Positions 1 to 64,000 of a stretch of DNA of 64,000 nucleotides are shown here, piece by piece. The translations under genes were made by a program, and so were the position numbers. The stretch's first letter is position 1, and each line of letters starts with the position of its first letter. Below the pieces are notes generated by a model. The model ran no database searches and was not told the origin of the DNA. It saw only the letters and a list, made by a program, of their open reading frames with translations. This DNA comes from Utricularia gibba. Its lineage: Eukaryota; Plantae; Magnoliophyta. The stretch lies in assembly GCA_002189035.1 (NCBI GenBank), contig CM007990.1:2542001-2606000 (forward strand). The letters run 5' to 3'.

Positions 1-742
1 AGGTTATAGAGAGAGAGAATATAGGTTAGTCTAGGGGAATAAGGGTAAGTAGACTTAGAGATAGATGGGCTTCAGCATCTTGTGGATTGATGATGAGGCT
101 TAGATACCGTATGCTCCTTTTTTTATGGCACACCTAACACTTCAGGAGTGTACAGAGAAGCTAAGGTGTGAAGGAGAATCTAGTATTAATGTTCCTGTAA
201 GCAATATCAAATTTTGGAACATGAATCATCGATTAATGTTTTTGGTAGGAGGAAAACACGCCCAAGTAAGTGACTGTAGCAAAAGAAGGGGAAGGAATGA
301 AAGAAAATAAGGTATAATTTTTCCTGAAACAAGCAAATCATTTACTGTTGTTGGTTTGAGGTTTAAAGAATAATGTTATGTCCCATTTTCGTCTATATTC
401 AACTGGATCTTATGGATTTTGAGATGATGAAGAGCAATGAGTGTTATGGCTGTTTTTCTAACACTTTACAAAACTAATTTTAAACGTATGAACAGGTTTT
501 ATTCATGTTTCATGACGTTTCTGTTGTCAGCATAATCTTGAGTCAAAGTTTTCATGAATGTCAACCATCTCCAGTTGGCCTTCAAAAGAATTTTGTTTTA
601 TGAAATTTGTGCGTTAAATGATTATGTTTCAAGCACAAGTCTTGAGAAGTGCCCTTAAGTAAACATATTTACAATCTTATGCGGTTTGGTTGTGAAAATT
701 ATCAGCACCGAACTGCTGAAATCGAGCTGTAGACTGGTGATA

Positions 743-3700
743 ATGGAAAGTTGTAAATCAACTAGCGTTTCATTTCAACTTTTGTGGGGCTTATGGCTCA
801 TTTCTGTGGTGATTCCATCTGTGAATGGTTTCAGACCATTAAAAGACAGGCAACATACTTGGCATGATGAGGTTAGTTACCTTTCTGCATTGCACTTGAT
901 TGTATCTCTAAACCGTTACATCTCCCATTTTCATTGTTTTGAGTTTTTTTTGTTTTAGTTTTTCCTTGTTCTTGGTAATTTATGCTTGATTACCCAATCT
1001 TGTGTGTTTAGTTATGCTCTTTAGTTCTCTGCATCATTTTTAGTTTGTGTGAGGACCTATATAAGGATGGATTCTATAATTTTGAATGGCTGCACCTGCT
1101 CAAACTTTTAGTTTTGCATCATCAATGAAATTGATATGGAATGATGAAACTGTTATTGATGAGGCTAATGCTCACCATGCTTTTTTTCTTGATGGAATAT
1201 GTGCGTTGTTAAATATGACCTCCAACATAATTTTCTGTTTTAGTGGCCTGCTGTTGATAGAGAAGAGCATGACTTTGGTCCCTCCTCGTCCTGGAACATA
1301 ACAGGCACATATAGAGGTTTGTCGTTTACCTAATTGTCAGTGAGCGGTGGCCTTTTTTTTTGGATGAAATGATGTTGAACAGATTTTCCTACCTTTCTTA
1401 ATGCTTGTTATTTTTGTTACTCCGTTTTTTACAGGTATTTTTTCTGTTAATGCATTTTATCTCTGAAGACCGGTTAGAAATAAGAATTTTCTGTGTGTAG
1501 CAATCTTTGTGATTTGGTAGGTTTTATTGCATCAAGTTGGATACCTACATTTAAATGCATTTGTGTCATCGCTTTCTGTTTGAATGTTTTGTTTCATGGC
1601 TGTCTCTGGATTTATCTAACTAGGTTGAGAATGTGACGCTTCTATCACATTCTGACCATGCTGAAAGTTGTCTTATGCTCCAACTCTTTGTGTTTTGCGT
1701 AACATGATTTTGCTTTTTTTTTTTTTCCGCATTTCGTAGGCCATTGGATGTTTTTGGAGTCTTCAAACAGCTCTTTCAGGTTTCGTGACTTTAGGAAATC
1801 CAGTGGAAGTTCCAATATGGAGTTGGTGAGCACCACAACAAAGATAACTGGTGTGCACTATGTACAGGTACTGTAATTTGTTTAGCTAAATGATCATGAT
1901 GATGTATCATCAGTTTCCTTTTTTTATTTTAATGGAAACCTAAGTGAGATAAAGATGATTTTTAATCAGAAATTTTAGGCTTTTTTTATGAAACTTGATG
2001 GTGAGTTGGTAAATGAAGTACCATGCTTTACCCAAACAAAATTCTTATAATTTCCAGGCTATTCTTATATTATCATGTTTCCTTGTTTAATCAGTCTTCA
2101 TGTTGCACTAGGGCGTGATAGTTTTTCATGATGCACTGGACAACGAAAATGATTTCCATGGTTCTCAAGTTAGGGTAGAGGGTGTATATATATGGCCTTT
2201 CAGACAGCTAAGGATGGTAGCCGCCAGGTATCTCTTTCCCATTTTCTGCCATTTGTATGGCATTAGTTTTTCTGGCTCCTTGATTCAGAAAAATGTGGTA
2301 TGTCTTCAAAATGTTTTTGTGAAGTTTAAAAGCCAAATTCTTTTTTTTTAAGTGATCAGAATATTACTAATGATTGAATGTAAGTGAATTATTAGGGAAT
2401 TTTCGACATATTTCACAATCTACTCATTTTAGTTCTTGTTAATGCTAGATCCCATAGTTCAGGATCATTCTAACTGTATCTAATGCTTTTCTTGAATCTT
2501 TATGGCAGTGGAAAAGAAAATGACGTTGGACAAGGAGTTGACTACATATTATCCAACCCTTATCACTTGGTAGTGCCATGTGTGCGTCCTAATGCAAATA
2601 TTTTATTTTCAGGGTGTAGGACTAACCGCAAACTGATTTCTCATTTCAACAGCTTGGACTTTTCTCGTCTCAGGTGTTTCAGGAATCTCCCCAAGAAAAA
2701 ATCTGGAAAAGAAAACATTGTAGCTTCCGTCATTAATTTTCTCTTCTTGCCACTATTACAACTTTTTGCTATTCTGAAATTGTGGGTTTCATGCCATTGC
2801 AGCTCCCCTTTACAAGATTGACAAGCATTGCAATACTGAAATTGCTGCCCAAATTTCTCGCATCTCTTCTCGAAAAGGTATAATATTTCTTATCTTAATG
2901 GTTATGCACAAAACAAATTGTTTCTGTCATGTGATTCAGTTGTGTGATGTAGATGGAGATCAAGACAAGTATTATCTGGAAGGTCTGATTCAAAGTCCCT
3001 CAGTGGATGACGATGCAGATTGCTTCTCTCCCATGCTGTTGAATGCCACCTCTATAAATGTAGAGGTCTACTACAATAAGGCTATAAACTACAGTTTGAT
3101 GGTCACCTTTGTATCCTTTATGAATGCATATCATTTGTAATATTTTTTCATTCTCAAAATGTTCTGTCATCAATTTGCTGGATTCTTTACATGCTTTCAT
3201 TTTTAGATATCATTCCTTGAAGTTCTGTTATTAATGAGACAGCTTGAGCACAGCAACACTCAGTCTGTAAGATTTTGTGTGCATTACACTTGACTATTCT
3301 TACTCAATGCTCTAATTTGTCTGAATTATCCATATTTAGCGAGAATGTGTTTGTTTAATGGACTCATTCTCTTAGGGAGCTTCCAAGGTGTCACTTATGA
3401 TGGTTGGCCACCAGGCTATCATGGATGCTTACCTTTGTCTTCTGCACCTTACAGCTGGCATTCTTGTTGGTATGCCTGTGTAAATCAACGCTTATTAATG
3501 AAAGAGCGTGCCTGTTGAATTCGTCTATGAAGTATGACCATGATATTTACCTGGTTGCAGAGTCACTGTTTAATGCTTTTGCAACAGCTGCATTTTTCAA
3601 GTTTGTTGTGTTTTCAATATTTGAAATGCGATACCTTCTTGCCATATGGAAGGCACATCGTCCACACATGAACAATGGAGAAAATTGGGATGCAATGAGG

Positions 3701-4557
3701 CGAGAGCTTTCAGTCCTTTACAGTCGCTTTTGTGAGTATATTTCTTTCTCCTTTTCTCAATCATAACCCAAGGCTTGTTTTGTTGCAATAAGTATAAGGT
3801 GTTTTCATCGAAAAGATCTGAATACAAATGTGCCTGTCTACCTGCAGATGGAATCCTTTTAGGTGGGATTCTCATAATGTATGAGTTTCATAAGTTTCTG
3901 AAGGCCATTGTTCTCTTTCTACATTCCTTTTGGATTCACCAAATTGTCACCAATGTGATTCGGGACTTGAGGAAGCCATTGCATCCTCACTATGTGCTGG
4001 GAATGAGTATCACTCGTATGGCATTCCCCTTGTATGCATTCAGCTGCCCACATAACTTCATGCGTATCGCACCCGACCACAACTGGTGCATGGCTTTAGC
4101 TGTTTTCGTGGGACTCCAGGCCTCAATCCTTGTAGTGCAGTATTACTTTGGATCTCGATGTTTCATCCCTCGTCAGGTTTGCCTCACCTGCCCAATGTGT
4201 ACATTACAAGTAGCTATTTTTCAGAGTAAATGAAACATGCTTCATATGCCACAGATTTTGCCGGAGAAATACAGCTACTACCGGCGACTGAACCAGGGAC
4301 CAGGGATGGATTGTGTTATCTGCATGACTCCAATCGACCTGATGCAACGTTCGGGAGATTGCATGGTATCCGATTGCAGCTTGAAAATGCTTAGGCTTGG
4401 TTAGTGTTGCATAGTATTGGATTGTCTGATGATGACTACTCTGTTGCCTTACCAGGTAACTCCATGCGATCACTTCTTTCACTCGGGATGCCTTCAAAGA
4501 TGGATGGACATCAAAATGGAGTGCCCTACATGCCGCCGGCCCCTTCCTCCGGCATAG
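743..4557 (+). CDS. FLY1/2-like: Transmembrane E3 ubiquitin ligase, FLY1/FLY2 (yeast Tul1) family, C-terminal RING-H2
   Basis: GT-AG exons read by hand: 743-871, 1244-1316, 1740-1867, 2112-2227, 2509-2569, 2653-2719, 2803-2877, 2953-3110, 3207-3266, 3376-3469, 3561-3731, 3848-4176, 4255-4365, 4456-4557. Signal peptide MESCK...SVNG; motifs WNITGTYRG, TKITGVHYVQG, YYNKAINY, FEMRYLLAIWKA; TM helices; RING-H2 CVICM...TPCDHFFHSGCLQRWMDIKMECPTCRRPLPPA*. Probable 5'UTR intron 45-705. Confidence 0.93.
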
Positions 4558-5265
4558 GGACGGGGGGGGCATGCAGCTAACCAAATGGAATTAGGTTATT
4601 ACATTCAAGGCAGACGGATATGGTCGCCCCCCCCCCCCCCCCCCTTCCCCCTTGCTTGCGCAGCGACATACATGCAAATCTTAAAAATTATTTTCAATCC
4701 TTTATCATACCTGCAGAATGCAAACCAAATGCTAGTGAATTATCCCATCGGGGTAAGTGTGGTGGTAGGTTCATGAACTAGGAACCGAGGAAGCTTGGGG
4801 GCCTAAGTAAACTGAGAAGCAACTTGTGCAAGGTCCGTCTCGCTGAGTCCCACCACCATTTGTTGATACACGATGCGGGATGTTACTGAGTCCCCCGGTG
4901 GGAATTTAACTATCCTAACTGCATCGATATTCATTCATTCCATCCAGCATTCTGGCAGAGGTATTGTGGGTGGGTTCCGGGTTGGCGGTGCTGAAGAAAG
5001 CAAAAGTTGCCAGCTGTTCGTTGATTGCGCCTGCCTATTTTATTGCGCCGGTTGGTTCTCCTCCCTAGCAAGGCACTTCTCAACTAAACCCAGTTTGCTG
5101 TTGTTCATGAATCAAGGATGGATCCGATCCACCCATACCCATGGGCTTCGGTTTGACCCACAACAGATTCTAAGCATAAACTCCAGGGGCCTGGTGTAAA
5201 GAAACAGATTTTTCAAATGTTACATGGGATAAAGTTGACAACCTGGGAAGCGGCTACTAAGCAAA

Positions 5266-7598
5266 TTAATAAGGATTGTAACGACGGTTACGCCCACGAC
5301 CACTGCTGCTATCACCACCACTACCACCACGCCTTCCCTCGCTGGAGCTACCTGCACCGCTGCTCCGCCCGCCTCCCACTCTCTGCGACGGTGGAGGTGC
5401 GTGTGCGTGTGCCTGCAGCCCTGGCTGTTGCCTGGTAAAAGCATGTGACAAGGATTCAGGGATATCACCTCACACCATTGTTTTAAAAACATAACAAGCG
5501 GAGGAGTAGTTGTTTCGCAGATATCCATCCCCTTGGATCTCATACATATTACATTGTAACAGGTACAAATTCTAAAAGAAATCAGAATTGAAAAAACAAC
5601 GGTACTTACAGGACATATCCGATCCTCCCATCTGGTAAAAGCATGGGCATCATAGCCATGCCAGGTGCAGCTCCTCTTCCATAGATAAGTGGCTGAGGGA
5701 TATGAGCCCCATTTGAGAGTCATGGTTTGAATAAAGGGCACTCTTTTAGAAATGCAAACAAATGAAAAAACGGAAAGGAATGTAGAAGAAGGTGGTATCT
5801 TCATACTTGGGCAAAGCCTGCACCGGCATAGCTAGAACCCAAACCACCATGTGGGGCTCCAACCAAGCCATATCCCATTCGAGGAGGGTATGCAGCGAAC
5901 ATAGAATCCTTGTTTGCATTCAACCCACTGGTGGTATTTTGATCAGCCTGTGGCTTGGCAAGTGAGCATTCCAGGAATTGACCTTCGATAACAACATTTG
6001 GCATAAGCATGACCATACAGCTTCACATGCCACATGCCGTCAGAACACTGGCAACATAGTAAGAAAAAACTATTACCAGCAATCTCAAACTTCTCGGTGC
6101 TGTTAAGCGCTTTCATGGCACTTGACTTTTCAGCAAAGTGAACAAAACCGTATCTGCTTTTCTCTTTTCCTGGTTTTGGAGGAGGAAGGACAATCTTTGT
6201 GATCTTCCCAAAATGTTCAAATACTTCCTTGAGCTCATCTTGCGTTATGTCCTTTGGCAAGTTCTTCACATAGACTGCCTTTACCTGTGCATCAACCTTA
6301 CGGTTAGGGTTAATCAAACGAGGTGAATTACATATCAAAAATTAGGCTCATTTGATGGAGTTGCATTAAGTGAATGACACAAGGAAAAGAACTAAGCTAG
6401 TAACACTGACCCAAGCGCTGATCAAGCAAAAAACTACAAGCAGCAGTAGGAAAAAAAGCTGACCTGTGATGATGAAGAATCAGTGCTTTTGGAATCAGCC
6501 CAACTAACAGTGGGCGTATTGTCATCCAATTTAAATTTTGGGCTTGACATCTTTTCTCTCGAATACTCAGCGCAAGCATGATTATAATATTCAACAAAAG
6601 CATATCCACGATTCCGACTTGAGTTTAGTTGATCCTATTAAGTTATGAGAAAAAAAGCAAATGCTCATACTGTTAACAGATAATGTAATGAAGAATAACA
6701 CGACTCAACAGAGAAGGGAATGACTCTAAGAGAATTTTACCTTCAAAAGTTGTACAGTGATGACACCTGGCCCTACTCCATTCACAACCTTCTTAAGATC
6801 CTCCTCCGACCAGTTTTTGGGTATATTACCTATGAACAATTTATGCTTCGCCTGTGAGGAAGAGCATTTCAGCTTTTTCCCCTGCCAAAGAAAGAGTACC
6901 AGGAGCTAATAAATATTTCATTGCGACATAAAGGATATCTGTATGATGGTTTTTATGCGGTATTCTTACCTTAAATTCAGCACCATTCAGCTCCTCAATA
7001 GCGCTTAAAGCTAATTCTTTTGTCTTGAACGTTACAAACGCATAACCCTTGTTCTCCTTTGAGTCCTTCCCTTTCATTATCCTCACCTATCAACAACATG
7101 AGAGCCAAGTAAATCCAAATATGCTGCAACTTCACTATATAAAAATTGACATGGTTCCACCTCTGTAACTTCACCAACAGATTCACAAAAACGTTTTAGG
7201 TCATCATCTGAAATTGCTTGAGGGATTCCACCAAGGTACACCTCAGAACCATGTGGAGGAAGTGCTAAAAGCTCGGAATATCTTTTTCCCAAATCTTCTT
7301 GACCTTCACCATTTTCCAGGCCATCATCATCATCAGCCTCCTTTCTGTTAATTTGTCTCCTAGTACCATTTTCAACCTCTTCTTCATCTTCTTCCACCAC
7401 TACTTCAATCTCCTCCTCTTCTTCCACTTCTTCTTCTTCTTCTACTTCTTCCTCCACTTCTTCATACTCTACCTCTTCTTCAAAGGGCTCCTCCTCCATG
7501 TCATTGTCAGCACCAAGATCAACCTGCTCTTCCGTATCAACAGGTTTCTCACATTCTTCAGATTTGGAAGTTGCAGTACTGGCCCTTGCCCTTGGCAT
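5266..7598 (-). CDS. hnRNP Q/R (SYNCRIP/LIF2-like) RNA-binding protein with three RRMs, acidic N-terminus and Gly/Arg-rich tail
   Basis: Exons (-): 7598-7161, 7086-6970, 6881-6741, 6634-6464, 6284-6077, 5982-5807, 5692-5610, 5431-5266. Motifs LALPPHGSEVYLGGI, KGYAFVTF, KLFIGNIP, NRGYAFVEY, VKAVYVKNLP, RYGFVHF, MMPMLLPDGRIGYVLQQPG; ends RRYNPY*. A 5'UTR exon is likely around 8581-8690 (donor GTAAGT at 8580). Confidence 0.93.
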
Positions 7599-9537
7599 CT
7601 TATAACACCAACAAGATAGGATTCTTTTGGAGCTCTGAGAAAAATGCAGAAGCCGGGAGCATTTGCAAAAGAAAGAAGAAACTGTGGGTTTCCAGAAACA
7701 GAGAAAAAAGGCCACATGTCACCCACAGAACAAACATCTTGATTGAGCTGGTTCCATGAGGCATGACTCCAAGATGTTTCAAAGTGAAAACTACAACGGG
7801 GTTGAAAAGAGAAGCAGAGAAGGATAGCAATCATGGATTGGAAATACGCACTTAGTAGAACACAACACAAAGAATAGTGTCAACAGGAGACTGTCAGAAG
7901 CTATCCGTGCATGATTAGAAAGAAGAAATGCTTATAATGAATAATTTTTCCTGAGTACATGCCCAGTCTGTGACTTTCCTGCAGCAGTTAAGCACTGGAA
8001 AAGTAAACGGACTCATAAATAAGCAATGTCAAGCACATTTTTAACGCACCCTGTCTCACAACAAAAACAGACAGCCATAGATATTTTTCATCAGATGAAT
8101 CCCTTGAAATAGCACGAGGAGGTGATACATATTTCAACAAATAGTTTTATTTTTATTGAATTGATTTGACACACCAATGGGAAAAAATAGAACGCGATAG
8201 CATGCGACATTTATATGTGACTGACACGAAAAATCAGAATTTTATCACTCCAATATTTCTGAAAATCGTGTGTTCCTTCCATAAAGACCAAAAGGAAAAA
8301 AAAATCTGTGCTATCCCACGAATTACATGAAAGCAATAACTGTGTCGAGCGATATACAAATCTACCTAATGAAGATTTTAGATATTCTTCAGCATTCAGA
8401 AAAGAACAAATTTAAAAGGAAAACCTGAACTTCCGTAAGAAAAAAAAAATCACGAACTAGTAGAGGAAATCAACAAATGAAGCCCAAAAAAAAATTCTGG
8501 ATCCCTTCCCGAGTGGAGGACAGTCAACTCGAACGCGACGCGACATTAACAGAAAAATCAAGCACAAAAACAACACTTACAAATGAAAGCCTGACCCCCG
8601 GAAAGCTTCGTCCGAACACGAGAAAGTCCCAATCTTGCGCTTCCTGCTGAATCTTAGGGCTTGTAGCGGGATAACGATATGGCCACGAATAGTCGTTTAA
8701 AAGTGAAACTATTAAAATGTAAAATTAAAGCATTTCAATTTTAATTCTAATAATTTTAAATTAAAGAATTATCTCTTTATAACTAAAAGTAACAGAATTT
8801 AGAAATAAACATTTAATGTATTATGATTTTTTATACTTTTTTTGAATTTTTTTATATCTCTTATGTTAAACTTTTTCCATACCTTTTAGTAATTTTTGCA
8901 TATTGATAAGTCTTCATCTAATATGCCTTGTACTCCAATTCTACTAACAAGTGACAAGCAAAATCTATAAATCAAGTCATATGTATATAGTCCCTAATGA
9001 TGTGTTAAATACCATGAAATTAGTCTATCAATCTTTACAAGTTTTAGACATTGTACTCTCCAAAATCCTCTTCAAAATTATGTTAGTAATTAATAGGGGT
9101 TAACAACTCTTTAAATGTTGCAGTTTAGTATTTCCAACGCATGACAATTAAAAATCAAATCCACACAAAATGATTGTAATAAAATTTTCTCGAAGTCCTT
9201 TATATTTATTAAAAATAGATACATTCTTGAAATTTAAATTCAATGTACATAAGAAATAAATTAAGAGCCAAATTCAATTGCAATAAGTTAAGGATGTGTT
9301 GGATCTAGGGGTGAGGTCACACAATTTGATCTATATGAGTGAGATCTTAGATTGGGGAGAGGTCGTAAGAGACCTTTATGTTCTCCTACTCCCATTCTCT
9401 CATTTTATTTTCTTTCCCTTTTTTTCTTGTCAAAAGAGATGTATCTATGTTATTTTCTTATAGTTCTAAAAATCTATTATCTCCCTTTATTTTTCAGAAG
9501 TTAACTACTTTTCAATCAAAAATCACTTTTCTCCTTA

Positions 9538-9590
9538 TTTTCTGTACTTTTTGAGTGTATTTTCTGTACTTTTTGAGTGTATTTTCTGTA
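9538..9590. repeat. 22-bp tandem repeat, about 2.4 copies
   Basis: Unit attttctgtactttttgagtgt repeated directly. Confidence 0.8.
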
Positions 9591-10659
9591 CAATTTTTTA
9601 TACAATAAATTCAACTTCTTTTTTAAAAAAGGAGAAGTAATGTTTTTTGCAGAACAACATTTGATTTCCCTTTTCTTCTCTTTTCAAGATCTTCATCTCC
9701 TACTCTTTTTTCTTTAATAAATGAAAAGTAATACATGAACTCTTTTTCCTCTTAATTTTTACTTTTAGTATTATAATTCACTAGAATACTACTTAAAAAC
9801 CATTAGCAAATGAGAGGGGATTACTACAAAAAATCCTAGGAAGAGCAGCATTCATCTTCAAATTTGATCAAAGTTTGAAATTTCACTAGAAAATTAGCGC
9901 ACCGTCTAGTTTCCAAATAGTTTGTATTTTTTTTCCTGTATTTTCCAAGTCCTTTTTCATTTCAGATGCATGATGCTTGATTTCTATCTGCGAGTTTTAT
10001 CTGCATTTCATATCTGAAGTATGAATGAGTTGCTAAACAACATGAGGTTTTGTACATTCTTGGTAAAATACGTCTATATTGCTGCTAAAACAGGATGTTT
10101 TTGTCACTTGAATCAATTTTGGTACAGCTAAGTTTGCATATACTGAATATTTTTTGTGTGTACATCTAGCAATTACATTTTAGGAATTAGATAATATGAT
10201 GATTATCATAGCTGAGTTTGCTTGCTTTTGTTCTTCAAAGTTGAGTTTTCATCTTGCCATAATTAATTGCATGTTGTGGCATCTTTTAATTACATTTTGT
10301 TCTTATTTACTAATTTTAAATGGATCGTAAATGTATTTTGATTAACTCATATTTGAAATCTGGTAATTTATATTTATTCAGTATTAGTTGATAGGTATAG
10401 AAATCAAATTCACACCAATTGTTACTTGTGATAGATAATTCTATTGGTTTGATGAAATTACCGATCAAGAAACCAGGTGCAAAGTGAGACAAGATATCTA
10501 GATGAATTCTCTTATTATTGTAGATTTGTTTAGTTGAAACTAAGACATGAAACAAATCAACAATTTTTTTAACAAACAAGAATAGAACAATATATTGAAA
10601 AATATGAATAATATGATGGGTGATGAGTACACAATGAATCAAATAAATAACAAATGCAC

Positions 10660-11330
10660 AAAACTATGAGGTTCATGGACATTGTGGTATTGGCTAAAGA
10701 ATTGGACTAGTATTGATTGGGATCATGATAAAATACAATCTTGATTGAAGAAGAGTGGTGGGCTAAAAAAATTAAGGTATATCTTATGATTACATTTATA
10801 TGTTAGTACTTACTGGTAGATAGTTCATTATTTTTACTCATTCATATTTTGATGAACCACCACTATACTTTGAGATCCAAGAAAAACTTTTTGATGATAT
10901 CATTGTATACAAGGAGCATAGTTATACATTAAATTCAGGTATTTTTCTTCAAGACTTCGATGAAAATCATGATTTCCAACTGATTGAAGATATAGATTTG
11001 ATTTGGGATTTCACTTCTTTCTATTGATGATCTTAGTATAACTCTTCCTAGACAAGGTTCAATTCAAGTATCAAACGAGGGTGAAAAATTTTCATAAAAA
11101 AAATGCAAAATTTATTATTCTACCAACAATGAGATAGTTGCTAAATCTATGAAAGAGATCACTTAAAACAACACCTATCGAAAGAACTTGAGGATAGACT
11201 TCAACATTGCTAAATGTGTTGAGATTTTACAACGAATTACTCATTCTTCACATGGGATGCATGCTAATGTATGACTCTTCGCCTATTTACTAGAATAGTT
11301 AATTGAGAGATATCTTTGGCACTTGAACGT
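10660..11330 (+). mobile_element. Degenerate PIF/Harbinger ORF1 (Myb/SANT-like) remnant
   Basis: Frameshifted translation gives WTSIDWDHDK/NTILIEEEWWAKKIK (family motif GLGWD...EWW) and PPLYFEIQEKLFDDIIVYKEHSYTLNSG, then NIAKCVEILQRI. Many stops. Confidence 0.6.
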
Positions 11331-12106
11331 GATGAAAATCGAGTAGTATGGCTTAATGATCATTGCAAGACTATTCATTCTTCACATGAGATTATATCTA
11401 TTTACTTGAGGTCTACTGCTAATTGTCCACACAAGTAAGTTGATATATTATTCGATTATGTTACTATGAGTTGTTTTCATGACATTAATATGGTTATTTT
11501 ATGACTTGAAGTAATTTTTGTGAACTAAAGTGGATGAACGTGAATTAAAATGAATACTAATGAACAAAAGTGATTGTCTTATAGAGTGTTCAGATTCTCA
11601 ATCTATTGGACCAAGTCTTTCCAATGTCTTCATCATAATCTCTCAAAGAAGATATATCAAGTGGTTATTTAGAAACAAATTCATGTTCTAGAAGTGGAGA
11701 TGCTTTAGAAATTGAGCAAATCATAGGTCTCGTAACACAATAACATGAACGCTATTTACTGAAACAGCCCATCAACAATTGTCTTATAGAGTGTTCTGCA
11801 AAACTTTTATGCTGAACTTTTACTTATATAAAAGTAAAAGTTATTTTTTTTTCAGAACACTATTATTTTTAAAAATACTTTTATTAGAAGTACTTTTAAA
11901 ATCATATAATAAAAAAAACTTTTGCAGAAGTTATAAGGTGTGTACTTTTCAAGGGTTTGTAAAAAATTCTCCCCCCAAATCCGTCGGCCAACATCACAGT
12001 TATTGAATTCAAGAGTACTTTTTCTTAGAATTATTGCTTACGGTATGGTGTGATTTTTTTCTGTTTTCACTTTCTTTCCCTGTTTTTCTTAGAATGAATT
12101 ATAAAT

Positions 12107-12634
12107 TGTTATGGGTGAAATCAGTATCGGGTGGGAGGCCGATTTAAGATGATAGGTGCGATCAGGAATGACACACTTAGTCACGTTCTTCACGGTTGGT
12201 ACGATTGAAATAAGAATGAGCAAAGATTTTTTACGTGGAAACCGCAGGAAAGCGGAAAAACCACGGAGCTGCCGGAGCTCGCCGGAAAAGAGCTTCACTA
12301 GATGGAGGTCGCAAAGAGGAGAATACAAATTGAAGAAATCTTTTCAGTCCAATCCCCTCTCTGTTGTGGTTTCTTCTACTTATAAGAGATTTCGACCTGA
12401 CCGAGTCCTGGTGTCTGCAAATGTCGGCTGTCTTGTCCCCCTACTATGCGATCTCGCTTTTCAGATATCGGTCGTCTGTCATGCCGTAATTCGGCCACTT
12501 TTCAGACTGTGTCATGTGGTCATATCTATAAGATTTCTGACAGATATCAGTCTATCGGCCGACATTACCCCCTCAGGATCTCTTTTGGCAGCTTTTCTGA
12601 GATCGGCTGATTATACCCGATTTGTACCCCATCA
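12107..12634 (-). repeat. 3' LTR
   Basis: TGTTATGGGTGAAATC...GTACCCCATCA, direct repeat of 18158-18685. Confidence 0.95.
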
Positions 12635-13095
12635 TTTAACCCCTCTGATTTGCCGATATTGGCCCTTCCGGGTAAATCAGGGAATCAGAATTAATACTAT
12701 GCCGATTTCAAGCCCACTACTTTTCATGAGGGAGCCTCAAATCGATTAAGACCGAATTTCTTGCCACGCGTCACCTCTTGGGCTTGCCACGTTTTTTCCC
12801 GCTCATTCTGGGCATTGTAAACGACGCATCGTTTCGTCTCCCAAGTATTTCTCCTATTAATAGACGTTCTTTCCGTCATTTTTCCCCTTTGCCTTCTTGG
12901 TTCGCTCGCGTGATTTCAGTGCTTCCTGAACTCCGTCGCGCTCACCCATCACGTTTGGCGCCGTGAAATCCGTCGGAGAAGGAAGTCTTCAAAGGTACCA
13001 ATCTACCCTTCATCTCTACCGCTCAGTCTTTTGGGGGCTCGCTTTCCCCCCTTTTTTGGGTCTTTTTCTCCTAGGGTTCTTAGTTTTTCCGCTTC

Positions 13096-15243
13096 TTGAC
13101 TCCCTCAACTACGATAGGTAGAAAATCTAGTGAATTGAACATCCCCGCCATTCGGACCAAATATTTGATTCACGATGAGTACATCGTTAGTCCTGCCAGG
13201 GATAGTCAGATACCGTGGGGGACAGGGGAACGACCCCTTCCCAGATTCAGCCATCCTATCCCTATAGCTTACTTGGAGAGCAGTCTCCGCTTTCCGCTCC
13301 ATCCCCTCATCATTCAATTCTTGAACATGTTCTCCGTTCCTCTTTTCTGTCTTTCCCCCAACTCAATATTCTGTTTCACCACCTTTCTCTTCTATTCCGC
13401 GGGTTTGGACCCGAATATGACTCTAGTGGATTTCTTCTAACTTTTCATAATTGTCGTCTGTAAGGCTAAGCGCCCCCTGCATGGTTTCTCTCATTTCCAA
13501 TTTCGCCGATTTGAAGACCACCCCGATTTCGTCCTTAGAGCTCCGGATACCCATCATAACTGGTGGTCATCCTTCATTTGGGTCGCTCCCCCATCTGGAG
13601 CCAGGTGGAACTTTCCGATTAAGCCCCCCGTGCCTTTCTAAGTGAAGCTTTTCGGGCGTTTCCGTCCCTCTAATGAATCTCGTAGGGAGGTATACCGGAG
13701 ACTAGGTGAATGCTCCACTAGATTCGAGTCTCGGGCCCTGATGCTTTCACAAGAATCCTTATCGGCATGCGGAATTCTTGGTCATGACCGGGATGGGCAG
13801 CGGCCCGACTTTCTTATTCCTCCGGGTTCCGATTTGGAGTATCGACTTCTTTTGCAATCTCCACATAATATCCCTTCTGGCTCGGCTATACTCCCTACCT
13901 CTGAATTGATATCCCCTCTTCCCTCTGATCCGGCCCCCAAATCCCCTACTCGGCCTTTAACCCAAAACAAGAGAAAAAGGGTTAAGGTTTCTGTGTAGGG
14001 ACCTCCTAAAAAGCGAAGAGGTAGCCAGGTTCTGCTTCCTTATCTTGTAATTTCTTTATCGCGTTTCATCGTTTTTTCGGCTTTGATATGCAGTTGAGAA
14101 GATGTCTCAACGGAACGCTTTGGAAGATTTGGTGATGGCACGCTTTTCTGCTGAGATGCACCGAATGCCGGAATCGGGTGCGACTCCTTCTGCACAGGTT
14201 TGTCTAACTTCTGGTGGCCCGTTGCTAAGAGTCTCTGATTCTAACCTTTCAACTTTTCTCCCAGGCCGATTCACCCTCAGCTCACTCGGATGCTGCCGGT
14301 CACCTTCCAGAGGATCAAGTGGTTGAGGTTTTCGGGACTCGGGAAGTGACTCCTCCCCTGTCGGGAAAAGGAAAAGAAAGGCTTCCTCCCTCGCCGATAT
14401 CCAGTGAAGGTCCCATTCCCGGCACTGGGCTTATTTCGGTCGATGCTTCCACATTGATCCCTCCAAGTAATGTGGGGGGGATTCCTATTCCTCCAATTCA
14501 AGTAAGGGAGGATCCTGCTCTTCTCCCCTCTTCAGTCCCCGCGGAGCTGCGAAGTGCTTTAGAGGAGGCTACCCCGAATCTTTCGGGAGTTCAGCCAGAG
14601 ATTGTACTTAAAGGGATTTGGCAGGTACTCTCTCTCTCTTTTGGAATCATATATATCCGGCTCCTTACTTACCGATTTTGTCCTAGGCTTTGACGTTCGG
14701 ATGAGAGATGGCCAAGGAAATGGGGTCCCATTCGAAGGAAGTTTCTCAGCTTCAGGCTCAACTGCCAAGATAAGGTCAATGGGGGAGGAAGGGAGCGCAT
14801 TGAGAAGTATGCTTGGGAAGCGTACCCACATAGAAGAGGAGTTGCAGAACATGGTTAGTGAAATGGGGAAGGCAATTGACGACGCCAACTCCGAGAAGGA
14901 AGGTTTCAAGGTGCAACTCGAGGAGGTTGAGGCAGAGTTGAAACAAACCAAGGATCGTGTTTTGGCCCTGGAGGCGGAGCTGCTCAACATGGAGGCATCT
15001 CGCGGAAGGCTTTTGGAAGACTTCGTGAACTCGGCCTGCTTTTTCGAGTTATCAGATATTTACGCTGGGGATTTAATCGGCCTTCTCTTGTACCGGTAGA
15101 GGCGTCAATTCAGCCGGGAGTTTGGGCTATCCTTTACCGATCCGCGTTTCGCAGGGATTGACCCGCTAAAGAAGGATGAAAATATGTTGGATGTCATTGC
15201 CGACATATATCAAGCTCCGGAGTTCGGGTTCGAAGCTGATTGA
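13096..15243 (+). pseudogene. Spliced antisense accessory gene of the Tat element (Transposase_28-like domain, basic NLS-like patch, coiled coil), decayed
   Basis: ORF pieces 13096-13440, 13642-13998, 14102-14197, 14265-14624 and 14687-15243. Motif SLRFPLHPLIIQFLNMFSVPLFCLSPNS. Frame-preserving GT-AG introns at 14021-14093, 14198-14264 and 14625-14686. Premature stops at 13438, 13996, 14702 and 15097. Confidence 0.7.
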
Positions 15244-15897
15244 GAGCGGCTGATTGTGTTGATTCGGGCGAGGACAGGGTGAGAGAATGACGCCAAGCTG
15301 AGAGCAAGGATGGAACTACATACCGGTTCCTCTGCAAATCCTCCCGTTAATCCCCCATCCCCTCCTGCACTTTAATTTTTGACTTGATGTTTTTCCCCCT
15401 GCTGTTGGGCTTTTGGATATTTTTGGTCTCCCAGTTCGGGGTTGCCTTCTAATTTACTCTGTTTTTTGCGCATCACTTTTGCCTTTGGTGATATCATATT
15501 TCGGGGGAAGCCCCGAGTCATTTTGTTGTGTCTATCACGTGCTTAGGCTTGGAAGATTCGCCTATGCTTTTGTGATCCGGGGGTCTCCTCGCCAACCCTT
15601 TGGTTGGGCTTTTTGATTTTAGTTTGCCTTAGTATTTCCTCATGCGAGCTGAACCGCTACTAGGGAAGTAGGTCGTAACCCCTCATGGGTTGAGCGACTT
15701 CCCCAATCCGAAAGGGCCCTCTTTTGGCCATACCCCATTGTTTTGAACATGGATGGATTTGCTTTGGGTGCTCTTGCCGCCTCGAGATTTCGACAGTGAG
15801 GTCAATACTTTGGAGGAATTTGTAGGCGCGTGAATGTTTTGAGGAAGGGAATGTCGAATCTTGCGTAATCCTGTGATAGAGATTGATATTGGGCCGG

Positions 15898-16731
15898 TTA
15901 GGCGTAGAACTTCCTTAGGTGCGATGCGTTCCACGACCTCGGGAATTCCACGCCATCCAATTGTTCCAGGCGATATGCTCCTTTTCCGATCACCCTTGAA
16001 ATTCGATAAGGGCCTTCCCGTTGTCGGTCTAATTTCCCGACGTGTTTCTGTGGTTGGATGCTTCGGAGCACCAAATCTCCCTCAGAGAATTCTCTAGGAG
16101 ACACCAACTTGTTATATCGCTTCTCCGTTCTTCTTTGATGAGCCCCTAGTTGGCTATAGACATTTTGCCGTTTTTCTTCCAACAGCTCCAACTCCAACTT
16201 TCGCAGGTCGACATTCTCTTCTTCGTTGTAATGCTCTACCCAATAGCTTTTCAAGGTCAGTTCGATAGGGCATATGGCTTCCGAACCGTAAACCAATAAG
16301 AATGGGGATTCTTCCGTGGTGGTTCGAGGGGTGGTGCGATATGACCACAGCACTTCATCCAAGCGATCTATCCATGATCCTCCAAAATCTTCAAGCTTAG
16401 TCTTCATACCTAACCTGAGCGTTCGATTCGTTACCTCTGTGAGACCATTGCTCTGCGGGTGATACACCGAGGTGAAGTTGTGCTTGACCGTATATTTATC
16501 CAAGAATGCCTCCATTTTTCCTCCGGGCTTCGGGACGACGACTGGGTTAGCTACCCACTCGGAGTACTGGATCTCCTTCACATAACAAGCTTCCAAGAGC
16601 TCGCTTGTTTTTTCCTTGATAATTCGACACTTTTCCACTGAGAAATGCCGTTGCTTCTGCCGAACCGGTTTTGCCACCGGGTAGGTTTCAATGTGGTGCT
16701 CGGCAACGGATCGATCAATGCCTCTTCTCAA
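15898..16731 (-). pseudogene. In-frame fusion of the RT N-terminus to the integrase C-terminal half
   Basis: GIDRSVAEHH...EWVANPVVVPKPGGK (RT start) runs directly into MEAFLDKY...YHPQSNGLTEVTNRT...VLWSYRTTPR...EGPYRI...WNASHLRKFYA (integrase core end and C-terminal domain). Confidence 0.85.
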
Positions 16732-18010
16732 ATTCCGTGTCCATCGTTGACGTGGGGTTCCGTACCGCGTTGTTTATCCCCCCGCTAGCATGATATTGCT
16801 CGATCATCCTCTTCATTACTCGACAGTCGGCAGTTTCATGCCCGGTGGTCTTGTGTATTTCGCAGTAGGCATCTGTTCTGGTTGGTTCCACCTGATACAC
16901 TTCACGGCGCTTATTCGGTTTGAGCCCCCGGTTAGGTTGGGTCTCTTGCTACGGGATTGGGCGGATCTCCACGCGGCTTTTCATCTCGGCTCTAAGGTCG
17001 TCATCAACTCGGATATACTTCATGATTTTCCTTAGCAATTCTCCGAGATCCTTTGGTGGGGACTTCGATAGACTCTGTCCTAATTTCAACGTTCCTAAGG
17101 CCGCTTCATTATTTCCACCCTTTCCTTCAAATCTAACTGGACGTCCTGCGCCAAGCAGTTGAATCGGTCGATGAATTTCCTCAAGCTTTCTCTTCTGTGA
17201 TCATACCGAATGGAGTACAACGCTGCCTTTGATGATGGGGCTTCAATGTTGACAGCATATCGGGTAGTGAAGAGTAGCACCAACTCCCGATAGGACCCCA
17301 CGCTATATGGTTCTAACTGTTTGAACCAGATCTTGGCTCCCTTATGGAGCGAGCAGGCAAACAACTTACACTTCATGGCTTCAGAGTGCCGGACCGTGGC
17401 CATCCTCATGTCGAAGTCGGTAACGTGAGATATAGGGTCTCCCTTCCCATCGTAGGTGGGCAGTCCATCGGGGACTCTGAATCCCCTTTCGAGCTCCTCT
17501 CGGATCAACTCATCGGAGAAAGGATCAAAACAAAGTGCAGGGGTCCTCGCAGTTCCTTCAACACTATTCTTCAAGGCTAAGATCAATGTCGGCAAGGACG
17601 TCTCCTCTTCCGGTGTGGACGTTCTGGTCGAAGGCGTCCCTGAAGCCCCTACTCTCTTTCTTTCCCGGTGGCGTTCGAGCGGCGATGAGCTTTTGTCTTT
17701 CCCGGATCTGATCCAATTCTCTTTTCAGCTCTTCTTCCCTTTCTTCCAAGATTTTTCCAGCAATGTTTTCCCTATCAGTTCCTGGCTCATATATGACTTT
17801 GTTACGCCTCTTTCTTCGCAGCATCTCCTCCTCGGTTTCGGATTCAGTCTCCGTGTCCGGTGGGTAATCCGGAATAAGAGGTTGTTTCTCCATTCGTGGT
17901 GTAGTTTCGGGTGTTCCCTCCTGAGCGTTGGAGTTGAGGCCTGAAGGTGCCCGGAGGTCGACGAGGATTTCCGTTAGCAGGGCTTTCAGTTGCTCCCTGT
18001 TGGTGATCAT
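16715..18010 (-). pseudogene. gag of the Tat element, frameshifted
   Basis: ORFs 17564-18010, 17095-17595 (LPTYDGKGDPISHV, KCKLFACSLHKGAKIWF, F...RY retrotransposon gag) and 16715-16900 (YCEIHKTTGHETADC knuckle). Confidence 0.85.
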
Positions 18011-18157
18011 AAGGCCGAGGTCTCGCGCGTCGGCGCTTCCGTCCTGAGTCAGGTCGGTGGCTGTGCTATTTTCCGCTATGATCCGTGATTAACGGGTGGT
18101 TCCTGTGGGTTTCTCGAGTGGGGCTGTGGAACGTAGCCCCACGGTGGGCGCCAAAAA

Positions 18158-18685
18158 TGTTATGGGTGAAATCGGTATCGGATGGGAGGTCGATTTAAGA
18201 TGATTAGTGCGATCGGGAATGCCACACTTAGTCACCTTCTTCACGGTTGGTACGACTGAAATAAGAATGAGCAAGGATTTTTTACGTGGAAACCGCCGGA
18301 AAGCAGAAAAACCACAGAGCTGCCGGAGCTCGCTGGAAAAGAGCTTCACTAGATGGAGGTCGCGAAGAGGAGAATACAAATTGAAAAAATCTTTTGAGTC
18401 CAACCCCCTCTCTGTTGTGGTTTCTTCTACTTATAGGAGATTTCGACCTGATTGAGTCCTGGTGTCTGCAAATGTCGGCTGTCTTGTCCCCCTGCTATGC
18501 GATCTCGCTTTTCAGATATCGATCATCTGTCATGCCGTAATTCGGCCACTTTTCAGACTGTGCCATGCAGCCATATCTGTCAGATTTCTGACAGATATCA
18601 GTCTGTCGGCCGGCATTATCCCCTCATGATCTCTTTTGGCAGCTTTTGAGAGATCGTCTGATTATACCCGATTTGTACCCCATCA
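18158..18685 (-). repeat. 5' LTR
   Basis: Direct repeat of 12107-12634, adjacent to the PBS on the - strand. Confidence 0.95.
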
Positions 18686-18849
18686 AAAATAATGAATATT
18701 ATGAATAACAATAAATTTAGTTCAAAAGTAAAAATTTGTTCAGAACACTACAATCTATTTTTTATTTTGTTAAGTTTACTTTTACTTTTGAAAAATATAT
18801 CTACAAAAGTAAAAGTAAGTTATAAAAGTTTTATAGAACATTGTTTTAC

Positions 18850-19090
18850 TAGCAGATGGTCTTTATTTTTGGATTCATTGTATATAAATACTCGTACATT
18901 TTTTCAATTTTGTACTCTATTGATAAATGAATATGGGTTAAAGAAGAGGAAACATATTGCAATAGAAAGAGAAATTACAATTTCTCTTAAAACTGTAGGT
19001 TACAAAGAAAACAATCGAGCGTTCCAAGAGTTTTTTCAATGTGGTGCTGATACAATTCACAAAACTTTCCAATATAATAGTCATAGTTTT
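18850..19090 (+). mobile_element. Degenerate PIF/Harbinger transposase N-terminal fragment
   Basis: RTFFQFCTLLINEYGLKKRKHIAIEREITISLKTVGYKENNRAFQEFFQCGADTIHKTF resembles the Harbinger N-terminal motif (F..LC..L..GL.......VEEQ..IFL...GH...R..Q..FQ.SGETI...F). Tourist-like end GAACAAGTCC followed by TAA at 19371-19383. Confidence 0.6.
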
Positions 19091-20596
19091 CATGTATTTC
19101 AGTTGACTACTAAATATATATTATTGTGCTATTATGAATTAATGCTTACAGTATAAGTAGAATTAAGTAATTTTATAAAACTAATGACTATAATATAAAT
19201 ATAATACAAGAATAATTAAATAATTTGATATTAAAAGTAGTACTTATATTACAATATACAAAATATGATTAAAAAATAAATTTTACTTTTTTAAAAAAAT
19301 GACTTTTCATTCTATTTTTTAACTACTTTTTATTTTATAAGAAGTAGAATTTATTACAAGAATTCATATTGAACAAGTCCTAAATTTTCAACTTGAAAAA
19401 TGTGTTTCCAATATCAACATATTTCAATATTAAAAAATAACTTCTACATATTTTTAAAAATAACTTTTCATTCTGCTTCTTTTTAACTACTTCCATAAAT
19501 TATAAGATTGACAAACCGTCCAAACTGAGCTATCACATATTTCAACTCACATGATCAATTAAGTCACACAAAACTAATAATCATTAAAAAACAGGCATAT
19601 CAGATATTCATAAAAACTTGCTAATAATTTTTTTTCCTTTATTAATTAAAAAATTATGTAATTCAAATATTCAAAATAAATGCTATGCAAAATGTACAAC
19701 TTGTTTGATCTAAATGTATTTATACACCCCCAGGAAAAGTTCAGAAAAAATATAAATCATGCAACAAGGCCAATAAAAATCCTCAACTTTCAACCATGGC
19801 TCACAAAATACACCAACATAATGAATTTTTAAAGAGATTAATGTCATTTCCCTACGATACAAGATGTGATTGAAAAACATAAGTTTTCTGCTTTACTTAA
19901 CCTATCAAACAATGAGCACAACCATCCAATTAAAATATGCCATCATTAATTTCATCTAAAGATTGAAGTCAGAACAAAGGAGGTGGATTTACCTTAATCT
20001 TCTACTGCTGTTTCTTGATTTACGTTCATCTATAATTATTATTATGAATTTCTTTATTTTATATTAGATGTTTTAATTTCTTGTCTATTATTATGAATCA
20101 CAACGTTGATCAAGCATGTGAAGGGGAAGACTATCTTACATAAAATAAAATTACCATCTTTGGAAAATAAATACTTGATATTGGGAACGTAAAAATTACA
20201 AAAAAAAAAAAAAAAAGAGTGAGATGACTTCATCTACACTTTCGTTTTTGCCTACCCAACCGGAGATGTTAGAGGTGAGTAAGGCTCTCTGTCCGATGGA
20301 TGTCTCGGCAGGCGGCGGGCAGGGCCCTGCGTCGCAATGGAATACGCGATCTCAAAAGCCATGCGATCGCCATTTTCAGATTTGCGGAATGTCGTAATGT
20401 GTTGTTAGGTTTTATTTCTAACGCTTTCTAATATTACTCCGGCGCGGCGGAAATAATATTATGTTAGTTTTGTTGGTGCCTATGTGAAATTTCCATTTCC
20501 TTGTCCCTACATTTCACATCCGTTCAATCTCCTAATCCAGAACCCAAGCACCACCAAGGATCTTTTCTCCGCCGTTGGCTACAAGCAAGCAGCACC

Positions 20597-21564
20597 ATGT
20601 CCTGCACTCACCTTTCATTCTCTTTTCTTCAGAGTTCTTGGAACACTACGCAACAGAATCGGTGGAGGATTGGGTCCGGCCCGGGTTCCCCATCTGGGTT
20701 TTCCCGACTCACCGTTGAGGCGCACTCGAGGACCAGAAGGGAGGACAGAAATGCTCGGCATTCTCGTGTTCGTAAGAAGGCAAGTGTCCTCTTTTTCCCT
20801 TCATCTATTCCCCCATGGTAAGTATTAACCTGTCAAGTTCCTGTGCACACCAAGTATTCGAGGGGTGGAATTGATTAAAACAGGACCTGGTTTTGTTAGC
20901 TTGCCGAATTAATACTTGATTATCGAGTTCACATCGGTTGAAATACGGGCGAGCTGAAAGAGTTGATCAACAATGTCAGTGGATGTGGATGCTTTCTTGC
21001 GTTTGCATTTTTTTAAAGATAAAAAATGTGGATCGTTGAAGAGGAGTAATCTGGTGTGAAGCCACACCCTGTAGAATTGTGTATCTGATCACTGATGTGG
21101 CAGTGAGCTGCTCCTGACTGATTTGCTTGCTTTCTCCTTCGTTCATGGTATCAATGCACTCTCATCATTCTTTTTGTTTAGGTTGAAGGAACAACGGAAA
21201 GACCAAGATTAAGTGTTTTCCGCTCCAACAAGCACCTCTACGCTCAAGTGATTGATGATTCAAAGATGCACACTCTTGCTTCAGCCTCCACAGTGCAGAA
21301 GCCAATCTCCGAGGAGTTCGATTACAGCTCCGGACCAACGATTGTAAGCCAATGCGTTTCACGTGTAATGAAAGCAGCGGTAATGAATGATTTCAAGCTT
21401 TGTTAATGTGGCAGGAAGTTGCCAAGAGAGTTGGTGAAGTTATTGCAAAGTCATGCCTAGAAAAAGGAATCACAAAAGTGGCTTTCGACCGTGGTGGCTT
21501 CCCGTACCATGGACGGATCGAGGCCCTAGCAGATGCTGCCCGGGAGAATGGTCTGCAGTTCTGA
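20597..21564 (+). CDS. RPL18: Plastid 50S ribosomal protein L18
   Basis: Exons 20597-20779, 21182-21343, 21415-21564. Transit peptide, then [34 protein letters not shown] and [29 protein letters not shown]. Intron 1 has a GC donor. Confidence 0.95.
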
Positions 21565-21969
21565 TGTCAAATCATTGAAATAACTCTTCATCTATCTTTA
21601 AATCTGTAGAAGCTCTGCCGCATGACTATTTCTTTGGAACTCGGTAAACCTACTTCCATGCTTTCATTTGCTGGAACTCTTGTGTTTTGTTACCTTACCA
21701 ACCCCAAAGAAAGCGGAACATGTGAAGGCAAGAAATACAGGCGACAGGGCACGCATTATGACAGGCCTCAACAACACTATTATTCTGGGAGTTTTTAGTA
21801 TTGAAAGAGAAAACAAAGAAAGAAAGAGGTATGATCCGAAACCGAAGTCAAAGAATCCATTACTCTTTTGGTCATTAACAAAACCTTTGAGAAGAAAAAG
21901 GGAGAGTGTGTTATCTATGAAGAACCAAGTCATCATGCAGCGTAGTCCAAGCACATAAAACTAAGGTCA

Positions 21970-22620
21970 CCATGGCTCAAGGTGAGGGCGAGGAATACAT
22001 TTTGATTAGTTTGAATAATAATTGGATCTTAGATTTTGGAGCCACTCATTATGTGGGTGCAAAGAAAATATTATTTTTTTGAAATACACAACAATAGATG
22101 TAATTTTGAGATGAATCTAACATACCTTGCTTGGCAAATGATATATCATCCTTAACTTTACATCTAAAAAGACTGTCTCCTAAAAGACCTATGTATGCAC
22201 CTACGATAAAGACCAATATTATTTAAGTAATCAAAACGGATTGAGCTGATTTTAGAGTTTCCTTGGGTGGTTGAGGTATTATTATTACAAAGAATGATGT
22301 TTTTATGGGAAAGGGCTATGTAAGACCCAAGGGTTTGTATGTAAGGAAGTTGATTGTTTGTTGTGTTTTCTTATATCTCTACATCTAAAATCAATAATGC
22401 TGTTTCTACTTTTATTTACACTTCGTCAATTCAATACACAGTATACTAGATTAGGACACATCAAGCATGGCTCCATGAAAAGTATACAGGAATTCAACTT
22501 AATTCCAAGATTTTTATGATTTAGAAATAAAATATGAAATGTAAATGGCAAAGAAAACACTTGATCATGTGAGTAGAGAATTTAAAATATATATATATAA
22601 AGTGTTTGATAAAATTATGC
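21970..22620 (+). mobile_element. Degenerate Ty1/copia pol fragment (protease and GAG-pre-integrase)
   Basis: WILDFGATHYV (copia protease W.lDSGAT.H) at ~22020; FMGKGY at ~22305; YTRLGHIK (WH.RLGH) at ~22440. Many stops. Confidence 0.6.
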
Positions 22621-23179
22621 TAGTTAAAGTTGAGAAGATGATGAACTATTTTATGTAACTCTAAAATATGATTTTTATATATTTTTAGTATCATTCTTAT
22701 CTCCTTAAGGTGTACTTTTTCCTTTTTTCTAATGTTTTTCATCTTTTAACCTAATTTAATTTTTTTAGAGAGAAATTATGTTTTGTAGACTTTTAGATTA
22801 TTTTTTTTTTGTCTGATTTGGGAAGGAATCGAATCCTAATAAAAAATGAGGCCGAAGGTTTGCAGCGTTGGGGGGGAAGCTTAGTCACATGAAATGTGAT
22901 GGATTGGCCCAACAAAAAGAAATATTAATATCCAAGAGGGAAGACTTACATCTAATCCAATTAAAAGATAAGAAAAAAAATGAAGATCTTATCTATATCA
23001 CAAGATCTCTAGATGGGGATTTGAGGTCCAATAATAAAAGACCCTCAATGTTAGCATTTCGCACGTCTTTGGCACCCTACCTATTCTACTATATTTTTTA
23101 CGTTTTTATGCTTTTGAGTTTTACCATGTGTGAGTAATCACCCTTTTGCCAAGAATTTTCAGTCAAGCTATGCTTGTGC

Positions 23180-23830
23180 AAGTATTCCGCATATGACATT
23201 GTTTTAGTATGTTTTCTTAAACATTTAAGTTGATTTCTTATTCTTATTTTTGTATAGTTTCTCTTTTCAAGTCCATTTTATAGTCATAAATGTCAAAAGG
23301 GTAAATAGTGAAAATCTCAAATTAGATCGAAGGATCCAATAGTGATGTTGTCAATTAGAAATACTCGTTGAGGCATATTTCAACCTAATATATCGACGAG
23401 GTATGAGGATTAAGTGTTATGATTGGTTTTAGAGAAATATGGGTTATTACTAAAGGAAAAATAACTTTTGGTGAGTGGTCTATTATATCCTATGAGTTGA
23501 GAAGCAGTGCTATATAAGTAACATGAATGGATTTTTTTCAAAACTTGTACAAGAAAGAGTCAATCTCAAGGTTTACATGAACAAGCAAACTTGTAGAATA
23601 GTGATGGAGTTTAGATCTAAGGCCATTGTTATTTTAAATCAAATCACCATCTTTTGGCTGAGTTTTGTTAACTTGCGCTTTATCTCAGTTGATTGTTATT
23701 TTAAAGTCAACTTTCAATCTTATTCTCTTTCCTTTAGTTTATGTTATTTTTTTGTTTTCTAAAAAAATCCAAAACAACAATTTTTTTATTACTTCAATTT
23801 TTTCTATGTACTTAAAGAAATATCATCAAG
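23180..23830 (+). repeat. Dispersed repeat copy 1, probable Copia 3'-internal/LTR relic
   Basis: gtcataaatgtcaaaagggtaaatagtgaaaatctcaaattagatcgaaggatcc... aligns by eye with the copy at ~46880. The aaaagg(g) tract resembles a PPT followed by TG. Confidence 0.55.
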
Positions 23831-24849
23831 TTTTTGGTTTCATTACCTAGGAATTGCTTTATTTTTGGATTTATTTTTTTATTGTTCTTGCATAGGATTA
23901 TTTACTTACTGTTATTGCATGCACAAGAACTGTATACCAATCTAGTTGTGATAATGGATATAAATGATAATTGCTCCAAGCACCATATCTTCCATACCAT
24001 TATGATTTATATTGTTCACAACATATTCTTTCCAAGCCATTTGCAGGCTTGACGCATTCAACTATAGATAGCCCATCATACTCTTCGATTTGAGCACCAT
24101 AATTTCCAAACTTTGTGATCAACGTTGAGCATAGATAGCCCATTCTGATACATTTTCCAAGACTGTTACATCCAATTGTGGAAAGCCAGTGAGTCCCTTT
24201 AATATCCCCCTATGGGTTATGAGACCAATCCTTGTTTGGGTTGATAAAGAAGAGGTTGATGAGATCTACCTCTTCAAAAGCAATCAGTGAGATTGATGAG
24301 AATGAGAAAGGTGAGTTTCTACCCCTTCAGATTGAAGAATTATGTTGATGAGGATATTTCACACTTTTGAAAACGAACAAGAAGAAGCTCAATCTGAGTT
24401 TGAGGAGAGCCTCTATTTTTGCTAGACCTCAAAACATGTACTACTCGCTATCATAAATAGGAATCATAGGATGAGGATATAAGCCATATATATATAAAGA
24501 CAATACACAAGATTATGGGGAATGTAAAAACACTTCCATCTTCCAAAAGATCAAATCTTTTGAAGAAGATGGCTCACTAGACCTCTCAGATCCAACAATC
24601 TACCACCCCAATCAGCCTACACCCACATCCTTTTGATTCCTAAATTTTATGAGCATAAATGAAATAAATAAAATAAAATAAAATCTCATTTAACTAATAA
24701 ATATATGTTAAAAAATCAACAAAAGATGGAGAGATAATTTATACCTCCTTAGTATATTACTCACAATTTATTTCTACATGATATGGGTGTTCTTCATTGG
24801 CCTAAGCAAGGTTGTTAGGGAATCCTTCAATCATTTTAGCCTTCCCCTT

Positions 24850-25190
24850 TCTAGATTGAGCCATCAAGTGGGCCTTCACCCTTGACGCCTTTTTTTTTTT
24901 TTTTCTCAAAAGTGTGCTCCTTGATTGGCACCTTAGGCTAGGGAGCTTTTGGAGTTTGTCATCCATCGTTCCTCTTCCTGATTCCTTCGGGTGCTCGCCT
25001 GATCTATGAAACTATTAAAGAGTCATCACTCCAACAGCAGTCCTAAATTCATGGTACGCAGAACACACTCATCAATGTTGTGTGAGGTGGTGCAATGGAA
25101 TTTACAAAACTCTCACGTCCTTGGCTTTATTTTGATGTTGAGGGCCTCCTCCAAGGTCTCCATCAACTTCACCCTATCAGCCACTAAACA
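24850..25190 (-). mobile_element. Highly degenerate gypsy gag zinc-knuckle relic
   Basis: The - strand reads FCKFHCTTSHNIDEC (C-x2-H-x4-H-x4-C), the same spacing as the Tat gag knuckle. Confidence 0.35.
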
Positions 25191-27321
25191 AAAAATTTGC
25201 AAATATCGTTCAAAATGCAAATTTTTACTATCAAATAAATTTATAAATTTAATTTAAATTCAATCATACAACAAATACGATATGTACTTGCTATGTTGAG
25301 CATAGTTGATTAAAATTGAATATAAAGAATTATGTGTTTACTATGTGAAAGCTAATACATTCAATGTTTGTCACATTTGAAGATTAAGTCTAAACTAAGA
25401 GTAATTCAGTTGTTATTTAGGAAGAAATGAGGTGATGCCTTAAGACTTCTAAGAATAGTATATTAATTACTACAATTATCTCATCCAAATAAAAAATCAT
25501 TCACCTAATAAATAAAGGTTCAAATCTACTTAAGCCATTATCTTTTCTTCATTTTTTATCTACCTCTAATTAGGATTGTTTATAATGAAAATTACTACCT
25601 CCATCTCCTGAATTTTGGTTTGTTAAGGAAATAACATGATTACGTGATAAGTGTGGTTTAGTAAATAATGAACATGTTTATCCTCCCCTTTGTTCCAAAA
25701 TACCAATTGATGTTTAGCTATTCATAATAAAGGAAAATAAAACTAATGTATAGAATATCAGCATTCATATATTCATGTCACAAATTCAAGAAAAAGACAA
25801 TAGACAGTATCACGAAAGCAAAATAGTTTTCAACAAAATATTGAAATCGTGTTCCTAATCTATTCTAGACTAGAATTAATATTCCTCATAAACAAAGTAA
25901 ATCTTCAAAAGTAAAATTTGTTCCTAGTTTTGCCTCCTTCATTCTTCTAGGTTCTCTGTGATTTTTTTCTAGATCTTCCTTTTAAAATTATTGTGTGTTG
26001 TTATTCCTTCCGTAGCTCCCTTTCTCTCCTTTCATTTTGTCCAAAATATCTCTTTTCTTCTCTTTGGAATTTGATGCAAACAATCTACGTTGTCATGCCC
26101 ATCTGAATATTAAACATGTTGAAATGTTGGTGAGAATCACCCTCATCACTGACTCTGGGATGCCCCTTAGACACATGAGAACTAGGTCTTGGAACATGGT
26201 TGATGACCTAGAGGGGAGAATAGATTGTAAGCATACATGCCCAATAAGTAGCTTCTCTTCCCCTCATCTATTTGATAGGGCCTGCATAGCTTATTTTACT
26301 AGGTATGGCCTGGCCTCACTGACTAGTATGCAACCTTCTAAAATAGGCTACTCCTTACTCATAGTTCATTAGCCAAGTTCCATTCTCAAAACTTGTTGAT
26401 GAGGAAATATGATTTCAATCTCATCATGTGATTTTAATTTCCTTCAGGGTATGAGAGAACCTTTTCCTAACAATAACTTCAGGATTCAGCAATAATTAAG
26501 AGTACATTATTAAGGAAAATTTTATGTACAATAAACCTTAATTTAAATCTCAAAAAATGGTAAAACATCCATTTGTGCTAGAGCTTGCACAAGTATGATT
26601 TCTTTTAACTATATTCAAACAGATTATAGTTAACTCTAACATGAAAAATAACAAAATAAGAAAAGAAAAACAAAAAAGTGATTAAAAGACATCTCAATAG
26701 TTGATCAAAATTTTCAAATCTTCATTTCTTTAATTGGTTTGGATCAAATGCTTTAAAAAAACTTTTTAATTGAATCGATATGATGGACTAAATCTCATCA
26801 TTTAGGCTCCAACTCATGCACCCTAAAATCTATTAATTTATTAATTATGGTGTAAATTATATTTTAGTACGATATAAAATCAATTATTATTACATTGTTC
26901 AATAATTTTTAAAATTATTTATATTCTATTTATACTTATTTATAATCTACTTCCAACTTTTGTTTAAAAAATAGATATCGTAAACCACTACTACTTATTT
27001 TTCATTTAATTATCTAATAACTTCAAGTAATTAAAAGTTACGAAAAAAGTCAGATTATATCATTAATAATATATTGAATTTGTGGTATTTTGGTGTTCAA
27101 CAATCGGCGTGGTGTTTGGAAATGTGATGGGTATTTAATTTTATAATTACTCATTGAAGTATAAAGTTTTGATAAAAATACATATATTAAATTTGTGACC
27201 CTTGGATTAAATCTCCTTCATCCACGCAGTTATTTGCAATGAAGAATGTGAAAACAGATTTTATTTTATTTTATCTCCAGGAAAATACATATCAAGATTT
27301 TATTATACTTTATGTTTAGCT

Positions 27322-28193
27322 ATGCAAAATCCTGCTGGGATTCTGATGCGAGAGGGCATTTCCGCAGCGACGGTTAGATTGGCCGCTGCCGGAACGACGA
27401 ATGCATCAATGGCTCGAAAACCGGCCGCCGCTGGGCATCCGCTTCTTCACTTTACCAAGCCTTCCTGGGTGGTTACCACTGAGGCATGCTCCTTTCTCCT
27501 ACTGCTTAATTTGCTAGTAATCTAGGGCGCTTGTGGGTTAATAATTGTCGGGGTAAAGCTGCAATTTTGAATGCTAAGATGGAGAATCGTCCACATTTCA
27601 GGTTATTGAGAATGAATAATTCATGTATATCATGCCCTAATATACCATTTTCTTAATTATTCATAACACTACAGTCCAGTGTTAGGAAAGAGACAATTGT
27701 GAAGCCAGATCCTCCATGCGTTGTCTGCGGAGGGAGTGGCAGAGTTCGTTGTCACAGCTGCAGGGGACGTGGTATGCTAATATTCCACTCTCTTATTTAA
27801 TTTTCAAATGTTCATCATATGCTTTCAGTAAACTCTGCGGTGTCGTACCACTAGCAGTCGGCTTTTCCAAAGACAAAAACAGGGTGTTTGTTTGGGGATG
27901 AATGCATTCTAATAAGATGTGAAATTTTTCAAAGGGAGGATCAATCACATCGACCTTGAAATGCTGCCGAAGGGAGAATGGCCCAAGTGGTACTGTAGAA
28001 TATTGCCACTCGCTTCTACATGGACTCCCCATAACTTGGTTGATCACTTTTTTTCAGGTGCAGCGGATGCGGTGGGAGTGGTCTAGAATTTTGTAGTCGT
28101 TGTCTGGGGACGGGTGAGTACCGCTACATCATGGGGTTCAAGTTCATGAGCAAGGATGCCGATAATCGCCCAAGCGATGATGCCATATCCTAG
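27322..28193 (+). CDS. DnaJ/Hsp40 cysteine-rich zinc-finger-domain protein, likely plastid-targeted
   Basis: Exons 27322-27483 (GC donor), 27675-27771, 27935-27989, 28058-28193. CxxCxGxG repeats CVVCGGSG, CHSCRGRG, CSGCGGSG, CSRCLGTG; DLEMLPKGEWPKW; EYRYIMGF. Confidence 0.9.
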
Positions 28194-28980
28194 GATGGAA
28201 GACGGAGCATCCAAATTTGAATTCAGTGTTGCAATGAAGGTTAAATTTGCAGGTGCTTCTTATTATTAGAATAATGATGGTGATTTGAATATGTTTCACG
28301 ACGGCCAAAACGCTTGCCCGCTAGATGAGCTTCAACCTTGGCTAGCCGAGAGATGTGTCTCTTATGCGGGGCGACTTGTTCAGGTCTTGGAGGGGAGGAG
28401 CAGGGAGTACTTAGGAACAGGATCTGTTTAATGGCATCTCACGTGAAAAAAATACTTTGTAAACATGATAACGACTTACCAGTGTAACGATATCTACCCA
28501 CTGGGTTCGCTGTGTTGGAGAAGATGTGCAGAGGTGGCTTCTGGTTCTACCAAGAGGTTCACAAGGAATTAACTACGGATAAATTTCAGATATGGCATTG
28601 ACTAAAAAAATGTTTTAATCAATAGTAATGGTTTGGATTTTCTGTAGATTATATCACTAACAATGGAAAAGTGTTTGTGATATGGTAATCATATATATAT
28701 AGTTTATTGAAATTTCTGATACATTCTTCCAAAATTTCGAATCTACCGTTCTATTTATTTTTTATATGAAAAAAGAAATTCATTACAATATTTATGAAAT
28801 GTCAAATTTTGATTGTGATGTTTAATTTATTTAAATATGAAGAGAGATATTAATTACAACATTTGCAAAATAACTTCTTTGTTGTGTATCACAGTTATTT
28901 TCATTTTTTTTTGAATTTATTTTTTAAAATAAATAAATTTTTGTATATATAATATTTATGATCTCTTTTATAATTAATAC

Positions 28981-29001
28981 TATATATATATATATATATA
29001 T
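28981..29001. repeat. (TA)n microsatellite
   Basis: About 10 TA units. Confidence 0.9.
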
Positions 29002-30709
29002 TACCCTTATATTTTTACAATAAGTTTCTTTAATCCACTAAATATATTTTCTAAAATAGAAATTATATGTTGCTGCATAGATGGTTTGTTATACGATGTT
29101 GTCATACTTAGTTGCAAACAATCATGTGAATCTCAAGTTTACTTTGAATTGTTGAGATATTGATGTCACACATTTTCCTCTTGTAAGAGGCATATTATCT
29201 ATATATTGCACTGTCTTTGACATTACTCAGTGATATCAATAGCATATTCTATCTTTGAGATGATGAAAATTATTGTTGACTTTGTAATATATGTTTTAAC
29301 TCTAACATGGAACTAGACTCTTTTCTATATGATCCTTCCTATGCTCTAAAAATGACATCTTTGATAATTTTGGTAATCCATTGTACTTTGGTAATGTATT
29401 TTCTTTCAACGACTACATTTAATATCTTTATTTTCAAGATTAATATGAAGTCTAAATGTATTTAGAGGCCATTCATATTCATCTATGGGTGATTCTCTTT
29501 CTCTGCATAACATGAATTCTATAACATGGATTTCTTCTTATTCGTGAATTGATGTTGAACTCGTGGGACATTTAAAAATTTAAAATAGTATTACCTATGA
29601 ATAATAGAAATTATATGCATTGCATAGTATTATGTAATTAAATTGATATCATAATTGAATGTTTTCCTTACACCAAATATTTTGAAAATTGTGAAAATCT
29701 TACATAATTAAAATTTTGAATATAATACTGAATAAAAAGTGAGAATCTTATCAAATTGCGACAACTTTTTTGGATTTTTAGGATGGTACATACATAAAAA
29801 TGTAATTTGTAGACCAAAATAATTTATCAAATACACTCAAATATGCTTACGGATGTGAGTCACTTATTAAATAAATTTATAATTAAAATTGATGTTCAAT
29901 ATATAGAAATTAATTTTTCGTGAACAATTATTCAAAAAAAATTTTATAATAAAATTTAAAATTATAAGTATATTATTAAGAGATAATTTAATCACATTAA
30001 ATTTTAAAAATAATTACTCAAAAAAATTTCATAAATTGATATAAAATATTATGATGTTTGATAAAGGAAAACATTTGAGATACAATATACTAATAATTGA
30101 GCGAAAAATCTTCATTTTTATAATGTTATCTTGAATATTCAACATATTACAACATTTAAGATGATAAATGTAATCATTAAGGATCATCTTTAGAAAAAAA
30201 AATACAGAAATTTTGAGTTTGTGGTATAGGGTTTTAGGGTTTAAACTAATTAAAATACTTAATATATTTCCTACTTTCTTTTAGAATAATGCAGTAATAG
30301 TTGGTTGTGATGAGAATATTTTTTTAAAATATTTGAAATGTGAAATTTAAGGTGACACATACATAAAGGTGTATTTTATAGGTGTCACCAAAATAATAAA
30401 TATATTTAGTTGTGCTTATGTAATGAGTTGTTTAGATGAATTTATAATTCAAATTGTTGTCCGGTATATAGAATTTAATTTTTATAAATAATTCTTTTAA
30501 ATAATTTTATAATAAAATTTAAAAGTATAATTATATTTTTGAGGGACAATACAATTATATTAAAATTTACGTTTTTTTATTAAAATTTATATATTTTTGG
30601 ATTGTTAATTAAAAAATTAAATTATTCAAATAATTTTTGGCTTTTTTTAACATATGATATTTTGCAAAGAATATGAGGTGATATTTTACATATAGAGCCA
30701 TTAACTATC

Positions 30710-31650
30710 TAGGAAAAAAGGCTTCTTTATCGAGATGGCACCGAAGATGCTGGCTCTCGGAGGAGATGGCACCTGGGCGTGGCGCTTGTTTTGGTAGTAT
30801 TAATTTTTTTCTATGGGGTTTCTCTTTCATTACAATTTTCATTCTCAGAAATCCTTGCAGCGAAGTCTTGGGACCAGCGATGGCTTTGACCCATTGCAAC
30901 AATTAAGTCCTTTCTCTTATGATCCCTATGTACAAGTTCTGCATAGACCTCAACTTGAAGGCACTTCTGGTGACTTTCGATATCATGGCGGAGGTGGGGC
31001 TGCGGTTTCCTCCCCATTCTTTCATCACCCGATTTCTAATTTCTTTGAGCATTTCCATCTACGCCCAGCACCAACACGTCTTCGCCATCCTTGTGGCTTA
31101 TCATGTTCTTGCATAGAGATAGAATATCCTATCTTTTTTGGAGCACCTTCTGGGTCTCTATGACCTGCGAAATAAGGTCATTTCTGGCTTCAAAGAGTAG
31201 TCATGTGGACGTTCAAAGCCATTTTCACTTTTGTTCCCCAATCAAGCCTCGCACAACAGGGTGGTCATGGTGGATTGGGAACATCGAATTCCTGATCTAG
31301 ACAGCCCCTAGCCATGTCCAAAATTTCTCAATTAAACGATACAAGTGGGCTCAGACTGTATCTCTGATGGTTAGTTGCCTTCCGGGTGATGCAATGATAT
31401 ACTCAATTCTTCATTTTCGCCGAAATCTATGATCAAAGGAGCATGATCCCGAACAGAGGCTCTTTGGATTCTTCCACTTATTGAGGTGTGCCTGATTGGG
31501 AAACCATCATTCTAGCTGAGCTGACGGGGGTGTGATTTAAGCAGCGCCCCGCAGCACCAATGGAACTTACCTCAACCTTTCAATAAGTTCCTATTGAGCA
31601 AAGTGTAAAACATGATCGCAGGTTCTAGGAACCTCAAATCACTGAATATA
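30710..31650 (+). mobile_element. Isolated decayed Transposase_28-like ORF relic of the Tat accessory-ORF type
   Basis: GC-richer island in AT-rich DNA. AEVGLRFPPHSFITRFLISLSISIYAQHQHVFAILVAY resembles SLRFPLHPLIIQFLN at ~13280. No LTRs found. Confidence 0.5.
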
Positions 31651-31884
31651 GCTTTATTCCAAGAAGAATCTGTAGAAAATTCAAAGTAGTAGAGATGATA
31701 GAGATCCAAGCTTGATTTATATTTTTGCTGCATAGCATTTTACCATAGTTATGTTTTTACCTTTTATATAAGGGTCAGGCCTAATCGTCTGATATTATTA
31801 ATGAGCTATCTCTCTACTAAAACCCACTACAATTATTAGGATGGGAGTATTTATCCGAGGGTGCCGTCCTCTCTTCATATTTAT

Positions 31885-33772
31885 GGGCATGTTTGGTTAT
31901 TGGATAAGGTCTAAACCCGGATTTAGTTTATTTGGATTTACATAAATGAATTTTATGGATTTAGAATATTATTCGTGTTTGGTTGATGAGTTTAAATTAT
32001 TTCGGTATAAGACTAAAACACGTTTGGTATATAGGTATAAAATTAAGTTTATGATGAATTTTCATATAAAATTACCAATATAACTTTCTCCAACAATAAT
32101 TACTCTTTTTTATTACAATTTGTTTTTCTCTTTCTCCACTGACTTTCATCATGTCTTAAAAACCTTTTGAAGCACTTCATCTGAAGATCGTGGTGCTGTC
32201 TCCAATAGTCTACTATGTAGTAACGTATTATCCCATGCTAACATGTAACACAATGATAGAATCCCACCACCACTTGCAGCAAGCACCGGATACCATGAAA
32301 ATCGGTGTTCATGTTGGAGCAAGCACCGTATCTTCAACTAAGAGTAAAATAACACAACTACGGTACTATGTGCAAAAATATAAAACTAGGCAGTAAAGCT
32401 TAGATTTTGTAGCACAATATGAGTCATTTCCCTGTATTCAATTACACAAAAATATGTGTTATCAATTCATCAACACTATCAATAGTACATCCATAAGCTA
32501 ACATTCGAATAGCAGCAGTACACTTTTTCAAAGCACTCAAACCTACATTACCAGTGGCATCCACTTTATCTTCAAAATATGGATCTACTGATTTGATAGC
32601 ATCCACAACTTGCTCAAATTAAAGAACGATGCATTCGAAATCTCTTACGAAATTGTTCATCTGTGTAAGTTGGATAATCACAAAAATAATCAGCCATCAA
32701 CCTTCATAACCTAATTTACGATTGCGTTCAATATATTGTCGTGGACATCGTTGTTTTGAAGACTCTTCTTCCTCTTCATCAATGTAATCAACTCTTAGAA
32801 TAATTGCCGCATAATCTATGCAATCATCATAAAAAAATAGGCCAAAGATTTGAAAAACTTAAATTCATGATACAGGTTATGCAAATACATTGTGACTCAC
32901 CTATAAATAAGAGAATATGAGTTTGCATTTCATTAGAATTTGGCGAAATTTGAATGTACATTTACATTATTATATATATCTATCATATTTATTTGTAACT
33001 ATCAAATTTATTGTTTCCTATCATATTGATTGATTTTCACCAACTTTTTTTTATATCTATCACATTTATAAATTACCTACCAAATTTAGATATCTATCTA
33101 CTACTTATGAACAACTTTATTTATATATATCAATATTTTTATTAGAAAATAAATTCGAAAATTAATTTATATAAATATAATAAAATTTCAATAGGTATGG
33201 AAATTCGTTTATAATATATATTACATATTTTTATAACAAAAAAACTAATCCAAATATAATGCATTTTCAATTGTTATATAAATTTAATTGTATTAAATAC
33301 TATATGTATTTATAATAAAAAAAATTATCTAAAAATACACATAACCAAAAACGTAAATAATAATAATAATATATATATATATATATAATAATCATTATTT
33401 ATATATATACTATTGATGAAAGAAAGATAGTCTTGAAAAGAAACAAAAGGATAATTTTTAAAAAATCATCTTGAATGTATAACGACTCATGAACAATAAG
33501 AATGATCGAAAACCTAAATCACATGAGTTTCTAGTAGAGTATATATACTTAATATCTAGGCTATCCAATAATAAAAAACACACATAAAAGTCCAACAACT
33601 TGAATCCAACACTTTTTTTAATTGGAACATGACTTCATGACACAAAATTAATGTTTTCAATCAACTTCAAGCTTTGGAGGCTGATCTCCAACATATACAA
33701 TATATATAATCATTGTATAAATATAGACAATATATATCAATAATAATGTGTCATTTCCCCATTATTTTTATA

Positions 33773-33825
<53 letters not shown>

Positions 33826-36272
33826 CATTAATAGTTATATTAAAGTACCACATTGATATATTAATTAAATGTCACATTTTCATTTATAATATTGTCTTTG
33901 TTAATAAGCTTGATGTTGCAAAAAATTGGGAAATTTGCAAATGCTGAAGCATACGGTTGTTCCATAGATGGCAGCAATGACAAATGAAAATCATTAGATA
34001 AAGGTTCTTCTGCCCTTGTTATCCAGAGTCTTCTTGAATAGCATGAAGCATGCAAAAGCTATTGTTCCAAAGATGAAAGCTGCAGCTGGAACTAGATAAC
34101 ATGTTTATTTATTTTGGATTGCTTTAGCAGCTGAGCAAATGATCATCATGTGCCATAGCTGCCACTCTTCTCAAGTAGGAATACCAATGCTTCAATCTTC
34201 CGGCTACAGGCAAAGGAAGCACAACAGACTCTAGAGAGGTTAGAAGTAGAGTAACCATCATAATAACAACGGTAATAATATCATCTCCATAAGTTGGATA
34301 AAACAATTCCATGATAGCAAAACATAGTGATAACAGTACAGAAAAAAGACAGAACAACAAAACATAATGATAGCAAAAAAACACAATAACCAAATACTTA
34401 ATCATCTCACTCATCAAGATCAACACAATCATTTTTTTCTTCATTTCTAGAAATACTCTGATCTCCACTCATGAACTTGGCATTTGCAATGCCATGATAA
34501 GCCATATCATGGATTGCTTTTTGTGCTGGAATAAGTTTGTTGACATCTTTATTTGAAAGTTTTTCAAGCATATCAATCAAATACATCTGATTGAATTGCC
34601 ATATCAACTAATTTCTTTTTTCAAGATTTTTATTCATCTTGTCAATAACTTTTAAATATTTGGTTTTGAAAGAAAAATAACTTGACTCAATCAATTGCTA
34701 TTCATTCCGTTTATGCTTGCCTTTTAGCCTAAAGGCCATTCTTCTTTTACTAAAATTAGTGAAAGTTGTAAAGTTGACACTTGTTCATTTGATGCACATG
34801 TGACACTCTCTTGTGATTCTTTATTATTTATACCACCTATCAATTTTTGTGCCTTGTAAAAAAAACATATATTAAATATTAGTAAAAACACATAAAAATA
34901 TGATATAAATTTTTCATACCGACATTCACTTTGATATCAATAAAATCCTTTTGCTCTTCAACTTTAAAAAGCTTTATTGTTTGTTGCTTGAAATCAAATT
35001 GGTTATAGCCATTGCCTTCTCTTAACATTATCCTATCCATACAGCCTCCAAATTTGCTGACATTAGAACTCAAACTTTTCCATTTTCCACTAGCATTTAA
35101 CCATGTTGAAACAAGAATAAGCTTATCTTCTTCGGTCCATGTTTGAGATGTTAATCCTCTAGTAGCAATTTCCTAAAAAAATGAAATAAAAAAATACACT
35201 AGAACATAGATAAAAACATTGAATAAAATAGGGAAAACTTCAGCAAGATAATATTATAGACAACATTAGAACCAAAATAAGGAACAATTCAGGGATAGAG
35301 GATTAGATTGATAACAAACCATTAATCAATAATAAAACTTGAGCTACATGAGATTGACTTAAATCAAATGACGTAAGGTTGTGGAACACACAACAAGGTT
35401 GCATACTAAAAACATTATTCATGAATAAAAACCATAGCCATCCAACAATGCTTCCTACATATAGAAACCATTATTTATGGATAAAAACCACAGTCACACA
35501 ACAAGGTTGATTGAAAAACATTTTTTATGGATAAAAAATACAACAATTGATAGAGAATAAAAATTCATAAAACTAAGGAAAAATCCAATCAATTCAAGTT
35601 AATATTTATCAAAAATAAAACTACAAAATCAAAAAAATAAAGAAAAAGATAATTGTTGAAAAACATTTGGATTTATCTTTATGGTGAACGAGGCAAAACA
35701 TTGCAAGAAGCAATCTGTTGTGTGAGGAAAACTTGTTGATAAAATACACATTCTAACCAATTCTTCAAAATTATTAAAGAATGCAACTCCAGCAATCTTC
35801 ATCTCTGATACCCACCCTCATAGAATATTGCTCAGGAAAAAACATTGAACAAAATTGGGTAAAAGAAAAAACATTTACATGTTATGTGCATGACCTAATC
35901 TAGTGCGTGTGAATAGAGAATGAGAGAAGATCAACTTTTATTACTGAGTTTCTCAGCAAAAACTGAATTTCCTCAAAGATAGTTTTCGAAAATTGGAAAA
36001 TTTAAATGTTAATGTTCGAAAATTTAAATGTTAAAAATATACATCCAAATCATCATTTTCGAACATGAATAATGATGTCCTAAGAATTCCTTGACTCATG
36101 CCAGTGTGTCGTCTTTTTTTTCATCTTCACGGGTTCTATGACTTTTTCCTTCAAAATCAAACAAAATTCAACAAATGTAATAGTGAGTAACATATTTATA
36201 CTCATTGGAAATGCAAAAAATTTGCTGTGAAATTCTAACTAACAAAACATCAAATGTGAGTGGAAATGCTCC
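31885..36272 (-). mobile_element. Degenerate PIF/Harbinger-type element (Plant_tran nuclease plus Myb-like ORF1); ends uncertain
   Basis: - strand 32830-32450 reads RQYIERNRKLGYE..MADYFCDYPTYTDEQFRKRFRMHRS..EQVVDAIKSVDPYFEDKVDATGNVGLSALKKCTAAIRMLAYG. - strand 35170-34880 reads QTWTEEDKLILVSTWLNAS...SNVSKFGGCMDR (Myb/NAM-associated type). Candidate termini: GGGCATGTTTGG at 31885 and TGGAAATGCTC at ~36262-36272. Confidence 0.7.
33781..33823. repeat. (AT)n microsatellite
   Basis: About 21 AT units, with a shorter array at ~33370-33389. Confidence 0.92.
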
Positions 36273-36804
36273 TGTGTAGCACATGTTCCCATCAATTTGC
36301 GCAATGATTTAGTGAGCTAAACTTATCTCTCAAGTAACTCTCCTCAAAACATAAATGGCAAACCTGCTTTAAACCCTGAAAATTTTGTAAACATATGTAA
36401 ATGTAAACCTATAAAATATCTCAAATAACTCTAATCTAATTTATTTCTATCCTATCTACCAGATTGGCCGGTAGAATTTTTAAGTGACAAGCAAAACTAA
36501 CTCCGTTGGCTTTTGTGAAGAGGCCAGATTCGAATGCCTTAGCCTTCACACCCCGTATGCAATGTAAGAGAACCTTTTCGATTTACGATTATCAACACTT
36601 CAGGGTTCATCGGGGTGGACCTGATCCAATTCAACCGAAACCATAACAAAAAAAACGGTTCGGGTTTGAAAACCTAGCTTCAGACTCAGCCGTTCTGATT
36701 CCGATCGCACTCCCGAAGAAATTGATTGATTTGCCTTCTCACCTTGGACTGGAACGAAATACTAAATCTTTTGCTGCATCTGACGATTGAGCTTGTTGGG
36801 AACA

Positions 36805-39133
36805 ATGGCAATTCTGGGAAGAAATATGCGCCGGATGCCTCATGTCCTGCTTGCGGCATTTGAAGAATTGATCACAAGTCCGGTACGTATTGCTGGAAAT
36901 GGGAAGCCGCAACATGTATTTGTTCAGAGGGAAGTCTTCTGTCGTTATCATTCCATCTCTTCTGCTGGGGATGAACTTTCTCTCGACTTGGTTAACTTGA
37001 TGAACCAGAAAATATCGGCTTTGGAAAAACAACATGAGTATCTGCAGTCCGTTGTCAATCAGGTGATAACAGCACACCTTTTTAAATGTATGCCTTTTAT
37101 CTGTTTTAAGAAATTCCTCTATTTTTGTGTGTGGTTTTTGAAGATTAGCCAGATACATCGCAGAAACAGTATTCCGTTGCCAACAAGGAGTTAAAGAAGG
37201 TCCAGCATGTAATGGATTTGGTGTTCGAGTTGAGAAAGAAGCAAAAGGTAATTCCTTCTCCTTTTGCATGCCAAGTGTAATCTAGAATTATTGCCTCGAC
37301 TAATTGCAGGAGATGGATGACCTCAAATCATTGATTTCTGAGGCGCAAGATGATAGTGGTTTGCACCAAATGGCTTCAGAGGAATTGGATAAGGCATCTG
37401 AAGAACAAAAGCGCCTTCGCTTCTTGTTACTTAAATCTTTACTGCCAAAGGATGATGCTGATGAGCGTGACTGCATTTTGGAAGTCAGAGCAGGTACTTC
37501 GTAGTAGCCATGCCGTAATCTTTGTTTAGCTGCTTGGTTTCCCTTGGACATGGGAGATTTTTTTGTACTTCAGGAAGTGGTGGTGAGGAGGCTTCGTTAT
37601 TTGCAATCGACATTTTCAGAATGTAAGAACTCATCCTGTATCCCAAGGCATTTTCTTTATTAGTAGTGAAGAGATGATTAGGATATTCTTGGATATTTTG
37701 TTAAAATATACTCGAATTTTGTTGCATTTTCTTCTGAATGCTACCAATCTTCTATATTGTGACTACCTGCACGAATTTTGTTTTTTTATAATCGCAGAAA
37801 AACCTTTTTTTTTTGGCATGGAATATTTTTGTAAAAAGTTTACAATGCAAAACATCAGGTATGAAAAATACGCCCTAAAGAAGGGTTGGAAGTTTGAAGT
37901 TTTAAACGTGGCAGAGTCAGGTCTCAAAGGATACAAGGTTTATCTTTTACATTCATCTTTATGCCCAGGAATCTAGTTTCAGTGAATCCTACTTCCTGCT
38001 AAAACATCCTCAGGCTTATTGTTGAGTTTTTTGGACTTGCATTGTTTTTTCTTATATATCTCAACAATCGTCGCAGGAAGCGAGTGCTGCAATCTCTGGT
38101 GCTGATGTGTATGGAAAATTGAAATTTGAGAGTGGAGTTCATAGAGTGCAGGTTTTCTTTAGTCAATACCCGTTTTGCTTTCACTATGTTTTTCTACTGT
38201 AAATGGTGACATGACCTGTTACAGAGAGTTCCAACAACAGAGAAAGCCGGAAGAGTCCATACCAGTGCTGTGTCCGTTGCTATCCTTCCTCAGGCAGATC
38301 AGGTGCTTTATCATTGTTTGTGTACGTGGAGCATGTGATCTTTTCACTGTTTGTACAACAATTTTTTTCTGCATAATGAAGGCGGTCACAGATAGAATTT
38401 TCTCTTTTCACTAGCCTTCTTCCATCGATAAACATAACTAAAAGTTTTTATGTAGGTGGATGTGAATTTGAGGTACGAAGACCTGAGAATTGATACATAC
38501 AGGTCGGGTGGATGTGGTGGTCAGCATGCCAATACTACTAATAGTGCTGTTAGGATAACACATGTTCCCACTGGCTTGACAGTTTCCATACAAGATGAAC
38601 GTTCCCAGCATCAGGCATGATGTTTTGTTGTTGTTTCATATAAACAGTCGCTCGCAGTGATGTAGGAAAAGTGGGGTTGTCGGTTTTCTTCTGGTCTTCA
38701 ATATTTTTTTCGTATGGTTTTCACCTGAGCTGACTGAATAAAGGAACGAGTGTATATTTCCGCAGAACAAAGCCAAGGCTCTGAGAGTGCTGTGCGCAAG
38801 GCTATTTGAAATGGAAAGAAGTAAACATGATGAATGCCGGTCTAGGCTCAGAGCTGAGCAGGTAATTGCTTGGTGAATATCAAGCCAGAGCTCTGTTCCT
38901 TTGTTGTCAACAATTGTTTCACTTTTTTGGAACAGATAGGAAGTGGCGACAGATCAGAGCGCATTCGAACATACAATTTTCCCCAGAGTCGTGTGACTGA
39001 TCACCGCATTGGTATGACGGTCCACTCAGTGGAAGGGGTGATGGAAGGAGGAGAGAGTCTGGATACTTTGATGGATGCGCTTCTGTTGCAGAAAGAAGTT
39101 GAGGCTATCGCATCTTTCACGTCTGCGTCATAG
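36805..39133 (+). CDS. prfA-like: Peptide chain release factor 1, organellar (probably mitochondrial)
   Basis: Exons 36805-37062, 37149-37247, 37310-37493, 37574-37622, 37859-37937, 38077-38151, 38225-38302, 38456-38614 (GC donor), 38766-38861, 38936-39133. Motifs [29 protein letters not shown] (PxT), [48 protein letters not shown]. Confidence 0.95.
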
Positions 39134-41858
39134 AACTCGACCACCCTACCGCACCGCATCATTCTATACTTGACGCTTTCTTTGGAAAGTTGTGTGTTCT
39201 ATTGGTGGATAACATAGGGTGTCGGAAAAGTGACACTATATTATCTGATTGTCCCTCCAGGCATAGGAAGTGGCGTATGGGTTTCCATACCATCTCACAA
39301 TGCATGACTCCTGGCTGCCACCTACCTCCTCTACAAGGCTGGAATGAGATAGATACGCTTGCTATGTTGCCTACTAAATTGTAGCAAGCCCTAGAGATTT
39401 TCACAAAAACAATGGGAAAGGTAAGTTGGAAACGAGCTGTGCTTTTTTAGGTTGGTCACCGTAAAATTAAGGATTTAGAAAACTGAAAATGAGACAAATA
39501 TATTGGTAACTTGGAAAAATAACGAAAATGGAGAATGTGCACACACCACCAAGAAGGTCTCATTATGATAATGTGAAAAAGATGAAAAATAGTCACAAAA
39601 ACTTGAGAGAATACATTGGCATCAAAGTCGCTTTCCTCTTTCATCAACAATATTTCTAGCCTTGTTTTGAAGAAAAGTAGTTGATCCTCCTGGAACAATG
39701 TTAAGGGATGAAACACATGATGTTGTTCGATGCTGGAGGGAATGGCACCTTCTCCAGCTTGCTCAATGTTTCGTCGAGCAAGCCTTCTATAAAGGTCTCC
39801 TTGTGGAGTTTCCAACTTTGGTCTTTTTTATACCTCTTCTCCAATGAGGCTTGCTTGAATGCTAACAGAGTTATATGAAGTAATTGGCTGAGGGGTTCCA
39901 TCATTTTAGAGATGGAAAATGTTTGCTACGAGTAGAGGATCGCATATTGTGCCCCACCTGCAACCCCATGAAGGCATGTTGCCTATGAACTACAGATGTT
40001 GTATGATGAAAGCTAAGTGTCCTTCCATCGCATGCTTGCATGATGTAGGTCACATAGTGTATCTAATACGTTACTTGTATTAAATGCATTTAATTATATT
40101 TTGAATCGGCAAATGGATCCTAATTATGACAAAAAAAACATTATCTTTGAGTCCCTAGATGCCATTTCCTTATAGAGAAGTTTTCAAGTTTTTGGTGTTA
40201 GCTTTGCGTTATTCATCTTCTTCTTCCTCTCTAGGAAGAATTTTAATTACTTCCGATTTTTGTTTTGTAATGATCATTTGTAGTTAAACTTATTATTTCT
40301 AGATAGAGGACTTCTTTTTCCATGTTTTATGATTAATCTTCAATTTTCTCTTTAGTTTTATTTCATATTTTACATATCTTCGTACATATATATTATAGTG
40401 GTTTTGTAACGATTGAGTATATTTATATAAACAATGTTTGTAGTTTGAATTATCATATGTTGATATTTTCATTTAATGATTGTGGGTTTGATTCATGTTT
40501 TACTTCAAATTTATTTTTTTATAAAATTAAAATTAAAAAAAAACATTATTAAAAAGTTAGGTATAATCTTTTAATATTTTAATTAATGTAAATTTTTAAT
40601 TAATATTATTATGTGAGTTTCATAACATGACAAATTATCAAAAAAACTTAATGCTTAGTCTTATAAATTAGTATACTTTTAGATGATGCGAGGATTGATA
40701 ATTAAAATGAATTTAATAGATATATTTTAATCAAATAAATTTTATAAATGTATTTTTTATACATTAAATATAAAATAAAATTTATAAAAATAATTATTTA
40801 TGAACCTTACAATTGTGAATATATTTATGAACGTTAGGTGCAAAGGAATAATACTCTGAAGTTAGTTCGCCATATGTTTTTATTTGAAGTTTTTGATTAA
40901 GGGTGAAATTCTTATTAACGATAATTTGTATTTTATTTTTTTATAAAAATATTCGAAAATAATATTCAGAAACTAAAAAAATGGATAATTAAAAGAATGA
41001 AAATACTGATAATTTTTTATTTATTAGCAATTTAATATTTGCATTTTTAATATAATTAATTATTTTTATTGTACAAAAATTAAAATAGAACTATTTAAAA
41101 AAGTACATAAAAGAAAACTATTTTAATGACTGTAAAAGAGAGTTATTTGACTAATAAAATTTTAGCAGTGGGCTATTTTGCTAAAAATCCCATGTTAATT
41201 TTGCCACTCATTTACGTAAACTTGTAAAAAACAAAAAATAGGACTCTAAAAATTAATGGGAAAAAAATTATGTTGAAACCATAGCGGACACTTGGGATTT
41301 CAAGGAAACAAGCTTTTGGGAAGAGTATTGCCTTGTCAAATGTGGAGAGATTTTGTCCAAGATTCCACGGCACATTGATGTTCCTCTCTCCTATGACACT
41401 GGAATTCTTGTTTAGCGTGCCTTGGATACTTACACATGTCCCAGAATAGGGGAAACCGTACTTGTTTCGGAACTGCTGCTCGGCTTGTAGGCAGGGCAGT
41501 TTGCTATGTTATGTTGTTAGGAGTGGTTTTGATGATCCTACTGCAACTTTAAAGCACGCGCATCTTTGGCAAACCATGACTGTCAAGCTCTCTTTCTAGC
41601 TACTCACCTGACGGCATAGACTCTAACTTGGAAAACATGGGAGGAGGATTTCTGGATGCACACAGCATGACTCTATGGAGGGCTCCTGAAGAGAGATCTT
41701 TTCCAGCACACTCGTATCTCAACATGTACGACAAGTTAAGGCAAGGGATGGGAAGATCATTTATGTGGCCTTGAAAGCAGCGCACCGCACCGCACCGGGG
41801 GCAGGTGAATGCAAATCCAGATGTTCAAACACTGCATCCGACTGCGGGTGCAAGCTTC

Positions 41859-44800
41859 TCAGCCGAGAGTCGGGTAGGCGTATCCACGGAGGTAACGCGA
41901 GTCGACTCCTGATTCCCGTACCAGAGCTACTCTTCCTGTCCGTGCAACCTGAAAAACACACAACACCATCCACTACTTCATACGCAAACAAGACATTTAA
42001 CCAAATCATTCTATGCGTTGCGGTATCTTGCATACAACATGCAATCCTGTTCAATTTAATTCTGCAAACAAATTTTAAAGCGAATTGCCAATAAACTCTT
42101 CCTTTCAATGGAAAAAGGACAGTTACTCCCTGGATGACGTCTACAACACCAATTCATTTAGCGTCAAAAATTTCTAAAGTGTATAAATCAGTCATGGAGA
42201 AGATGACATACTACACAGGGAAACGATTACATTGAGACTTTTTTCCATCTACTTGTTACCAAGGTTTATGCTAGATTTTAGAATCATTAAGATATGGAAG
42301 TTTCCTATCCCACGATAGAGTTCAAGTTCTCCCAGAAACATCATGCATACCTCACACACTCCATACGGCTCCAACAGTCGTTGCAATGCCACCATCTTGT
42401 CCAAGTCTCCGGTGAGCTGGGAACACAAGCAAGTAAGAATCATGACTAGTAAAGAGGAATGTAAATCAAGCCCGACGGATTACTAATCCACCTCACCTCC
42501 AACGTAATTGTGTGATCAGAGACATCAACTGTTTTGGCTCTAAATATGCTAGCAATATCAAGAACATCACGGCGTGCAGCAGCATTAACAGAAACTTTGA
42601 TCAACATCAACTCTCTCTCAGCAAACGGTAAATGTGTTAGATCATGGACCTAAAAAATCATATTGCTTAAAGTTTCATGTAATTGCTAATGCAAATATTG
42701 GAATGAAGAGACCACCTAGAATCGAAAATGTGACCGCCAATGCATCAGAGATTTACCACAATTGACAGAAAAAGCATCAATGTGAAGATATACTTCCCTG
42801 CTATAGCAATCACAGTTTACCCCAGAAACCTTGTAATCCAAGGAGTTTACTCCTTGGATTAAAAGAATGCACACCTACAAAATACCACGACCCTACAATA
42901 TGCAGCAATAAACTCACCTGATGAAGATCAACCAGCTTCTGAAGTTGCTTCAGCAACTTGCTGATGGATTCATTTGTGCCAGGGACCACAGTAGTGATTC
43001 GAGAAAGTCCTTCAATTTCAGCATGCCCAACAGCTAGACTCTAAGAAAAACAATTCCACTAGTAAGCTTAAGTTGGGAACATTCAAAATTTTAAAAAATA
43101 ACTAGACATCTAGGGCCAAAATTTCATTACTTGAATATTATATCCTCTTCTAGCAAAAACCCCGGTAACTAGGTTAAGAACTCCAGGAGCATCATTGACA
43201 AGCATTGATAATGTGTGAGATCGAAGCCCACTAGTCTGTCAGATGATTACAGAGTATTAGGAAGAAGAACAAGAGGATTACATTCAATACTTTCACTTTA
43301 ATGCGGACAACCAACAAAATATTCAACTAACCATCTGTGTAATGTATGTAAGATGCAAGGGAACATCAACGTTATTGAAAAGCTAGAGAAACTACAATTA
43401 CTCACATCTTCATCAGTCAACACTCCCCAATGAGCATCAAGAACTTGGTTGAAAAAAACTGTATCACTGGATTCTACAGGGTAAACATCTCCCTTCATTT
43501 AACAAACATACATGTTACATATCAAATCTTTTTAAATCATATATGGGCTGTTTTATTAACAAACGTAGAGAACAAGCATACTGCAGAAGGAATATCAGAT
43601 TGAACAGGAGACTTCTGAGTACGTGGCTTGCTGTTAATTGGCATTTTGGCATCCAGATCAGGATATGATGTTGCTGAGAACCGCCAAAAAGGGGCAGATT
43701 CTCCCATCCTTTCTCTCCGCAGTGCAATCTAGAATTAAAAGGAAAATTATAGAGGGAAACAGACTTATAAAGACAAAAGAATTGATTTGTTTTCAAACTC
43801 ACCTTTCCTGTCCTTGCAATCTCTCTGATTCCAAATTTACTCAAATTTCTTTGGACTGCAACCATTTTCCCAGGATCTCCAGTCACCTATTTGCAGAAGC
43901 AGAAAATACCAATCATGAAAACAAAAGTGAATGGTACTTCTTAGTTAACATATAAACTAGTCTATCCTGGTAGGGTGGATTTGTTATCTGCGACATTAGT
44001 TCCCGAGAGCAGAAACAGGCTCACCTCAACCGTCAGTGAATCATCAGAGATGTCAACAATTTTTGCCCTGAAAATGTCGACTAACCACATCACCTAAAGA
44101 TTATCAAGCAAGCAGAATGTTAAAAAGTTGATGACTGAGTGATACTGCATTATGTATAACAGTCTACAGAAACTGTTCAACTAACCAAGTATTACCTCCG
44201 CTCTGCAATTTGGATCAGCATCGATCTTGATAAGCATCAATTCACGTTCTACCTGAGGCTCTTTTGATATATCATCAACCTATTATCAAAATTCCAGAAA
44301 TTGTTATGTATTCAGTTTGCTTGACAGATTCCATCGATTTTCCATGACTGCCAATGCGAGATAAACATAGTTCATTTCAAAAAATCAGATTCAAAAACAG
44401 AGAGATAAACATAGTAACTCTACGCTCAATTTTTCCTTTAAAAACCCATTTGAAAGTAAAGTGCATACTAATCATAGCTAGCGAAAACAGGGTAGAATTT
44501 CTCTCATTATAAAGCAATACTTCAAGACCCAATAGTGTCTAATTCAGGCACCTTCCTCCCTCTTGGATTTACATTTTTATAGATGTTACACACTAGAAAA
44601 AGACATAATTTAGGTAGACGTATTCTACACAGCACTTCAGTTCTCCTCATGAAAGCAAAATGAGCACAAAAGGCCTTAGACAATAAGATAGCATTTTAAC
44701 AGAAGTCATTGACTTTGTGGTATTAGTTTGAATCAAACAGTGGTTAGCTAAAGAAGTTTTATAGATGTTATTGGCCATTTTCTGTAACTTTTTCCACCAA

Positions 44801-45718
44801 CTGTTTTCATGAGATTTTTCTATTTCTCACTCCTTCTACAAAGGAGCACATAACCTGAAGAGGATCCTTTTAATTTTACGATATACCATGACTAATGAAT
44901 AAGAGTAAGAATGAATGGCAAGGACTAATATGATCACCTTCAGCACATTCACCAGCTTCTTCAGCTGTTCTGTAACTTGGTGAAGCACCTTTTCAGTTCC
45001 AGATACCACTATAGTAAAGAGAGCCTTATCCTTGTTTAGTCCAACTGCAAGAGATTCAATGTTGTAGCCTCTCCGAGCAAAAACTCCAGCTATTCGGTTG
45101 ATCATTCCACTTTCATCACCAACAAATACGGAAATAGTGTGGCATTTCACCCTGATTCGAAATTAGTGTGGCGTTTAGGGGGCCTTCAGCAATACAAAAG
45201 ATTGCAAAGAACACAACTAGCTTTGAAAATAAAAGGATCTGATGTCAAATGAGCAAAATGTATATTCAACAGTTAGACATAGAATGTAAGATTTTAGGTT
45301 CATTTTGGCACCAGGCATCATACAGATATGAAAACAATCATGTAAAAAAATTGAGCAACACTGGCCATGAATCATGCATGACAAATATTCTGTCTACGAA
45401 ACAAATAATCATTTGCTACTACCAGGAATTTAAACAACAATAACCAAAAACTGATATTAAAAAACTCAATGATGAACAATAAAAGTACTTCGAGCTTGCA
45501 GTAGAGCCAGGGGATGGGGCGGCAAGGGTAGTAGACTGTGAAATCGAATGCGCACCATCCTGTCGCTGCTTCTGATCGTCGCCAGAACTTTGAGCACAAA
45601 TAGCAAAGCCATTTCTTGAATTTGATGGTACAATCATAGAGCCATTATTACGGAAAATGAAGCCCCTGGAGTGCCAGGAAGTAAGAAATGTAGTAGAGGA
45701 GGAGGAGAGTGCCGCCAT
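41859..45718 (-). CDS. AHASS: Acetolactate synthase (AHAS) small regulatory subunit, plastid, with two ACT repeats
   Basis: Exons (-): 45718-45489, 45151-44938, 44279-44196, 44093-44025, 43886-43803, 43728-43582, 43492-43406, 43235-43131, 43040-42918, 42649-42497, 42416-42351, 41948-41859. Motifs [42 protein letters not shown] (twice), [32 protein letters not shown]. Probable 5'UTR intron 45990-45744. Confidence 0.95.
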
Positions 45719-46207
45719 AGCTCCAAAGCGCTGCTCGAGAACCCTATATAGTTCTGATGATCCTGTGTGATTAGATACTTCAATACAAATCCTTTAGGGC
45801 CATTCCATTACAGATGAAGAAAATGAATAATCTAGACGCTAACTTATGCGCTAAAGCGAAAAAACTTATAACTGAGTAAGAAAAAGGAGATGAATCAGCG
45901 GACGTAATGCACTGCAAATGAAGAATTTCATTGACTCGGAAAACAATGACGGGGTACATAATAACAAAATAAAAGGCACGGTTGGTTTACCGAAGGAACC
46001 CCACCGGCGGCAACAACAGATTATCAAGGAAATGAAGACGGCGGTGATACGAGATGATAGAAGATGATTGATTCTATAGGCAGTTGGCCCAAAACGTTAT
46101 TTTTCAAAATGGGCAGCCCATATAATTCTTTTATTTTTTTAATATTGAATGGAAGAGTAGAATACAGGAATCATTTTCTTCTGCTAAGGATTGAAACAAT
46201 AAACTAA

Positions 46208-46400
46208 GGGGCGTTCGTGCGTATCATTTTTACCCTAGTATAGTTTATTTGGATTTAAAATTAATACATTTTGAGTGTTTAAAAGATAATTCTGATAGAT
46301 ACAACTTATTTAAGTGTATAATCAAAAGACATTTGGTATATATATAGAAAAAATTGCTGTTTGGTGAATTTATGTGTAAGATCAAATATACCTCTACAGC
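46208..46400. mobile_element. Tourist/PIF-like MITE fragment of a family also seen at 31885 and 55396
   Basis: Starts TAA|GGGGCGTTCG and shares the core tagtttatttggattta with the other two copies. Confidence 0.45.
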
Positions 46401-46789
46401 TCATTCAACAAACTGAAAAAAAAAATAATAATAAAGTATCCATATTTATTTTCCCACTCACTCACTTACCCTTATTTTCATCATCTTCCTTATGCATGCT
46501 ATGCGTCTGCCGATCATCTCTTTGAATTTCTGGTAACTTGTAAGTCGGCAGCTTGTTACAGGCGATCTTGGCATCATTTCTTTTTGTGTTTTTGTTGTGA
46601 AATGTTTACGAAGTGTATTTCATAGGCCATAAAGATGCCTATCCAAACAACTATCAAAGAAATTAGAAAAAAAAAAAAAAAAAAGCAAAGCGGTCATGGA
46701 AGCTTAACATCAGCAACTCAGAGCCTCTGGCATCTTGTTCTATGTACGTATGCATGCCTTGCTGAGGATTTGAAGTGAAGTTGTATTTA

Positions 46790-47470
46790 TACAAGTTCTC
46801 GTGTATGACATTGTTTTACTATGTTTTATTAAACACTTAATTTGACTTTTTGTTTTGTTTTCCTTCTCAAATGTGTGTTGTAGTCATAAATCACAAAAGG
46901 ATATAAGGTGAAAATCTCAAATTGGATGAAGGATCTAAGAGTGATGTCAATTAAAAATGCGTTATTTAGGCACATTTCAATCTAAATTATGTGTGAAATA
47001 TGAGGAGAAGTCATTATTACTTATGAGTAAATATGGGTTATCATTAAAATACAAAAATGACTTTAGATGAGTAATCAATTATTTCCTATGAGTTAAATAA
47101 AGAGTTAATTCAAGTAATACTATTTTAGTATAACATTTTCAAAACTTACCGAATCAAGAATCAGTTTCGAGGTTTAGTTGTTCATATAGGGCTTGAAGAA
47201 TACTAACAGAATATAGATCTAAAACTGTTATTATTATTTTTTGTTGATTTTAAACCATTTGTATTTTTTATTGATTTTTTTACCAAGTCATGTTTTTAGT
47301 CTATTCACATTTCTTCTAAAATAATTTTGTTTTGGTTTTCTTTGTTCATTGATTTTTTTTCATTTACTTTCGTTTATAAAAATCTAAAATTATTAATTTT
47401 CTATATAGATGATCTTTATGTTATTTCAATTTTTTCGATATACTTACATAATTTCAAATAAAATGAATAT
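46790..47470 (+). repeat. Dispersed repeat copy 2, probable Copia relic
   Basis: gtcataaatcacaaaaggatataaggtgaaaatctcaaattggatgaaggatc... is similar to 23280 onward. Confidence 0.55.
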
Positions 47471-48270
47471 TAAATATTGAGAAGATTACAAAAAAATCAT
47501 AGTTTAGATTGATAATAAACCACTTATCGATTGCCATTTCTGAAAAACGAGTTCTTTGTAAAGCTGGAGATTGAGAAAAATTAAAAGGGTTAGATAGGTA
47601 TAGTTTTGTCCATTAGATCTTAAAATAAGCCGGCTGCATAATCAATCATTCGCCACATTTTCTAAATTTTGTCCAAATTCCACAATATGAAGAAGCACTC
47701 TACTCCAGGATAATTTCTGTTGGTAGCTTTCAGAAGGATTCCTTCCTAAGCAGAGAGTTGTTGGAAGTCTGGAGGTTTGGTGCATTAGAATGATGTGGAG
47801 ATTTGGGTTTCTCACCCAGTACGTACATGAAGCTGCTCGGAAATGCATGCGATTCTCGTGGAAGATCAACTGGACCCAACTGCACTTCCTGGAAAGAATC
47901 AGCTTCTGAACAAAGAATGATGTTATATGTATCTGTGTGTCGGCGTTGATTGCAGGCACAGCAGTAAGGAATCTGAATGCGTGCACCACCGTCTCCGTCT
48001 CCGTCTCCGTGTCCCAAAGGAGGGCACTCCCCTAACTCCTTTCTCTCGTCTTCCTCATTCTTTCCTTACTGGGACTGAATAGCAACTAATAGTGAAGCTG
48101 GGCAGTAAGTAGGGCACTGCTATCTTCATCAGAAAGATTAGGCAGTTCCCTTCCCTTCCCTTCCCTGCAAGCAATAATAAACAGTTGTCGTCCGTTAAAG
48201 ATTACCATCTCTGAGCCAACACAAGGATAAATAGTCTCCCACTTCACCACTTACCCATACAAAGCAACAT

Positions 48271-49741
48271 ATGGCCGCCCCAAAATCACTCCAACATCTG
48301 CTTCTCCTCATCCTGATCGCCTGCACACCGGCGGCAGCTGTTACATACAATGTGGAGTCCTTCGGCGCCAATCCCAAAGGGAAATCAGATTCTTCCAAGG
48401 CCTTTCTCCGCGCCTGGTCTGCAGCGTGTGCCGCCGATAAGCCGGCCACCCTCTACGTTCCGCCGGGGAAGTTTCTCGTGAGACGAGTGGAGTTTAGTGG
48501 CAAGAAATGTACAAGTGAAGCCACTGCTCTACGTATAGACGGCACCCTGGTGGCTTCATCCGACTATCGCATCACCGGGAGCCTTGGGAATTGGCTGAGG
48601 TTCGAGGGGGTCACCGGAGTCAGCATCTACGGCGGAAAGTTGGAGGGCCGAGGTGGCGATCTCTGGGCATGCAAGAAATCCGGCAGGTCATGTCCCAAAG
48701 GAGCTACGGTGAACTTCAAAAAAACTCACATTTTTTCATATATTTATTTCAGCAAGCAATGCTTGTGTTGCATGGAATGAATCATACCTGAGCTGGGTTG
48801 TTTACGTGGTGCAGCAGTTGGGGTTGTACAACTCGAGCAACATAAGGATCAACGGACTGTCGTCCTTCAACAGCCAAATGTTTCACGTTGTGGTGGAAGG
48901 TTGTCACAATGTGAACCTGATGAACATGAGGATCTGGGCCCCTGGAACAGCCCCAACACCGATGGAATCCACATCTCACATTCCACACGTGTCACCATAA
49001 CAAATTCCCACATCGGAACCGGCGACGACTGCATCTCCATCGGGCCCGGCTCCAGGGACCTGTGGATCGAGAACCTGTCCTGCGGCCCTGGGCATGGGGT
49101 CAGGTACTGTACTGCAACTCAATGCTTTTCATAAGCAATTTGGGAGTAAATTAGGGTAAGCATCTGTACTGCACTGCACTGCACTGCAGCATTGGGAGCT
49201 TGGGGTGGGATCTTGAAGAGGCGGGAGTGCAGAATGTGATGCTGAAAGGCGCAACATTTGTGGGAACGGAGAACGGGGTGCGGGTGAAGACGTGGGCAAG
49301 GCCCAGCCATGGGTACGTACGGGACGTCGTCTTCCAGCGCTGTTTGATGGTGAATGTGAAGAACCCCATCATCATCGATCAGAATTACTGCCCAAACAAC
49401 CTCCACTGTCCCCATCAGGTAACCATTTCTTCTTCGTAGGGTTGGCCGTAGCCAACAACAATATGAGTTACTCCATGGGGGTTGGGTTGGTTGTTCACGT
49501 AGGCCTCGGGGGTGAAGGTACGGAATGTGACGTACCATGACATACACGGAACTTCGGCGATGAAGGTCGCGGTGAGGCTGGAGTGCAGCAGGGCGTCCCC
49601 TGCACTGGAATCACGCTGGATGAAGTGAATCTCACCTACGGGGACGAAGCCGCCGCCGGCTACTGCTCCAATGCCGCTACTCGGACTGTCGGACTCGTCA
49701 CCCCTCCTGCTGACCACACTGCATTGCATTGCACCTACTAA
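48271..49741 (+). pseudogene. Polygalacturonase (GH28) with two apparent 1-bp deletions: null allele or assembly error
   Basis: Exons 48271-48708, 48815-49103, 49190-49418, 49503 to ~49741. Signal peptide; motifs SPNTDG, TGDDC, CGPGHGV-SIGSLG and RVKTW all present. The frame shifts at ~48945 (cctggaacagc) just before NTD, and again at ~49600 (tcccctgc) before CTGITL. Confidence 0.9.
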
Positions 49742-50724
49742 GTAATCTCACCTCTCCCATACACAAGTAAAGTGATATTCCCGACACAAAACTACTCTTC
49801 CTGGTGAGTGCGCGTGCAGTGCAGCAGCCAAACCAAGCCAAGCCAATGGCATTTAGGAGAAGATAAAAAGCACTAATTATGTCATTTGGAAAACACTTCT
49901 CTTTCAGATTCCTACTGGATGTTCATTGAGCCCCACATGAGACCAGGACAAACAGAATCTCCCATTCACGATTATTATGCTGCCAAATCTTAATTCATAC
50001 AACTACAACTCTACGATGCAACAATGGGGCAACCAATACATCTATCTACATACTGCGCACAACTAAAAACAAGCAGAAGAATTCCATCTCTCGCCTTTCA
50101 GCAACTTTGCTATCCATCGTCTCTGCCTCATCTGTTCTACAAAGTGAGTATCTCCTTCCTTCTCTGCAGCCAACAGAGGGAGAGGAGCCTCACCGTGAAC
50201 AGCAAAAACATCAAACGCTGGTGGGCGCGCGGGCGGCCTTCTCAGTCATTTCAAACCCTCCCCAGTTTCCTCATGTTCGCGCATGCCCCCATGTCGGTGT
50301 ATGTAAACCATGTCCTGCAAGAAAACATAAAGATTCTAACCAGATTCAGGCACCTTAACTGGTTTACCCAAAAGTTGAATTTTAAACAAAATTAAGTAAG
50401 CTCGAAAAAACACCAGAATTTTAAGGATCGCTTTTTCAACCCTTTCAAGTATTCTCATCTCCTTTACCTTACAGTTCAAACACCAGAAAAAATACCTATC
50501 ATGTTTCTTTTAACTTCTGGTTCATTTTTTACACTGTCAAGACCCAGGAGCCCAACATTCCACTAGACTGCACCAGGTCCTAATCAATTTTATGTTGATT
50601 TTCATCGTAAGTCTACATTCCAAATGCACTCATGGAGACCACAAAAATAAAACAGTCTGCCATACAAGGAATATATATCAATTACCTTGTAATCTTCAAT
50701 CACCGACAGTTATAAGTTGTGTAA

Positions 50725-53700
50725 CTACTTCGCTGCAGAAAAATATGGGTGCATGAGACTGGGGTTATTCGAATGAGGCTGCTTGACAAATGGATGCTCC
50801 AAAAGTTGGGTTGCAGTAGGACGATCAGCCGGGTTTACTTTCAAACACTCAAGAATAAAACCCGAGCATCATTAGAGAGGGTTGTAGGAATCCGAGGAAG
50901 TTCTCCACGGCCAATCCTGAATAATGCTTGCATCTATCAGAGAACACCTGGCATCCCATTAGCAAGCAAACTGCCAGCAAAGGTCGCAGAATTAAACAAG
51001 GTGCATACCCCTTCCAAGTGAGAGTACGGAAGCTGTCTGGTTAACATTTCAAGAACAGTACACCCCAGGCTCCATATATCGGCAGAACAGCCATACCCAC
51101 GGTTCTTCACAACCTGACGATTCATTTGGCAATTATGTTAATTTAAGAGCAAAATGAGTTTTTCTTTTCAGAAAGTAGAATGATACAACACTTTCTTTTT
51201 TCTTGTATTCATAGGCCTGTCTCTTCATTTTTTTTTTTTAATCATACAAGGGATACTCACTTTCCAGATACATACAACAGATAAAATGCAATGCTAAACC
51301 ATGACTAAAACTACAAATAGTCAGCAAATGCAAAATCACCAGAAGAGTGAGATATACAAATTATGCCTGAAAATAAATAAAAGAGAGTGGCCAAATTTCC
51401 ATGAAGAAGAAAAATATTAAGTAATCACCACTAAAAATCCATCATTATGGATCTACACAAGCAGATCACTTTTTCTAAGATGTAAGACTCAGAAGCCTGA
51501 CAAATGGCTGCTTAACTAGACTTGGATTCAGTCCATCATCAGCCTACAAAATAGTGAGCAAGGGCAAGCGAGAAAAACCGAATGTTTAAATGAAATGCTT
51601 GCAGACGTTGGATAATTACATGCACAGTAACTAAACACATTCAGCCATGACACTGGTATTTGGGGGACACCCATGACTTAAAGACTTAAAGCTTAAACAT
51701 TCATGCCAACAGGCTTAAAGTTACAATCTAAAGGGTAATTTGTATGCACAAATGTAGAAGTTTTACACTTCAACCGTGTGGCTCAATGAAGCAAAAAACT
51801 TCAAAGAGAACACATTCTTAGCATAACAAGAATACCAGAAAGACTCCGAGCTTTCAAGCATATATAAAAAGAGAGCAATACAACTCGTGAATCAGCTGGT
51901 TACATATGTTTTTAGTTTTATGTAATATGAGGCATAAAAGTTAACCCCCTGAGTCGCATGCTGACTATCATGTTTTCCATTTCCCAAGTTATGCCACAGA
52001 CACATTACAGCTAGCTGATGCTAGGGCTAATGCCTTATGGTTCTGGGGTCTAAAATTACAACCAAGTGCTATGAGGAATTAAAAATACATTGCAGTGACC
52101 CATATTCCATAAGCAATAGTCCTGGAACTTGCTAGAAATTTAGCAAAGTGGTACAACTGAACAAGAGAGTTACCTCTGGCGCCATCCAATAAGGGGTTCC
52201 TTTGCATGATTTAATGTCATTAAGTTCGGTTATCTGAATAAAAAAACAAGACAAACATCTCAATGACCGAAAATTGATTTACGCAGGACAACAAAAAGTT
52301 AAATGAGCAGAATGACACCTTCGCCAAACCAAAATCTGACAGTTTCACAGCACCACTGGCATCCACTAGTATATTGGCACACTTAATATCCCTTGCATAG
52401 ATGAAAAATCCAGTGAAAATTGCAAGCATTCATTATTTCATAACATCTAAAAATTCAAATTCAATCACAATCAGCATGAAATGAATCAACCCGAGAAAAA
52501 CCAAGCCGATAACAGAGGAAAAAACAACAAGCTTGAAATTCAAGGGTGTAACATTAGGTTATTAAATCAGTATTGGAGCAAGAGTTTTGGATTAATTAGC
52601 ATAGTCAGGAAAATCAAAAAGACATTATAATTCTTTTGAAAAGACCACATGAAAAACAAACACCATTGACAAGGGAGAATCAATAAGAACAATTCTAGAA
52701 CCACCATACCGCCCATGGCCAAATGTGAACCTTGTTGATTCCAAAACTTAACTTTCTAGAACTTTAAAAAAAGGTTTAAAAAAGATTTTTTTTTTCAAAC
52801 TAGATTTTACAATATAAATCACCAAGTCACCTATAATCCAACAAGGACTCCTTTATTAGAAATCTCAACTTTTGATGTCTAAAAGAACTTCAAAACAAAT
52901 TATCTCACTCAATAAGATGTTATCATGTCATAAAAAATTAGATACCACAGAGACCACTTCAAATTGACGAAAGATATGACTCAGGAAATTAACTGAAGAA
53001 AGTGTTAAACTGATATGCAGCAATGATAATTTTCCTTAGTCATCTAGTTACTCTAACTAATTATTTGTTGAAATTAAAAATCCAACAACAAAAAAAAAGT
53101 ATGAATGTATAAAAATGTCCGACTCACCTGTGGACCACATTTCGTGAATGAAGGTAATCAAGACCACACAAAATCTGCCTCGTGTATGCACGTACTTGAG
53201 AATCCTGTAGCTGATACTTTTCATATAGTTTTGCAAGTGAACCCTTAGTTAGAAGCTCAAGGAAGATATAGAGCTTCGAATCATCCTGATGAATAGTTTG
53301 TTGTCAAATCATAAAACTTTTTAAAAAAATTGAGTTTAACACAGCATTTCCTTGAGAAACTACATGACATACCTTGTCGGTGCCAATATAGCTTACGATG
53401 TTCTCATGCTGAAACTGTCTCAAAAGCCATATTTCCTGAAAAAACCACAAGAAAACTACTGAAATAACAGAGATCTTTTGAATTGCATGTATGCATAAGT
53501 TTTATGGTTCTTAAGTTATTTTTGAGCTACTTAACTTCAAAATTTTCTCACCTGTTCAAGCTGAGAAATGCTCTGCTGGCCTTGGCAACCTTTATCCAGT
53601 AAGGAAACCTCCTTTACAGCAAAGAAAAACCCATCACTGCAGTAATTTTAAGAGGAAGATAAGAAGGGATAAGTAACCAAAACATATGGCTGAAATTAAA

Positions 53701-55106
53701 CCAATGCTACGGAAGGGAAAGATGATTTCATGCAGAAATCTTGCATTAATGATGACGAAAAGACAAGTTCAAGTCGTAGCTCACAGGGAGTTTGACTAGG
53801 AAGAGAGGAAGGAATCAAACTAAATCTTAATATCATTGCAATCTTCATAGTGCCATGTCAATGGCCACCAAGGGAGACGTCTTGTTTCATATACAAATGA
53901 GCTAATTACCAAGAAGGCAAAGAAAAGCACTTAAAAAGAAACTGGTAATCCTGCAGGTCATCTTAAATTCATAAGCTGCTTCATAAAAGACAACAAACAA
54001 ACCAAAAAATGGTTCCAAACATGCAGATATTTTTTCAGAAAATCTTGCTCTTGATGTTTCCATGACAAAAAAGCAACCTCAGATAGTTTTGCATAAACAA
54101 AATACTTACTCAGTGAAGCCCTCATAGACAGTTCCAAATGATCCACTGCCAAGGAAATCACCCTTTTGCCAAGATGTGATTTTACGCCCTTGAGAACCAC
54201 TCATTGGGATAATGCCATTGTCTTTTTCAACAATTACGCTTTCCAGACAATTTAGCTCTTCTGGACCCACATTAGGATTAAATGTTCTTTCATTTTCCAT
54301 ATCCCTGTCAATCCCTTCCGGACACGTATCCTGATCATCTTGAGGACCGAATGATCTCATCAAATCCCAGGTTGAACTTGTACTGTCCACGACAGAGAGC
54401 ATCATAGCTGGAGGAAGAGCCAAGTTTTGTGGACTACATCCCTTAATCCCAGAAACCATGCAATTAGAATCAAATGATCCTTTTCTTTCTCCACCTTCTT
54501 CAGCATTCTCCACAATCAACTCATTTATGACTTTTGATTCACCACCACCGTTGATTATGGCATTATTGCAATCTCCGAGTTTCAGTGACTGCCCAGCAGC
54601 ATCCATTAACCAGAGTCGACGTAACTCATCAGACATCTCTTCTTCATAACCACAATGTCCGGAAACTTTTCCAATTCCGCCTCCATTTGAACGACTGTCA
54701 CTGCAAACTAATCCAGGCATCACCACAAATCCATCTTCATTCTCGCCGCACCTCACCCCAGGACCAAAATCATCGATCAGCGGAGAGTGTTTGTAGGGAT
54801 TACTCAGCTCGGGGGTCATAATATCATGTGCCGGTGATGAATCAGGATTCCTGGCGTCCCAGGCGTCAAGGGGAATCGAAAAATCATCGAGTCGGAGGCC
54901 AAGTGAACGGAAAACCTCATCGACTTCTCCCTCAACCCCTCAATACGAAAGCTAGAGGGGCCGATGACCCTAGTCGGGTGGAGTGAGCCGGAAGTTGTGG
55001 TCATGATCGACCCGCCGTCGACATCGTGATCGATGTTCTTCATGGCGTTCCGACGATCGAGCCTGGGGCGTTGTTGGGGATGGCGTCTGCTCTTCAGGTG
55101 GATCAT
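50725..55106 (-). CDS. MEKK1-like: MEKK1-like MAP kinase kinase kinase with two apparent 1-bp deletions in this sequence
   Basis: Exons (-): 55106-54110, 53636-53552, 53435-53373, 53285-53128, 52391-52319, 52233-52174, 51113-51009, 50933-50725. Motifs [97 protein letters not shown]. Frameshifts at 54936-54939 and 50857-50863. Confidence 0.9.
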
Positions 55107-55178
55107 CTTACTTGGTCTCTATTGGAGAAACACGCAGAGAAGACAACGTAAAGGCAGCATATATCCCATTTTCCAATT

Positions 55179-55379
55179 CTGTGTTTTCAAACCGGCCGGT
55201 TAACCGGCGGCTGAAACCGGTTAACCAGTAATGGATTTCCGATTATTCAAAAGAGATCGTGGCCCACTTCTGTAAAGTTGATCAGTTTTAATTTACTGGA
55301 TTTTCAAACCGGTTTTGACCGGTCAAATCAGAATCGTTCTCCTACCGGTTTGGTTTGAAAACCTGATTTGAAAACATAG
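55179..55379. mobile_element. About 200-bp MITE with TIRs and AACCGG subterminal motifs, upstream of the MAPKKK
   Basis: Left end ctgtgttttcaaacc; right end gatttgaaaacatag (reverse complement ctatgttttcaaatc). Flanks ttttccaatt and ttttccatt resemble a TSD. Confidence 0.55.
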
Positions 55380-55395
55380 TTTTCCATTGTTTTTA

Positions 55396-55620
55396 GGGTG
55401 TGTTTGGTTGATAGTAATACTTAAACCCATGTTTAATTTATTTGAATTTAAATAAATAGATTTTATGAATTTAGAAAATTATTCGTATTTGGTTGTTGAA
55501 TTTAATTTATTAGAGATTAACATGAAAAAAACGTTTAGTATATAAATATAAAATTAAATATATAATAAATATAAATATAAAATTAAATATATAATAAATA
55601 TATATATGAAATTAATTATA
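55396..55620. mobile_element. Tourist/PIF-like MITE fragment
   Basis: TTA|GGGTGTGTTTGGTT start; the body aligns by eye with 31885-32050. Confidence 0.55.
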
Positions 55621-56899
55621 TATCCCTTCCAAAAAAAACATTCCTTTATATTCTAATTAGTCTTCTACCTCCTCACCGACTCCATCTTTTGGATGCGAGG
55701 CTGCCATCAGATGAGATCTTCGGTGATTTCACCGATATGTGAAAGTTTTGTTGCATAGGTTAGATGTCGACATACGTCATTCCTTGTGTGGAGTTTCCCA
55801 ATTGAAATTTGTTAATTTGAGAATTGATTCATGGGTTTACTTGTTGTATGTTATCGCTAGTTTCACTTTCTTCTTCCTACTTCAATTCCTCCGGTGTAGA
55901 TGTAGGCATGCATAACTCAAATGTCCTCTAAGAATCGACCAGAAAACTGAAGTAGGTCTGGAAGTGGAATGAAGAGAAGGATTTGTTGCATGTTCTAAAG
56001 TAGATAGTGAAAAAAATTGAAAAATTGAGAATAATTTTAGAGGTGAGTATCAACGAGCACTAGAGTCAGAGTTCTTGAAACTCCACCCAAGAACTGACAT
56101 CCGCATGCATCTGCACATATCTAGTAAGGTGCATACACGAGAAAAGAACTACTACCTCTTTTTTAACTTTTTAGCAAGGTTGGCATCGGTTTCAACGAGT
56201 TAACCAATACCGTAGATGCCAACAAAGAGGTTTGGAAAAGATTGAATAGGTACATATATGTTATAGTCGGTGGTGTTATACTCGATACTTATTTTGTACT
56301 TATGTCAGCATGTACCAAGGCTATGAATACTAAGATATAAAATATGGTCGTATTACATAGAGTAATGAGGAATCTTTGAAAATGATCGAGCTACCAGAAA
56401 TAATATTGTGAGCTTCGTAGGCGAGGTTAAGCTACTTTCTTGCCTCAAGTAATTGTGAAAGAGAATTTATTGTGCATACCCTAGCCTATGACCTTAGATC
56501 TTGAAACGTTTGTGAGGTTTTTGTATTTTGGTGAACTTCATGAATGGCTATATATCTAGCTTTTGTTACATCCGTCCACTTGTTAGTTTATGTGTTGAAT
56601 ATTTTAGCTTGTAAGATAATGTGTATTGTATTGCACATGAAATTTTGGGTCGAAGATGAGTCCATGTGTTTAGTGTTATGTATAGTTATTCTTTTTTTTC
56701 TTTTTTTTTCTTTCTTATTATTTTTCTTTTGTTTCTATTTTGCTGTTTATTTTCTATTTTTATGCATTCATTTCCATTAAGCAGCCATCCAAGCTTGAGA
56801 TCATATCGAGAAGCCTTGTGTCCCTTAGATTCAGAGATCAAGCCCACATTTCTGGCGAAAAAAGAGAGAAATGGTTGCTCAACTACCTACTAGAGTCCT

Positions 56900-58663
56900 C
56901 ATGGTTCACGATGAATAAGGGCAACAAAACACTGAAACTTTTCTAGTTCTATTGATCACTAATTATAGCCCAGTATTAAGTTCGAAATATCCGTAAACCA
57001 TATTGACTGACCACCGTGAATCATTTTTGATGGAGAAGAGGACTCTAAGCTATGCCCATATATATTCTAGACACTTTCTAAGTTCGTTAGGAGAGAGAAT
57101 GACGACCCAAACTATCATCTACGAGAGTTGCACATGGCTTGTACATCCATTCACTGAAAAGGAGTAATAGAGGACCAACTCAAGTTGCAAGTCTTTCCTT
57201 TCACTCTCATTGAGCGAGCCTTGTAGTGGCTATAAGGACTACCTCCATCCTCTATTGCTACTTGGGAGTAAATGGTTTAGAAATTTCTTGATCGATATGT
57301 ACCCCTTGGAAGAACCTTCACTAGAAGAAGAGCCGTAACCACTGATGCGTGTCGTTTCCACAACAAATTTTAATATTTTTAAAACTCATAAAACACAAAA
57401 GTGTAGTATGTGTATTGAACACAGGGAGTTGTTTTTCAGTGAAAGGTGAAGTTACACTAAATACAACTATCACGATTTGTAAACGGCTTTGTAAGTAAAA
57501 GGTGCGAGAAACATAAATGATGAAACTTGAGTAAGAGGGTAAGAGATTTGTAAATAAACAACAGAAATAAACGTAAGCGATGAACTTTAAATAAAGCGAA
57601 TGTTCTTGGGTTTGAAATCTTGCCTAGCTACTTTTGTCGTGTCTCCTCTCTTCTCTAATCTTCTCAAGTACTCAATTATAGGAATAAAGAATTGCCTACC
57701 TTCCTTTACACTCTCTTGCAAGAAGGCATGGAAATAACCCGATATTGTTCCTACTTGGAAGAACGTGAAGATAAGAGGTCCTACCATCGTACCCTCACGG
57801 TTGAATAGGTAAATGCATTCTATCAGAACCAAGGAGGAACCTACAACTATGGAAACTACCTGATGCCGAGAAGAGACCATCTTGGTTTCACTAGAGACAA
57901 CCATTGCCTCCTGTTCATGCACCATCACTAGGGAACTTGTCTCTTATTCCTCAGAAAGCTATCATCACTCCACCTCAACCTCTGCACATCATTAGAGCTT
58001 CAAAGCAACTTATTGGTACTTATTAGCCAAATCACACCTTGGAGTCAATGGCGAAATCCCTTGTTGAAAGCACCACAAAAATGCCAAAAGGACATGGATG
58101 AACAAATCACAAGTATGCATACTGAAATCACTAAGCTGGTGCAAGCCATGAACCGATTGGAGATACAATGAGGACTATCATCCCATCCAATGAAGAACCC
58201 TGAGCACATCAACATAATATCCTTGATAAGTGGGAAGGATTTTCCAGACCTTTACTTAGGGTTCATGACTAAGGTGGACAAGTTTGAAGAAAAAGAATTA
58301 GAAGTATTAGACAACGACGATAAAGTGGATGAAGAGATTGTTTGCGAGAATTTAGATGGTACCCTGGTCCATAACATTGCTATGCCCATGCCATCTGAAG
58401 ATTTGAAGGAGAAGGAGATACAAGAAATTCATCCACATAAGTCTTTAGCCATCCCATCACCCTTTCCTATAAGGTTCTGAAGGAAGAATAAGGACAAACA
58501 TGGACTGAAAGCATTCATAGAGATGATGAAGAAGGTCAATGTGAACATCCTCTTACTGGATATGATGGACTAAATGCCCAAGTATGTGAAAATATTGAAA
58601 GACTTGCGTGACTTTAAGAAGAAGTCAAAGGTAGAAGAAGGTCAATGTGAACATCCTCTTACT
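56900..58663 (+). mobile_element. Degenerate Athila-like gypsy gag and gag-pol linker
   Basis: FPFTLIERAL*WL*GLPPSSIATWE*MV*KFLDRY at ~57200; KNPEHINIISLISGK at ~58195; PFPIRF...KKVNVNI...MPKYVKILKDL at 58460-58610. An LTR-like reversed piece appears inserted at ~57342-57700. Confidence 0.7.
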
Positions 58664-61600
58664 ATTGTGATTTGTATGTTTGTGGAGTATTTTATCGACG
58701 ATGTGGTTGATGGCTTTGATGTTGAGAAGTTAGCTAAGTTGGATAAGAGGATAGCAATAGATAGTGTTGAAGGGTTAGTTAATGAAGATGATTTAGATGA
58801 TGTTTGCATGGATAGAGAATCTAATAGTGAGGAGGATATGCATATTGTGTAAATGGAATCTGATTATGAGTTGGAAGAATCAGAACATGAATCTTTGAAT
58901 GGGGGTGGAGGTTTAGAGGGAGCTAGAGTTGTGTATCAATGTGTTGATGTGGATACGGAAATTAATGATTCTAATTGATGTTTATCTGGTGATGATGTTG
59001 ATTTGATTGTGGATGATGGCATGGAAGGATCACAAGAAAACAACAAGAATTCAGTGTATAATCTCAATCAAGGTTTCAAGTTTGTGCAGCTAATCAAGAG
59101 CTTGCAATTTGCATCAAGAGAGCATGTTCGTGAAGGCTATCACTCGATATGTCATTGAAACACAAAAGAAAATTGTGTGGTTGAAAAATGACAATGAACG
59201 AATGAGGGTATGTTATGTTTTTTGTATTACATTCTCTTTTAATCATTAATGTACATGATTTTTTTAAAGGCTAAATGCATCGTTGGAGGTTGCAAGTGGT
59301 TTGTTTTTGTGCGGAAGATGAATAATGAGAGTTGTTGGGAAGTTAGAACAATTGCCAAGGAAGATCATGCACTGAATTGTGGTAAAGCCCTAAAAAATTT
59401 CACACTCATAGCTCAATGGATTGCCAAGTGCTTTATAGATAGATTCATGGAGAACCCATCCCTGGAGATTGACTCCTTCATGGTTGAGGTAAACAGGACA
59501 TTAGAGGTTTGCATTACCTATAATCAAGCAAGAAGTGCAAGACTTTTAACACTTGAAATGATAAGAAACAGGTATGCAGAACATTTCAAGCAAATCAAGG
59601 GTTACTATTTGATGTTGGAGCAATCCATTCCAGATTCTATAGTACAACTTAAATTGGTAGATGATGAGGTATCGCTAGGTATGCAACGGTTCCATAGGTT
59701 GTATATTTGTGTAGGTGCTTGCAAAAATGGATTTAAGAGTGGTTGTAGGAAAATGATTAGGATAGATAGTTGTTTTTTAATAGAAAACATGGGAGGTGAG
59801 CTACTTACTGGCTGCTATCGCCTTAGATGCGAATAATGGTGTATTCCCTATAGCGTATGCTTTAGTAAAGGGTGAGAATAGAGATTCATGGAACTGGTTT
59901 TTATCACACTTAGGTATAACAAATGATAACATGAATGAATTAGTGATTATGTCCGATAGAGACAAGGGGCTTGAAGGAACTACCAAAGATGTTTTACCAA
60001 GGATACAGGTTCGCATGACATTAAATTGTATAAATCAGTTCGTTTATTGATATTGTTTCCTTGTTTCAGGTTAGGCATTGTGTTCATCATATCCTCAACA
60101 ACTTAAGTGACAATGGCTATTATTCATTAGCAGTGATGAATTTAGTTATAGCTGTAGCAAATTCAAATCGCAGAGACATGTTTCATTCAACAATGGAGGA
60201 ACTTAAAAAGTTAAGTGAAGGCACCCACACATACATTTCTAATATTCCACATCACTATTGGAGTCGTGTTTTCTTCTCTAAAGGGATGAGGTTAGATATC
60301 ATGTTGAACAATGTGGCTAAAACTTTTAATGCCATGATTCAAATCGCAAGGAAGTTGCCAATCATACCAATGCTTGAGGGTGTGAGAAAGAAATTGATGA
60401 TCATATTCCATTCAAGCATGTCCAACACAGAAAAATGGAAGATAGATATTTGTCCTAAGATTTTAACCATTCTTAGATGTGCAGAGGAAAATCAAGGGTC
60501 AGCAAAGATTTATCCTTTAGATAGTTACATTTGACAACGGAAAAATAGCCAGGGACAACATTGTGTTGATCTTCTGTGCAAGTGATGTTCATGTGGGTGA
60601 TTCCAATTGAAAGGTACATATTTAAAGAACCACTCATTTACACAACTACATGTTTTATGTTAACATGATATTATTATTGATCACAAAAATCCCTTGCAAT
60701 CATGCCTTGCCAACAATCAAGGTAAAGAAAGACAACATTGAAGATTACATTAATGAATGCTATACGGTCACTACTTACAAACTATGGGATGCCAATTTAT
60801 CCATTACCAAGACCTAAAATATGGTCACAAACTGAAGTGGCAGCTCCACTTTCACCACTAGCCCCAATAAAGAGGTCAAGATGATCAAGGAAAAGCCGTC
60901 ACCGCAAAGCATATGAACCATGAAAGAGCTATAGATGTTATAGTGCATTCAAGTGTTCAATTTGTAGATAGAAGGGGCATACTAAGAAGAAATACCCTAG
61001 AGGTGTTATAGGTATCAACAAGCAAGCTATGGTGTTATGTGTGTAGTTCTTAATCATGCTTTATTTGATGTTCTTTTTGAGAAACAGAAAGGTAGAGGAA
61101 TCAAGAGGAAGCACACGAACTTGACCCTGTTTCAGAATGGTGTTGCAATTTTTATTTTAGAGAGGTGATGTTGTTTTTACTCCTTTTGCACCATGATGAT
61201 ACAATGTTGTGTTGGTGTACTCATTTTATAATAGTGTCTTTCAGTATTGTGAACTATGCCATGGCTTTTTGTAACATTACCTCTCATTATTAATATAATA
61301 TTATTGTTTAGCCTTATCACATTACCATTTACATTTCTTTTGAAACACCAAATTCGAATAACCTGAACTAAAAATGACATTGCCAATTACAGTTATAGTA
61401 GTAAGGACTATGACAACAACAATTGATTGAAATGAAAAGCAACATGGTCTTTGACAATGCAAACATAACAACACACTTAACTCTAACTCGCATAGCTTCC
61501 ATACCGGCTTATCTTTTACTTCTTGTTCAGTCATCAACACTACTACCAAACTTATCTTCCAAACCAGTGCAAAACTACAATGCATAAATGAACACAGAAA

Positions 61601-62322
61601 CATTGTAAAGTCATACAACAATACATTCAAGCAAATTAAAATGAAATTAATACACAAATACATGCCTAGGCTATCTTCCATTCTATTTCGCATATCTTGT
61701 CAATTAGACTAAGATTCTCTTCCTCCAAAGCCTTTATCATGTGTACAAAAATATATCAATCAGAAACTCAATTTATAAGGGCAAATGAACCAACCTTAGC
61801 TTTAGCTTCTGCAGCCGATGGAATGCTCACGCTTCGTCCGGCCATTTCATGCTTTAGATCTTCCATCACTTGAATTAAACTATCCAATATATCATCAAGT
61901 GTATGCTTCTTATTCGAACTCTCATTGTCACCCGCTTCTGTAGATTCCTACACTTCAAAGACCAACTCTTTCGCCATTACTATATTACGCTTACGCCTAG
62001 GTCCATGAGGCCGTTGGAATCGTGGTGTATGCCTTCTCCAATTGTACGATTTCATCATTTTGCATTGAAACTAGGGTTAGGGTTCTTGTGAATTTGCGTG
62101 AAAAGGAATTAGCCAAAGTCAAATGCCCGAATATGGGATTTTACTTTATTGTAGTTGGTGACCCGATTTAATCGAATATTTCCAACTGATCAATTAGTTT
62201 TTGGACCGAAAGTCCTAAAGTTTTCGAAATTGCTCAATAAAAGATTAAATTATCACCAAATTTAAAATGGGGACAAAAAAACTACAACATGTTTCAATTA
62301 GGGATTAAATAATCAATTTCTC
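58664..62322 (+). mobile_element. Degenerate MULE/MuDR DNA transposon; right TIR present, left end lost
   Basis: ORFs 59249-59836, 59796-60050 and 60061-60534: KCIVGGCKWFVF, RLYICVGACKNGFKSGCRKMIRIDSCFL, LLAAIALDANNGVFPIAYA, ENRDSWNWFL, IMSDRDKGL, RHCVHHIL, RLDIMLNNVAKTFN (MULE DDE domain). SWIM-like remnant at ~60580-60720. TIR-like end ...gattaaataatcaatttctc at 62322. Confidence 0.85.
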
Positions 62323-62329
62323 CCCTATT

Positions 62330-63141
62330 ATCAAGGCCCCAAATGAGAGTCTCTCATTTGAACTAATGTGTTATGCAAATGATCTACTATGTGTCCAAGT
62401 ATCTTGATAATGCCTAGAAGATATACACCATAATAGAAAAGAAGCTATTGGCCATTGTCTTTACCTTTGAGAAATTTCAATCATATTTTCTTGGAGCTAA
62501 GGTCATAGGATATTCGGACCATGCCGCAATGAGATATCTTCTTACCAAGAAGGATTCAAAGCTTAGACTCATTTGATATATCTTATTGCTTCAAGAATAT
62601 GATTTGGAGATTAATGACAAGAAGAGATGCAAGAATCTAGTGGAAAATCACCTTAGCCAAATCACTTAGAAAAATCAAGTCTTATCGATGATAATTTCCT
62701 GTACAAACACTTATTCATGATCCATGAAGACAGTCCTTGGTACGCTGATATTATAAATTATTTGGTGACTAGGCAATTCCTTGAAGATTTCCATCACTAC
62801 TAGAAGGAGAAACTAAAGAGTGACGGCTTGAATTTTATTTGGGACGATCCATATCTCTAGAAAATTGATATTGATTAGATTATTAGGAGATGCATCCCTC
62901 AAGATGAAGTGCACTCTATTCTTTCCCATTGTGATAAGTTGCCTTGTAATGGACACTTTGGTACAAAAATAACTGCAAAGAAGTTCTTGGAAGCTGGATT
63001 TTATTGGCCTACAATATACAAGGATGTCTATCTTTATTGCAAAGCATGCCCAAATTGTCAAAGAGAAAGAAACTTGGAATACAAGAATCAAGTGCCCCTT
63101 CAACTCATTATCATGTGTGAGATTTTTCATACGTGGAGCAT
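62330..63141 (+). mobile_element. Degenerate Athila-like pol fragment (RNase H and integrase zinc finger)
   Basis: [49 protein letters not shown]; SILSHC...GHFGTKITAKKFLEAGFYWPTIYKD...CKACPNCQR; EIFHTWSID. Confidence 0.85.
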
Positions 63142-64000
63142 TGATGACACACATTTTCTCTGAATTTTATAATAAAAAATAATTATATTTTATTGTGGTT
63201 TAGGTTAGATAAATGTGGTTTTTCATGTTTATGTGTGTTTAAGTTAATTTGTGTGTTTATATTAAAAAGTGGACTAAATCCTTTGATTTAGTCCACCACC
63301 TTTGTTACTAATGTTTGACTAAGTTCAGCAGGGAGATCAACCGAAAAATCAGACTTATAAATGTGTAGAACAAGTGAAAAATGGCGACATACCCGAAGAG
63401 AGACAAAGAGCATTGTTCTGCCGCCGCATGCAGTTTGCAAGTTCAAGTCGGGAACAGTGATGGGGTTAGGAACAGTGCAATGGAGTGAAGGAGGGGAGAT
63501 ATTTTTCGAAAAGGGGATAGAGCGGGAACAACAAAGAGCGGAGGAGCGCAGAACACATGCAAGGGGGTTTCTCCCCCAACGCGAAAAAAAATACCAATTA
63601 GAAGAGGAGAAGGAGGCCCTCATCGTCAAGAGCAGCACCAGAGCCCAGTCCAGCGCTACTATTCCGACCTGTAAATAGTAGCAACAGGGTGACAGAACAA
63701 TCTTTATTTCCTTTCAGTTTTATGAACGTTTCGAGTTTCTGTATCTGACTTGCTTATAATGTTCCTGTTATTTTCGCCACATTATTTGAATTGAATCGTG
63801 TTTTCTTTTCCAAGTATGAGTAGCTAAAGCCTTAGGGATTTCTTAAGGTGAAGTATGGTGGTGTGTGCTTAGGGTTAATAATGAAATTTATGTTTGTATC
63901 TTAGCTCTTGTTTCTATCAATCCATGGATAGACCTAAGGAGAGGAATAAGTAGCTTCACAACTTAGATGCTTGATTTAGAGGTAGACTAACAAATCAAGA
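63142..64000 (+). mobile_element. Start of another Athila-like LTR, running off the window end
   Basis: The integrase reading is cut at TGATGACACACATTTT. An AT-rich start, GC-richer middle and atgagtagctaaa...tagg motif recall Athila LTRs. The second LTR is not visible. Confidence 0.55.

Follow-up and report, generated by a model that had tools for sequence, protein, structure and literature searches.

The locus described here raises the question of what is encoded on the plus strand at 13084-15243 of the window (the whole stretch of 64,000 nucleotides of Utricularia gibba DNA that was analysed), where a gene-like unit lies antisense to gag-pol, between an integrase remnant and a 3' LTR. An earlier note on this DNA had read the unit as a multi-exon antisense gene, and we found it exactly where that note had placed it. 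We consider it likely that the unit is a dead copy of an antisense accessory gene of the Retand lineage of Ty3/gypsy elements, carried by a non-autonomous, pol-deleted element, and that in working elements the gene would encode a spliced nuclear regulator.

The host is a minus-strand LTR retrotransposon of 6.6 kb that spans 12107-18685 (Table 1). Blastn recovered the LTR pair as a 532-nt match (to 18154-18685) with 92.9% identity. Trimmed to 528 nt, the two LTRs aligned over their full length without gaps and differed at 37 positions (27 of the 37 mismatches are transitions), corresponding to a per-lineage divergence of 3.5%. The 5-mers flanking the element (TAAAT and AAAAT) agree at four of five positions as a target-site duplication. 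The primer-binding site starts with TGGCGCC and is therefore not of the tRNA-Met type; it may be of the tRNA-Arg type. Its string had no match in the literature search, the tRNA scan of the window found no tRNA gene, and the Rfam scan of the window was empty. In the remnant pol ORF, a reverse transcriptase start motif (read from the translation) is joined straight to the integrase C-terminus; the protease, most of the reverse transcriptase, RNase H and the integrase core have therefore been deleted. The archaeal-type RNase H domain located between RH and INT in Retand elements (PMC6317226) belongs to the stretch deleted in this copy. The POL-3'LTR region (12635-15897, 3,263 bp) contains the antisense gene and falls within the range published for Retand (2,933-6,566 bp, PMC11963269). 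The long POL-3'LTR region and the antisense gene with its Transposase_28 (TRP28) N-terminus are both Retand traits, and support the classification of the element as Tat/Retand-like.

Table 1. Features of the retrotransposon and of the gene model on its antisense strand (positions in the window; exons and introns are those of the predicted model; a slash marks a predicted splice site).
Feature	Position	Strand	Remarks
3' LTR	12107-12634	-	TG...CA ends
Polypurine-tract-like run	12635-12646	-	AGAGGGG on the minus strand; adjoins the 3' LTR; proposed by eye from the sequence
Leader exon (putative)	12960-12994	+	Candidate from the model of the earlier note
Leader intron (putative)	12995-13074	+	Donor AAG/GTACC, T/C-rich body, acceptor CCTAG/G; passes the strong-pair filter
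Exon 2	13084-14020	+	TRP28 N-terminal region, conserved extension, basic patch
Transposase_28 (PF04195) core	13267-13395	+	SLRFPLHP...LSPNS; Pfam match
Bipartite basic patch	13966-14019	+	KRKRVK ... KKRR in the translation; interrupted by the stop at 13996
Intron 1	14021-14093	+	73 nt; GAG/GTAGCC...TGCAG/T
Exon 3	14094-14197	+	V-EKMSQRN...PSAQ, 34 full codons; phase-matched to exons 2 and 4
Intron 2	14198-14264	+	67 nt; CAG/GTTTGT...TCCCAG/G; passes the strong donor/acceptor filter
Exon 4	14265-14624	+	Pro/Ser-rich linker, 120 codons, stop-free
Intron 3	14625-14686	+	62 nt; CAG/GTACTC...GTCCTAG/G; passes the strong donor/acceptor filter
Exon 5	14687-15243	+	Coiled coil and C-terminal tail; terminal stop 15241-15243
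Remnant pol ORF	15898-16731	-	Pfam rve_3 (residues 81-108) and SH3_Tf2-1 (residues 219-275)
gag ORF	17095-17595	-	PF03732 Retrotrans_gag, E=4e-9
Primer-binding site	18137-18153	-	Starts TGGCGCC...; 4 nt from the 5' LTR
5' LTR	18158-18685	-	blastn LTR pair

External protein searches were run exon by exon, leaving out the joined spliced model, and the longest stop-free query piece was 178 aa. The N-terminus matched the Pfam Transposase_28 profile (PF04195) with E=6.8e-4 and 20.3 bits (gathering cut-off 26.2) over profile positions 5-47 of 69, in a stop-truncated piece that holds only part of the domain because an in-frame stop at 13438 cuts it. Phmmer with a 114-aa piece against 1.84 billion representatives returned four matches. 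Two of them were true (P0002 and P0003), a yield that marks the family as highly divergent; both carry PF04195, and P0002, a protein of Cuscuta campestris, does so at 49.2 bits. The other two (P0001 and P0004) were low-complexity artefacts. A protein word-index search seeded with P0003 added two more relatives only, of which P0007 carries PF04195. Neither the TRP28 piece nor the coiled-coil ORF gave a word-index match within a length window of 0.55-1.75x, which excludes full-length relatives of ~640 aa. Exon 2 was read through, with X at the stops, for alignment to the relatives only. This alignment was collinear over residues 10-114 and, in the case of P0003 and P0006, ran on past the stop at 13438. 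The columns invariant with the relatives (LRFPLHPL, P88-N89 and F97) match the published TRP28 core R-F-P-L-H-P ... P-N ... F (the logo numbering is unmapped). In the ESM Atlas, 20 of the 30 clusters nearest to the TRP28 region carry PF04195.

Membership of the N-terminus in the Transposase_28 family is thus supported by a profile match below the gathering cut-off, by nearest relatives that carry PF04195 and by collinear alignment, in agreement with the Transposase_28-like N-terminus proposed in the earlier note. All of the motifs listed there (SLRFPLHP, LSPNS, HHNWWSSFIWV, NKRKRVK and PPKKRR) were present. The structure that AlphaFold2 predicted for the TRP28 region (built from a 5-sequence alignment) had a pLDDT of 55 and a pTM of 0.45, and a Foldseek search of the PDB with this model returned no match under E=3. 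As the model is poor and without a fold match, no biochemical activity is supported. A second copy of the gene was found neither by tblastn nor by a local HMM within the window, where marginal motif matches at 30919-31116 and 63469-63597 were not significant. The search for related loci in viral contigs and metagenome contigs found none.

The coding part of the unit is distributed over three frames. Frame 1 has 3 stops in the 312 codons of exon 2, against ~20 in each of the other two frames. Frame 2 is open over 14087-14323, which contains exon 3; in frame 0 the open stretch is 14229-14690 (154 codons), which contains exon 4; and frame 1 is open over 14563-15096 (178 codons), which contains the coiled coil. 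Removal of the three predicted introns brings all pieces into one frame, with the domains in the published order, and predicts a product of ~640 residues. None of the three intron lengths is a multiple of 3, and each intron is required to hold the frame. The GT and AG ends are present and the joins are exactly those written in the earlier note.

AG stands before all four donors (the putative leader intron included) and YAG at all acceptors. The T fraction is 0.47, 0.39 and 0.42 in introns 1, 2 and 3, compared to 0.24-0.30 in the exons, and of the ~33 non-overlapping 65-nt stretches in the gene, the three coding introns occupy three of the five richest in T. Intron 1 is the most T-rich of these stretches (99.6th percentile), and its translation is hydrophobic while those of its flanks are not. 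A branch-point motif (CTNAY) was found as CTAAC ~21 nt upstream of the intron 2 acceptor and as CTTAC 17-21 nt upstream in intron 3; intron 1 has no clean branch-point motif. The three coding introns have the GT...AG ends, exon-side AG, pyrimidine at acceptor position -3, restored frame and U-rich composition of U2-type introns, and introns 2 and 3 also have the branch-point motif. We defined a strong pair as an AG/GT donor and a Y-rich YAG acceptor 55-120 nt apart. Intron 1, with a weaker acceptor (9 of 15 pyrimidines), narrowly fails this filter. Strong pairs occur about 1.2 times per kb in the window, and in-frame ones are expected at about 0.02-0.13 per junction. An equally strong pair at 13118-13199 falls in sequence that aligns to the relatives as coding, demonstrating that splice-like motifs yield false positives. 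A longer intron 3 (14625-14769) is a possible competitor: it would do away with both the stop at 14702 and the frameshift, at the price of a poor acceptor.

Bare in-frame GT-AG bridges, by contrast with strong pairs, are trivial by chance (dozens of candidates per junction). This would fit a locus with separate unspliced ORFs, in which the TRP28 ORF is followed by a coiled-coil ('Smc-like') ORF, the two being cistrons in their own right or remnants that have nothing to do with each other, and the GT-AG pairs arise by coincidence; exon 3 has an internal ATG, and published surveys report ORFs only, often two reverse ORFs per element. We consider such an arrangement unlikely, since the spacers are rich in T and carry donors, acceptors and branch points that fit the consensus, the pieces once spliced read in a single frame with their domains ordered as published, and exons 3 and 4 (34 and 120 codons), in which no Pfam domain was found, would be left as orphan ORFs. 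For this copy, a gene with three coding introns is the reading with the best support, on evidence that comes from this copy only. The leader intron, also proposed in the earlier note, did not fare as well: its splice motifs are good, but it is backed by no transcript, relative or ORF and stays speculative.

The copy is dead and no product is possible. Under the exon model there are five in-frame stops (13438, 13639, 13996, 14702 and 15097), the frame shifts once (between 14759 and 14776), and there is no in-frame ATG where the relatives start. The earlier note was right about the decay, but not about its extent (4 stops and about 2 frameshifts). The five stops compare to 1.8 expected from the LTR divergence (P about 0.03), an excess which suggests that this copy may have inserted with its gene already defective. 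Decay of this degree, present even under the intron model, might be taken to point to a progenitor with a single uninterrupted ORF free of introns, in which case each of the three changes of frame would be a decay frameshift and the introns would be degenerated coding sequence. The open frames overlap by 95 nt at junction 2 and by 128 nt at junction 3, so that a simple indel could switch the frame there; however, the overlap at junction 1 is only 8 nt. Moreover, all three switches fall on T-rich, hydrophobic-reading stretches bounded by AG/GT and YAG, and three extra frameshifts are many for the divergence of this element, whose LTRs are gapless. An intron-less progenitor is therefore very improbable.

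An antisense TRP28 ORF between pol and the 3' LTR is a published hallmark of Retand (PMC11963269, PMC6317226), and the gene itself is therefore not new. Of the recently active Retand clusters, 97% were reported to contain antisense TRP28 ORFs; the labels given to second antisense ORFs were Smc or polIII, and in some clusters every copy has two reverse ORFs (PMC11963269). Silene Retand ORF4, rice RIRE2 and maize Grande gene23 are examples of the TRP28 type (PMC11963269, PMC7264820, PMC6317226). An accessory role in the nucleus had been suggested earlier, for instance for Grande GENE23, which is nuclear and has a promoter of its own (PMC7264820). What the earlier note said of antisense extra ORFs in Tat-clade elements, and its idea of a nuclear accessory factor, had thus been published before (PMC11963269, PMC7264820).

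[quoted passage not shown] It differs from its Retand relatives in that the family is very divergent, the copy is dead and most of pol is gone. It also differs in structure: the published ones are treated as plain ORFs, whereas here four coding exons are apparently split by introns of 62-73 nt. The published accounts (PMC11963269, PMC7264820, PMC6317226) make no mention of introns in Retand antisense TRP28 ORFs, and the three-intron layout of the gene appears not to have been described in the literature searched. Introns are typical of cellular genes and gene capture by LTR elements is documented in the literature, as would suit a host or DNA-transposon gene captured with its introns and carried as passenger cargo without a role in the life cycle. 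Nevertheless, position, orientation and domain fit a feature of the whole Retand lineage across monocots and eudicots, which argues for ancient retained cargo and not for a one-off capture; we regard passenger cargo as quite unlikely.

The remainder of the predicted protein contains the basic patch, Pro/Ser-rich linker and coiled coil that the earlier note had listed. The bipartite basic patch is a candidate nuclear localisation signal. The linker has 19 Pro and 14 Ser in its 120 residues. For the coiled coil of exon 5, Pfam gave weak matches to numerous coiled-coil families and NCBIfam weak matches to SMC models, and its neighbours in the ESM Atlas were generic coiled coils.

For a working element, we propose that a promoter of the gene's own, towards the 3' LTR within the internal region, would drive its transcription on the strand opposite to the genomic RNA. 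The three short U2-type introns, and possibly one in the 5'-UTR, would be spliced from the antisense transcript. On the sense genomic RNA the same introns read CT...AC; they would therefore never be removed, and would be faithfully copied at each round of reverse transcription. The product of ~640 residues would consist of the TRP28 domain with its conserved extension, the bipartite basic patch, the Pro/Ser-rich linker and the C-terminal coiled coil. It may enter the nucleus, dimerise via the coiled coil and, by binding of TRP28 to nucleic acid or chromatin, act in trans on other members of the family as a regulator of element transcription or of nuclear steps.

The proposed layout is analogous to that of HTLV-1 HBZ. 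HBZ is spliced, and its product is a nuclear protein that has a bZIP/leucine-zipper dimerisation region and regulates the element. The antisense position near the 3' LTR and the coiled coil are common to HBZ (discussed in PMC11963269) and to the present gene, for which splicing and a nuclear regulator role are only proposed. The two differ in that they have no sequence homology, and in that one belongs to an infectious retrovirus and the other to a plant retrotransposon, known here from its sequence alone. Antisense introns are also known from the Drosophila non-LTR retrotransposon TART, where splicing was demonstrated by RACE and ESTs (PMC1636488). There too the introns lie opposite to the transposition intermediate and so persist through retrotransposition; however, the antisense transcripts of TART have no significant ORF, whereas in the present element a protein-coding gene is split by the predicted introns. 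VANC, encoded by the VANDAL elements (Mutator-like DNA transposons), shares only the general idea of a transposon-encoded nuclear accessory protein and belongs to another transposon class. Pfam scans of all exons (E up to 1) turned up neither a DUF1985 nor a VANC-like domain, and the VANC-like anti-silencing role suggested in the earlier note is speculation.

In many crops and wild plants, Retand elements account for a large part of the genome, and the role of their antisense TRP28 gene is acknowledged as an open question. It is possible, and we suggest it only tentatively, that the antisense 'additional ORFs' of Retand across flowering plants (TRP28, 'Smc', 'polIII' and 'mitotic checkpoint') are exons of one conserved spliced protein-coding gene for an HBZ-like regulator, with introns kept as they face away from the genomic RNA. 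If this one-gene reading were true, a major plant lineage of LTR retrotransposons would carry a protein-coding spliced antisense gene of a kind not described in the literature searched. If the gene is spliced, ORF-based surveys catalogue exons of one gene as separate proteins, and the correct protein would be TRP28 with the nuclear-localisation-like patch, the linker and the coiled coil. Splicing may also help to explain why surveys differ in how often they found the TRP28 domain (23% of elements in one, 97% of clusters in another). The antisense introns, if real, would allow junction reads in RNA-seq to separate expression of the accessory gene from genomic RNA.

Window DNA is plant nuclear, with a G+C content of 37%, and the LTR retrotransposon found in it (see table) is non-autonomous and old. 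The two LTRs, each 528 bp long and bounded by TG...CA, have 37 mismatches (7.0%), of which 27 are transitions, and the element is bordered by TAAAT and AAAAT. Immediately inside the 5' LTR is a primer-binding site beginning with TGGCGCC; a gag ORF (PF03732, E=4e-9) comes next, and then one ORF that joins the first reverse transcriptase motif to the integrase C-terminal region (matches to rve_3 and SH3_Tf2-1). Protease, most of the reverse transcriptase, RNase H and the integrase core have therefore been lost. The element measures 6.6 kb, compared to 8-14 kb in intact elements of Retand, a Ty3/gypsy lineage of the Tat clade.

Coordinates of the retrotransposon, the candidate introns of its antisense unit and other features of the window
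Feature	Position	Strand	Remarks
LTR retrotransposon	12107-18685	-	two LTRs, PBS, gag, pol remnant
Leader intron	12995-13074	+	putative; its one mark is good splice motifs
Intron 1	14021-14093	+
Intron 2	14198-14264	+
Intron 3	14625-14686	+
gag zinc knuckle	16823-16865	-	C-X2-H-X4-H-X4-C vs usual CX2CX4HX4C; degenerate or variant
DUF2921 plant gene exon	3775-4233	+	transmembrane E3 ligase-type; Pfam 133 bits
Isolated GLRFPPHSF motif	30919-31116	+	TRP28-core-like; 71% to the Cuscuta campestris relative over 14 aa; unsupported by Pfam or HMM; may be an ancient remnant or a coincidence
ORFs resembling acetolactate-synthase small-subunit exons	44836-45150, 45419-45718	-	ACT domain; Ser-rich transit peptide; judged by translation
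GH28 polygalacturonase-like gene exon	48271-48780	+	PF00295 and PF12708 matches
Second Ty3/gypsy pol fragment	62448-63163	+	toward window end; RNase H-like and integrase zinc-finger motifs

The interval from the 3' LTR (12634) to the integrase stop (15898) spans 3,263 bp, with no long minus-strand ORF and, on the plus strand, a strongly coding-like unit, in agreement with the earlier note, which had placed a gene here antisense to gag-pol. Frame 1 contained 3 stops in 312 codons at 13084-14020, versus approximately 20 in each other frame, and was followed in turn by open stretches in frame 2 (14087-14323), frame 0 (14229-14690) and again frame 1 (14563-15096). The first piece of the unit is a Transposase_28 (TRP28, PF04195) domain interrupted by a stop, with a Pfam match under the gathering score (E=6.8e-4). 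Exhaustive search of 1.84 billion representatives yielded two genuine relatives, one Cuscuta campestris protein and one ENA protein, both PF04195; the alignment to the latter begins at its methionine and runs past the first stop in the window. PF04195 was also present in 20 of the 30 nearest ESM Atlas clusters. The Transposase_28-like N-terminus that had been claimed is supported by the relatives and the Atlas clusters. Downstream lie a basic patch (KRKRVK...KKRR), a Pro/Ser-rich linker (19 Pro and 14 Ser per 120 residues) and a coiled coil with weak matches to many coiled-coil families, SMC among them. Protein searches of the spliced model covered the exons one by one, excluding the joined protein. 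Word-index protein searches gave no match, and a low-confidence structure model of the TRP28 region gave no structural match. There was no second copy of the antisense gene within the window, and no related copies in viral or metagenome contig collections.

The observation of a decayed, spliced-looking antisense unit is confirmed, and its identity as a decayed Retand-type antisense TRP28 accessory gene is well supported. Genes of this kind are already known. Transposase_28 was reported in 23% of Retand elements (Neumann et al. 2019, PMC6317226). Among recently active Retand clusters, 97% carried antisense TRP28 ORFs, which were termed a lineage characteristic and proposed to have a DNA-binding regulatory role (Vicient 2025, PMC11963269). 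Antisense ORFs have been reviewed, including the nuclear GENE23 of Grande, which has its own promoter (Vicient and Casacuberta 2020, PMC7264820). The anti-silencing role suggested in the earlier note was judged unsupported.

All three candidate coding introns lie where they had been proposed and join the frames as claimed. Bare GT-AG bridging means little, because every junction offers dozens of in-frame candidates, but the proposed sites are distinguished by further features. All donors are AG/GT and all acceptors YAG, and introns 2 and 3 have branch motifs (CTAAC/CTTAC) 17-21 nt 5' of the acceptor. From the rates at which strong donors and strong acceptors occur in the window, 0.02-0.13 in-frame strong pairs were expected by chance per junction; introns 2 and 3 passed the strict donor/acceptor filter, and intron 1 narrowly missed it. 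T content was 0.39-0.47 in the introns versus 0.24-0.30 in the exons, and when the gene is divided into non-overlapping 65-nt stretches (approximately 33), the introns lie in three of the top five by T content. An equally strong, consensus-quality AG/GT...YAG pair (13118-13199, +) sits within N-terminal sequence aligning to the relatives as coding, a false positive inside the gene itself, so that motifs alone are not proof of introns. At the third junction, a longer intron (14625-14769) would bypass both the stop at 14702 and the frameshift, although it has a poor acceptor. The internal evidence makes an intron-split architecture of the antisense TRP28 gene probable. The introns read CT...AC on the element's sense strand; their claimed survival through reverse transcription follows from retrotransposition mechanics and has a precedent in the antisense introns of Drosophila TART (PMC1636488).

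The copy is decayed, as had been noted, with corrected counts: under the proposed exon model there are 5 in-frame stops (13438, 13639, 13996, 14702 and 15097) rather than 4, and one frameshift (between 14759 and 14776) rather than about 2. No in-frame ATG is found where the relatives start. A simulation using 3.5%, the divergence of the LTRs per lineage, gave 1.8 expected new stops, with a probability of approximately 0.03 for 5 or more; the gene may already have been partly defective by the time the non-autonomous copy inserted.

No earlier description of the intron-split layout was found in the literature searched. Introns in the antisense TRP28 gene are unmentioned in PMC6317226, PMC11963269 and PMC7264820 (the word 'intron' has 0 occurrences in the last two), and a wider search of the accessible literature returned none. 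A search for spliced antisense transcripts has been called for (Vicient and Casacuberta 2020, PMC7264820). The 2025 survey lists 104 antisense ORFs across 63 clusters; the labels given to second ORFs are Smc, polIII or mitotic checkpoint, and its Additional file 5 gives two reverse ORFs per copy in all copies of some clusters (PMC11963269). A Pro-rich linker and a coiled-coil exon could be expected to draw labels of this kind, and therefore the separately catalogued Retand antisense ORFs may be exons of one gene.
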